Origin: Vicinamibacterales bacterium
Lineage (GTDB): Bacteria; Acidobacteriota; Vicinamibacteria; Vicinamibacterales; UBA823
DNA: 64,000 nt
NCBI GenBank assembly: GCA_965197385.1
Contig: CBDANA010000006.1
Coordinates: forward strand, 69,013-133,012
Direction of reading: 5' to 3'
In this document: positions 1 through 64,000 of the stretch, piece by piece
Numbering within the stretch: the first letter of the stretch is position 1
How the letters are laid out: every line of letters starts with the position of its first letter
The notes under the pieces: generated by a model
Seen by the model: only the letters and a program-made list of their open reading frames with translations
The model's database searches: none
Told to the model about the DNA's origin: nothing
Translations under genes and position numbers: made by a program

Positions 1-3000
1 CGCGTCCGGCGTGATCTCGCCGTCCCGCTCGAGCTGCTCGACCTCTGCGATGACCGAGTCGAGATCGACCTGAACCGTCTCCAGGCAGGCGGCGGCCAAG
101 TGCGAGCACTCGGCCTGGGCGGTCGCGTGCGAAACCTCGAGCTGGCCGACACCGCTCCGGATGTCCTCGTGGGCGCCGCGTGCCTCTCGAATAGCCACGT
201 CCTGTGCGTCCACACGCGTCCGGAGGCCCGTCAAGGCGTCGTCCGCCGCCTGCACCTCCTGGCGCAGCCGCTCGAGCTCCCCGACGCCTCGATCGAACCT
301 ACGTGCCGACTCGCCGATCTGCACCTGCAGCGACTGCCGGCGGCTGTCGGCTCGCGACAGGTCGTCGCGCCGGGTGGTCGCGCGGGTCTCCAACTCGGCC
401 GACGCCTCCGCCAGTCGCACCACTTCGGCAGCAACCGCCGTCGCGCGCTCGACCAGTCCGGCGTGCGCCGCTTTCGCATCGGCAAATCCCTCTCCCATCA
501 CCTCGATGGAGGTGCGGGCTTCGAACACCCGGCGCTGAGCCGAGGTCAGACGCTCGTCGACGGCTCGCTGCTCGCCGTCCAGTCGCGCGATCGACTCCCG
601 GGTCTCGAGATGCCGCGCCTCGGACGACGCACACTCCTCTTGGGCGCGCCGACGCTCGGCGTCGAGCAGTTCCTGTTTGCGCCGGATCAACTCGGCTTCG
701 TCCTGCAGGGTGGACAGCCGGAGGTCCAGCTCGAGTATCGCCTTGTCCCCTGCCTGCCGCTGCTCCGTCAACGTGGCCAGAGCGGTCGTGGCCCACGTGA
801 CGCGCTGCTCGATCGCGCCCAGCTGGGTTGCCGTCGCGTCGGCCTCCGCCTGCCTCGGCGCGATAGCGGCGCGCAGTTCCTTGATTTGACGTTTCGTGGC
901 GAGAATGCCGCGCGCTTCGGCCTTGCCGCCTCCGAAGACTTGATGCCGCCCACGTACGACTTCACCTGACAGCGTAGCCACCGGACCAGCAACCCCGCCA
1001 GCCGCGGACAGCGCCTGCTCCAGCGACTCGGCCACGAACGCGTGACCGATCGCTTCCCGAATCGCCGGCGCAGCCGGTCCTCTGACCTTGACCACCGACA
1101 TCAGCGGCACCAACCCGGCCGGCGGGGAACCGGCATCGACCACCGACGACGACCGACCATCAGCATTCGTTGAGCTCTCCACTACGAGAAACCCGCATCG
1201 ACCGGCGTCATGGTCGCGCACGAACTGGAGCCAGGCCGCCGCCTTCTCGTGGCTGGCCACGACAACGTGCTGCAGCAAATCGCCCAGGCAGGCTTCGACG
1301 GCACGCTCGTACCGATCGCCGACTTCCAGGTAATCCGCCACCGACCCCATGTGGCCCACGACGCCGTTCCCCTCCGCCAAGATGAGACGTGCCGCGTCGC
1401 CATAGCCGGCACGAGCGGCCTCGAGCTCTTCCAGCGACTTCGCGCGTGCCGCCATCGCCGCGAGCTCCCGCTCGTGCGTGCGAGCCGTTTTCACACAGGC
1501 CTCGCGATCGCGCTGCAGTTCGGAGAACTCGTCTCGGCGCACCGCATGGGTCCGGACCGCCTCGTCCAGCGTCTCCTGAGTTTTGGTCCGCTCCGCCATG
1601 ACGGACTGCCGGTTGGCCCGCCACTGGGTCCGGCCGGCCTCCAGGTCGGCCGTCTCGACGTCGAGCTTCGCCAGCTCCGCCATCACCCGCTCGCGCGCAC
1701 TGGCCGCGTGCTCGGCGACATGGCGCAGTGCGGTCGCGGCATTGATCGCGGCGAACACCTCGACCCGTGCCGCTTCGACGTCCCCCTCCATGCCCTCAAC
1801 ATCGTGGCGCGCCGTCGCGTACGAGGCCTCGAACGACGCCATGTGCTGCTCGGCCCGACCTCGTGCCGCCTCCGCGTCGGACGCGTTAGCGCGGCGCTGC
1901 TCCAACGCCTCCCGCGCCGGTATCCGACGCGCCGCGAGCGCCTCGAGTTCGGCCCGGATCTCCTCGAAAAGCGTGCCCAGGTCAGCGACCTGCTGACGGT
2001 CGAACTCGAGTTGATGCTGCAGCCGCCCGATCTCCAGCTCCCGGGCGTGGGCTGTGTCTCGGCTCACCGTGGCCCGCGTCTCCCCCTCCACGAGCGCGAT
2101 ACGCGACTGCGCCTGCGTCGCCTCCAACGCGGCGAGTCGAGCCGCCGCGGCGGCCTCACGGGCCCGCGCCTCGGTCAACTTCGCGAGGGCCGTCTCGATG
2201 GCACCGGATAGCCATCGGTGTCGCATCGTAAAGGACACCTTTTCCCACTGGCGTAACTCGTCACGGAGCCGCCGATACCGACGCGCCTTCGCGGCCTGAC
2301 GCTTCAGTGCGTTTCGCTGCTTGTCGACTTCGTGAACGATGTCGTCGACCCGGGTAAGGTTCTGCTCCGCGGCGTCGAGCTTCAACTCCGCGGCCCGGCG
2401 TCTCGTCTTGTACTTCGTGACGCCTGCGGCCTCCTCTATGAGCTGGCGGCGCTCGTTGGGCCGGGCACTGAGGATCTGCCCGATCTTGCCTTGCTCAATG
2501 ACGGCATAGGCCTTGATCCCGACGCCCGAGTCCATGAGCAAATCCTGCACGTCCCGCAGCCGACAGACCGCCCCGTCGATGAGATACTCGCTCTCACCGG
2601 ATCGGTAGAGGCGGCGCGAGACCTCGACGTCCCGCGTGACCGACGGCCCCGCGTCCTCCCCAGCGCCCTCGTCCGATCCCGTCGCAGGCAGCGGCTCCGG
2701 CCCAGCCACCGCCATCGGGGCCGGTCCCATCGCCGCGTGGCCGTCGTCCTTGGGGGCGTTGTTACCGGTGCCGTGACCGGTGCCGTTCGAATGGCCGTGG
2801 CCGTTGGTCGGCCCGGCCCGCCGGGTGGTCACGCCCCGGAGCAGCAGCTTGACCTCGGCCGCCGCGGTCGGCTTGCGCCCATCGCTGCCGCTGAAAATGA
2901 TATCCTCCATCCGATCGCCACGAAGGCTCTTTGCGCTCTGCTCGCCGAGTACCCACGTGATCGCGTCGACGACGTTGCTCTTGCCGCATCCATTTGGGCC

Positions 3001-3090
3001 GACAATCGCCGTGACGCCGTCGTCGAACTTGAGGTGCGACCGATCTGGAAAGCTCTTGAAACCTGATATCACCAACTGCTGCAGCTGCAT
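1..3090 (-). CDS. smc: Chromosome segregation protein SMC, N-terminal ~1030 aa (C-terminus runs off the left edge)
   Basis: Minus-strand ATG at 3090-3088 gives MQLQQLVISGFKSFPDRSHLKFDDGVTAIVGPNGCGKSNV (Walker A), then coiled-coil-type sequence. The frame was checked by hand as SMC-like at 3090, 1260 and 150. It is absent from the ORF track because it has no stop inside the window. Confidence 0.9.
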   Translation of the reverse strand, partial: MQLQQLVISGFKSFPDRSHLKFDDGVTAIVGPNGCGKSNVVDAITWVLGEQSAKSLRGDRMEDIIFSGSDGRKPTAAAEVKLLLRGVTTRRAGPTNGHGHSNGTGHGTGNNAPKDDGHAAMGPAPMAVAGPEPLPATGSDEGAGEDAGPSVTRDVEVSRRLYRSGESEYLIDGAVCRLRDVQDLLMDSGVGIKAYAVIEQGKIGQILSARPNERRQLIEEAAGVTKYKTRRRAAELKLDAAEQNLTRVDDIVHEVDKQRNALKRQAAKARRYRRLRDELRQWEKVSFTMRHRWLSGAIETALAKLTEARAREAAAAARLAALEATQAQSRIALVEGETRATVSRDTAHARELEIGRLQHQLEFDRQQVADLGTLFEEIRAELEALAARRIPAREALEQRRANASDAEAARGRAEQHMASFEASYATARHDVEGMEGDVEAARVEVFAAINAATALRHVAEHAASARERVMAELAKLDVETADLEAGRTQWRANRQSVMAERTKTQETLDEAVRTHAVRRDEFSELQRDREACVKTARTHERELAAMAARAKSLEELEAARAGYGDAARLILAEGNGVVGHMGSVADYLEVGDRYERAVEACLGDLLQHVVVASHEKAAAWLQFVRDHDAGRCGFLVVESSTNADGRSSSVVDAGSPPAGLVPLMSVVKVRGPAAPAIREAIGHAFVAESLEQALSAAGGVAGPVATLSGEVVRGRHQVFGGGKAEARGILATKRQIKELRAAIAPRQAEADATATQLGAIEQRVTWATTALATLTEQRQAGDKAILELDLRLSTLQDEAELIRRKQELLDAERRRAQEECASSEARHLETRESIARLDGEQRAVDERLTSAQRRVFEARTSIEVMGEGFADAKAAHAGLVERATAVAAEVVRLAEASAELETRATTRRDDLSRADSRRQSLQVQIGESARRFDRGVGELERLRQEVQAADDALTGLRTRVDAQDVAIREARGAHEDIRSGVGQLEVSHATAQAECSHLAAACLETVQVDLDSVIAEVEQLERDGEITPDA

Positions 3091-3439
3091 GTCGCTATGA
3101 GCCCTATCTAGCGTCGAGACCGCTCCACGCACAGACGGCGTACGAGCAACCAGCCGCGCGGTCGAAGGTCAGAACACCTCGACGATCGAGCAGCTGGGAG
3201 CGCCCAATGCATTGTCCGAAACAGGTCACGTGCCGTCAGGGCGGTCGACACGAAGGCAGGACCCGCCCCTGGCAACTGGCGCCCGCGGGCCAAGCGGAAT
3301 TCTCACGGCCGGCTCCCGCCGCGCCCAGAGGCAGCCCTGCTCAGGCCGCCGACGAACGGCCGCAGTGTACCAAGGGCCAACCCATTGGGGCAAGGTCAAA
3401 TTCTCCCACAAAATATGGTGGCATCCGGCACCGGCACCA

Positions 3440-3600
3440 CGGCCTGCTGTGAGCGCCCCGTGTGGCACCGAGACCCCGCTAACCGAAGCCGCGGTCGGCC
3501 CGGGCAAGGCGCGAGGAGGGAGCATACCGGGAGTATTTGACCCGTCGTGGGCAACGCCCAGCGCCGCCCATGGTGGGATGCATCGGCGGTCTCGGCGCTA
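3440..3600 (-). repeat. Structured intergenic repeat (SIR), copy B, reverse orientation
   Basis: The reverse complement aligns almost base for base with copy A (14532-14712). Shared blocks are GCCGATGCATCCC, ATACTCCCGGTATGCTCCCTCCTCGCGCC and AGCGGGGTCTCGGTGCCAC. It lies between the ctpA stop and the smc start. Confidence 0.85.
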
Positions 3601-3602
3601 GA

Positions 3603-5258
3603 CTAGGGAGCGGCCGGTCGGCCGCTCTGGGAGAGCACGGTCAACGCTTTGGCGTCGGCGAAGAGGCCGAGCGCGTAGATCGCCTGCGGGTCGACCTCGA
3701 GCAGGTGGCGCCGCGCATCCAAGACACCGAACAACGCCAGATCGATGTGGTATCGAATCAGGGCCCGCACGAACGCCTCATCCGCCTTCAGTTCCTCGCG
3801 ATCGACGGTCAGGCGCTCCTGTTCGAGGAAGGCCACGAAGTCGTCCAGCATGCTGTCGGTGACTTCGAAATCGCGGTCAACGGTCACGCGGTTCCGCCCT
3901 GCGCCGCTGATCCGCGTGTCGCCACGCACCGAGTACTTCTGCGCATACCGGGGAAACGTCTGCCTGGCGAACAGGCGCCGGCCGACTGGCGTGGGATCGA
4001 ATCCCTCGATCGGACCGGCCTTGAACCGATCCGGCTCGATGCCGCCTCCGCTGTACACCTGTCGTCCGGCGTCCGTGTACTTGAGGTCGGCGCCGGAGTG
4101 CTCGCGCTCGCCTTCCTGATCGCGAAGCGAATAGGTCAAGTACTCGTCGAACGTGCCGTCCCACGGCCGCTGAATGAGCCGGCCACTTGGCGTGAAGTAC
4201 CGCGCCGTGGTCAGCGCCAACCCTGCTCCCTGGCTCACCCGGTAGACCGACTGGACCAGGGCCTTGCCGAACGTCGTCTCGCCAACGATCAGTCCGCGGT
4301 CGTGATCCTGGATGGCGCCGGCCACGATCTCGGACGCGCTGGCGCTGTTTCGATTCACCAACACGACGAGCGGCAGACCGGTGAAATCACTGTCCTCGCT
4401 CGCGTGGTAGTCCTGATCCGAGTTGGGAATGCGCCCGCGCGTGTAGACGATCATGTCGCCACGCGGCAAGAACCGATCGGCCACCCGAATGGCCTGATCC
4501 AGCGGCCCGCCCGGATTGTCACGCAGGTCCAGCAGCACCTGCTGCATGCCCTGCTCGGCCAACTCGTTGAGCGCGAGGCCCAGGTCGTGATCCGTCGTCT
4601 CTGAAAAATCGCGCAACCGGACGTATCCCGTCGACGCGTTGACCATCAACGCGCCGAGAATCGTTGGGATGTTGATCTCGCCTCGCGTGACCTCCAGCGG
4701 AATCAGCTCGTCGTAGCCCTGCCGCCTGATCGCGATGCGGACCGCAGATCCCCTGGGACCGCGCAGCCGCCGGACCGCCTGATCGCTCGTCCAGCCCTGC
4801 GCCGACTCCCCTTCGATCTCGGCGATGACGTCACCGCGCCGGATCCCCTTCAGGTAGGCTGGCGAGCCGTCGAACAGCGCGATGACCGTGATGTCGCCGT
4901 TCTGCACCTGAATGGTGATCCCGAGGCCGTAGTAGCGCCCTTCCTGGCGTTCCCGCATCTGCGAGTACGAACGCGGGTCCATGAAGCTGGAGTGCGGGTC
5001 CAGCGTCTGCAGCATCCCGCTGATCGCCGCATACACCAGCCGATCCGTGTCGACCTCATCGACGTAGTTGGACTCGATGGCCGCGAGGGCGGTCGAGAAC
5101 ACCTTGTATCGCTGCGCGACACGATCCTGAGTCGCCAGCGCGCGCCCGCCGAACAGGCCGCCCACCAACGCCGACACGACCACCACCGTTACCGCCGCCG
5201 ACAGGGACTGAACACCCCGCATGAACGGCATCGTACCAGATAAGCCCCTATGTCGCAA
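3603..5258 (-). CDS. ctpA: Carboxyl-terminal processing (S41, tail-specific) protease with PDZ domain
   Basis: 551-aa ORF with an N-terminal hydrophobic segment, a PDZ-like GDVIAEIEG region, and the NRNSASASEIVAGAIQD...TFGKALVQ Ser/Lys catalytic region typical of S41. Confidence 0.85.
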   Translation of the reverse strand: MRHRGLSGTMPFMRGVQSLSAAVTVVVVSALVGGLFGGRALATQDRVAQRYKVFSTALAAIESNYVDEVDTDRLVYAAISGMLQTLDPHSSFMDPRSYSQMRERQEGRYYGLGITIQVQNGDITVIALFDGSPAYLKGIRRGDVIAEIEGESAQGWTSDQAVRRLRGPRGSAVRIAIRRQGYDELIPLEVTRGEINIPTILGALMVNASTGYVRLRDFSETTDHDLGLALNELAEQGMQQVLLDLRDNPGGPLDQAIRVADRFLPRGDMIVYTRGRIPNSDQDYHASEDSDFTGLPLVVLVNRNSASASEIVAGAIQDHDRGLIVGETTFGKALVQSVYRVSQGAGLALTTARYFTPSGRLIQRPWDGTFDEYLTYSLRDQEGEREHSGADLKYTDAGRQVYSGGGIEPDRFKAGPIEGFDPTPVGRRLFARQTFPRYAQKYSVRGDTRISGAGRNRVTVDRDFEVTDSMLDDFVAFLEQERLTVDREELKADEAFVRALIRYHIDLALFGVLDARRHLLEVDPQAIYALGLFADAKALTVLSQSGRPAAP

Positions 5259-5290
5259 CGAGTTCAGAGCATCGGCATGCAGTCGTTGGC

Positions 5291-5319
5291 TTGACCCAGC
5301 GGGTGCACGTTTCTATAAT
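5291..5319 (+). promoter_or_regulatory. Sigma70-type promoter upstream of tatA
   Basis: TTGACC (5291-5296), 17-nt spacer, TATAAT (5314-5319). It lies about 140 nt upstream of the tatA ATG. Confidence 0.6.
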
Positions 5320-5460
5320 GCAATCAGGCATTTGCGCGCACTGAGGGCCTGCTGATTCGGCCCAGTCAGGCGTCGAGCGTGCCCCTCGTCGCGGGCAACC
5401 GTAGTGTCCGAACGCGGCGCCGCCGCTCGAGAACGAAAGTCTGTTAAGGAGCGTCAGGAC

Positions 5461-5814
5461 ATGTTTGGCTCAATCGGAATGCCCGAACTCATTATCATCT
5501 TCGTCATCGCCCTGATCATCTTCGGGCCCAGAAAACTGCCCGAACTTGGCCGTTCGTTGGGCAAGAGCATCGGCGAGTTCAAGCGCGCCTCGAACGACCT
5601 GCGGAGCACCCTGGAGGAGGAGATCAAGGTCGAGGACTCCCGGCCACCGCAGACCTCCGGGACTGAATCGGCCGCGTCGGCGCCGGTCAGTGAGCCGGCC
5701 AGCACGGCCGCGACGACTCCGCCCGCGAGTGCGACGTCGGCCGAGGAGCCGACGACGTCGCCTACAGCCGAGACGACCCCGCCGAGCGAGAGCCGGTCGA
5801 GCTCCGGCACCTGA
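5461..5814 (+). CDS. tatA: Twin-arginine translocase subunit TatA/E
   Basis: [43 protein letters not shown] is the canonical TatA N-terminus. AAGGAG lies 9 nt upstream of the ATG at 5461. The track ORF starts earlier, at 5404. Confidence 0.9.
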
Positions 5815-5833
5815 CGCCCCTGACTGACCTCGC

Positions 5834-6655
5834 ATGGCGCCGGAATCCGGTCCAGACTCGCATCCTGTCCCCGTTCAACCGCAGCCGCTTGGCGAACCCC
5901 AGTCCGGTGAGGACGACGACGCCTCCGGCGGCCGGATGTCGTTCCTCGAGCATCTGGACGAACTAAGAAAGCGTCTCGTCCAAGCCGCCTGTGGTATTCT
6001 CGGCGGATTCATCGTCGCCTTCGCCTTCATCAAGTACATCTTCGAGTTCATCATGGTTCCGCTGCAGCAAGTGCTGCCGGAGGGAGGCCGCCTCGTTTAT
6101 ACGGAACCAGCCGAAGCCTTCTTCCTGTACATGAAGATGGCCGCGCTGGTCGGGCTGCTGCTGGCAATGCCCATCCTCTTCACGCAGGTCTGGATGTTCA
6201 TCGCACCAGGCCTGTACCCGCACGAGAAAAAGTTTGCGATTCCCTTCGTCGCGCTCACGTCGCTGTTCTTCCTCGGCGGCGCGCTGTTCTCGCATTACGC
6301 GGTCTTCCCGCTCGCCTGGCGCTTCTTCGCCGGGTTCACCACGGATTACATGGAGTTCCTGCCGCGCATCGCGCCGGTCTTCTCCCTGTACGTGAAGATG
6401 CTGCTGGCGATGGGCGTCGTGTTTCAACTGCCCACGCTGGTGTTCTTTCTGGCCAAGCTGGGACTGGTCACGCCAAAGTTCCTCATCAAGAACATCAAGT
6501 ACGCCATCCTCGCGATCTTCATCATCGCGGCCGTCTTGACCCCCTCCGCCGATCCGGTGACGCAGACCGCGATGGCGGTACCGATGATGGTGTTGTACGG
6601 CATCAGCATCGGCATCGCCTGGATGTTCCAGAAGCGTCGCTCGGACGACGACTAG
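5834..6655 (+). CDS. tatC: Twin-arginine translocase subunit TatC
   Basis: 273-aa polytopic ORF with MSFLEHLDELRKRL and six hydrophobic segments. An alternative start is the internal ATG at 5936. Confidence 0.9.
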   Translation: MAPESGPDSHPVPVQPQPLGEPQSGEDDDASGGRMSFLEHLDELRKRLVQAACGILGGFIVAFAFIKYIFEFIMVPLQQVLPEGGRLVYTEPAEAFFLYMKMAALVGLLLAMPILFTQVWMFIAPGLYPHEKKFAIPFVALTSLFFLGGALFSHYAVFPLAWRFFAGFTTDYMEFLPRIAPVFSLYVKMLLAMGVVFQLPTLVFFLAKLGLVTPKFLIKNIKYAILAIFIIAAVLTPSADPVTQTAMAVPMMVLYGISIGIAWMFQKRRSDDD

Positions 6656-6710
6656 CAGCCCGTGATCCGGGTGTGTCGGTGGAGCGATCGTGAGACGAAA
6701 GCTGCGGCAG
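6653..6710 (+). repeat. SIR arm-only fragment abutting the IS30 element
   Basis: TAGCAGCCCGTGATCCGGG starts on the tatC stop codon and matches the 5' arm consensus T(A/T)(G/A)CA(G/A)CCCGTGG of SIR copies D, A and E. It is interrupted by the IS end at about 6711. Confidence 0.5.
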
Positions 6711-7906
6711 GTTCAATCGGTCAATGCAACAGCGGTCGCAGTGTATCAGCTGGCGTGGCATATCCCAGCGTCTTGCGTGGACGTGAGTTGAGACGTTGCG
6801 CGATGGTGTTGAGATCAGCCTGCGTGTAGGTCGAGAGGTTTGTTCCTTTGGGGAAGTATTGCCGCAACAAGCCGTTGGTGTTCTCGTTCGTACCTCGCTG
6901 CCATGGACTCTGCGGGTCGCAGAAGTACACCTTCACGTTCGTGGCGACCGTGAAGCGCTTGTGCGAGGCGAATTCGGTCCCACGGTCCCACGTCAGAGAC
7001 GCCATCAACCCCTTCGGGAGCGTGCGAACGGCGTTGGCCAGCGCCCGCACGACATTGGCGGTGTCTTTGCCAGCCAGACGAATCAAGAGCAGGAAGCGCG
7101 AGTGGCGCTCGACGAGCGTGGCGATGTGTGAGTTGCGAGCCCCGGTCAGTAAGTCGCCTTCCCAGTGGCCGGGCACGGCCCGATCCGCTGCCTCCGCCGG
7201 ACGTTCTCGAATCGAGACGGCGTCGATGATCTGACCACGGCACTGGCCCGCCGTGCTGGCGTGCTTGGACCGACGCATCCGTCGCCGACGGCGAAGGTGG
7301 GCGTTCAGGGCTTTCTTCAGCACCCCGCGACTCTGCACGAAGAGACTGAGATAGATCGTCTCGTGCGACACGTGCAAACAAGGATCCTTCGGAAAGGTCC
7401 GTTTGAGCCACCCGGCGATCTGCTGTGGGGACCAGTCTGCCGCCAGCTTCTCAGTCACCAGGGCACGGAGCAACGGCGAGAGGGCGAGCCGACAGGGTTT
7501 CGGACGCCGAGTTCGGTCCCAGGCACGCGCGTCGGCAACGGACGCACGGTACTGCCGTCGGCCACCGTTCCGTCGCACCTCCCGGCTGATCGTCGATGGC
7601 GCTCGACTCAGGCGCACGGAGTAGCCCCGGGCCAAGCCCCTGGAGATTTCCTCCCGCTCCGTCAGGGTGAGCGAGCGTCGCGACCGGGTCCGTGACGGCG
7701 GCGGGATACCCCCACGGGCTGACACGACGTGGTGAACTGCTCCCGGGATCCGACCGAGTGCCCGACCGATGTCGCTGAGCGACTCACCTCGCTTCCACCG
7801 CTTCCACAGCTCCACCTTCTCTCTTGCTGACATCCGTGGACGACGAACGCGACCCATGATCCCTCCTTGCTGTGATCATTCATCGCGTTGCATCGACCCT
7901 TTGAAC
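6711..7906 (-). mobile_element. IS30-family insertion sequence (~1.2 kb)
   Basis: A single DDE transposase ORF is flanked by imperfect 20-bp inverted repeats: GTTCAATCGGTCAATGCAAC (6711-6730) versus the reverse complement of 7887-7906 (GTTCAAAGGGTCGATGCAAC), 17/20 identical. No clear direct repeat was seen. Confidence 0.7.
6721..7857 (-). CDS. IS30-family transposase
   Basis: 378-aa ORF with an N-terminal HTH (ESLSDIGRALGRIPGAVHHV), an HWEGDL motif and a DDE-type C-terminal core typical of IS30 transposases. The frame is intact. Confidence 0.85.
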   Translation of the reverse strand: MGRVRRPRMSAREKVELWKRWKRGESLSDIGRALGRIPGAVHHVVSARGGIPPPSRTRSRRSLTLTEREEISRGLARGYSVRLSRAPSTISREVRRNGGRRQYRASVADARAWDRTRRPKPCRLALSPLLRALVTEKLAADWSPQQIAGWLKRTFPKDPCLHVSHETIYLSLFVQSRGVLKKALNAHLRRRRRMRRSKHASTAGQCRGQIIDAVSIRERPAEAADRAVPGHWEGDLLTGARNSHIATLVERHSRFLLLIRLAGKDTANVVRALANAVRTLPKGLMASLTWDRGTEFASHKRFTVATNVKVYFCDPQSPWQRGTNENTNGLLRQYFPKGTNLSTYTQADLNTIAQRLNSRPRKTLGYATPADTLRPLLH

Positions 7907-8034
7907 TCACCGGGTCTTTTCGTTGACTTCACAGGGGTGCGTACGATTTACTTGACGGAGTGGGCAATTTTTTGCAGCGAGCCGTCGACGGAGGACTGAC
8001 CGCGAGGAACCGACTCTGGGGTCTCGCGAACTGG

Positions 8035-8192
8035 CAGCCCGCGGTGAACGTCCGGCGGCATTCGGCCGGCGATGCATCCCCGCTGGCTGCGTTGCGTCTC
8101 GTTCAAATATTCCAAATATTCTCACTCGTCGCGCCTTGCCAGCGGGGCGCCTCGTCACCCTCGGTGCCACGCCGGACGTTCACCACGAGCTG
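8035..8192 (+). repeat. SIR copy E, forward orientation
   Basis: Near-identical to copy D over GGCATTCGGCCGGCGATGCATCCCCGCTGGCTGCGTTGCGTCTCGTT.AAATATTCC..ATATTCTC.CTCGTCGCGCCTTGC. The terminal inverted repeat is GTGAACGTCCGGC / GCCGGACGTTCAC. Confidence 0.85.
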
Positions 8193-9840
8193 CTGGGCGA
8201 CGGTCATCATGATGGTCGCGTTCGCGTCGCCCGTGTCAGCGCAGACGAACGACGTCGACGACACGGCTACCCGCCCCGCCACGACGACGTTTCTCGGGGA
8301 CACCGGCCTCTGGTTCGTCCCGACGGGCGAGATCCTCCCTGATGGCAAGGTATCCGTCAGCGCCTACCGGGCCAACTTCGATCGCGAGCAGGGCTTCACC
8401 GACATCTCCCACCACGCGCTGACGTTCGGCGTCGGCGTGCGCAATCGTCTCGAGCTCTTCGGCTCGTTCCGGGTCAACATGCGGATCGACCGCGACGTCC
8501 GTCCGCAATTTCGGCCCGACGTGCCAGGTGCCGGTGGCGTCGGCAACGCGACCCCCTTCATGCGCACCGGGTTCAGCAACAGCGTTGGCGACCTGCTGAT
8601 CGGCACGAAGATCAACCTGTCGTCGGAGTACCGCCAGCAGGCGGCCGCGTTCGCGGTGCGAGCAATCGCGCAGCTGCCCACCGGCGACGACGCGGCCGGC
8701 GCGGGAACCGGAAAGGCAAGCTTCTTCGTCGACGCCATCATCAGCAAGCACGTCAACGAGCGCATCGAGGTGTCCGGCTTTGGCGGGTTCGCGGTGCGTG
8801 GTGACCCAGACGGCATCGACCTCTCGAACGGCCTTCGGTGGGGTGTCGGGGCCGGATTTCCTACGTCGAAGACAATCCGGCTGTTCACCGAACTGCACGG
8901 TGAAGCCTTGTTCGACGATGTCACGCTCGACGCGCCGCTCACGGCGGAAGACGGCAGCCTGTCGCCGCTCGTGTCGCCGCTTCGAAGCCCGCTGGACGCG
9001 GCCGTCGGCGTGCTGTGGCAGGGGTCGAACGGCTTCTTCGCGGGTGCCGGCCTGAACGTCGCCCTCCGGCATGGCTCACGCAGCGACTTTGGGCAGAGTT
9101 CGCCGGGCGGCGACCGTCTGGGCCTCCAGGTCAGGCTCGGATTCCACCCCGGTGTACGCGTCTACGTGCCACCGCCGCCGCCACCACCGCCGCCACCGCC
9201 GCCACCGCCGGCTCCGCCGGCGAACCAGCCGCCGACCGTGACGGCGCGCTGTGTCCCCTGCACCGTCAATGTCGGCGAACGTTCGACGGTGAGCGCCCAG
9301 GCGCAGGACCCGGACGGCGATGCCTTGACCTACCGGTGGAGCGCCGCGGCTGGGAGCTTCGCCGACCCGACCGCGTCCGAGACAGCTTGGACGGCACCCG
9401 ACGACGAAGGGCCGGTTCCGGTGACGGTCTCGGTGAGCGACGGCCGAGGCGGCGAGGCCTCGGATTCGGTGACCATCCAGGTGGTCCGGCCGACGCTGCG
9501 CGAGTTCGTGTTCGAGGACGTTCACTTCGACTTCGATCGCTACACGCTCCGCCCGAGCGCCATTCGGGTGCTCGACGAGGCGATCGCAGCGCTGGAGGAA
9601 AGCCCCACGCTGCAGATCGAAATCGCCGGCCACACCTGCAACATCGGCACGGCCGAGTACAACATCGCCCTCGGGGATCGCCGGGCCCAGGCCGTGCGCG
9701 CGTACCTGGTCGACCGCGGCATCGCCGCCGGACGGCTACGGACGGTGAGCTTCGGCGAGGAACAGCCGCAGCACGACAACACGCGTGAAGAAACGCGTCG
9801 GCTGAACCGCCGGGCCGCGATGGTCGTCCGGGTGCAGTAG
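8164..9840 (+). CDS. OmpA-family outer-membrane protein (beta-barrel, poly-Pro linker, Ig/PKD-like module, OmpA C-terminal domain)
   Basis: The C-terminus, FDFDRYTLRPSAIRVLDEAI...IEIAGHTCNIGTAEYNIALGDRRAQAVRAYL...NRRAAMVV, is an OmpA peptidoglycan-binding domain. A GTG at 8164 gives the signal peptide MPRRTFTTSCWATVIMMVAFASPVSA-QT. The track ORF starts at 7960 but runs through the repeat. Confidence 0.8.
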   Translation: MPRRTFTTSCWATVIMMVAFASPVSAQTNDVDDTATRPATTTFLGDTGLWFVPTGEILPDGKVSVSAYRANFDREQGFTDISHHALTFGVGVRNRLELFGSFRVNMRIDRDVRPQFRPDVPGAGGVGNATPFMRTGFSNSVGDLLIGTKINLSSEYRQQAAAFAVRAIAQLPTGDDAAGAGTGKASFFVDAIISKHVNERIEVSGFGGFAVRGDPDGIDLSNGLRWGVGAGFPTSKTIRLFTELHGEALFDDVTLDAPLTAEDGSLSPLVSPLRSPLDAAVGVLWQGSNGFFAGAGLNVALRHGSRSDFGQSSPGGDRLGLQVRLGFHPGVRVYVPPPPPPPPPPPPPPAPPANQPPTVTARCVPCTVNVGERSTVSAQAQDPDGDALTYRWSAAAGSFADPTASETAWTAPDDEGPVPVTVSVSDGRGGEASDSVTIQVVRPTLREFVFEDVHFDFDRYTLRPSAIRVLDEAIAALEESPTLQIEIAGHTCNIGTAEYNIALGDRRAQAVRAYLVDRGIAAGRLRTVSFGEEQPQHDNTREETRRLNRRAAMVVRVQ

Positions 9841-9852
9841 CCGGCTCGGCTG

Positions 9853-10283
9853 TTAGGGAATTCCCGCCATCTCGAGGACGCTACCGACACGGACGTCGTG
9901 CGTCTGCGCGAACCCAGACACCACTTCGACAACGTAGCTGGCCTCCGCGTCAGGCGGGTAGGTTGGACAGGGATCGGATCGGCAGGGCGAAACCGACCTG
10001 GCAATCGACACCACGCGGCCGTCGGTATCGAGCCACAGGATGTCGAGTGGAATCAGCGTGTTCTTCATCCAGAACGGATAGAAGCCATGCGCCTCGAACA
10101 CGAAGACCATGCCCTCGTTGACCGCGAGGGTGTCGCGAAACATGAGGCCGCGTCGGCAATCTCGACACGCACGCGCGTCCCATCAGGGAAGACGACGGTG
10201 CCGCTCGGCGCCGCAGCCTGCTCCATCGAGCTGGCGCCGCCACACGCCGTGAGGAGCGCCAGAACGACCGCAAGCCGTCGCAT
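9853..10283 (-). pseudogene. DUF192 (COG1430) family gene, frameshifted (pseudogene or indel error)
   Basis: The lipoprotein-type N-terminus MRRLAVVLALLTACGG...VVFPDGTRVRVEIAD starts at 10283. The DUF192 core RRGLMFRDTLAVNEGMVFVF...FWMKNTLIPLDILWLD is in a different frame (ORF 9853-10143). The shift lies at about 10150-10157. Confidence 0.7.
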
Positions 10284-10284
10284 G

Positions 10285-11736
10285 TCAGTAGGCCTTGGCG
10301 AAGTATGCCGCTTCGCGGGCCGGCGCGTCACATCGGACACACTGGCCAGTGACGTCGGCGCCGTTCATCGGAAGACTCCGGATCGTCGCCTGGGTGTCGG
10401 CTTTGATCGCCGCCTCGCAGGCAGTCTGCCCGCACCAGGGCGCCATGACAAATCCGGGCCGTCCCTCCATCGCCTGCTTGAACTCGTCGTATGAATCGAT
10501 CCGCGTCGTACCGTCGTCCAGAAACTGGCGAGCGCGATCGAACAGCGCCTGCTGAATCTCGCGCAGCAGCTGGAACACCCGTGCGGCAAGCTGCGCGCGC
10601 GTCACCGGTGTTTTCGCTCGGTTGTCCCGGCGGACTAACATCACTTGTGATTTCTCGATGTCCCTCGGGCCGATTTCCAGGCGCAGCGGAACGCCCCGCA
10701 GCTCCCATTCGGCGAACTTCCAGCCGGGCGTGTAGGCGTCCCTGGCGTCGAGCCTCACCCGCACACCGGCCGCCGTCAACTCGTCGCGAATCGCCTCGGC
10801 CTGCGGCAGCACCGTGGCCTGCCAGTTGCCGCGCGGGATCGGCACGATGACGACCTGATACGGCGCAATGTTGGGCGGCAGGATCAGGCCGGAATCGTCG
10901 CCATGCATCATGATAACGCCGCCGACGAGCCGCATCGACATGCCCCACGATGTCTGCCAGACATGCTGAACCGATTTGTCCCGTGCCTGGAACGTGATGT
11001 CGAATACTTTCGCAAAATTCTGGCCGAGGTGATGTGACGTACCAATCTGCAGGGCTCGAGCGTCGCCCATCAGGGCCTCGAGGGAATAGGTGTGCACGGC
11101 CCCTGCGAACTTCTCACTCTCGCTCTTGCGCCCTTCAATCACCGGCATGGCGAGCTCACGCTCGGCGAAGTCCTTGTAGACGCCGAGCATCCGCAGCGCC
11201 TCCTCCTCCGCCTCGGCTTCGGTCTCGTGCGCGGTGTGCCCCTCCTGCCACAGAAACTCGGTCGTGCGTAGGAACGGGCGCGTGACCTTCTCCCACCGGA
11301 CAACATTCGCCCACTGATTCAGGAGCAGCGGCAGATCGCGCCAGGACTGAATCCACTTGGCGTACATCACGCCGATGATCGCTTCGGACGTCGGCCGGAC
11401 GACCAGACGCTCCTTGAGCTCCTCTGCCCCGCCCTGCGTCACCCAGGCCACCTGCGGCGCAAACCCCTCGACATGGGCCGCCTCCTGGCGCAACAAATTC
11501 TCAGGGATAAACAGCGGAAAGTACGCGTTGACGTGGCCGGTGGCCTTGAACCGGTTGTCGAGCGCTTGCTGTATCAGTTCCCAGATCGCATATCCGTACG
11601 GCCGGATGACCATGCATCCCTTGACGGGCGAGTAGTCCGCGAGCTCGGCCCGACGTACCACGTCGAGATACCATTGGGAAAAGTCCTCCGACCGCGGTGT
11701 GATTTCCGTGACGAATGCGCCCTTCTTGTCCGACAT
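10285..11736 (-). CDS. proS: Prolyl-tRNA synthetase (archaeal/eukaryote-like type, 483 aa)
   Basis: MSDKKGAFVTEITPRSEDFSQWYLDVVRRAELADYSPVKGCMVIRPYGYAIWE plus class II motifs. It ends ...AAYFAKAY. Confidence 0.9.
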   Translation of the reverse strand: MSDKKGAFVTEITPRSEDFSQWYLDVVRRAELADYSPVKGCMVIRPYGYAIWELIQQALDNRFKATGHVNAYFPLFIPENLLRQEAAHVEGFAPQVAWVTQGGAEELKERLVVRPTSEAIIGVMYAKWIQSWRDLPLLLNQWANVVRWEKVTRPFLRTTEFLWQEGHTAHETEAEAEEEALRMLGVYKDFAERELAMPVIEGRKSESEKFAGAVHTYSLEALMGDARALQIGTSHHLGQNFAKVFDITFQARDKSVQHVWQTSWGMSMRLVGGVIMMHGDDSGLILPPNIAPYQVVIVPIPRGNWQATVLPQAEAIRDELTAAGVRVRLDARDAYTPGWKFAEWELRGVPLRLEIGPRDIEKSQVMLVRRDNRAKTPVTRAQLAARVFQLLREIQQALFDRARQFLDDGTTRIDSYDEFKQAMEGRPGFVMAPWCGQTACEAAIKADTQATIRSLPMNGADVTGQCVRCDAPAREAAYFAKAY

Positions 11737-11759
11737 CGATCCGCCGCCTCGCTCTCTTG

Positions 11760-11780
11760 TGACTGATGACTGATGACTCG
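11760..11780 (+). repeat. Triple heptamer tandem repeat TGACTGA TGACTGA TGACTCG
   Basis: Read directly from the sequence. It lies in the divergent proS/aroB spacer. Confidence 0.9.
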
Positions 11781-11841
11781 AAATCGCGTCATTCCTGCTA
11801 TCCTACCATCCTGATTCACGGTCCACGCGAATGCCCCCGCC

Positions 11842-12927
11842 ATGAAGCCAACTCGCATCGATGTCGTGGCCGGCGCGCGGGCCTATCAAGTGCAGATCGG
11901 CAGCGGTCTGCTGTCGCGTCTCGACGCGCTCGTCCGAGACGCGGTGCCCGCTGGACGTCGCTTCATCGTATCGAACCCAACGGTGTGGCGCACTCACGGA
12001 CCGGCCATCACCACGGCCCTGCCAGGGGCCGAGCCGATCCTGATTCCGGACGGCGAGCGCTTCAAGACCGTGCAGACCGTCAGCAAGATCTACGAGGCAC
12101 TGATCAGGGCGGGAGCCGATCGGCAGACCACACTGGTCGCCATCGGCGGGGGCGTCGTCGGCGACGTTGCCGGATTCGCCGCGGCCACCTTTCTTCGCGG
12201 CGTCGCGATCGTGCACGTGCCAACCACGCTTCTCGGGCAGGTGGATAGCGCTATCGGCGGCAAGGTCGGCGTGAACCACGCGCTCGGCAAGAACCTGATC
12301 GGAGCCTTTTATCCGCCGGCCGCGGTCATCGTCGACCCGGAGCTTCTGAATACGCTGCCACGCCGGGAATTTCGCGCTGGACTCTACGAAGTCGTGAAGT
12401 ACGGCATGATCGCCAGCCGCGATCTCTTCGATCGCGTGGCGCGTCACCTTCCCGATCTCTTCTCTCGCTCGACGCGGGCGTTACGGCCGGTCATCGCCGA
12501 ATGCTGCCGGATCAAGGCCTCGGTCGTCCAGGCCGACGAGCGCGAGACCGGCCCTCGGCGCACACTGAATTTCGGCCATACGGTCGGCCATGCGCTCGAG
12601 GCGGTGACGAAGTACCGGAGGTTTCGACATGGAGAGGCGGTCGGCTATGGCATGCTGGCCGCCGCCGACATCGCCGAGCGGCGACACGTGCTGGCGTCAG
12701 CGGACCGAACGACGCTGGCGGACCTGATTGCCCACATGGGCCCACTGCCCTCGGTGACGGACCTGTCGTCGAAGCAGGTCATCGAGGCAATCACGCGGGA
12801 CAAGAAGGTCGTGGCCGGTACGCTGCACGTCGTCCTGCCTTCGGCGATCGGCAGGACGACGATCGTCGACGACGTGACGACCCGCCAACTCGACCTGGCG
12901 CTCACGCGGCTCGGCCTCCGGACCTAA
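11842..12927 (+). CDS. aroB: 3-dehydroquinate synthase
   Basis: 361-aa ORF with GGGVVGDVAGFAAATFLRGV...VPTTLLGQVDSAIGGKVGVNH and HGEAVGYGM metal-binding motifs. Confidence 0.9.
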   Translation: MKPTRIDVVAGARAYQVQIGSGLLSRLDALVRDAVPAGRRFIVSNPTVWRTHGPAITTALPGAEPILIPDGERFKTVQTVSKIYEALIRAGADRQTTLVAIGGGVVGDVAGFAAATFLRGVAIVHVPTTLLGQVDSAIGGKVGVNHALGKNLIGAFYPPAAVIVDPELLNTLPRREFRAGLYEVVKYGMIASRDLFDRVARHLPDLFSRSTRALRPVIAECCRIKASVVQADERETGPRRTLNFGHTVGHALEAVTKYRRFRHGEAVGYGMLAAADIAERRHVLASADRTTLADLIAHMGPLPSVTDLSSKQVIEAITRDKKVVAGTLHVVLPSAIGRTTIVDDVTTRQLDLALTRLGLRT

Positions 12928-13093
12928 CCTAACCCCAGAACTCACTTGTGTTGCCACGTCTGGCTTGTTCTGCCCGGCGAGGGCGGCGTTGCTCCTCAGT
13001 CATTTGGGCCCACCAAACTCCTTCGTCGCGCCTTGCCCCCACCGTTCAGCCCGGTGCCAGCCATTGTCAACACAAGTGAGTTCTGAGGTTAGG
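12928..13093 (+). repeat. SIR copy F (divergent outer stem, same core)
   Basis: 26-bp terminal inverted repeat CCTAACCCCAGAACTCACTTGTGTTG (12928-12953) / CAACACAAGTGAGTTCTGAGGTTAGG (13068-13093), with one mismatch. The core shares GGCGTTGC, TTCGTCGCGCCTTGCC, GTTCAGC and GGTGCCA with copies C, D and E. It fills the convergent aroB/regulator gap. Confidence 0.75.
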
Positions 13094-13104
13094 CGGATTT
13101 CGGA

Positions 13105-14512
13105 TCAGCCTGATCCGCCCGCCTCGTCGATGCCGTACTCCTTTATCTTTCATCTTTCCGGACAACGTCTTCGGCGCGGCCCGCAAGAATGCCGCCGCAC
13201 GGGGCTGACTTCCGCCGGTTTCCCGCAACGCCTGGACAATTTTCCGCCGTTCGACTTCCGCCGTGACCCGTCGGCCAGCGTGCCGGACAGATCGACCTGG
13301 TCCCAGGCGCTCGCCCCACCGTCCGCGGCGGCCGGCCGCACGAACGAGAGGTTCAGGTGTTGCGGCAAGATCGTGCCGCCGTCGGTGAGAATGACGGCCC
13401 GCTCGATGCAATTCTGGAGCTCGCGCACATTGCCGGGCCACTGGTACGCCTGGAGCGCCGCCTCGGCCGCGGGCGAGAACGTTAACCGGGGTTTCCGCCG
13501 GTCGGTGCAGTAGCGCTCGATGAAATAGCGCGCGAGCAGCGGAATGTCGCTCAGCCGTTCGCGCAGCGGCGGAATCGTAACCGGAAACACGGAGAGGCGG
13601 AAGTACAAATCCTCGCGGAATTGGCTGGCTGCGACGCGCGCGCAGATTCTTGTTCGTCGCCGCCACCAGCCGTACGTCCACCCGGCGAAGCGTCGTTCCG
13701 CCAACGCGCTCGAAACACCGCTCCTCGAGCGCCCGTAAAATCTTTGCCTGCAGTCCCAACGGTAAGTCGCCAATCTCGTCGAGGAACAGCGTGCCTCGAT
13801 CGGCTATCTCGAACTTGCCGAGCTTGCGCCCGACAGCGCCAGTGAATGCCCCCTTCTCGTAGCCGAACAACTCGGACTCCAGCAGCGTGTCGGGAATGGC
13901 CGCACAGTTGATCGCCACGAATGGCCGCTCGATCCGTTCGCTCAGCGCGTGGAGCGCTCGGGCGAACAGCTCCTTGCCGGTGCCACTTTCGCCCTCGAGC
14001 AGCACGGTCGTGCCGGTGCCGGCCACCCGCTGAATCGTCGACAAGACCGCCGTCAGTGTCGGGTCGTCACCGATGATCCGCGGCATGCCGTGCCGGGCCG
14101 CCAGTTCTTCTTTCAGCGCGACGTTCTCGGTCACCAGGCGACGCTGCTCGATCGCACGCGACACCAGCAGGCGCAGGTGCTCCAGGTCGACCGGCTTGGC
14201 CAGGAAGTCGAGCGCGCCTTCCTTCATCGCCTTGACGGCATCCTCAATGCTGCCGTAGGCCGTCATGACGATGACCGGTGTGTCGACATCCTGTTCCTTC
14301 ACCGCCCGCAGCACGCCGAATCCATCGCCTTGCGGTAGGCGCAGATCGGACAGCACGACAGTCGGCCGCGTCTCGGCCAACTGCCGCCTGGCCTCCGCTT
14401 CGTCACGCGCTTCGACCACGGCATGACCGTAGCCCCCGAGCGCGTGGCGCAGCATCGTGCGCAGCGAATCTTTGTCTTTGACGATTAGGACTTGTGTGGA
14501 GGGAATGGCCAC
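13105..14512 (-). pseudogene. Sigma54-dependent response regulator (NtrC/PilR-like: REC, AAA+, Fis-type HTH) with three frame-disrupting lesions
   Basis: The REC domain ([12 protein letters not shown]) and AAA+ domain ([29 protein letters not shown]) are in one frame. [23 protein letters not shown]...[10 protein letters not shown] is in a second frame (ORF 13150-13773). [15 protein letters not shown] returns to the first frame, and [14 protein letters not shown]-stop (13105-13107) is shifted again. The lesions are at 13635-13643 (CG run), 13266-13268 (CCC run) and a 7-bp tandem duplication at 13145-13158. Confidence 0.85.
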
Positions 14513-14531
14513 GGCGTCGCTGGAGGTTTAA

Positions 14532-14712
14532 CAGCCCGTGGTGAAAGTCCTGCTGCATTCGACCGCCGATGCATCCCGCCATGGGCGGCGCCGGGCATTG
14601 TCCACGATGGGTCACATACTCCCGGTATGCTCCCTCCTCGCGCCTACCTCGGGGCGAGCGCGGCTTTGGTCAGCGGGGTCTCGGTGCCACGCTGGACTTT
14701 CGCTACGGGCTG
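14532..14712 (+). repeat. SIR copy A, forward orientation
   Basis: Terminal inverted repeat CAGCCCGTGGTGAAAGTCC / GGACTTTCGCTACGGGCTG. The core is near-identical to the reverse complement of copy B. It overlaps the last about 23 codons of the upstream ORF and ends 20 nt from the regulator start. Confidence 0.85.
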
Positions 14713-15333
14713 TTGACGCGTCCGTGTCGACGAACGGCGCGCCGACCGATACCGCAACCAGCCGGGTGGCACGCCGGCGCGGCGAGCTTCTTCCTCGATG
14801 TCGGCGATGGCCTGGGTCTGCCAGTTGATCTCCCGCTGGACCCGCTCCATCTCGGCCATCGCGTCGCGCCGCAGCGCAGCGATTTCCTCGCGTTGGTACG
14901 GGTCGTCGCGCGCCGTGAAATCGGCCCAGAGACCGTCGACCCGATTCTGCAACGCCTCCAGAAACAGCTCATTGCGGGACAGTGCCTCGCGCGCGGCCGT
15001 GATGCGCGCACGCCAGAACTCTTCATCCTGGGGTGGCTCCTCCGGCTCTGCATCTTCACCGGGTGCCCCGGATGTGCCGGCCACCGCGCCAGGCACCGTC
15101 TCCGCCTCGATTCCGGCAGGGATCGGCGGCACGGTCGTCGTCAAGTTGCCGCTGCCGCGCAGATCGGCATTGGTATACACCTTCGACGGCGTCTCGACCG
15201 CCTGGCGGCGGACCTCATCCCGACGCGCAATCTCGGCCAGCGACTGTGCGGACGCCGATGACGCTGATGGCGCGACCATCAGGCCACATAGCGCGACGGC
15301 GAACAGGCGGACGATCGACCAGCCACTCATCAT
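14644..15333 (-). CDS. Hypothetical secreted protein with a coiled-coil C-terminal half
   Basis: Signal peptide MMSGWSIVRLFAVALCGLMVAPSASSASAQS starting at 15333. I recognise no family. The C-terminal tail is encoded by SIR copy A. Confidence 0.55.
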   Translation of the reverse strand: MMSGWSIVRLFAVALCGLMVAPSASSASAQSLAEIARRDEVRRQAVETPSKVYTNADLRGSGNLTTTVPPIPAGIEAETVPGAVAGTSGAPGEDAEPEEPPQDEEFWRARITAAREALSRNELFLEALQNRVDGLWADFTARDDPYQREEIAALRRDAMAEMERVQREINWQTQAIADIEEEARRAGVPPGWLRYRSARRSSTRTRQQPVAKVQRGTETPLTKAALAPR

Positions 15334-15398
15334 TTCATCAAGCACTCCAGCGCAGGCGAACCACGGTGCCTTCATGTAAGTATAACAGAACAAGTCGT

Positions 15399-16095
15399 TT
15401 ACGCGCCACCTTGAGGACCTGCCGCCACACCGGTCGTCAATACCAAGATCTTCGCCGCCACCTGCGTCGCGTTTGGCGCCTGGGGCACCAGGTCGAGATA
15501 GCGCCCGTACGCCGCGGCCGCCTCCGCCCGGCGCGCCAACCGCTCATAGCTGATCCCGAGCGCGAAATGGAACGTCGGCTCGTTCGGCGCCAGCGCGATC
15601 GCACGGTCGTACTCGACGATGGCCGCCACCTCGTCCCCCTGCTTGTGCAGCGCGCTGCTGAGGTTGTAGAGCGTCACGTAGTCGTCAGGAAAGAGCTCTG
15701 ATGCCACGCGGTAATCGGCCGCTGCCTGCGTCCAAGTTCCCCATCCGGCCGTGCGCGAAGGCCAGGTTGAACCGATACGTCCAGCGCTGCTGGTTCAGCG
15801 CGATGGCCCGCTCGAAGTGCGGGAGCGCGTCGGCCTCGCGCTCGGCGCGCACCAGCACCTGTCCAAGATTGCTGTGCGACTCCGCGTCGCTCGGATCGGC
15901 CTCGATCGCAGCCTGATAATGCGCGAGCGCCGCCGCGTAGTCGCCCGCCGCGTAGGCAAAATTGCCGGCTCGGTCGGCGTCGATGAACGGCGGCGCGTCC
16001 AACCCGGCCGCTGGCGCCGTGGGCGCTGAATCGGTCGGCGCCCCGGGCGCGACCGCCGCAACGGGGGCGTCGCAACCGCCACTGGGATTCTTCAA
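15399..16095 (-). pseudogene. TPR-repeat protein (PilF/Tgl-like?), frameshifted
   Basis: TPR repeats occur in two frames. ORF 15685-16095 reads ...GDYAAALAHYQAAIEADPSDAESHSNLGQVL...GRMGNLDA. ORF 15399-15707 reads ADYRVASELFPDDYVTLYNLSSALHKQGDEVAAIVEYDRAIALAP.... One extra nucleotide sits at about 15726. The N-terminus has a lipobox-like SGGC but no signal peptide. Confidence 0.7.
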
Positions 16096-16501
16096 TCGCG
16101 CTGACCAGCGCCGGTGCGATCGGGCTCAGCAGGTCGCGGAACGTGCCGTCGAGCGCCGCATCTGACAGGCCGCGCATGCGTCGGCCGGCCGGATTCAGAA
16201 TTCTGACCTCCGCGTCGAGGCCGACGACGAGGAGACCGGAGGTCATGCTGGCAATGATCTCCGCCGACAGCCGCTCGGACGCATCCGCCCGCGTCGCGCT
16301 GGCCCGCTCTTGCTCCTTGAGCGTGGTCACCGCGCCCTGGAGGGCCGTGGTCAGGAACGCGTGTTCCGCGCCGCCGTCACTCATCCGGCGTCAGGCCTGG
16401 CGCGCCGCGGCGTCGAACCGCAACACGGCAAAGACCAGGACGGCGATCAGGCCGCCGACGACGGCGGTCAGGCCTATCAGGAGGTATCCGGACTGCGTCA
16501 T
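16096..16501 (-). pseudogene. Sensor histidine kinase remnant (TM helix, in-frame TGA, coiled coil, partial PAS; no HisKA/HATPase)
   Basis: MTQSGYLLIGLTAVVGGLIAVLVFAVLRFDAAARQA, then TGA (16391-16393), then in the same frame RRMSDGGAEHAFLTTALQGAVTTLKEQERAS...SAEIIASMTSGLLVVGLDAEVRILNPAGRRMRGLSDAALDGTFRDLL. After about 16095 this frame becomes Arg-rich nonsense. Confidence 0.6.
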
Positions 16502-16522
16502 GGCGATTCCGAGGGCGTACGA

Positions 16523-17293
16523 TCAGTAGAACGACGTGTACCACCGCCACAGCGGCTCGCCCGTCAGGCTCGCGGCCAGCGCGCCGAGGGCCAGGAAGGT
16601 GCCGAACGGCAACGCGTACTTCAGTCCGCCTCGCCCGGCCGCCAGCACGGCGACGCCGACCAGCGACCCCGCCACCGACGCCAGGATCAGCGTCACGATC
16701 ATCAGCTCCCACCCGAGGAAGGCGCCGACCATGGCGAGCATCTTGACGTCGCCCATGCCCAACCCCTCCTCGCCCCGAATGCGATAGTAGCCTTCCGCGA
16801 TCCCAAAGAGCACACCGCCGCCGGCCAGCGCGCCGATCCCGGCGCTCACCCATCCCGGCGGGAGCCACAGGCTGCACGCCAGGCCGACACCTACGCCGGG
16901 CAGCGTCAAGACGTTCGGCAACAGGAGGTGGCGTAGATCGACGACGAACAGGACAACGAGGACGCAGGTGAACAGGAGGCGGACCGCCAGGAGCGGCTGC
17001 CAGCCGAACTGCCACAGGTGGAGGACGAAGAGTCCGCCCACGACCAGCTCGACCAGGACGTAGGCAGGTGAGATCCGGATCCCGCAGTCTCGACAGCGGC
17101 CGCCGAGCGCGAGATAGCCGAGCCCAGGGACATTGTCGTGCCAGCGGATGCGGGCACCGCACGCCGGGCAGCTCGACGCGGGTGTCACGACCGACTGGCC
17201 GTGCGGCACCCGATGAATGCAGACGTTCAGGAAGCTGCCGATGGCGAGACCGAACACCGACATGAACGCCGCCTCGGGCCACGTCATCGTCAC
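16523..17293 (-). CDS. pilD: Prepilin peptidase / N-methyltransferase (A24 family)
   Basis: 256-aa polytopic ORF with LNVCIHRVP...CPACGARIRWHDNVP...CRDCG zinc motifs and a GMGDVK active-site motif. Confidence 0.9.
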   Translation of the reverse strand: MTMTWPEAAFMSVFGLAIGSFLNVCIHRVPHGQSVVTPASSCPACGARIRWHDNVPGLGYLALGGRCRDCGIRISPAYVLVELVVGGLFVLHLWQFGWQPLLAVRLLFTCVLVVLFVVDLRHLLLPNVLTLPGVGVGLACSLWLPPGWVSAGIGALAGGGVLFGIAEGYYRIRGEEGLGMGDVKMLAMVGAFLGWELMIVTLILASVAGSLVGVAVLAAGRGGLKYALPFGTFLALGALAASLTGEPLWRWYTSFY

Positions 17294-18243
17294 GACGCCG
17301 CCCCGGACAGTCGGTTGGGCTCGGTGGGCAGCGGGTGCAGCACCGAGTCCGCGCCGACGTCGACCTCACCTGTCCCTGACCTCAGGCGATAGGGGGTCCC
17401 GGTCGGGTCGACCGGCAGACCCGGCAGGAGCCCTGCGCCAACGAGGTCGCCCCAATCGCCCGGCCACTGTCCCGTACGCTCACGATAGGCGGTGATCGCC
17501 GGTCGCAGCTGGTCGAGTCCATCCATCGCATCGAGCTGCAGCAACCGGCGTGCCGCCTCGTTCTGGAGCCACTCGTTGTCGCTCGTCTCAAGGAGCTGTT
17601 GCCACAGCAGCCGGGACCCCGCGCGCTGCCCCCCTTGCGCGAACGTCGTGGCCGCCAGCGGGCCGAGCCACTGGGGGGCACCCTCGACCTGGCTCGCCCG
17701 CTCGAACCACTCCGCCGCCGCCCCGTAGTCCTGAAGCCACCAGTAGTGAACGAACCCGATGTCCAGGACATACTGCCAGCGGTCGGGCATGGCCGCCACG
17801 CCTTTCTCGAGCAGCGCGATCGCCTGCTCGGGCTGGCCCGGCCCATCGGGATAGGCCTCGGTCAGAAAGATAGCACCGAACCGATAGGCGATGTTGAAGC
17901 GCGGGTCCAGCGTGGTCGTGAGGTTCAGGAGCGGATACAGCAGCGCGTAGCTCTTCTCGCCGGCGTCGGCGCGCTTGGTCGAACCGTAGTGCTGGATCGC
18001 CCGAATCCAGTAGACGTCGGCCAGGAGATCGTCGAACGACAGCGCCAGCCGCGTCAACGTCGGCCCGGAGCTGACGTACAGGAGCGACGACTCCGACGCA
18101 ACACTCGCAAAGCGGGCCTCCCGCGCCATCTGCACGGCGACGGAGGCGGCCATCATGACGGCGATCACGACTGCGAATCCGAGGCCGCGTCGGCGAAGCC
18201 GCGGCGGCGGCACGCCGTCGTGGGTGCCCCTGTCGGCAGTCAC
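17290..18243 (-). CDS. Hypothetical single-pass membrane protein, helical-repeat rich (candidate ABC/pilus accessory protein)
   Basis: 317-aa ORF with one N-terminal TM segment (GLGFAVVIAVMMAASVAV). The start overlaps the stop of the permease gene and the stop overlaps the pilD start, each by 4 nt. Confidence 0.5.
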   Translation of the reverse strand: MTADRGTHDGVPPPRLRRRGLGFAVVIAVMMAASVAVQMAREARFASVASESSLLYVSSGPTLTRLALSFDDLLADVYWIRAIQHYGSTKRADAGEKSYALLYPLLNLTTTLDPRFNIAYRFGAIFLTEAYPDGPGQPEQAIALLEKGVAAMPDRWQYVLDIGFVHYWWLQDYGAAAEWFERASQVEGAPQWLGPLAATTFAQGGQRAGSRLLWQQLLETSDNEWLQNEAARRLLQLDAMDGLDQLRPAITAYRERTGQWPGDWGDLVGAGLLPGLPVDPTGTPYRLRSGTGEVDVGADSVLHPLPTEPNRLSGAAS

Positions 18244-19079
18244 TTGAAGTCGCGCCTCGAGAAAATGAAGATCGACGCCAGCACGAGCACGGCGACATAG
18301 GTTGCGCCATACAGCGTCGTCAACCCCAGATAGCCGAGCGGGACGGGTTGCGCATGCACGACCGCATTCTTGACGTCGAACGGCGCCAGATTCGGGAGCA
18401 CGTAGTACAGACTGCGCGCGAGCCCGCCGACGATCGGGGAATCGACCACCGCTTCGAAGTTCCTGAGGTCGGCGTTGAAGTGCCCGACCACGTACAGCCC
18501 GACCGTCAGGGCGGCCGAAAGCAGCGGGCTGGAAAAGGTCGAGAAGAACAGCGCAACGGCGGTGATCAGCGACAGCTGGACGAAGATCAGGAAGAGCGCC
18601 TTAAGCAGAGCGGGATCGGTGGCCGGCGCCTCCCAGGTCGCCCTGAACTCCGGCGACTCGGTCCACGCCATGTACCCCAGGACCGCATACTGCGCCACCG
18701 CCATCACCGCCAGGTTCACGGCGAGCGTCAGGACGAGGCCGGCATACTTCCCGAGGATGAATTCGCCGCGGGTCAATGGCTTCGCTAGGAGGCTATAGAT
18801 GCTGCGGCGATCGACCTCCTTCGACACCAGTCCGATGCCGAGAAAGACGGCGATGAACAGGCCGAAGGCGGAGGTCGCGGCGAGCCCGAGGTCCTTGATG
18901 ATCTTAACGTCCTGTCCGGCGGTCAGCTGGCCGATCACGTAGGAGGCCCCGATCAGCAGCACGGCGAAGACCACGAGGTTGTAGAGCACCCGATCCCGCA
19001 CCGACTCCTTGAACACGTGGACCGCCACGTGGCCAATGACTCTCAGCGACTCCCGCCCGCGCCCGATTGTGAGGCTCAT
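18240..19079 (-). CDS. ABC-2 type transporter permease
   Basis: 279-aa ORF with about 6 TM segments. It is translationally coupled (4-nt overlap) to the upstream ATPase gene. Confidence 0.75.
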   Translation of the reverse strand: MSLTIGRGRESLRVIGHVAVHVFKESVRDRVLYNLVVFAVLLIGASYVIGQLTAGQDVKIIKDLGLAATSAFGLFIAVFLGIGLVSKEVDRRSIYSLLAKPLTRGEFILGKYAGLVLTLAVNLAVMAVAQYAVLGYMAWTESPEFRATWEAPATDPALLKALFLIFVQLSLITAVALFFSTFSSPLLSAALTVGLYVVGHFNADLRNFEAVVDSPIVGGLARSLYYVLPNLAPFDVKNAVVHAQPVPLGYLGLTTLYGATYVAVLVLASIFIFSRRDFK

Positions 19080-20086
19080 GATTCGCTCGGCTCAGCCGCC
19101 GCCCGGCCGGCGTCGCCGCCCGCCTGGGCGCGTTCGCGCTCGACCTCCACCTCGACCAAGCGCACGAACAGATCCTCGAGCGATTCGTGCAACGGGTTGA
19201 GCGAGACGACCCACCCGCCGCCACTGACGCAGGCCCGAACGAACGGATCCGGAGCGGACGCTCCGAGCTCGAACGCGTAGCGGCCGGGCCCAATCTCGGT
19301 CACCTGCTGCGCGCGCGCGCTGAGCGCTGACCGCGCGGCGGCCGGCAGATCGGCCACAACCAGTTCCCAGCCTCGACCGAACGACAGGATGTCTCCGAGC
19401 GGACCAGCCGTCACCAGGCGCCCGCCGATGAGGATCGCCACCTGGCTGCACATCGATTCGGCGTCCGCCAGGATGTGGGAGCTGAGGAAGACGGTTCGCC
19501 CCTGCTGCCGAAGGCCGAGAATCAGCTCCCGGATCTCCCGGCGCCCGATCGGATCGAGACCCGACATCGGCTCGTCGAGAAACACCACCTCCGGGTCGTT
19601 GAGCAGGGCTTGCGCGATGCCGACACGCTGGAGCATCCCCTTCGAGAACCGCCTCAGCAGATGCCGCCGCTCGACGCCAATCCCGACCGCGTCCAGGATG
19701 CGCTCCACGCGGCGCCGGCGGTCGGTCGAGTCATAGCCGAACAGCTGGGCGAAGTACGTCAGGAGTTCCTCGGCCGTCAAGTTGTCGTAGAAGTACGGGG
19801 TCTCCGGCAGGTAGCCGACGCGGCGGCGCACGCCGACGGAGCCCACGGGCTGGCCGAGAATCTCCGCCCGGCCGGACGTCGGAAAAATCAGCTGCATCAG
19901 CAGCTTGATCGTCGTCGTCTTGCCGGCGCCGTTAGGGCCGAGGAACCCGAAGATCTCTCCAGGCTCGACCGCCAGCGTCAGCTGGTCCAGCGCGCGATGG
20001 GGACGCCTGCGCCAGAACCCGATCGAGAAGTCCTTGGTCAGCCCTTCGGTTCGGATCGCGAACACGGATTCGCTCGAGCGCGTCAC
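19076..20086 (-). CDS. ABC transporter ATP-binding protein
   Basis: Walker A GPNGAGKTTT, signature LSKGMLQRVGIAQAL and Walker B VVFLDEPMSGLD. Confidence 0.9.
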   Translation of the reverse strand: MTRSSESVFAIRTEGLTKDFSIGFWRRRPHRALDQLTLAVEPGEIFGFLGPNGAGKTTTIKLLMQLIFPTSGRAEILGQPVGSVGVRRRVGYLPETPYFYDNLTAEELLTYFAQLFGYDSTDRRRRVERILDAVGIGVERRHLLRRFSKGMLQRVGIAQALLNDPEVVFLDEPMSGLDPIGRREIRELILGLRQQGRTVFLSSHILADAESMCSQVAILIGGRLVTAGPLGDILSFGRGWELVVADLPAAARSALSARAQQVTEIGPGRYAFELGASAPDPFVRACVSGGGWVVSLNPLHESLEDLFVRLVEVEVERERAQAGGDAGRAAAEPSES

Positions 20087-20110
20087 GGCAGAGGCGCCGG
20101 CCGCTGGTCG

Positions 20111-21313
20111 TCAGTCTTGTGATCCGCTCGCCCGTTCCAACTCGTAGGCAATCGCGGCGTCGAAGTACGGCACCGTCAACCCGCCGGCGATACGGACCCC
20201 GTTGATGACGAAGGTCGGCGTCGCCTCGACGCCGAGCGTCACGCCGAGCGCGATGTCCTCCCGGATGGACTCCAGCATCGTCGGATACTCGGCCTCGAAG
20301 TCCTCGACGCCGCCCACCTCCCGCGCCGCGGCGGCGACGCTCACGGGCGACAGCGTCGCCTGATGCTCGAACAGCCAGGCTTCGAGCAGTTCGGCCTGCC
20401 CAGTCCGTTCGGCCAGCTTGACCGCGGCGGCGGCCTCGCACGACGCTTGGTGCACTCCGTTGGGCGCCGTGTCGTTGCACTCGGGGTCGAGCGGGTAATG
20501 CTTCGTCACGAGCTTGACGGCGCCGGGCTGGACAGCGTCGTACTTGGCGAAGACAGGCTGATAGTTCAGGTAGGTCTGACGACACGGCGGACACATGTAG
20601 TCGTTAAACTTCACGACGAGCACGGCTGCGCCCCCGTCGGCGATCGGCAATTCGACTCTCGGCTGAGCGCCCCACCACCGCAGGAACTCCTCGCGCTCGG
20701 CGGCCGAGAGGGTCAGCACCGGCGCGCCGGCACCGGACCCGGCCGCGGGCTCGGCCAGCCAGGCGGCACCGAGGCCGGCGGCAGCGGCGAACGCCACCAC
20801 CGTCCCGAGACCGGCAGGAGTCGCCAACAGGCGTCGCAGGTCTCGCGACGCCAAGCCGGGCACCTGCGACATCGGAATCGAAGCCGACGCGCCGGTCACC
20901 ACGAAGAGCCCGGCGACCGCGACGTAGACGGTCACACACAGCAGACAGACCGCGTTGAGCACCACGAATGAGGCATAGGCCAGGTACAGCACGACCGCCA
21001 GTCCCACGGTCGACCAGGCGAAGAGGTACGCCGGCACGCGCGCCCGGAGCTTCGGCGTCCCGCGACGCGCGCCGACGAGCAGCAAGCCGCTCAGGGCGAA
21101 CCAGAGCACGCCGAGATACCCGACGGGCAGGCCGGCGACGCTGCCGTAGCGACTGAGATACACCTGGGAGCAACTGACCGTGGCGTTGACGTCGCAGAAG
21201 CTCACGTAGGCCTGATCGCTCAGCAACTGAGCATGGACGTAGGTCGACGCCCCTGACGCGCCGAGGCCGATCAGCACGAAGGCGACGAGGAGGCGCTGGG
21301 TGGCTGCAGTCAT
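20111..21313 (-). CDS. VKOR-family / DsbA-like thioredoxin fusion protein (disulfide bond formation)
   Basis: The N-terminal half has 4-5 TM segments with loop cysteines (FCDVNATVSCSQ) and a membrane CLLC motif, as in VKOR. The C-terminal half has a CPPC thioredoxin motif (KFNDYMCPPCRQTY). Confidence 0.8.
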   Translation of the reverse strand: MTAATQRLLVAFVLIGLGASGASTYVHAQLLSDQAYVSFCDVNATVSCSQVYLSRYGSVAGLPVGYLGVLWFALSGLLLVGARRGTPKLRARVPAYLFAWSTVGLAVVLYLAYASFVVLNAVCLLCVTVYVAVAGLFVVTGASASIPMSQVPGLASRDLRRLLATPAGLGTVVAFAAAAGLGAAWLAEPAAGSGAGAPVLTLSAAEREEFLRWWGAQPRVELPIADGGAAVLVVKFNDYMCPPCRQTYLNYQPVFAKYDAVQPGAVKLVTKHYPLDPECNDTAPNGVHQASCEAAAAVKLAERTGQAELLEAWLFEHQATLSPVSVAAAAREVGGVEDFEAEYPTMLESIREDIALGVTLGVEATPTFVINGVRIAGGLTVPYFDAAIAYELERASGSQD

Positions 21314-21344
21314 GGCTCGAGTGTCATGCGTTCCGCGCGGCGTC

Positions 21345-21386
21345 CGTCAAACGTCAATGGGCAATGGGCAACGGGCAACGGGCGAT
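21345..21386. repeat. Array of six tandem heptamers (CGTCAAA CGTCAAT GGGCAAT GGGCAAC GGGCAAC GGGCGAT)
   Basis: Read directly. On the minus strand it reads ATCGCCC GTTGCCC GTTGCCC ATTGCCC ATTGACG TTTGACG, 30-70 nt upstream of the VKOR-DsbA start. Confidence 0.9.
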
Positions 21387-21476
21387 GAGAACCGGGCGCG
21401 CTGCCCGCGCCCGCAAGGGGCGCCGAGGCGGCAGGGTCTGGCACCTGTTGTAGCGGTTTCGTCACGCGGAGGTCAA

Positions 21477-21504
21477 GTGTCGGGTGTCGGGCATCTGGCA
21501 TCGG
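21477..21504. repeat. Array of four tandem heptamers (GTGTCGG GTGTCGG GCATCTG GCATCGG)
   Basis: Read directly. It lies just past the pilA terminator hairpin. Confidence 0.9.
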
Positions 21505-21522
21505 GACGTCGCGTAGACGAAA

Positions 21523-21555
21523 CGAGGGATGCCCGCCCTTGGCGAGCATCCCTCG
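21523..21555 (-). terminator. Rho-independent-type terminator downstream of pilA
   Basis: 10-bp perfect stem CGAGGGATGC / GCATCCCTCG with a 13-nt loop, followed on the minus strand by TTTCGTCT. It lies 20 nt after the pilA stop. Confidence 0.6.
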
Positions 21556-21575
21556 CAGACGCCGCGGTGCGGCGG

Positions 21576-22127
21576 TTACTGAATCGGGGTGGCCGGCGCG
21601 GCCGGCGCGCCGAACTGGGTCACGGCGATCGCCGCGGTCGATTGAAAGATCGTGCCACCCTGATTCGTGCCGAAGAAGCGCGAGCCGGTGCTGCCCGCCA
21701 CCAGGGGCACCGCACCGACGAAGTAGGTGGTCGCGACGGCGCCAGCCGCCACGCCGTTGCAGGAGGCCGGCGCGCCAACCGCCGCTGCGCCGCCTGTCTG
21801 CGTGACCGTATAGCCACTCTTCAACGACGGGTCGGTGCTCAGATCCTGGCTGATGAACCCGTCCTGGCCGGCCACCGGCGGCGTCGCCAGCACGGTGAGC
21901 GACGGCGCATAGTTGCCGTTGGCGCAGCTCGCGGAGTAGCTCGACTGCGCGCTGTTGACGGCACGGAGCGACCCGATAGCGGACGCCTCGTTGCCGGCCA
22001 TCCGCGCCCGGAGCAGCCCCGGCACGGCGATCGCCGCGATGATGCCGATGATCGCGACGACGATCAGCAGCTCGATCAGCGTAAAACCTTTGTTATTCTT
22101 GACGGTGCCCTTCATGTTGCTCTTCAT
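21576..22127 (-). CDS. pilA: Type IV pilin (PilA-like major pilin)
   Basis: MKSNMKGTVKNNKG/FTLIELLIVVAIIGIIAAIAVPGLL carries the prepilin cleavage/methylation motif. The mature protein has two Cys (SASCANG, PASCNG). Confidence 0.9.
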   Translation of the reverse strand: MKSNMKGTVKNNKGFTLIELLIVVAIIGIIAAIAVPGLLRARMAGNEASAIGSLRAVNSAQSSYSASCANGNYAPSLTVLATPPVAGQDGFISQDLSTDPSLKSGYTVTQTGGAAAVGAPASCNGVAAGAVATTYFVGAVPLVAGSTGSRFFGTNQGGTIFQSTAAIAVTQFGAPAAPATPIQ

Positions 22128-22254
22128 GACATCTCCCCTTTACCGTTGACCATCTATCGGGTGACCCGCTGCAGCTGCCCGCTGGGACCGGCGTGTCACT
22201 GTGTGCCTTCAACAGCTCCGGAAGCGTAGCCATGCCCCCTCCGTACCTGCTCTG

Positions 22255-24009
22255 CTACCGAACCGTTTCGCGGACCACCTCGTCGATGCTCGTCACGCCA
22301 TCCTGAATCTTGCGCAGGCCGCTGAGCCGGAGCGTCAGCATGCCCTCCTCGGCCGCCTTTCGCCGCAACTCTGGCGCCGAGGCACCGACCAGGATGAGCT
22401 CAGGCATCTCGCTGGTGATCTCCATGACTTCGTAGGAGCCCGACGCGGCCCTTGTACCCGGTCTGGTTGCACCGGTCGCAGCCGGCCCCTTTCTGGGGCT
22501 TCACCTGCTGCGCCTCCTCCGGTGTGTAGCCGATGTCGACGAGCGCCTCCGAAGGAATGGTGGTCTCCCCTTTGCACGCAGTGCAAATCTGGCGCACCAG
22601 CAGCTGGGCGCAAATTAGGTTCACCGAACTGGCGACCAGGAACGGCTCGATCCCCATGTTCATCAGCCGGTCGATCGTGCTCGGGGCATCATTCGTATGG
22701 AACGTCGACAACACGAGGTGCCGGTAAGCGACGCCTTGACCGCGATCTCGGCCGTCTCGAAGTCCCGGATCTCACCGACGAGGATCGTGTCCGGATCCTG
22801 CCACAGGAAGGATCGCAGCGCGGCGGCGAAGTTGAGGCCGATGTTCTCCCGCACCAGCACCTGGTTGACGCCGGGCATGTTGAACTCGACCGGATCCTCG
22901 GCGGTCAGGATGTTCGTATCGACCGTGTTGATCCGCGAGATCGATGAGTACAGCGTATTCGTTTTCCCGCTGCCGGTGGAACCTGTCACCAGCACCATGC
23001 CCCACGGCTTCTGGATCGCCGCTTCGTAGCGCTTCAGCGATTCCGGCTCGAAGCTCAGCTTCGTCATGTCGAGCATCAACTTATCGCGGTCGAGGAGTCG
23101 CATGACGATCTTCTCGCCGAACAGCGTCGGCAAGCACGACACACAAAAGTCGATTTCCTTGCCTCGTCCGTTCTCATTGAACCGAATCTTGATCCGACCA
23201 TCCTGCGGCAAGCGTTTCTCGGCGATGTCCAGCTTGCCCATGATCTTGATGCGCGATGTGATCGCATCGCGAAACCGCATGGGCGGCTGCATGACGTTGT
23301 ACAGCGTGCCGTCGATCCGGAACCGCACGCGGAACTCGCGCTCGTACGGCTCGATGTGAATGTCGCTGGCCCCCTTCTGGATCGCGGACATCAGCACGAG
23401 GTTGACGGGCCGGATGACCGGTGCCTCGTCACCCTGCTTCTCGAGGTCCCTGACATCGATCTCCTCGAGATCTTTGAGGACCTCGACGTCGCCGTCAGCG
23501 ACCTCAGGCATCTCCTCGAGTGCGCGTGTCGCGACCTCGAGGGTGCTGGGAGCGTCCAGCGACGACTCACCTTCATCACCGTCTCCGGCACCGTAGTACT
23601 TCTGGTAGGCCTCGACGATCGCCACCTCGGACGCCACGACCGGCTCGACGTTGTAGCCGGTCGTGAACTTGATGTCGTCCATGGCGAGGACGTTGGTCGG
23701 ATCCGTCATCGCGATCGTCAGCGATGCGCCGGATCGGCTGAGCGGGATGATCTCGTATTTCTGGGCCGTTTCGGGCGGAACGAGCTTGAGGACCGACTCG
23801 TCGATCTCGAACTGAGTCAGATTGATCGACGGCACACCGTACTGTTTACTGAGGGGCGCGGTGATCTCGTCGTCCTGCACATAGCCGAGCTTGATGAGGT
23901 TGTAGCCGAGCTTCCCCCCATTCGACTTCTGATACTTCAGAGCCTCTTGAAGCTGCGCCGGAGTGATGAGTTTCTCCTTCAGCAGGAGCTCGCCGATTCG
24001 GGCCGCCAT
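22255..24009 (-). pseudogene. pilB: Type IV pilus assembly ATPase PilB (GspE family) with two compensating frameshifts
   Basis: The N-terminal T2SSE_N region and Walker A (VTGSTGSGKT) are in the ORF 22663-24009 frame. HLVLSTFHTNDAPSTIDRLMNMGIEPFLVASS...CTACKGE...CDRCNQTGYKGRVGL is in the ORF 22400-22714 frame. YEVMEITSEMPELILVGAS...DGVTSIDEVVRETVR-stop (22255-22257) is back in the first frame. One base is missing at about 22720 (GGC CAC reads as GGCAC) and one base is extra at about 22436. Confidence 0.85.
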
Positions 24010-24082
24010 CGTTAAGTCACACGGGAAAAATCAGTTGTTCGACCACAGAGGACGCCACTGGGGAGATCCTTGAATGTAGTCA

Positions 24083-25110
24083 AGCTGGTTATCCAGCTGA
24101 CTCAGGTGACCCCTACATCTTGTGGTCTCGCCGAGGGCCTCGCCCGACGTCTTTGACCATGGCCGTGTACGGCACAGGGGCGACCTGCACAGCCTGCTGG
24201 GCCAAGCGGTAGAACAGCATCCCGCGGTGCCGTGAGCGCCGGCGGTTGAACCGGAAGGTGAACTCGTCGAGGTAGTAGTCGAGATGTGCGGGGCTGACGG
24301 CACCCTGATGGGTGCCCAACAGCCACCGCTTGAGCAGGGACGTGACGAGATGAACGCGCGGCAGCAGTTGGTTCGCCGGCTCGGGATGCTCGGAGAGGAC
24401 GTAATCCGGTGCCGGTAGCCGTGCGCCTGCACGCGCTCGTAGCCCAACCAGCCATCCGTGTGCACCTGACTGCCGGGCTCGACGACGGCGTCGATGAAGC
24501 CCTGGAGGCTATTCGCCGATGCGTCCGGCACCCGGCGCAGCCGAATCCGGCCCAGCCGCTGGCCGACGTCCTCGGCAGCGACGGCAATCAGGGCCTTTTT
24601 CTTGGCCCCGCGGCCACTGACGCCATCCTCGACGCCCCCGACGAACGTCTCGTCCACTTCGACGTAGCCGGCGAGCCGGTCCCGGCTTGGCCGCACCATC
24701 GCCCGTCGCAGCTTGTGCAGCCAGGTCCAGGCCGTTTGGTAGCTGCCCAAGCCCAGCACCTGCTGCAGCGTCAGCGCGCTCGTCCCGGTCTTCTGACTGG
24801 TGACGGCCCACATCGCCCGAAACCAGACGGTGAGCGGGCTGCGGGTGTCCTGGAAGATCGTCCCAGCCGTGACGGACGTCTGGCGGCCACAGGCGGCACA
24901 CTCGAACAGCCGGCGGCGCACTGGCCACGCCTTCTGGTGGGCGCAGGTCGGACAGCGGAATCCGTCTGGCCAGCGCAGCCGAACCAGGTAGGCCCAACAC
25001 GCCTCCTCCGACCCGAATCGGGCGTCGAACTCGCCCTGATTCCTGGGGAAATCCGACACGAGGCCGTACGCTACATGTTGGGGTTACCTGAGTCAAATGG
25101 ATAACCAGCT
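24083..25110 (-). mobile_element. IS1595-family insertion sequence (~1.03 kb)
   Basis: 36-bp inverted repeats, 24083-24118 versus the reverse complement of 25075-25110, are 32/36 identical (AGCTGGTTATCCA...GACTCAGGT.ACCCC.ACAT). GTAGTC is present on both flanks (24076-24081 and 25111-25116). Confidence 0.75.
24113..25059 (-). pseudogene. IS1595-family (ISXO2-like) transposase, frameshifted
   Basis: The N-terminal Zn-ribbon (CPTCAHQKAW...CAACGRQ) and DDE region run up to GYERVQAHGYRHRIT. The continuation VLSEHPEPANQLLPRVHLVTSLLKRWLLGTHQGAVSPAHLDYYLDEFTFRFNRR is in another frame (ORF 24113-24319). One base is missing at about 24400. Confidence 0.8.
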
Positions 25111-25339
25111 GTAGTCGATTGACACTTTTTGTCAATTGACGCCTCGGCACGGGTACCGTCCCGCACGACCGACCGGACACGTGCCCCTCGAACCCGTGGT
25201 GACAGTCCGGCGAGGCGATGAGGCCCCTGGATCTTCTCGGAAGGGCAATGACATCACTGCAGCGCCGGAGCTGTGGAGCGCCGCAAGTCCGAAGGCGATA
25301 GTGCCAAATCCCGAGCAGCGCCGTGCTTTCGGCAGCCAG

Positions 25340-25465
25340 TGGTGAGCCCCGCGTCGCACCGAGACCGTCGAGGCGCCCGCCCCGCAAGGCGCGAGGAGGG
25401 AAAATACCGGAAGTATTCGACCGACGAGCAACGCCGCGGGGCGGGATGCATCGGCGGTCGCCGGG
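25340..25465 (-). repeat. SIR copy C, reverse orientation (core; an arm-like ACCCGTGGTGACAGTCCGGCG also occurs at 25193-25213)
   Basis: The reverse complement carries GCCGATGCATCCC, the hairpin AATAC-TTCCG-GTATT (25403-25417), CTCCTCGCGCCTTGC and GGTCTCGGTGCGAC. Confidence 0.7.
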
Positions 25466-25488
25466 AACGGAGGCGGCTTCGGGGTCGG

Positions 25489-26040
25489 TCAGCCGACGAG
25501 CACGGCGGCGGCGATCACCGTCGTCCACCGCCCCTGCTTGTCGCCGACCGCCGTCTGGGTCACGTTCTGGGTGCGCACGATCTGGTTCGACAGCCGATAG
25601 ACCTCTTTCTTCTCATCCCAACTCCTGTCAGGGTCGAAATCGAGATCGAGGGCCGTCGCCAGCATCTCGGCTGCGAGCTCCTCCGCGTAGTCACCCGCAG
25701 TCTCTTCGTTCTCACCGTAGCTATGGTGCTCGGACAGGTAGCCGTACAGTTCCCGGTCGCGAGGGATCGCCACGCCGATGGTGGCGGCGATCAATCGATG
25801 CGGTTCCCGCGACGCGGCCTCGGACATCACGACGAACGTGACTTGTCCTGGCTCCAGGCGCGTGACCCCTTCGGCGCGCGGGACAATCTTGCAGCCGGGT
25901 GGAAAGATGCTCGAGACCCTGACGAGGTTGCACGCGGCGATGCCGGCCGAACGAAGGGCCTGCTCGAATGAGGTGAGCTTCTCCCGGTGCTTCCCGACGC
26001 CTTTCGTGAAGAACAGCTCTCTGGGAACGAAACCAAGCAC
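25489..26040 (-). CDS. pdaD: Pyruvoyl-dependent arginine decarboxylase
   Basis: 183-aa ORF, FFTKGVGKHREKLTSFEQALRSAGIAACNLVRVSSIFPP, with the Ser-Ser self-cleavage region typical of PvlArgDC. Confidence 0.8.
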   Translation of the reverse strand: MLGFVPRELFFTKGVGKHREKLTSFEQALRSAGIAACNLVRVSSIFPPGCKIVPRAEGVTRLEPGQVTFVVMSEAASREPHRLIAATIGVAIPRDRELYGYLSEHHSYGENEETAGDYAEELAAEMLATALDLDFDPDRSWDEKKEVYRLSNQIVRTQNVTQTAVGDKQGRWTTVIAAAVLVG

Positions 26041-26097
26041 AACTCACCCCACGGATACCCGCCAGCCCCTGCCGCCAAGGACGCGCGAGCGAACTGC

Positions 26098-26126
26098 ATC
26101 GTAGGGAACTCGTTCCGTACTGTCAA
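26098..26126 (-). promoter_or_regulatory. Sigma70-type promoter upstream of pdaD
   Basis: On the minus strand: TTGACA (26126-26121), 17-nt spacer, TACGAT (26103-26098). It lies about 55 nt upstream of the pdaD start. Confidence 0.55.
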
Positions 26127-26384
26127 GACAGAAATCCCGACGGCGAGCGCGCTCGGCGCCTCAGCGGAGCCGCCGGCGGACACTCGACCGCCTGATGGGC
26201 CCGGGTGCAGCCCGCGCGGCGGCGCCCCGGCCACCGTCGGTATCGGGCAGACCGTCTCACGGTGGGCGGCAGCCAATGGCTGATATATGATGTCCTCTCG
26301 GGCACCCGTCCAGCGCTCGCCGAGCGCCGCCCGAACCCGTCTGGGTGCCGGCTCGGACGCAGACGCGAGAGGAGGATACGGTCG

Positions 26385-28481
26385 ATGAAGGCCTACGACA
26401 CGCCAAGCATCCGGAACGTTGCGATCGTCGGGCACAGTGGCTCCGGCAAGACGCAGCTGACCTCGGCCCTGCTCTTTGACGCGGGGATGGTCAACCGCTT
26501 GGGCATGGTCGACGACGGCACGACGGTGACCGATTTCGACGAAGAGGCGATCGCCCGCAAGCACACGCTGACGGCCAGTGTTGCCTACGCCGAATGGAAC
26601 AAGACGAAAATCAATCTCATCGACACGCCAGGCATGGCCAACTTTCTGAGCGAGGCGAGAGCGGCGCTCGGCGTGAGCGACGTCGCGGTCGTCATCGTTG
26701 ATGGCGTGGCCGGCGTCGAGGTCCAGACCGAGAAGACGTGGGCCACGGCACAGGAACTCGGCATCCCGAGGCTGATCGTGCTCAACCGGCTGGACCGGGA
26801 GCGAGCCAGCCTCGACCGCTCGCTCGAATCGCTGCGTGAAGTGCTCGGCCGGAGCATCGTCCCGATTCAGATTCCAATCGGTGAGGAGAAGGCGTTTCGT
26901 GGTGTCGTCGATCTGGTGGCCATGCAGGCGCTGATGTTCGAGCCTGGCGGTGACGGCAAGCCGTCGGTGGCCGAGATCCCGGCGGACATGGCCGACGCCG
27001 CCAAGGCGGCGCGAGACGCCCTGACCGAGATGGTCGCCGAGGCGGATGACAATCTCATGGAGAAGTTCTTCGAGGCCGGCACGCTGACCCAGGAAGAATT
27101 GAAGGCCGGCCTCCGCACCGCCACGCTGAGCGGTCAGGTCGCGCCGCTCCTGTGCACGTCCGCCACGCAGAACGTGGGGATCGTGCCGCTGCTGGACGCG
27201 CTGATCACCTACACGCCGTCGCCCGCGGACCGCCCGTTTCCAGGCGTGGACGCCAACGGCAACCCGGTCGACTGTGCGGCCTCGAGCGACGATCCGCCGG
27301 CCGCCTTCGTCTGGAAGACAATCGCCGATCCGTTCGCCGGACGCATTACGATGTTCCGCGTCGTCTCAGGCGTTCTCGCGGCCGACGCGGCGATTCACAA
27401 TCTAACGAAGGACTCGGGTGAACGGTGCGGGACTCTACTGTTGCTGCAGGGCAAGACCCAGGTAGCCATCAATGAGGTCCGCGCCGGGGACCTCGGGGCG
27501 GTCGCCAAGCTGAAGGACACCCAGACGGGTGACACGCTCGCCGACAAGGCGTGCGGGGTGACCTTTCCCCCGTTTACGTTTCCCGAGCCGGTGCTCGCCT
27601 ACGCGATCGAGCCGAAGAGTCGCGGCGATGAGGAAAAAATCAGCGCGTCCCTGGCGCGCCTCCGAGAAGAGGATTCGACCATTCGCTACGCCCGCGATCC
27701 CCAGACGTCGGAATTGTTGCTCTCCGGTCAGGGCCAGGTGCACATCGAGGTGACCGTGGCGAAGCTCAAGAAGCGCTTCGGCGTGGAGGTGAACTTGAAG
27801 CTTCCGCGGATCGCCTACCGCGAGACGATTCAGGCCTCGACGGAAGCGCACGGCCGCCACAAGAAGCAAACAGGCGGCCACGGCCAGTTCGGTGACTGCA
27901 AGATCAAGATGGAACCGCTGCCGCGCGGCGGCGACTTCGAATTCGTCAACGCGATCTTCGGCGGCGCCATTCCCAGGGGATTCGTGCCCGCGATCGAGAA
28001 GGGAATTCAGGATTCCAGGATGCGCGGATATCTGGCAGGCTACCCCATCGTGGACTTCAGGGTGACCGTCATCGATGGGTCGTTCCACCCCGTCGATTCC
28101 AACGAGCTCTCGTTCAAGATGGCGGGGTCGCTGGCGTTCAAGGACGCAATGACGCGGGCCAGACCCACGCTGCTCGAGCCCGTCATGGACGTGGAAATCC
28201 ACGCGCCGAGCGAGTTCGCTGGCGACCTCATGGGTGACCTGAACGGCCGCCGCGGCCGAATCGGCGGGATGGAACCGAGCAGTGGGACGACGGCCATCAA
28301 GGCCCAGGTGCCGATGGCCGAGATGCTCACCTACGAGCAGCAGCTAACCTCGGCGACCGGGGGTCGCGGGTCATACCACATGGAATTTTCACACTACGAG
28401 GAAGTCCCGGCTCACTTGCACGCCAAGATTATTTCGGCCGCCAAGGCCGAGCGCGGCGAGTCGGAGTCCGTGAAGGGCTAG
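26385..28481 (+). CDS. Elongation factor G paralog (EF-G2-like translational GTPase)
   Basis: MKAYDTPSIRNVAIVGHSGSGKTQLTSALLF (G1), DTPG, NRLD and full EF-G domain order, 698 aa. GAGGAGGA lies 7 nt upstream of the ATG at 26385. It is distinct from the canonical fusA at 46127. Confidence 0.85.
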   Translation: MKAYDTPSIRNVAIVGHSGSGKTQLTSALLFDAGMVNRLGMVDDGTTVTDFDEEAIARKHTLTASVAYAEWNKTKINLIDTPGMANFLSEARAALGVSDVAVVIVDGVAGVEVQTEKTWATAQELGIPRLIVLNRLDRERASLDRSLESLREVLGRSIVPIQIPIGEEKAFRGVVDLVAMQALMFEPGGDGKPSVAEIPADMADAAKAARDALTEMVAEADDNLMEKFFEAGTLTQEELKAGLRTATLSGQVAPLLCTSATQNVGIVPLLDALITYTPSPADRPFPGVDANGNPVDCAASSDDPPAAFVWKTIADPFAGRITMFRVVSGVLAADAAIHNLTKDSGERCGTLLLLQGKTQVAINEVRAGDLGAVAKLKDTQTGDTLADKACGVTFPPFTFPEPVLAYAIEPKSRGDEEKISASLARLREEDSTIRYARDPQTSELLLSGQGQVHIEVTVAKLKKRFGVEVNLKLPRIAYRETIQASTEAHGRHKKQTGGHGQFGDCKIKMEPLPRGGDFEFVNAIFGGAIPRGFVPAIEKGIQDSRMRGYLAGYPIVDFRVTVIDGSFHPVDSNELSFKMAGSLAFKDAMTRARPTLLEPVMDVEIHAPSEFAGDLMGDLNGRRGRIGGMEPSSGTTAIKAQVPMAEMLTYEQQLTSATGGRGSYHMEFSHYEEVPAHLHAKIISAAKAERGESESVKG

Positions 28482-28654
28482 CAACCCGTGGCGAAAGTCC
28501 GGCTGCATTCGGCCGGCGATGCATCCCCGCTGGCTGCGTTGCGTCTCGTTTAAATATTCCCGATATTCTCGCTCGTCGCGCCTTGCTCCGGCGCTCCGCG
28601 TCTTCGGTTCAGCGGTGTCCTCGGTGCCACGCCGGACTTTCGCCACGGGTGCTA
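28479..28654 (+). repeat. SIR copy D, forward orientation, between the convergent EF-G2 and rplQ genes
   Basis: 25-nt terminal arms CTAGCAACCCGTGGCGAAAGTCCGG / CCGGACTTTCGCCACGGGTGCTAG, with one bulge. The stop codons of both flanking genes lie in the CTAG ends. The core is near-identical to copy E. Confidence 0.9.
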
Positions 28655-29224
28655 GGACGACTTCTTCGCCTTCGACGTCGCCCGCTTCTTCTTCTTCGGC
28701 GTGGCCTCAGCCTCGGGGACCTCGGCAGCCTTCAGGCTGCGCATGCGTCGCGCCGCGGCTCGCAGCCGCCCGCCGACCCCCTTGGACTTGCTGGCCGGCG
28801 CGCTCTCGACACGCTCGTCCGCGTCACCGGCGTCGGCCGAATATTCGCTGCCGACCAATTCGACCTGTGCCATCTCGGCGCTGTCTCCGCGCCGCGCGCC
28901 AAGCCGTAACAACCGCGTGTAGCCGCCGGGCCGCGCCTCGAACCTCGGCGCAATCCCGTCGAACAACTTGCTGACCACGTCTTGATCGGCGATGTCACGC
29001 CGCACCAGCCGCCGGGCATGGACGGCACGGATGGCATCGCCGCTGGCGATCCCGCGTTTGGCAATCGTGATCAGGCGCTCGACGAACGGATGCAACTCCT
29101 TGGCGCGCGGCACCGTCGTGCGAATGCGCTCGTGGCGCAACAGCGCCTGCGCCAGATTCCGGAGCATCGCCATGCGGTGCTCACTCACCCGTCCCAGCTT
29201 TCGATGTGCTACTCGATGACGCAT
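28652..29224 (-). CDS. rplQ: 50S ribosomal protein L17 (with ~70-aa Ala/Lys-rich C-terminal tail)
   Basis: MRHRVAHRKLGRVSEHRMAMLRNLAQALLRHERIRTTVPRAKEL. Confidence 0.95.
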   Translation of the reverse strand: MRHRVAHRKLGRVSEHRMAMLRNLAQALLRHERIRTTVPRAKELHPFVERLITIAKRGIASGDAIRAVHARRLVRRDIADQDVVSKLFDGIAPRFEARPGGYTRLLRLGARRGDSAEMAQVELVGSEYSADAGDADERVESAPASKSKGVGGRLRAAARRMRSLKAAEVPEAEATPKKKKRATSKAKKSS

Positions 29225-29283
29225 CTGCCTCTGACTCGTCGCCGTTCCGGCGCTGACGTCTCGCGACGCCGCCTGAATTGGCG

Positions 29284-30270
29284 CTATTCGGGTTCGGCCT
29301 GAGTCGCCGGCTGGTCGAGCCGCATGCCCAGGCTGAGCCCCATGCTCGTGAGAATCTCCTTGATCTCGTTCAGTGACTTCCTGCCGAAATTCTTCGTCTT
29401 CAACATCTCGACTTCGGTCTTCTGGACGAGTTCTCGGATCGTCCGAATTTCTGCGTTCCTGAGACAGTTGTACGACCGCACGGACAACTCGAGCTCCTCA
29501 ACGCTCTTCTCGAGATGCTCGTTGGACGCGGGCTGCGGTGGGTCGGCGATCGACTCGGGTGCCTGGTCCACCGGATCGTCCAGTGACACGAAGATGTTGA
29601 GATGATCGCGCAACAGCTTTGAGGCCAGCGACACGCCATCGCGCGGTGTGATCGATCCGTTGGTCCACACGTCCAGTGTAAGCTTTTCGTAATCCGTCGT
29701 CTGCCCCAACCGGGCCGCCTCGACGAGATAGTTGACCTTCTTGACGGGCGAGTGCACCGAATCAATCGGAATCCACCCAATCCCGAGCTCCTCGTTGAAG
29801 TTCTTGTCGGCCGACACGTAGCCGCGACCCCGCCGCACCCGCATCTCCATCTGCAGGCGCCCGCCGTCGGCAATCGTGGCGATGTGCACATCCGGCTCAA
29901 GAATTTCGGTGTCGGCATCAGTTTGGATGTCGCGCGCCTTCACCTCACCGGACTTGTCCACGTTCAGCAACAGCGTCTTCGTCTGGTCGACGTGCATCCG
30001 AAGTGGTACTTGTTTGAGGTTCAGGATGATGTCCGTGGCGTCCTCTACGACACCGGGAATCGGCGAAAATTCGTGAAGTACGCCGTCGATTTTGACCGCG
30101 GTCACCGCGGCGCCTTCGATCGACGACAGCAGCACCCGCCGCAGGGCATTGCCAAGGGTCGTGCCAAAGCCCCGCTCGAACGGTTGCGCGGCGAACCGGC
30201 CGAACCGTTCGGTCAATGTCTCTCGCTCGAACTCCAAGCGCTTTGGACGCTGGAAACCTTTCCACAACAT
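29284..30270 (-). CDS. rpoA: DNA-directed RNA polymerase subunit alpha
   Basis: [15 protein letters not shown]...[19 protein letters not shown]... plus the C-terminal domain [24 protein letters not shown]. Start taken at the ATG at 30270; the track ORF begins at 30321. Confidence 0.95.
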
Positions 30271-30326
30271 CGAAGTCAGTCCTTTCTCAAAGCGTACCTG
30301 ACGTCGCCCGACGGCCGTCACGGGCG

Positions 30327-30956
30327 CTACTTCGAGTACAGCTCGACGATCAGTTGCTCTTGGACCGGCAGGTTGATCTGCTCACGCGTCGGCAGCGAAG
30401 CAATCCGTCCAGCGAGTTTCTCGCCATCGAACTCGAGCCACTCCGGAATGCCGCGGCCCTTCACTTCCTCCATCGCGTAATGGATCGATGCGGTCTTCGC
30501 GCTGGAGCCCTTCACGCTCACGACTTCTCCGACCCGGACGGAGTAGGACGGCACGTTGACCCGGTGGCCATTAATCTGGAAATGACCGTGGCGGACCAAC
30601 TGTCGCGCCTGCGACCGTGACGTCGCCAACCCGAGGCGGTAGATGACGTTGTCCAGCCGCCGCTCCAGTAACTGTAACAGCGTCTCACCGGTGATTCCGC
30701 GCTGGCGGTCGGCTGCCTCGAAGTACCGGCGGAACTGGCTCTCGAGTACGCCGTAGATCCGCTTGACTTTCTGCTTCTCACGCAACTGCAGTCCATAACC
30801 CATGAGCTTCGCCTTCCGGCCTTTGCCATGGTGGCCCGGCGGAACGTTGCGCTTCTCGATGGCGCACTTGTCGGCGTAGCAGCGCTCACCCTTGAGAAAT
30901 AGCTTCATGCCTTCGCGCCGGCAAAGCCGGCAGACTGCGCCCGTGTATCGTGCCAT
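30327..30956 (-). CDS. rpsD: 30S ribosomal protein S4
   Basis: [26 protein letters not shown]..., 209 aa. Confidence 0.95.
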
Positions 30957-31003
30957 GCTGTGATCCTATCGTTTCGTCATTCAGTCTTGAACGTCCGCGT
31001 CGC

Positions 31004-31447
31004 TCACACTCGACGCCGCTTCGGCGGCCGGCATCCGTTGTGCGGCACCGGCGTGACGTCACGAATCGAACGCACGACCAGCCCAATCGTCTGCAACGCC
31101 CTGACCGCCGACTCCCGACCAGCACCCGGCCCCTTGACACGCACCTCGAGCGATCGCATGCCGACACCCTTCGCCGCGTTTCCGGCCTTGATCGCCGCCT
31201 GGGTCGCAGCGAACGGTGTTCCCTTGCGCGACCCCTTGAACCCGATACCGCCCGCGCTCGACCACGCGACCACGTTCCCGTCAGTGTCGGTAATCGTGAT
31301 GATCGTGTTGTTGAAGGAGGCTCGAATGTGCGCGTACCCACTATGCACGACGCGTTTCTCCCCGCGCTTCTTGAACGTCTTCTTTCGCTTCCCGGCGCGT
31401 TTTGGTGTTTGCGGAACCGCGCTCTCGACCGCCTCGTTCTTCGCCAT
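31004..31447 (-). CDS. rpsK: 30S ribosomal protein S11
   Basis: ...[44 protein letters not shown]... Confidence 0.95.
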
Positions 31448-31504
31448 GCCTCGCCACCTCTCCGCCCGCCCCTGGACCCGCTGTCCCGATTGTGAGCCGG
31501 GCTG

Positions 31505-31879
31505 CTAGACCTTCCTCTTCTTCGCCACCGCGTGCTTCAGGGGCCCCTTCCGCGTGCGCGCATTCGTCTTCGTCCGCTGGCCGCGGACGGGCAGATTGCG
31601 CCGGTGGCGCATCCCGCGATAGCAGCCGATTTCCATCAGCCGCTTAATGTTCATGGAGATTTCTTTGCGCAGATCGCCCTCGACGCGACCCTGTTCTTCG
31701 ATGACGCGACTGATCGTGCGGACGTCGTCCTCGGACAAATCCTTCACGCGTACGCTGGCATCGACGCCGGCTGTGTCCAGAATGTCAGTCGACCGCTTGC
31801 GACCGATGCCGTAGACGTAGGTCAGGCCGATCTCAATCCGCTTCGTCTGCGGCAAATCAATACCTGCGATGCGTGCCAT
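31505..31879 (-). CDS. rpsM: 30S ribosomal protein S13
   Basis: [30 protein letters not shown]... Confidence 0.95.
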
Positions 31880-31919
31880 GGCTATCCTTCACTCTCGTGT
31901 GCTATTCGAGCGACTACCC

Positions 31920-32033
31920 TCACCCCTGCCGTTGCTTGTGTTTCGGATTCGTGCAGAGCACTCGCACGACGCCGCGGCGCCGAACGATCTTGCACTTGGC
32001 GCACATACGCTTGACGGATGCTCGAACCTTCAT
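31920..32033 (-). CDS. rpmJ: 50S ribosomal protein L36
   Basis: Hand translation of the minus strand gives [37 protein letters not shown]-stop. It is too short for the ORF track. Confidence 0.9.
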
Positions 32034-32067
32034 CTCCTGCCCTCACTTCCCACCCACACCGCCGCCG

Positions 32068-32286
32068 TTACTCGTGCCGCCGGACGATTCGTCCGCGCCC
32101 GAGGTTGTGTCGAGCCAACTCGACGACAACTCGGTCCCCGGGCAGTAACCTTACAAAATTCCTCCCCGACCCGCCGGCCACGTGAGCCAACACCGACCGC
32201 TGGCCCTCGACCTCCACGCGATACATCGCGTGCGGCAGCGCCTCGGCCACGACACCCGCTACACCGACCGGATCCCGCTTCTCCAT
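32068..32286 (-). CDS. infA: Translation initiation factor IF-1
   Basis: 72 aa, ...VVAEALPHAMYRVEVEGQRSVLAHVAGGSGRNFVRLLPGDRVVVEL... (S1-like fold pattern). Confidence 0.9.
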   Translation of the reverse strand: MEKRDPVGVAGVVAEALPHAMYRVEVEGQRSVLAHVAGGSGRNFVRLLPGDRVVVELARHNLGRGRIVRRHE

Positions 32287-32336
32287 CGCAACCGCCCTCG
32301 CTGCAACGCCAGACGTTCACCACGGGCGGCTAGCCA

Positions 32337-33125
32337 TCATGACGGCGGCGTGCTGGCCGCGAGGCTCGGCACGTCGCTCGGCCGGCGGGTCAAGACCTCC
32401 GGCCCGTCCCCGGTCACAGCGACCGTGTGCTCGAAATGCGCCGACAGGCTGCCGTCACGGGTCACTGCGGTCCAGCCGTCAGCCAGCACCCGCACGGCTG
32501 CCTTGCCCACATTGACCATCGGCTCAATCGCCAGCACCATCCCCTCGGCCAACCGCGGCCCCCGACCGGGCTCGCCATAGTTCGGAATCTGCGGCTCCTC
32601 ATGCAGTTTTGTGCCGATACCGTGTCCGACGAACTCCCGCACCACGGATAACCCGTGCTCCTCCACGTGGCGCTGCACGGCGTGACCGATGTCCGAAACC
32701 CGCGCGCCGACCCTGGCCTGGGCGATACCCAACTCCAGCGCCTCCTGTGTAACCCGCAGGAGCGCGGCGGCCTCCTCAGAAATCGTTCCGATCCCCAAGG
32801 TGATCGCCGAGTCACCGTAGTAGCCGTCCAGCAAGACGCCGACGTCCAGCGATACCAGATCGCCGCTCGCCAGCTTCCGCCCTGACGGGATGCCGTGCAC
32901 CACCTCATCGTTGACCGACGCGCAGAGCGTCGCCGGGTAGCCACGATATCCCTTGAAGGCCGGGGTGCCCCCCGCTTCCCGGACGCGCGCCTCCACGGCG
33001 GCGTCGAGCTCAGCCGTGGTCATCCCCGGCGCGGCCAGCGTCCTCAACTCCTCCAAGACACCGGCCACGACCTTGTTCGCGGCCCTCATCCGCTCGAGCT
33101 CCTCCGGCGACCGGCAGACGATCAC
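32337..33125 (-). CDS. map: Methionine aminopeptidase, type I
   Basis: 262 aa, with ...CASVNDEVVHGIP...DLVSLDVG...HGIGTKLHEEP...LAIEPM...EHTVAVT metal ligands. Confidence 0.9.
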   Translation of the reverse strand: MIVCRSPEELERMRAANKVVAGVLEELRTLAAPGMTTAELDAAVEARVREAGGTPAFKGYRGYPATLCASVNDEVVHGIPSGRKLASGDLVSLDVGVLLDGYYGDSAITLGIGTISEEAAALLRVTQEALELGIAQARVGARVSDIGHAVQRHVEEHGLSVVREFVGHGIGTKLHEEPQIPNYGEPGRGPRLAEGMVLAIEPMVNVGKAAVRVLADGWTAVTRDGSLSAHFEHTVAVTGDGPEVLTRRPSDVPSLAASTPPS

Positions 33126-33142
33126 TGACTGACCCTCCCGGT

Positions 33143-33799
33143 TTACTCGGCCGAGGCCGCACCGTGCAGCCGATCGACTGCTGCCGCCACCGCCAGCGCG
33201 ATCGCGTCTGGCGGCCCTACGCCGTCGATCTCGGCAAACGTCGATCGGTCCCGGTAGCGGCGCATCAGCGGCGCCGTGTCCCGCGCGTAGACCTTGAGCC
33301 GTTCGCGGATGACCGACTCGCGATCGTCGCTGCGGCGCACGAGCTCACCGCCGCACCGCGTGCAGACGGCCGTCAATGCCCCATCGCCGAAAATGGCCCC
33401 GCACTGACTACACACGTGCCTGGCGCCAATACGCCGCAGGACCTCATCCGACGACACCATGATGTCGAGCACGATGATCGGATCACGGCCGACCATCATC
33501 GCATCCAGCGCCTCGGCCTGCGGGAGCGTTCGGGGAAACCCGTCCAGCACGAATCCTGGGCGCACATCGTCGCGCGCCAAACGTCTCAGGATGATTCCGA
33601 TCATGATCTCATCGCTGACCAACGCTCCACGATCCATGATCGCCTTCGCCGACCGCCCCAACTCGGTCTCCGTCCGCACCGCCTCGCGCAGGACGTCTCC
33701 GGTCGAAATCTTCGGAACGCCCCGCACCCGAGCCAGCTGTTCGGCCTGTGTGCCCTTTCCCGCTCCCGGCGGCCCGAACATCACGATGTTGATGGCCAT
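33143..33799 (-). CDS. adk: Adenylate kinase (Zn-lid type)
   Basis: MAINIVMFGPPGAGKGTQAEQLA P-loop and a CSQCG...CTRCGG lid. Confidence 0.95.
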   Translation of the reverse strand: MAINIVMFGPPGAGKGTQAEQLARVRGVPKISTGDVLREAVRTETELGRSAKAIMDRGALVSDEIMIGIILRRLARDDVRPGFVLDGFPRTLPQAEALDAMMVGRDPIIVLDIMVSSDEVLRRIGARHVCSQCGAIFGDGALTAVCTRCGGELVRRSDDRESVIRERLKVYARDTAPLMRRYRDRSTFAEIDGVGPPDAIALAVAAAVDRLHGAASAE

Positions 33800-33820
33800 G
33801 GCCTGAGACAGCCCTAGCTG

Positions 33821-35209
<1,389 letters not shown>

Positions 35210-35223
35210 GGCTCCGTGTTATC

Positions 35224-35673
35224 TCAGCCTTCCACGACGATGGCCTGGCCGCCGCTGGCCGCGATCTTCTCCGCCGCCTTGCCGCTAAACCGATGGGCGT
35301 GCACCGTGAGCGCCTTCGTCACCTCACCGCGTGCCAGCACCTTGACGCGGCGCTTGGCTCCGTGAATCAGGCCGCACGCGCGCAGCGCCTCTGGCGTCAC
35401 CTCCGTCCCGGCCTCGAACCGCTCCGCGAGCGTGTCGAGGTTGACAACGGCGTAGTCGACGCGAAACGGATTATGAAAGCCTCGCTTCGGCACTCGGCGG
35501 TGCAGAGGCATCTGACCACCCTCGAAGCCGCGCTTCCGACTGAATCCGGAACGCGATTTCGCCCCCTTGTGCCCTCGCCCGGCTGTCTTACCGGTGCCCG
35601 AGCCGGGGCCGCGACCCACGCGCTTCTTCGAGTGCGTGCGCCCCTTCGGCGGCTGCAGCGTGCTCAGATCCAT
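35224..35673 (-). CDS. rplO: 50S ribosomal protein L15
   Basis: [37 protein letters not shown]. Start taken at the ATG at 35673; the track ORF is extended upstream into rpmD. Confidence 0.9.
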
Positions 35674-35699
35674 CACGTCCGTCCTTCCCACGGAGGCGC

Positions 35700-35912
35700 T
35701 CACGGCCCGGCCTCCTCGACCCGCACGAGATGCCGGACCTTGTGAATCATTCCGCGCATTGCCGGCGCGTCCACCCACTGGACCGAGTGGCCTATCCGGC
35801 GCAAGCCGAGCCCGCGCACGACAGCCGCCTGCTGCTTGTTGTAGCCAATCGGACTCTTCACCAGCGTTACCGTGAGTGTGCGCTCCGCCCGCCGCGTTGA
35901 CTGCTTAGCCAT
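35700..35912 (-). CDS. rpmD: 50S ribosomal protein L30
   Basis: 70 aa, ...[32 protein letters not shown]... Confidence 0.9.
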
Positions 35913-35930
35913 GCGTCACGTGTCCTCGCC

Positions 35931-35951
35931 TCAAGCATCAAGCATCAAACA
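35931..35951 (-). repeat. Triple heptamer (minus strand TGTTTGA TGCTTGA TGCTTGA) containing the rpsE stop
   Basis: Read directly. Three TGA spaced 7 nt apart put a stop in all three frames between rpsE and rpmD. Confidence 0.9.
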
Positions 35952-36496
35952 GTCGGCGACTCGATCCGACGGTTGGCCGCCGGGACGTCGATCAGATCCT
36001 CGACATTCTTCCCGCGCAACCGGGCCACCGTGGCTGGATCAAGCAAGTTCATCAGCCCGACGAACGTCGCCCGTACGACGTTGTGCGGATTGGCAGAGCC
36101 GATCGACTTGGTCAAGATGTTCTGAATGCCGGCCGACTCGACCACCGCACGGACTGCGCCGCCCGCGATGATCCCGGTGCCCTCGGGCGCTGGCTTCAAC
36201 AGCACTTGGCCTGCACCGAAGCGGCCGACCACGGTGTGTGGAATCGTCGTTCCCTGAATCGGAACACGAACCAAGGCTTTCCGCGCCACCTCGATCCCCT
36301 TCTTGATCGCCGACGGTACTTCTTTGGCCTTGCCGACACCGAACCCCACGTGACCGAGCCCGTCGCCCACGATGACCAGCGCACTGAAGCTCAAGTTCTT
36401 GCCGCCCTTGACGACCTTGGTCACCCGGTTAATCGACACGACGGTGTCTCTCAGATCGAACTGAGTCGGATCGATTTTCTCTTTCGTTTCGAACAT
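35945..36496 (-). CDS. rpsE: 30S ribosomal protein S5
   Basis: 183 aa, ...[42 protein letters not shown]... Confidence 0.95.
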
Positions 36497-36539
36497 AGCA
36501 TCTCAACCGCGGCTACTGCGCCGCACTCACCGCTCGACT

Positions 36540-36586
36540 CTTAGCAGCCCGTAGCGGAAGGCCGGTGGCATTCGGCCACTGCTAAG
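36540..36586. repeat. Mini SIR (arm-only hairpin) between rplR and rpsE
   Basis: CTTAGCAGCCCGTAGCGGAAGGCCGGTGGCATTCGGCCACTGCTAAG. The first about 35 nt match the 5' arm of copy D (AGCAACCCGTGGCGAAAGTCCGGCTGCATTCGGCC). It is closed by CTTAGCAG/CTGCTAAG. Confidence 0.7.
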
Positions 36587-36592
36587 ACCTTA

Positions 36593-36967
36593 CTAAAACC
36601 GCAATCCCGCCTCGCGCGCAGCTTCAGCCATGGCGCGCACGCGACCGTGATAGAGGAATCCTCCACGGTCGAACACGACCCGGCTCACGCCGCTGGCAAT
36701 CAACCTTTCGGCGATGATCTGGCCGACCGCCTTGGCGCCCTCCACGTTTCCACCCTGCGTCGTCTTGCCGAAGCCCGCCTTGACGCGCGGCTCCACACTC
36801 GAGGCTGCCACGACGGTCCGACCCGCCGCATCGTCGATCGCCTGTGCGCAAATGTGCGACGCGGTCCGAAAGACGGCGAGCCGGGGCCGCTCGGCGGTGC
36901 CAGTGACGCGCGCGCGCGTTCGAAAATGAATGCGGCGCCGGCGATCTTTCTTCGTCTTAATTCTCAT
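36593..36967 (-). CDS. rplR: 50S ribosomal protein L18
   Basis: 124 aa, ...[20 protein letters not shown]...[27 protein letters not shown]. Confidence 0.95.
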
Positions 36968-36980
36968 TGGTCGTGCACCT

Positions 36981-37517
36981 TCATACGCCCGTCTTACCGA
37001 CCTTTTTCTTCAGCACTTCGCCGGTGTAGCGGATCCCCTTCTGCTTATACGGATCCGGCTTCCGCAGTAACCGGATGTTGGCGGCGACCTGACCGACGAG
37101 CTGCCGATCGATGCCAGATACGACGATGTGGTTCTGCTTGTCTACCTTCACGTCGATCCCGTTCGGGAGTTCGAACACGACCGGATGTGAATACCCCAAC
37201 GCGAACACGATCTGCCGTCCCTTGACTTCGGCGCGGTAGCCGACCCCCACGATGTCGAGCTCGCGGGTGAACCCCTCGGACACACCGTGAACGGCGTTCG
37301 CCACCAGACTGCGCGCCAGCCCATGAAACTTGCTCAAGCCCGGTTCCTGACCCACGATGCGCGCCTCGAGTGTCGAGTCGTTCAGTTCGAAGGCGATCCC
37401 CGGGGGGAAGGACTGCACCAACTGTCCCTTCGGTCCTTTCACGTCAACGGCGCCAGCGTCGACCTTGACGGTCACGCCCGCGGGCACCGGAATCGGCATC
37501 TTGCCAACACGAGACAT
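36981..37517 (-). CDS. rplF: 50S ribosomal protein L6
   Basis: [33 protein letters not shown]... Confidence 0.95.
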
Positions 37518-37527
37518 TTCTGGTCAC

Positions 37528-37938
37528 CTACCACACGTTGCAGAGCACTTCGCCGCCGACGCCGGCGTGCACGGCCTGGCGACCCGTCATCACGCCGCGC
37601 GACGTCGTCAGGATGTTCGTGCCGAGGCCGGCGAGCACCTTCGGCACGGCGTCCCGCCGGAAATAGACGCGTCGTCCCGGCCGGCTGACCCGGTGAATAC
37701 CGGTGATGACTCGCTCCCCGCGCGACCCGTACTTCAGGATGATGCGAATCGTCTTCTGGACACCGCCGTTCACGCCGGGCGTCGCATCCAGTATCGTGAA
37801 GCCCTGGATATAGCCTTCGTCGTGGAGAATTCGCGCAATCTCAGCTTTCAGCTTCGACAACGGTACGTCAACGCGCTCATGCCTCGCGACGGTGGCGTTC
37901 CGAATTCGCGTCAGCATGTCCGCAACCGGATCAGTCAT
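37528..37938 (-). CDS. rpsH: 30S ribosomal protein S8
   Basis: [31 protein letters not shown]... Confidence 0.95.
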
Positions 37939-37960
37939 GACTTGTTACTCCTACACCGCC

Positions 37961-38022
37961 TTAGCAGCCCGTGGCGACACCGTCCCCAGGGGTCGGAGCT
38001 TCGTCGCCGGTCTCGCCGCGGC
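37961..38022. repeat. Mini SIR-arm hairpin between rpsZ and rpsH
   Basis: TTAGCAGCCCGTGGCGACACCGTCCCCAGGGGTCGGAGCTTCGTCGCCGG. It starts with the SIR 5' arm consensus and forms a GGCGAC...GTCGCC hairpin. Confidence 0.55.
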
Positions 38023-38026
38023 GGGG

Positions 38027-38212
38027 TTACCAGCTGCTCTTGATCACGCCGACGATATCGCCCTGCAACGCCAGCGCCCGGAAACACAAGCGACACAGCG
38101 CAAACTTGCGCATGTAGGCGCGCGGGCGACCGCAGCGCCAGCACCGGTTCCTCCGGCGCACTTTAAACTTCGGCGTCTTGCGCGCCTTGGCTCTCATCGC
38201 GGTAGTGGCCAT
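38027..38212 (-). CDS. rpsZ: 30S ribosomal protein S14 type Z (zinc-binding)
   Basis: [61 protein letters not shown]. Confidence 0.9.
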
Positions 38213-38249
38213 ATCCTGCACCTCGGCGTCGTGCCGCGCACGCCCGCCG

Positions 38250-38792
38250 TCAATTCGTCCGAAACGGCATCCCCATTAACTGCAGCAACTTCCGGCCCTC
38301 TTCGTCGGTTCGCGCCGTCGTGACGACGGAAACGTTCATCCCCCGCTCCTTGTCGGCCTTCATGTAGTCGATCTCGGGAAAGATCAGCTGATCCTTCAGA
38401 CCGAGGGTGTAATTGCCGCGGCCATCGAACCCGCGCGGCGATACCCCGCGGAAGTCGCGCACCCGAGGTAGCGCGACAGAAATCAGGCGATCTAAAAACT
38501 CGAACATCCGTTCGCCACGCAGGGTGACCATCGCGCCGATCAGCATGCCCTCGCGTATCTTGAACTGGGCCACCGACTTCTTCGCGCGACGCGGCACGGC
38601 GCGCTGGCCGGTGATCTGCCCTAGCTCGCCCGCGCCGACGTCGACCAGCTTCGCGTTCTGCGTCGCCTCGCCCAGTCCCATGTTGACGACGATTTTCTCA
38701 ACCTTCGGAATGGCCATGACGCTCTTGTAGCCAAATTCGTTCCGGAGCGCCGGCATCACTTCGTTGACGTAGCGTTCCTGGAGGCGGCTCAT
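38250..38792 (-). CDS. rplE: 50S ribosomal protein L5
   Basis: [43 protein letters not shown]... Confidence 0.95.
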
Positions 38793-39121
38793 TTATCGAC
38801 CACTCCCTCACACTTGCGGCAAATCCGCACCTTGCGACCGTCGTCGAGCACCTGTCGTCCGATTCGGGTCGCCGCGCCGCATTCCGGGCACACCAGCTGC
38901 ACGTTGGACGCATGCAGCGACGCCTCGCGCTCAACGATGCCACCCTTGATGTTCTTGCCGGGGTTCGCCTTCGTGTGGCGCTTGATAAAATTCACGCCTT
39001 CGACGACGACCCGGTTCGTAGCCGGAATGACGCGCAGCACGCGTCCGCGCTTGCCACGGTCGCGTCCGGCCATCACCAGGACGTTGTCGTTCCGTCGAAT
39101 CGGTGTCTGCAAACGGGGCAT
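38789..39121 (-). CDS. rplX: 50S ribosomal protein L24 (with CxxC...CxxC C-terminal zinc-ribbon-like segment)
   Basis: [31 protein letters not shown]...CPECG...CRKC. Start taken at the ATG at 39121. Confidence 0.9.
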
Positions 39122-39155
39122 GACGCCTCTCACCTCACCGTCGTCGTCGGCCGGC

Positions 39156-39524
39156 TTACAGCACCTCCGGCGCCAACGACACAATCTTCATGAACTTGCG
39201 CTCGCGCAATTCCCGCGCGACCGGACCGAACACCCGCGTGCCAATCGGCTCCTTCTGCTCGTTGATCAGGACGGCGGCGTTTCGATCGAACCGGATGTAG
39301 CTGCCGTCGCGCCGGCGCTGTTCCTTACGCGTCCGTACGATCACGGCCCGGACCACCTGGCCCTTCTTCACGGTCGAATCCGGCGTGGCTTCCTTCACCG
39401 ACGCCGTCACGATGTCGCCCAATCGAGCGTACCGGCCGGTCGAACCGCCGAGTGGCTTGATGACGGCGATCTTCCTGGCACCCGAGTTGTCGGCCACGTC
39501 GAGGACCGTTTGCATCTGAATCAT
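39156..39524 (-). CDS. rplN: 50S ribosomal protein L14
   Basis: [28 protein letters not shown]... Confidence 0.95.
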
Positions 39525-39543
39525 CGCACCTGCTCCGCTCGTC

Positions 39544-39792
39544 CTACCGCGCCCGCTCGACGACGCGCGTCACCACCCACCGCTTCCGCCGACTCATCGG
39601 CCGGCTTTCGACGATGGCCACGCGGTCGCCGACCTTGACGTCGTTCGCCGCGTCGTGCGCCATGAATTTCGACGTGCGGCGCTGGGTCTTTCCGTAGAGT
39701 CGATGCCGTATCTGGCGTTCGACTGCGACGACGACACTCTTGTCCATCTTGTCGCTGACGACGACGCCTTGCACTTCAGATTTCGTAGCCAT
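39544..39792 (-). CDS. rpsQ: 30S ribosomal protein S17
   Basis: 82 aa, ...[29 protein letters not shown]... Confidence 0.95.
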
Positions 39793-39796
39793 CGCG

Positions 39797-40033
39797 TTAC
39801 TCGCCTGCCGTATCGCCGGTCGCTCCGGCCACGGCCTCCTGGGTCCCCTCGTGCTCTCTCAGCAGTGTCTTCACGCGCGCGAGATCGTGCCGCGCGCCAC
39901 GGAGCTTTCCCGGCGAATCCAGCTGCCCCATCGACTTCTGAATACGCAGCCGGAAGACCTGCTCATCGAGGTCGTGCTCGCGCTGCCGCAGATCCTCGTC
40001 GCTGAGGTCGCGAAATTCCGAGATCTTCGTCAT
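39797..40033 (-). CDS. rpmC: 50S ribosomal protein L29
   Basis: 78 aa, ...[29 protein letters not shown]... Confidence 0.9.
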
Positions 40034-40452
40034 GACGCTGGTTCCGCGAAGCGAGTAGCGAAGCGGGTCCGAATCGGTAACTTGGCCGCCGCCCGGCGCA
40101 TCGCCTCACGCGCGTCGGCCTCGTTCACTCCCTCCATCTCGAAAAGAATGCGACCCCGCCGGACAACCGCCACCCACTGCTCAGGCGACCCCTTGCCCTT
40201 GCCCATGCGCGTCTCCTGAGGCTTCTTGGTGATCGGCTTGTCGGGAAACACCCGGATCCACACCTTCCCGCCGCGCTTGATGAACCGGGTCATCGCGACA
40301 CGCGCCGCCTCAATCTGACGATCGGTCATCCAGCAGGGCTCGAGCGCCTTCAGGCCAAAGTCGCCGAATGCGACACTGGACCCGCGCCACGCCTTCCCAG
40401 CCATCCGGCCGCGCTGCTGTTTCCGATACTTGACCTTCTTCGGCATCAACAT
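40030..40452 (-). CDS. rplP: 50S ribosomal protein L16
   Basis: [36 protein letters not shown]... Confidence 0.95.
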
Positions 40453-40457
40453 GATCG

Positions 40458-41141
40458 TCAGCCCATCCGCCCCGCGCGCCGCGGCACGCGATATTCCTCT
40501 TCGCGCCCGACGAGCGGACGCAGCCGCTCGCCCTTATAGAGCCAGACCTTGACGCCAATCCGCCCGTACGTCGTCTTGGCTTCAGCGAAGCCGTAGTCGA
40601 TGTCGGCCCGCAGGGTCTGCAGCGGCAACTGCCCACGCAGATACCATTCCGACCGCGCGATCTCGGCTCCGTTCAGCCGCCCGGCAACCTTGATCTTGAT
40701 GCCTCGCGAACCGAAGCGGAGCGCCGACTCGACAGCCTTCCGCATCGCGCGGCGGAACGCCACCCGCTTCTCGAGTTGCAGCGCCACTGACTCACCGATC
40801 AACTGCGCGTCCAGTTCGGGCTTCTGGATCTCCTGGATATTAATGAACACTTCACGGTTGGTGCGCTTCTGCACTTCAGTCTTCAGCTTGTCGACCTCGG
40901 TCCCCTTGCGGCCAATGATGATGCCCGGCCGCGACGTGTGGATGTCGATCTTGAGCTTGTTCGCGGCACGCTCGATCTCGATCTTCGAGACCCCGGCATG
41001 AGCGAAGCGCTGCTTCAAGTCGCGCTTGAGCTCCAGGTCTTCGCGCAACAGTTTCGCGTAGTCCTTGTCGGCGTACCACCGCGATCGCCAGGTCTTGTTG
41101 ACGCCCAGCCGGAATCCGTACGGGTGAACTTTCTGCCCCAT
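40458..41141 (-). CDS. rpsC: 30S ribosomal protein S3
   Basis: [32 protein letters not shown]... Confidence 0.95.
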
Positions 41142-41150
41142 GGCTGTCCT

Positions 41151-41639
41151 TTAGTGCCTCGATTTCGTCGTCTTCTTCGCCGTCTTGGCGTTGCGCCTCA
41201 CCACGGTTTTGCGCGCCGCGCGCTTCCGCGCCCGCGCCGGCGTCGCCGTCTCGGCCGCCGGTTCGTCGCCCGTCACGGTTTCGACTGGCGCCGCGGCCAC
41301 TCGCTCCCGCACGTGCACGGTCAGATGCGCCAGCCGCTTCACGATCTGGAACGCGCGCCCCATCGGGGCCGGTCGGACGCGCTTCACCGACGGCCCTTCG
41401 TTCGCGTAACAGGCCGACACGACGAGCTGCTCGACGTCGCCGCTGAAACCGTCCTTCTGCTGCGCGTTGGCGATGGCCGATCGGAGGACTTTCTCGATGT
41501 CCTTCGCCACCCGTTTGCGGGCGAACCGCAGCGCAGCTAAGGCGTGGTTCACGTCGCGCCCGCGAATGACGTCTAGCACCAGCTTCGCTTTCTGAACCGA
41601 CGTGCGAACGTAGCGACCCGTTGCCTGCGCTTCAACCAT
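41151..41639 (-). CDS. rplV: 50S ribosomal protein L22 (with basic C-terminal extension)
   Basis: MVEAQATGRYVRTSVQKAKLVLDVIRGRDVNHALAALRF... Confidence 0.95.
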   Translation of the reverse strand: MVEAQATGRYVRTSVQKAKLVLDVIRGRDVNHALAALRFARKRVAKDIEKVLRSAIANAQQKDGFSGDVEQLVVSACYANEGPSVKRVRPAPMGRAFQIVKRLAHLTVHVRERVAAAPVETVTGDEPAAETATPARARKRAARKTVVRRNAKTAKKTTKSRH

Positions 41640-41641
41640 GA

Positions 41642-41953
41642 CTAGTGTCTCGCCCCAAACTTCGCCACACTGCCGACCGCGGCAGCCTTCTCACTCTTCG
41701 TCGTGTGCCCCCTGAAATGGCGGGTCGGCGCGAACTCCCCGAGCTTGTGGCCCACCATGTTCTCAGTCACGTAGATCGGAATAAACTTACGTCCGTTGTG
41801 CACAGCGATGGTGTGCCCGACCATTTCCGGCACCACCGTCGACCGCCGTGACCAAGTCTTGATAACCTTCTTACCGCCGCCGCGATTCATGATCTCGACT
41901 TTCTCCAGTAACGACAGGTCGACGAATGGGCCCTTCTTTAGCGATCTACTCAT
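41642..41953 (-). CDS. rpsS: 30S ribosomal protein S19
   Basis: [20 protein letters not shown]...[33 protein letters not shown]. Start taken at the ATG at 41953. Confidence 0.95.
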
Positions 41954-41984
41954 GGTCGTCCTTCGCTCGACGGCGCACGCACCG

Positions 41985-42821
41985 CTACCTCGACCTCCGC
42001 TTCGACCGACGTTGCACGATGAACCGGTCGGTCGCCTTGTGATTGCGCGTCTTGTACCCCTTCGTCGGCATCCCCCACGGCGACACGGGGTGACGCCCGC
42101 CAGCCGTCTTGCCTTCACCGCCCCCGAGCGGGTGGTCCACGGGGTTCATGGCGCTCCCTCGCACGTGAGGGCGCTTGCCCTGCCATCGAGTTCGGCCGGC
42201 CTTGCCGATCGATACGTTCTCGTGATCGACATTACCGACTTGGCCGATCGTCGCGGCGCACTCCATGTTTATCCGGCGCACTTCGCCCGACGGCATCTTG
42301 ACCGATGCATACTGCCCTTCCTTGGCCACGACCCGCACGAACGAACCCGCGCTGCGCGCGATCTGGCCGCCCTTGCCAGGACGCAACTCCACATTGTGAA
42401 CCTGCGTGCCCAGTGGAATGTTCTTGAGCGGTAAGGCGTTGCCGGGCAAGATGTCGACCTGGTCGCCTGCAACGATTGTGTCGCCGACCTTTACGCCGAC
42501 CGGCTGCAGAATGTAGCGCTTCTCGCCATCGGCATAGGTCACCAACGCGATGCGGGCCGACCGGTTGGGGTCGTACTCGATCGTCGACACGGTCGCCGGA
42601 ATGTCGCGTTTGGACCGCTTGAAGTCGATGACGCGGTACCGGCGCTTGTGCCCGCCGCCACGCCACCACGAGGTCAGCTGTCCGGAATTGTTGCGTCCAC
42701 CCGACTTGTGCAACGATTCGGTGAGCGGCTTGTACGGCTCGTCCGTCGTGATTTCGTCGAACGTCTGCACCGTCTGGCGCCGGCGGCCCGCCGAGGTCGG
42801 CTTGTACTTGCGAATGGGCAT
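41985..42821 (-). CDS. rplB: 50S ribosomal protein L2
   Basis: [25 protein letters not shown]..., 278 aa. Confidence 0.95.
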
Positions 42822-42884
42822 CTCTCAACCTTCTCGTCTCGTAGCGCATGCACCGGGGCCGCCATCCGGCGGCTCGTCGAGCGG

Positions 42885-43175
42885 CTAGGCGCCCTCGAGG
42901 AACTCCGGCATTTTCTCTCCGTCGCGAAGGCGCACGTAGGCCTTCTTCCAATCTGGCCGCTGACCAACGAACCGTCCCTGGCGCTTCATCTTGCCATGCA
43001 CGATCGACGTCCGCACACTGGCGACCTTGGCGTTAAACAGCTGCTCAACCGCCTGCCTGATCTCGACCTTGGTCGCGGCGATCGCCACCTGGAACGTGAT
43101 CGTGTGGCCATCTTCGCGCAAGATCGTCGTCTTCTCCGTGATGAGCGGCCGCCGAATGACCTCGGTCAACTTCAT
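42885..43175 (-). CDS. rplW: 50S ribosomal protein L23
   Basis: 96 aa, [22 protein letters not shown]... Confidence 0.95.
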   Translation of the reverse strand: MKLTEVIRRPLITEKTTILREDGHTITFQVAIAATKVEIRQAVEQLFNAKVASVRTSIVHGKMKRQGRFVGQRPDWKKAYVRLRDGEKMPEFLEGA

Positions 43176-43795
43176 TGGGCCAACGCCTCCTGCATCGCTT
43201 CGATCGCCGCCTGCGTGGCAACCACGCGGCGCGCGTCCATGACGTCCCGGGCCGTCACGTGCGTCACGCCGACTAGACGCGCCCCCTGGAGGTTGCGGAC
43301 CGACAGCAGCAGCTTACTGTCCGGTGTGACATCCACGAGCAGCACCCGCTTCCGCCCACCGAGCCGATCGAGCAAGTCGGCAGCCAGCTTCGTCTTCACT
43401 TCACCCAGCGCCAGCGTGTCGACGACGGTAATGGCCCCTTCACTGATCCGCTGCGCCATCGCCGACCGCAGCGCGCCGCGGCGCATTTTCCGCGGCAACG
43501 CGTAGTCGTAGCTGCGCGGCTGCGGGCCGAAGACCGTGCCGCCCTTGCGCCAGAGCGGGCTCCTGATCTCGCCGACGCGGGCCCGACCGGTGCCCTTTTG
43601 CCGCCATGGCTTCTTACCGCTGCCGCTGACGACGCCGCGAGTCTTCGTGGCAGCCGTGCCGCGGCGGTCCGCGGCGTTCTGATGAACCACGGCTTCCCAG
43701 ATCAGCCCCGTGTTGACACGCCCGCCGAAGACCTTCGGGTCGAGTTCGAGTGACCCGACCTTCTCGTTCTGATCGTTGACCACGTCTACGGTCAT
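43172..43795 (-). CDS. rplD: 50S ribosomal protein L4
   Basis: 207 aa, ...[37 protein letters not shown]... Confidence 0.95.
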
Positions 43796-43822
43796 GCCTT
43801 CTCCAACTCGCCTGGTGCGCCG

Positions 43823-44500
43823 CTACTTTTTACCCGCGCCTGCCGCTTCCTGCACGGCCGGCTCGGGCTTCGCCGCGACTGCCTTGCGCACGACCACATA
43901 GCTGCCCGGGGCGCCAGGAACGGCGCCGCTCACGATGAGCAGGTGATTGTCCGAATCGACCTGCAGCACCCGAAGGCTCTGCACCGTGACTCGGTGGCCC
44001 CCCATCCGGCCAGGACCCCGCATGCCCTTCACGACCCTGGACGGATACGACGACGCACCGATGGAGCCGGGCGCCCGGTGGAACATCGACCCGTGCGAGG
44101 CGGCGCCGCCTCTGAAATTGTGCCGCTTCATCACGCCCTGAAACCCCTTGCCGCGCCCCGTTCCCATGACGTCCACGCGGTCTCCGTCGGCGAAAATCGA
44201 GACCAGCACCTGATCGCCCGCCTTCGCGGGCTCCCCGCCTAAATCGACGCCGATCTCGCGAAGCATCCGGGTCGGCGGAAGACTCGCTTTCTTGAAGTGG
44301 CCGGCCACGGGCTTCGTCACGCGCGCGGGGCGCTCCTCGACGAGACCGAGTTGCACCGCCTCGTATCCGTCACGGGCGGCCGTTTTCGTCTGCACGACCA
44401 CGCACGGCCCCGCCTTGATGACCGTGGCGGGCCACGCCCGCCCCCTCTCGTCGAAGAGGTGGGTCATTCCGACTTTCTTGCCGATGATACCTGTGACCAT
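43823..44500 (-). CDS. rplC: 50S ribosomal protein L3
   Basis: [39 protein letters not shown]... Confidence 0.95.
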
Positions 44501-44518
44501 GCTGGCTCCTGGTCGTCC

Positions 44519-44851
<333 letters not shown>

Positions 44852-44871
44852 CTCGTCTTCCTTGGTCTCGC

Positions 44872-46059
<1,188 letters not shown>

Positions 46060-46126
46060 GTCGTCCCTCTCCTCCACGCCTCAACCGGCCCGGCGCCGCC
46101 GACGCGTCAGCCCCTGGCAGCGTGCG

Positions 46127-48232
<2,106 letters not shown>

Positions 48233-48471
48233 TGCTCTTAACGTCTTACCTGCGATGTCTGGTGAACGCCCCAGGGCCTGTCGCACAGCAGGCCGCTTCA
48301 ATCAACGTTCGCTTCCCAAAGGAGGCGAATACAGCGGCTACCACCGGTAGTGGGCAAAGGCCCCAAGCCTGCCTCACGGCAGGCCGTTCAGACAAAGCTC
48401 GCCTCGGGCAAATAAAGCCGCCGTCGTTCCCGCCAGATACCGCGAAGTGCTAATTCGCCACTACGACCCCG

Positions 48472-48945
48472 TCACCACCGATAGTGCGCGAAGGCTTTAT
48501 TCGCCTCTGCCATCCGGTGCGTGTCTTCCCGCTTCTTGACCGCCGACCCATGCAGATTCGACGCGTCGATCAGCTCGTTGGCCAACTTCTCGCGCATCGT
48601 CTTGCCGTCCCTCCGGGCGCGCGCGTAACCGACCAGCCAGCGAATGCTGAGTGACAGTCGCCGGTTCTGATGGACTTCGATCGGCACCTGGTAGTTCGCG
48701 CCGCCGACGCGGCGCGACTTCACCTCGAGCGTCGGCTTCACGTTGTCGAGCGCCTTCTTGAACACTTTCAGCGGGTCGTCGCCCGTCCGCTCCTTGATGA
48801 TGTCCAGCGAACCATACAGGATGCCCTCAGCCGTGCTACGCTTGCCGCTCAGCATGATCGACCGCAGGAACCTCGTCACCAGCACGCTGTTGTAGAGCGG
48901 ATCCGGCGGAACATCGCGTTTCGGAATTTCGCGTCGACGTGGCAT
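48472..48945 (-). CDS. rpsG: 30S ribosomal protein S7
   Basis: [42 protein letters not shown]... Confidence 0.95.
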
Positions 48946-48948
48946 GAC

Positions 48949-49323
48949 CTACACCTTCGGCCGTTTGGCGCCGTATTTCGAGCGGGACTGCTTTCTTCCT
49001 TCCACGCCCACCGCGTCTAACGTGCCGCGTATCACGTGGTAGCGCACGCCCGGCAGGTCCTTCACCCGCCCGCCCCGGATCAGCACGAGCGAGTGTTCCT
49101 GCAGGTTGTGTCCAACGCCTGGGATGTAGGAGGTGACCTCGATTCCGTTGGTCAATCGCACCCGGGCGACCTTGCGCAACGCGGAGTTCGGCTTCTTAGG
49201 CGTCTGCGTGAAGACCCGCACACACACCCCGCGCTTCTGAGGACTTTCCTGCAGCGCAGGGCTCTTGGTCTTCGTCGTGATCTTTTTGCGCCCTCGACGG
49301 ACGAGTTGACTGATAGTCGGCAC
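48949..49323 (-). CDS. rpsL: 30S ribosomal protein S12
   Basis: (M)[54 protein letters not shown] at 49323 gives the canonical N-terminus; an alternative GTG lies at 49329. Confidence 0.93.
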
Positions 49324-49747
49324 GAACACTCCCTGGGCCGCACAGCCCGCCGGAAAGACACGGAACCCCCTCCGTCTCCTCGGCCGAGACGTGCTTAGCG
49401 GCCGGACACTGCTCCAGGCCTAGAAATGACGCCGTGCGTCGATTTGGCGCCTGGAAACCCGAATACCCTATTCGTGAGTTCGTGCGGGGAATCCGTTCAG
49501 GGACCCGCGATCACTCAGGGAAGAAGCACGACGGGCACTTCTCCTTCTGCCTTCCGCTTCTCGCAGCGCTGAGCGAAGCTAGATAGGGCCTCCTAGCTCC
49601 GACAAAACCGTACGACGATAGCACAACCCCAAAACCAGAAGCAAGTCTCTCGATTGATTGGACTTAGCGACTTCGTCTGGCGTCCGGCGGCTGGCAGCTG
49701 GACGCTTCGCCCAGCCTTCCGTCTCGAGTGCTCTCAGAAACGCTGCC

Positions 49748-49768
49748 AGTCAGTAGTCAGAAGTCAGA
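49748..49768 (-). repeat. Triple heptamer (minus strand TCTGACT TCTGACT ACTGACT) 30-50 nt downstream of the rpoC stop
   Basis: Read directly. Three TGA spaced 7 nt apart give stops in all three frames. Confidence 0.9.
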
Positions 49769-49796
49769 CCAAGTCTGGGTGAATCAGTTTACTCGT

Positions 49797-54011
<4,215 letters not shown>

Positions 54012-54076
54012 GTAATCCTTCGTCCCGAATGCGCATCCGGACCCGGCCGCTCACCGGACCCCAACGATACGCGAAG

Positions 54077-58387
<4,311 letters not shown>

Positions 58388-58544
58388 GCTTTACTGGACC
58401 CACGGCACGGTCGTGACAGCGGACCGGCGGACACACGCGATAACATCGAGCTCGCGGCCGCGCCACTCGATTCGGCGCGCCCGAACTCCGTTCGACGAGC
58501 GCCGCCCCGGGTCGACCGGCGCGACGCTCCCACAGCCGAGATGG

Positions 58545-58934
58545 CTACTTGATCTCGACTTTAGCGCCGACTGCTTCGAATTTCGTCTGGATCGCCTCGG
58601 CCTCGGCCTTGGGAATACCTTCCTTGAGGACCTTCGGCGCAGCCTCCACCAAGTCCTTCGCCTCCTTCAGACCCAGGCTCGTCACTTCGCGCACGGCCTT
58701 GATGACATTGATCTTCTTGGCACCAAAGTCAATCAGGGTCACCGTGAACTCGGTCTGCTCCTCCACGGCCGCCGTGCCAACACCGGCCGCGCCGGCCACC
58801 GCGCCGGCCACCGCCACCGGCATGGCCGCCGACACACCCAACTCTTCCTCGAGGGCCTTGACGAGCTGCGAGAGCTCCATGACCGAGATGCCCTTGATAT
58901 ATTCGACTACCTGTTCTTGCGTCACTTCATCCAC
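58545..58934 (-). CDS. rplL: 50S ribosomal protein L7/L12
   Basis: 129 aa, ...[22 protein letters not shown]...[25 protein letters not shown]... Confidence 0.95.
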
Positions 58935-58987
58935 CCTTCGTTCTCCTAACCTGACCCGATCACACGCGCCACGAACCCCGCGGTGAA

Positions 58988-59512
58988 TTAGTCGCCCTTC
59001 TTCGTTTCAATTTGTGACAGGACGTTCATGAAATTGCGCGGCACACCGCTGAGCACCGTGACCAGCTGGCTTATCGACGCCTGCAAGACGGACAGCAACG
59101 TGGCGTAGATCTCGGGCTTGCTCGGCAGCGCGGCGAGATCCGCGACCTCCGCCGGCGTGAAGCTCCGACCCTGCACGATGGCCGCCTTGACCCTCAGCAC
59201 GGGCGCGGTCCTGGCGAACGTCGTCAGCGCCCTGACCAGCGGCACCGGGTCTGTCTCCGAGTAGGCAACAGCGTTGGTACCCACGAACGACTCTCCGAGC
59301 GCTTCGAATGCGCTGCCCTTCACCGCTCGCTTGGCTAGAGTGTTCTTCACGACCCGATACTGGGCATCGGCCTTGTGGACCTGGCGGCGCAATTCCGTCG
59401 CCGCCGGCACGTCGAGGCCCGTGAAATCGAGGAGGACAACGCCCTCTGCTGCCTTGAACATCGACTCCAGCTCTTGCTGCTGGGCTTCCTTGTCCGCTCT
59501 CCTTACCGCCAT
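58988..59512 (-). CDS. rplJ: 50S ribosomal protein L10
   Basis: 174 aa, [45 protein letters not shown]... Confidence 0.93.
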
Positions 59513-59517
59513 GACTC

Positions 59518-60225
59518 CTACATTCCTGCTTTCGTGCCCTCGGCGCTCGCGGGATCGACTTTCACGCCTGGTCCCATCGTCGAGGAGACCGTCACACTCT
59601 TCAGGTACTTCCCCTTGGCAGCCACCGGCTTCGCCTTGACGACGCTGGATACCAGCGCCTGCGCGTTGTCGATCAAGTTCTCGCTCGAGAACGACACCCT
59701 GCCGATCGGCGCATGCACGATCCCCGTCTTGTCGACCCGGAACTCGACCTTGCCCGCCTTGATCTCCTTGACGGCCTTACCGATGTCGAACGTGACCGTG
59801 CCGGTCTTCGGGTTGGGCATGAGACCGCGCGGTCCTAACACCTTGCCGAGCTTGCCGACCGACCGCATCATATCGGGCGCAGCCACGACGGCGTCAAAGT
59901 CCATCCAGCCGCCCTGAATCTTCTCGACCATTTCTTCGCCGCCAACCACGTCCGCCCCGGCCTTTTCGGCCTCCTTCTGCTTCTCGCTCGCCGCGATGAC
60001 CAACACGCGCTTGCTCTTGCCCAGCCCGTGGGGCAGCACGACAGTACCGCGCACCATCTGGTCGGCGTGCTTCGGGTTGACGCCCAGCCGAAGCGCCAAC
60101 TCGACCGTCTCGTCGAACTTCGCGAACGTCACCTTCTGGACGACCGGAATCGCCTCTTCGAGCGAGACCAGCGCCTCTGGCACCTGCGCCTGCGCCGCCG
60201 TGAACTTCTTGGTCTTGCGTTGCAT
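59518..60225 (-). CDS. rplA: 50S ribosomal protein L1
   Basis: [15 protein letters not shown]...[34 protein letters not shown]. Start taken at the ATG at 60225. Confidence 0.93.
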
Positions 60226-60256
60226 GTGCAGCACCCTAGCAGCAAGTGGTGGGCTG

Positions 60257-60682
60257 CTAGGCGGTGACGTCAAGCCCCATCGACCGGGCCGTGCCGGCCA
60301 CAATCTTCACCGCCGCGTCGATCGACTCGCAGTTAAGATCGGGCATCTTCTCTTTGGCGATCTCTTCGACGTCCTTCGTCGAAACGGATCCCACCTTGTT
60401 CTTGTTCGGCTCGCCGGATCCCTTGGCAATGTTCGCCGCACGTTTCAACAGCACGGCGGCGGGCGGCGTCTTCGTGATGAAGCTGTACGACCGGTCGGCG
60501 TAGATCGTGACGACCGCGGGGATGATCAGTCCCTCCTGACTCGCGGTCTTCGCGTTGAACGCCTTGCAGAAGTCCATGATGTGCAGCCCGTGGGGTCCGA
60601 GCGCCGTGCCCACGGGCGGTGCCGGTGTCGCCTTGCCGGCCGCAATCTGGAGCTTCACTTGAGCCAGAACTTTTTTCGCCAT
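60257..60682 (-). CDS. rplK: 50S ribosomal protein L11
   Basis: [44 protein letters not shown]... Confidence 0.95.
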
Positions 60683-60761
60683 GACGCCTCAGTTTCAGTC
60701 GCGCCGCCGTCGAAGGCTGCACGGTCCTCACGACATCGCGGCCCCGGTCGGCCGCTAGCCG

Positions 60762-61300
<539 letters not shown>

Positions 61301-61304
<4 letters not shown>

Positions 61305-61519
61305 GCCACACCAAACGCGGCGAACACCCAGCCCATCAGGGCGTTGAGCAACAAGTCGATCCCCCACAGGTACACCCCGAAGAAGATCGACGTCAGAATG
61401 ACGATGAATGTCGTCGCGTACACTTCCTTCTTCGACGGCCAGGTCACGCGCTCTAACTCGTTGCGTACCTGGGTCAGAAATGTCCGCGACTGATCCCACC
61501 ATCCCAGAACACCGCTCAT
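61301..61519 (-). CDS. secE: Preprotein translocase subunit SecE
   Basis: [55 protein letters not shown], 72 aa with a single TM. The longer track ORF would overlap tRNA-Trp. Confidence 0.85.
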
Positions 61520-61576
61520 CGTGCTGTCTCGCTCGCCACCCGCCGCGTCTGGCGCGATCCGCGCCTGCGACGCGAT

Positions 61577-61652
61577 TGGCAGGCCAGGAGGGACTTGAAC
61601 CCCCAACCCCCGGTTTTGGAGACCGGTGCTCTGCCAGTTGAGCTACTGGCCT
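61577..61652 (-). tRNA. tRNA-Trp (anticodon CCA)
   Basis: Minus strand AGGCCAGTAGCTCAACTGGCAGAGCACCGGTCTCCAAAACCGGGGGTTGGGGGTTCAAGTCCCTCCTGGCCTGCCA. It forms a cloverleaf with a 7-bp acceptor stem and encoded CCA. Confidence 0.9.
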
Positions 61653-61666
61653 GCAACTCAGTCGAC

Positions 61667-61816
61667 CTACTTCGTCTCCCGATGTGTCGTGTGCGTCCGG
61701 CACCATCGGCAGAACTTCTTCATCTCCAGACGCCCTGAGGTCGTCCTCTTGTTCTTCGTCGTGCTGTAGTTACGCCGCTTGCACTCGGTGCAGGCCAGCG
61801 AAACGATGGCGCGCAT
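61667..61816 (-). CDS. rpmG: 50S ribosomal protein L33
   Basis: Hand translation gives [49 protein letters not shown]-stop. It is too short for the ORF track. Confidence 0.9.
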
Positions 61817-61851
61817 GACTGAATCCCCGTACCCGCCCGACTAGCGTCCGC

Positions 61852-63038
<1,187 letters not shown>

Positions 63039-63108
63039 GTCGTCCCTCTCCTCCACGCCTCAACCGACCCGGCGCCGCCGCGATCGGCGCGGCGCCGATC
63101 CCAAATGC

Positions 63109-63184
<76 letters not shown>

Positions 63185-63230
63185 CACGAATTCGCCGCCG
63201 ACGCCGGCCGTGGCACAGCGGCCACCGCCT

Positions 63231-63305
63231 TGGAGCGGGAGACGGGGATCGAACCCGCGACCAACAGCTTGGAAGGCTGTGACTCTACCACTGAGTTACT
63301 CCCGC
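63231..63305 (-). tRNA. tRNA-Gly (anticodon UCC)
   Basis: Minus strand GCGGGAGTAACTCAGTGGTAGAGTCACAGCCTTCCAAGCTGTTGGTCGCGGGTTCGATCCCCGTCTCCCGCTCCA. Confidence 0.9.
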
Positions 63306-63323
63306 GAACTGTGCTCCCGTTCC

Positions 63324-63347
63324 CATCCGTCATCCGTCATCCGTCAG
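63324..63347 (-). repeat. Heptamer tandem repeat (plus strand CATCCGT x3 + CAG; minus strand TGACGGA x3)
   Basis: Read directly. It lies in the spacer between tRNA-Tyr and tRNA-Gly. Confidence 0.9.
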
Positions 63348-63384
63348 AGGGTGCGACTGTCCGACGGCCCAGGACGGCTCACCT

Positions 63385-63471
63385 TGGTGGCGAGGGGAGG
63401 ATTCGAACCTCCGAAGCCGCTGGGGCGACAGATTTACAGTCTGTTGCGTTTGACCGCTCCGCAACCTCGCC
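63385..63471 (-). tRNA. tRNA-Tyr (anticodon GUA, long variable arm)
   Basis: Minus strand GGCGAGGTTGCGGAGCGGTCAAACGCAACAGACTGTAAATCTGTCGCCCCAGCGGCTTCGGAGGTTCGAATCCTCCCCTCGCCACCA. Confidence 0.9.
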
Positions 63472-63608
63472 AAACTCTCCGTCGTCGCTCGGCGAACCGC
63501 CCGCTACCCCAGCCACCGGCGGGCACGCGGGCTCGGGTAGTGTTCGCTAAACGTCATGACTCGAAAATGTGTGATGCGGTGGAAAGCGCTGCCTACCGTC
63601 TGAGCCCT

Positions 63609-63686
63609 TGGGAGCTGGCGAAGGGATTTGAACCCCCGACCGGCTGATTACAAATCAGCTGCTCTACCGGACTGAGCTACGCCAGC
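63609..63686 (-). tRNA. tRNA-Thr (anticodon UGU)
   Basis: Minus strand GCTGGCGTAGCTCAGTCCGGTAGAGCAGCTGATTTGTAATCAGCCGGTCGGGGGTTCAAATCCCTTCGCCAGCTCCA. The ends are good to within 1-2 nt. Confidence 0.85.
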
Positions 63687-63700
63687 CAAACAAAACGGGC

Positions 63701-63729
63701 ATTCTAGCACGTCCCGTGCCATCCCGCAA
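63701..63729 (-). promoter_or_regulatory. Sigma70-type promoter of the tRNA-tuf operon
   Basis: On the minus strand: TTGCGG (63729-63724), 17-nt spacer, TAGAAT (63706-63701). It ends 14 nt upstream of the tRNA-Thr(UGU) 5' end. Confidence 0.6.
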
Positions 63730-63769
63730 CAGTGGACCTTTACCAGATCGAGCCAGTATCGTTACATCG

Positions 63770-64000
63770 CTACGTCGTTCCAGCACCCTCCGGCGGGCGG
63801 GCGGCGCGCTGGCGAACGGCCTCGAACAGGACGATTCCGGCCGCCACCGACACATTCAGGCTCGACACCTGGCCGGCCATCGGAATGGACACGAGCCAAT
63901 CACACCGCGCTCGCACCAGTCGCCGCAGTCCCTTGCCTTCCGCCCCCAGGACCAGCGCGGTCGGCAAGGTCAGGTTGACGTCGTCGTACTGCTGCGGGGC
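63770..64000 (-). CDS. SpoU/TrmH-family RNA 2'-O-methyltransferase (RlmB-like), C-terminal fragment (N-terminus beyond the right edge)
   Basis: ...[61 protein letters not shown] has the SPOUT knot motifs. The frame stays open to position 64000. Confidence 0.75.

Follow-up and report, generated by a model that had tools for sequence, protein, structure and literature searches.

A 64,000-nt stretch of a Vicinamibacterales genome (contig CBDANA010000006.1, positions 69,013 to 133,012; hereafter, the window) contains several related stretches of intergenic DNA, one of which lies at positions 3,440 to 3,600. The question raised by this locus is what kind of element such a repeat represents. The first-pass annotation, made from the letters of the window, described a family of structured intergenic repeats and left it to later work to decide among a discrete RNA, a terminator and a feature of the DNA only. 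The analyses presented here reveal that the repeat family is non-coding mobile DNA, i.e. a MITE, of ~160 bp, which folds end-to-end as one long hairpin. No earlier description of it was found in the searched literature or in Rfam, and it is a new family within the described class of bacterial MITEs (Correia/ERIC/REPIN-like). That the kind of element was already described, in the form of the bacterial MITEs and REPINs with their long stem-loops, had been missed in the first-pass annotation (PMC2229807, PMC3116915).

The canonical unit is 158-160 bp in length, with ~22-bp terminal inverted repeats, and is flanked by cTA on the left and TAg on the right. A covariance model (CM) was constructed from 70 full copies, of which the window contributed two and other genomes 68. 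All six long copies reported previously are matched by this model, copy B only weakly, and they are therefore real. These copies, together with smaller remnants and other features discussed below, are listed in Table 1; the identities of neighbouring genes in the window were obtained from Pfam.

Table 1. Features of the repeat family and its surroundings. Positions are those of the window, except in the last row. CM, covariance model; bit scores and match coordinates are given where available.
Feature	Position	Strand	Description	Model match	Flanks	Inverted arms	Neighbourhood
Copy B	3440..3596	-	5′-truncated, A-like variant	nhmmer 3442-3591, E = 4e-12; CM 33 bits (core)			Directly after the TAG stop of an S41 protease gene (3603-5258, minus strand)
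Left-end stub of the repeat	6655		11 nt				Adjoined by the IS30-family IS
IS30-family IS	6703-7908	Transposase on minus strand	HTH_38 + rve domains			~21-bp inverted repeats, GGTTCAATCGGTCAATGCAAC / GTTGCATCGACCCTTTGAACT	
Copy E	8035..8192	+	Complete, canonical, 158 bp, CAGCCC...GAGCTG	CM 173 bits, 8034-8193(+)	Direct CTGG repeats (8031-8034 and 8193-8196)	24 nt, 92% complementary	
Copy F	12933..13088	+	Complete; subfamily with the same core and a different terminal inverted repeat (CCCCAGAACTCACTTGTGTTG...)	CM 69 bits, 12938-13083(+)	CTAA (12929-12932), TTAG (13089-13092)	29 nt, 93% complementary	Directly 3′ of the TAA stop of a 3-dehydroquinate synthase gene
Copy A	14532..14712	+	Complete 181-bp variant with altered inner stems	CM 69 bits, 14533-14711(+)	TTAA (14528-14531), TTGA (14713-14716)	24 nt, 88% complementary	
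IS1595-family transposase gene	24031-25059	-	Zinc ribbon + ISXO2-like DDE domain				~270 bp from copy C
Copy C	25333..25460	-	5′-truncated, model positions 30-160	CM 100 bits (30-129), 25361-25460(-); nhmmer 25333-25460		None found on searching; left terminal repeat missing	29 nt downstream of an arginine decarboxylase gene
Copy D	28482..28651	+	Complete, with a 12-nt internal insertion	CM 119 bits, 28481-28652(+)	CTAG (28478-28481 and 28652-28655)	20 nt, 100% complementary	Flanks supply two stops: the TAG of an EF-G-like gene (ends 28481) and that of rplQ (minus strand, starts 28652)
Right-arm fragment	32295..32331	+	Ends in ...CACCACGGGCGGC followed by TAG; 86% identity to the right arm of copy E				
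Internally deleted remnant	36545..36581	+	37 nt; left 31 nt (matching the left arm) fused to the final 6 nt		TTAG and CTAA		Inside a ribosomal-protein operon
Degenerate, internally deleted copy	37965..38036	+	72 nt	Terminal-repeat match			Between ribosomal-protein genes
Diverged relative (locus L119)	2468-2626		On Desulfosarcina sp. BuS5 plasmid NZ_CP087953.1, in AT-rich DNA (46% GC)		TAA on both sides (could be a 3-bp duplication)	~40-nt inverted ends	Between hypothetical genes near parA

The ordered sequence blocks shared by the copies occur far more frequently than expected by chance; GGTCTCGGTGCCAC, for example, is matched five times with up to two mismatches, against 1.3 matches expected. 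Alignment bears out the absence of the GCCGATGCATCCC block from copy F, and the outer stems are indeed interchangeable, as the core of that copy is the common one but the terminal repeat enclosing it, of 26-29 nt, is not. The statement that every copy is closed by long terminal inverted repeats applies to copies E, D, A and F, the arms of which are 20-29 nt in length, but not to copies B and C, from which the left arm is missing. Fragments described as consisting of arms only do exist, but they proved to be the 37-nt internally deleted remnant, the 72-nt degenerate copy and the 11-nt stub. There is no ORF conserved across the copies: several frames are free of stops at once, and the lengths of the copies differ by non-multiples of 3.

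Covariation was assessed by applying a hand-written structure to a MAFFT alignment that was not fitted to any structure, with 500 shuffles for comparison. Paired cells amounted to 89.4%, as against 79.0% in the shuffles, and double changes were found at 38 of the 55 pairs. The number of cells with double changes was 392 as compared with 137 in the shuffles, none of the 500 shuffles reaching the observed value, and the compensatory substitutions proposed earlier are accordingly real. When the pairing register was slid, only ~40% of cells remained paired. The variants of the 5-bp apical hairpin are as first described (CATAC/GTATG in A, AATAC/GTATT in C, AATAT/ATATT in D and E and TTTGG/CCAAA in F). 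That hairpin does covary, but covariation is not restricted to it; the whole element covaries, including the terminal stem, the two middle stems and the inner stem. The terminal columns are nearly invariant across the 70 copies. The F-type copies retain the core and possess a terminal stem of entirely different sequence that is nevertheless still paired, and in the copy from the Desulfosarcina plasmid an equally long stem with perfect Watson-Crick pairing (ACGAAAGCGTAG/CTACGCTTTCG) takes the place of the mismatched inner stem. For copy E, a rod is predicted on both strands, with energies of -102.9 kcal/mol (reverse) and -91.6 kcal/mol (forward) and z of ~-8.6 for each.

Species-representative genomes were scanned with a two-block core pattern, and at least 116 loci were obtained. 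Among the matches listed, all of which derive from other genomes, 102 of 116 loci carry the element, so that the family extends beyond the window, as the first-pass annotation had supposed; the other 14 are chance pattern matches. Both matches on viral contigs likewise proved to be due to chance. The length of the element is strikingly uniform: among the matches listed, 50 of the 77 full copies are exactly 160 nt and 68 of the 77 lie between 156 and 163 nt. The hosts among these matches are mostly Vicinamibacteria, with other Acidobacteriota represented by Thermoanaerobaculia (including Ca. Multivorans) and Holophagales; Longimicrobiales (Gemmatimonadota) and Gammaproteobacteria (Ca. Rariloculus and Ca. 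Azophilus) are found as well. At least three phyla are thus represented among the soil and sediment bacteria that carry the element. Mis-binning cannot explain this distribution across phyla, since the element is carried on Mb-scale contigs or closed chromosomes. Copies within one genome resemble each other, and each genome therefore has its own subfamily. One of the loci (L003) is 77% identical to the window over 1.3 kb of a gene. In the sampled loci, 16 further copies were found in 747 kb, excluding the copy by which each locus was retrieved, a density of ~1/47 kb; the window is denser in copies than this.

Variants of the element were also encountered outside the window. Three more F-type copies are present on metagenome contigs (L122, L124 and L132). 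Copies of 199-201 nt (L066, 1303-1501; L078, 2756-2954; L099, 5807-6007) contain a nested insert of ~39 nt at the same internal position. This insert includes a small perfect hairpin (CCCCAACGCGGCTGCCGCGTTGGGG), and it may represent a second, smaller mobile hairpin or a subfamily variant. The copies from Longimicrobiales/Gemmatimonadetes (L030, L036, L074 and L096) are 247-248 nt in length, owing to an AT-rich insert of ~88 nt in the left half. As this insert is common to four copies from three assemblies, it marks a phylum-specific long subfamily.

Target duplications and filled and empty sites identify the repeat, in the first instance, as mobile DNA, and not as the RNA or terminator considered in the first-pass annotation. 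In two related Thermoanaerobaculia genomes, reciprocal filled and empty orthologous sites were observed. The copy at 4970-5129 of the first (L024) is absent from the orthologous site in the second (L104), the filled site being 162 nt longer, a difference that fits 160 + 2 or 158 + 4. Conversely, the copy at 6209-6369 of the second genome is absent from the orthologous site in the first, where the site is too diverged for the boundaries to be read. The occurrence of such sites in related genomes indicates that the element is mobile DNA. A further copy, in L064, appears to be split, with its left 122 nt (1331-1453) and its last ~17 nt (3905-3928) situated 2.4 kb apart; either two copies may have been rearranged with each other, or one copy may have received an insertion and suffered a deletion as well.

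The flanks of 82 full copies, among the matches listed, were compared. The left flank reads CTA in 41 of the 82, TTA in nine and CTG in nine; the right flank reads TAG in 40, TAA in 10 and CAG in eight. TA is present in the left flank of 57/82 copies and in the right flank of 53/82, and the left 4-mer is CTAG in 37/82, with TTAG, CTAA and TTAA also occurring. The first base of the element correlates with the base that follows the right-hand TA (7/8 vs 10/74, Fisher p = 3.6e-5), and its last base correlates with the base that precedes the left-hand TA (4/7 vs 9/75, Fisher p = 0.011). Rare, non-palindromic 4-mers (TTAC, CTGA, GTAG and CTAA) were also found as direct flanking repeats. These data favour a 4-bp duplication, N-T-A-N, with the consensus Py-T-A-Pu. 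A 2-bp duplication of TA inside CTAG, as for IS630, is less probable. The flanks of the F-type copies (CTAA...TTAG), which look inverted, fit the 2-bp TA better, and direct flanking 4-mers outnumber inverted ones by only 12 to 9. A 6-bp duplication, NCTAGN, of the IS481 kind was dismissed on visual inspection, which showed no repetition of the outer bases of the flanks. In 25 of the 82 copies, the stop codon of a neighbouring gene lies within the flank, copy D being the clearest case.

The mismatches within the stems are not distributed equally between the two strands. In the variable stems, on the strand given in the first-pass annotation (here, forward), transition mismatches comprise 207 A·C and 49 G·U. 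An A·C mismatch on one strand is a G·U pair on the other. For mismatches common to at least four copies the figures for this strand are 17 A·C and 2 G·U, and for private mismatches, found in one or two copies, they are 31 A·C and 24 G·U. As the shared mismatches are biased and the private ones symmetric, the bias belongs to changes fixed in propagating lineages, whereas resident copies decay symmetrically. Conserved pyrimidine·pyrimidine mismatches of the forward strand become three tandem 5′-GA/3′-AG pairs on the reverse strand (59-65 of 70 copies), and one internal loop becomes a helix with a G·U pair on that strand in 65 of 70 copies. Fold energies agree with this pattern. The energy of the alignment fold is -57.2 kcal/mol for the reverse strand as against -30.6 kcal/mol for the forward strand, and the mean per-copy values are -98.4 and -88.6, respectively, the reverse strand being the better in 66 of 69 canonical copies. 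The same holds for 13 of 18 divergent copies, among which are the Desulfosarcina copy and each of the four F-type copies. Folded as DNA, the reverse strand yields -55.2 kcal/mol (z = -7.0). On the evidence of the mismatch pattern, the G·A pairs and the fold energies, then, the strand that is constrained to fold is the reverse complement of the one originally presented.

These results suggest that spread of the element requires one of its strands to fold in a single-stranded copy, which may be ssDNA or RNA. The pattern is compatible with either, since DNA and RNA alike tolerate G·T/G·U and sheared G·A pairs. A strand-specific constraint that is visible only in lineage-level changes is not predicted by known models.

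Given its mobility, target-site signature, terminal repeats, full-length covariation and strand bias, the family is probably best read as a MITE that is mobilized in trans, by a DDE transposase whose target is centred on CTAG. The mobilizing enzyme would be of the IS5 type (4-bp duplication) by preference, an IS630 type (2-bp TA) being less likely. On this reading, the element would be a non-autonomous DNA transposon of 158-160 bp that encodes nothing, and its ~22-bp terminal inverted repeats would serve as binding sites for a transposase made elsewhere in the genome. Integration would take place at Py-T-A-Pu, mostly CTAG, with duplication of the target; in these GC-rich genomes such sites would often be stop codons, and the duplication would restore a stop on both sides. 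Each genome would have amplified a subfamily of its own, and the family would have crossed phylum boundaries. Several observations sit uneasily with a DDE-mobilized MITE: the sampled DNA yielded no transposase whose ends match, the ends of IS5 (GGAAGGTGCGAA) are unlike those of the element, the F-type flanks look inverted and not direct, with the count of direct over inverted 4-mers given above being a narrow one, and a hairpin constraint on one strand is not predicted by a cut-and-paste DDE mechanism. A variant which we consider tentative and on balance unlikely is that the target is duplicated DDE-style, yet propagation requires one specific strand to adopt the rod, as ssDNA or as RNA. If true, this would be an unrecognised route of transposition, e.g. 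one in which a transposase or helper recognises a hairpin that is strand-specific and contains tandem G·A pairs. The border that separates TIR/TSD transposons of the classical type from ssDNA elements dependent on a hairpin, such as IS200/IS605, REPINs and integron attC sites, would then be blurred. In either case we infer that continued propagation would depend on formation of the rod in a single-stranded copy of one particular strand.

Other explanations of the element must also be weighed. An ssDNA hairpin element of the REPIN or IS200/IS605 type, in which an HUH (Y1) transposase excises the folded strand and reinserts it beside a short target, would account for a constraint that acts on propagating lineages only, for covariation over the whole length and for F-type copies that keep the stem while changing its sequence; the apparent TA duplication would then be, in part, element sequence. 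We regard it as rather improbable. The statistics on the flanks point to genuine duplication of the target bases, the terminal repeats show strong sequence conservation from phylum to phylum and no bias with respect to local GC skew, an indicator of the replication strand, was seen (21 vs 19, a weak test). No Y1 (RAYT) gene was found among the neighbours scanned in 8-kb windows around copies, a small sampling. The ends of the element, which read CTAG followed by CAGCCC, lack the GTAG/CGTC head of REPs (PMC3733652). Less probable still, by a small degree, is a structured RNA module that serves the host (an mRNA 3′-end stabilizer, an RNase target or a terminator) and travels on a mobile element, its fold being kept for the benefit of the host. 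Such a module would be in keeping with the great stability of the predicted rod (about -100 kcal/mol, z -8.6), with the many copies at gene 3′ ends and between convergent genes, with G·U and tandem G·A pairs, which are typical RNA features, and with the reported effects of Correia and ERIC transcripts on mRNA processing and stability (PMC2229807).

A host-serving RNA is opposed, however, by the symmetry of the private mismatches (31 vs 24), from which resident copies seem to decay neutrally, and by the truncated and internally deleted copies common in the window. Signals expected of such an RNA were likewise not found: neither a sigma-70-like promoter at copies E and D nor, around them, terminator-like sites (a GC-rich hairpin with a U-tract) could be detected. 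A gathering-threshold Rfam scan of the window gave only five tRNAs, in agreement with the earlier failure to match the repeat to a named family, and permissive scans of copies A and E yielded noise only (E > 4). Both orientations relative to neighbouring genes do occur, as noted at the outset of this work: 26 copies are tandem and co-directional, 17 anti-directional, 16 between convergent and 11 between divergent genes, with no strong or significant orientation bias (26 vs 17) according to a crude, home-made codon-usage gene caller that misses some genes. Propagation via an RNA copy, retro-element-like or RNA-guided, in which the reverse-strand RNA must fold for copying or integration, would explain why the strand-specific G·U pattern is confined to lineage-level changes. 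It is nonetheless highly improbable, as terminal inverted repeats and target duplication are hallmarks of DNA transposons, copies E and D contain no detectable internal promoter, no reverse transcriptase or guide-RNA nuclease was found near the scanned copies, and an element of 160 nt is far smaller than group II introns.

The DDE-mobilized MITE has close counterparts among known systems. Correia (NEMIS), ERIC (IRU) and RUP are bacterial MITEs of 100-200 bp, non-coding and intergenic, with TIRs, terminal 5′-TA-3′ and target duplication, and their 5′ ends pair with their 3′ ends into long stem-loops containing A-G type mispairs (PMC2229807). The present element shares all of these properties. 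It is unlike them in being unrelated in sequence, in its GC-rich environmental hosts (Acidobacteriota, Gemmatimonadota and Gammaproteobacteria), in a length that is almost fixed at 160 nt across phyla and in its whole-rod covariation with a clear bias towards one strand. RUP, moreover, is linked to IS630-Spn1, whereas no partner transposase was found for the present element in the sampled DNA. REPINs, which are REP doublets that form hairpins and are moved by RAYT transposases, are similarly short, non-autonomous and intergenic. Compensatory changes across their hairpins are frequent, and every genome harbours a population of its own (PMC3116915). They differ in length (about 70-110 nt, against 160 nt) and in their long, vertically inherited lineages, whereas the present element occurs in several phyla, has sequence-conserved terminal repeats and shows evidence of target duplication.

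With regard to the target, the four nucleotides that IS5 duplicates are Py-T-A-Pu, CTAG being the commonest version (PMC5493358). The flanks CTAG, CTAA, TTAG and TTAA, together with statistics that favour a 4-bp duplication, resemble the IS5 group, but the ends of E. coli IS5 (GGAAGGTGCGAA...), the one IS5-family member compared, differ from those of the element (CAGCCCGTGGTGAAAG), and the sampled DNA yielded no IS5-family transposase. The PIF/Harbinger-derived Tourist MITEs of eukaryotes are probable relatives of the IS5 group. If the duplication were 2 bp, the ends of the element would read TA followed by (G/A)CAG..., resembling the CAG-type ends of Tc1 and mariner. IS630 prefers TA inside 5′-CTAG-3′ and duplicates the TA (PMC2170065, with reference to Tenzen & Ohtsubo 1991). 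The flanks of the element fit such a site, but their correlations favour 4 bp over 2 bp, and the sampled DNA yielded no transposase of the IS630 type.

A full-length partner, with the same ends and a transposase gene, was sought in ~0.9 Mb of sampled DNA and in the F-type metagenome matches, and none was found; the metagenome scan with the F-type terminal repeat returned three F-type MITEs and no long partner. A tblastn search with the E. coli IS5 transposase gave nothing in the sampled DNA. Candidates within the window were examined individually. The IS30-family transposase (6721-7857, minus strand) is associated with different inverted repeats, and the IS1595-family transposase belongs to another family, with matching ends not found. 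The fragments at 36.5 and 38.0 kb bracket ribosomal-protein genes and no transposase, so that an autonomous parent between them was rejected. The 2.4-kb insert in the split copy of L064 encodes a metallo-beta-lactamase-fold protein, which is not a transposase. Genes between or beside the copies in multi-copy loci specify ordinary enzymes, and the recurrent neighbour proteins, considered as possible mobility genes, belong to expanded secreted or paralogous families.

Vicinamibacteria and other bacteria of soil and sediment are abundant yet have received little study; a repeat that litters their genomes is now named and modelled, and the covariance model can be used to mask or trace it. That it is present in three phyla is a mark of gene flow among them. 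By landing on CTAG stop codons and rebuilding them, a transposon could settle harmlessly at the ends of genes, including sites between ribosomal-protein genes. The constraint on one strand, in lineage-level changes only, is a testable hint of a single-stranded intermediate in the spread of a TIR/TSD element.

Some additional features of the sampled DNA deserve mention. A secreted protein family of ~330-370 aa, which has the conserved motifs ...WEGDTLVVET... and, C-terminally, YEYACHEGN but matches nothing in Pfam, is encoded in at least 10 repeat-bearing loci, often right beside a copy (L073, 990-2087; L081, 5857-6903 and 7117-7998; L080, three genes; and L051, L044, L088, L071, L006 and L015). 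It is probably an expanded paralogue family of Vicinamibacteria. In the window, a proline-rich stretch of an OmpA-family gene (7960-9840) is encoded by a CCGCCGCCACC-type repeat at 9160-9233. Two stretches ~17 kb apart, at 44869-45549 and 61849-62528, contain 300-nt blocks that are 100% identical (44869-45168 = 61849-62148; 45250-45549 = 62229-62528), and they may represent the usual pair of elongation-factor Tu genes; the second adjoins a cluster of five tRNA genes (61580-63686, minus strand).
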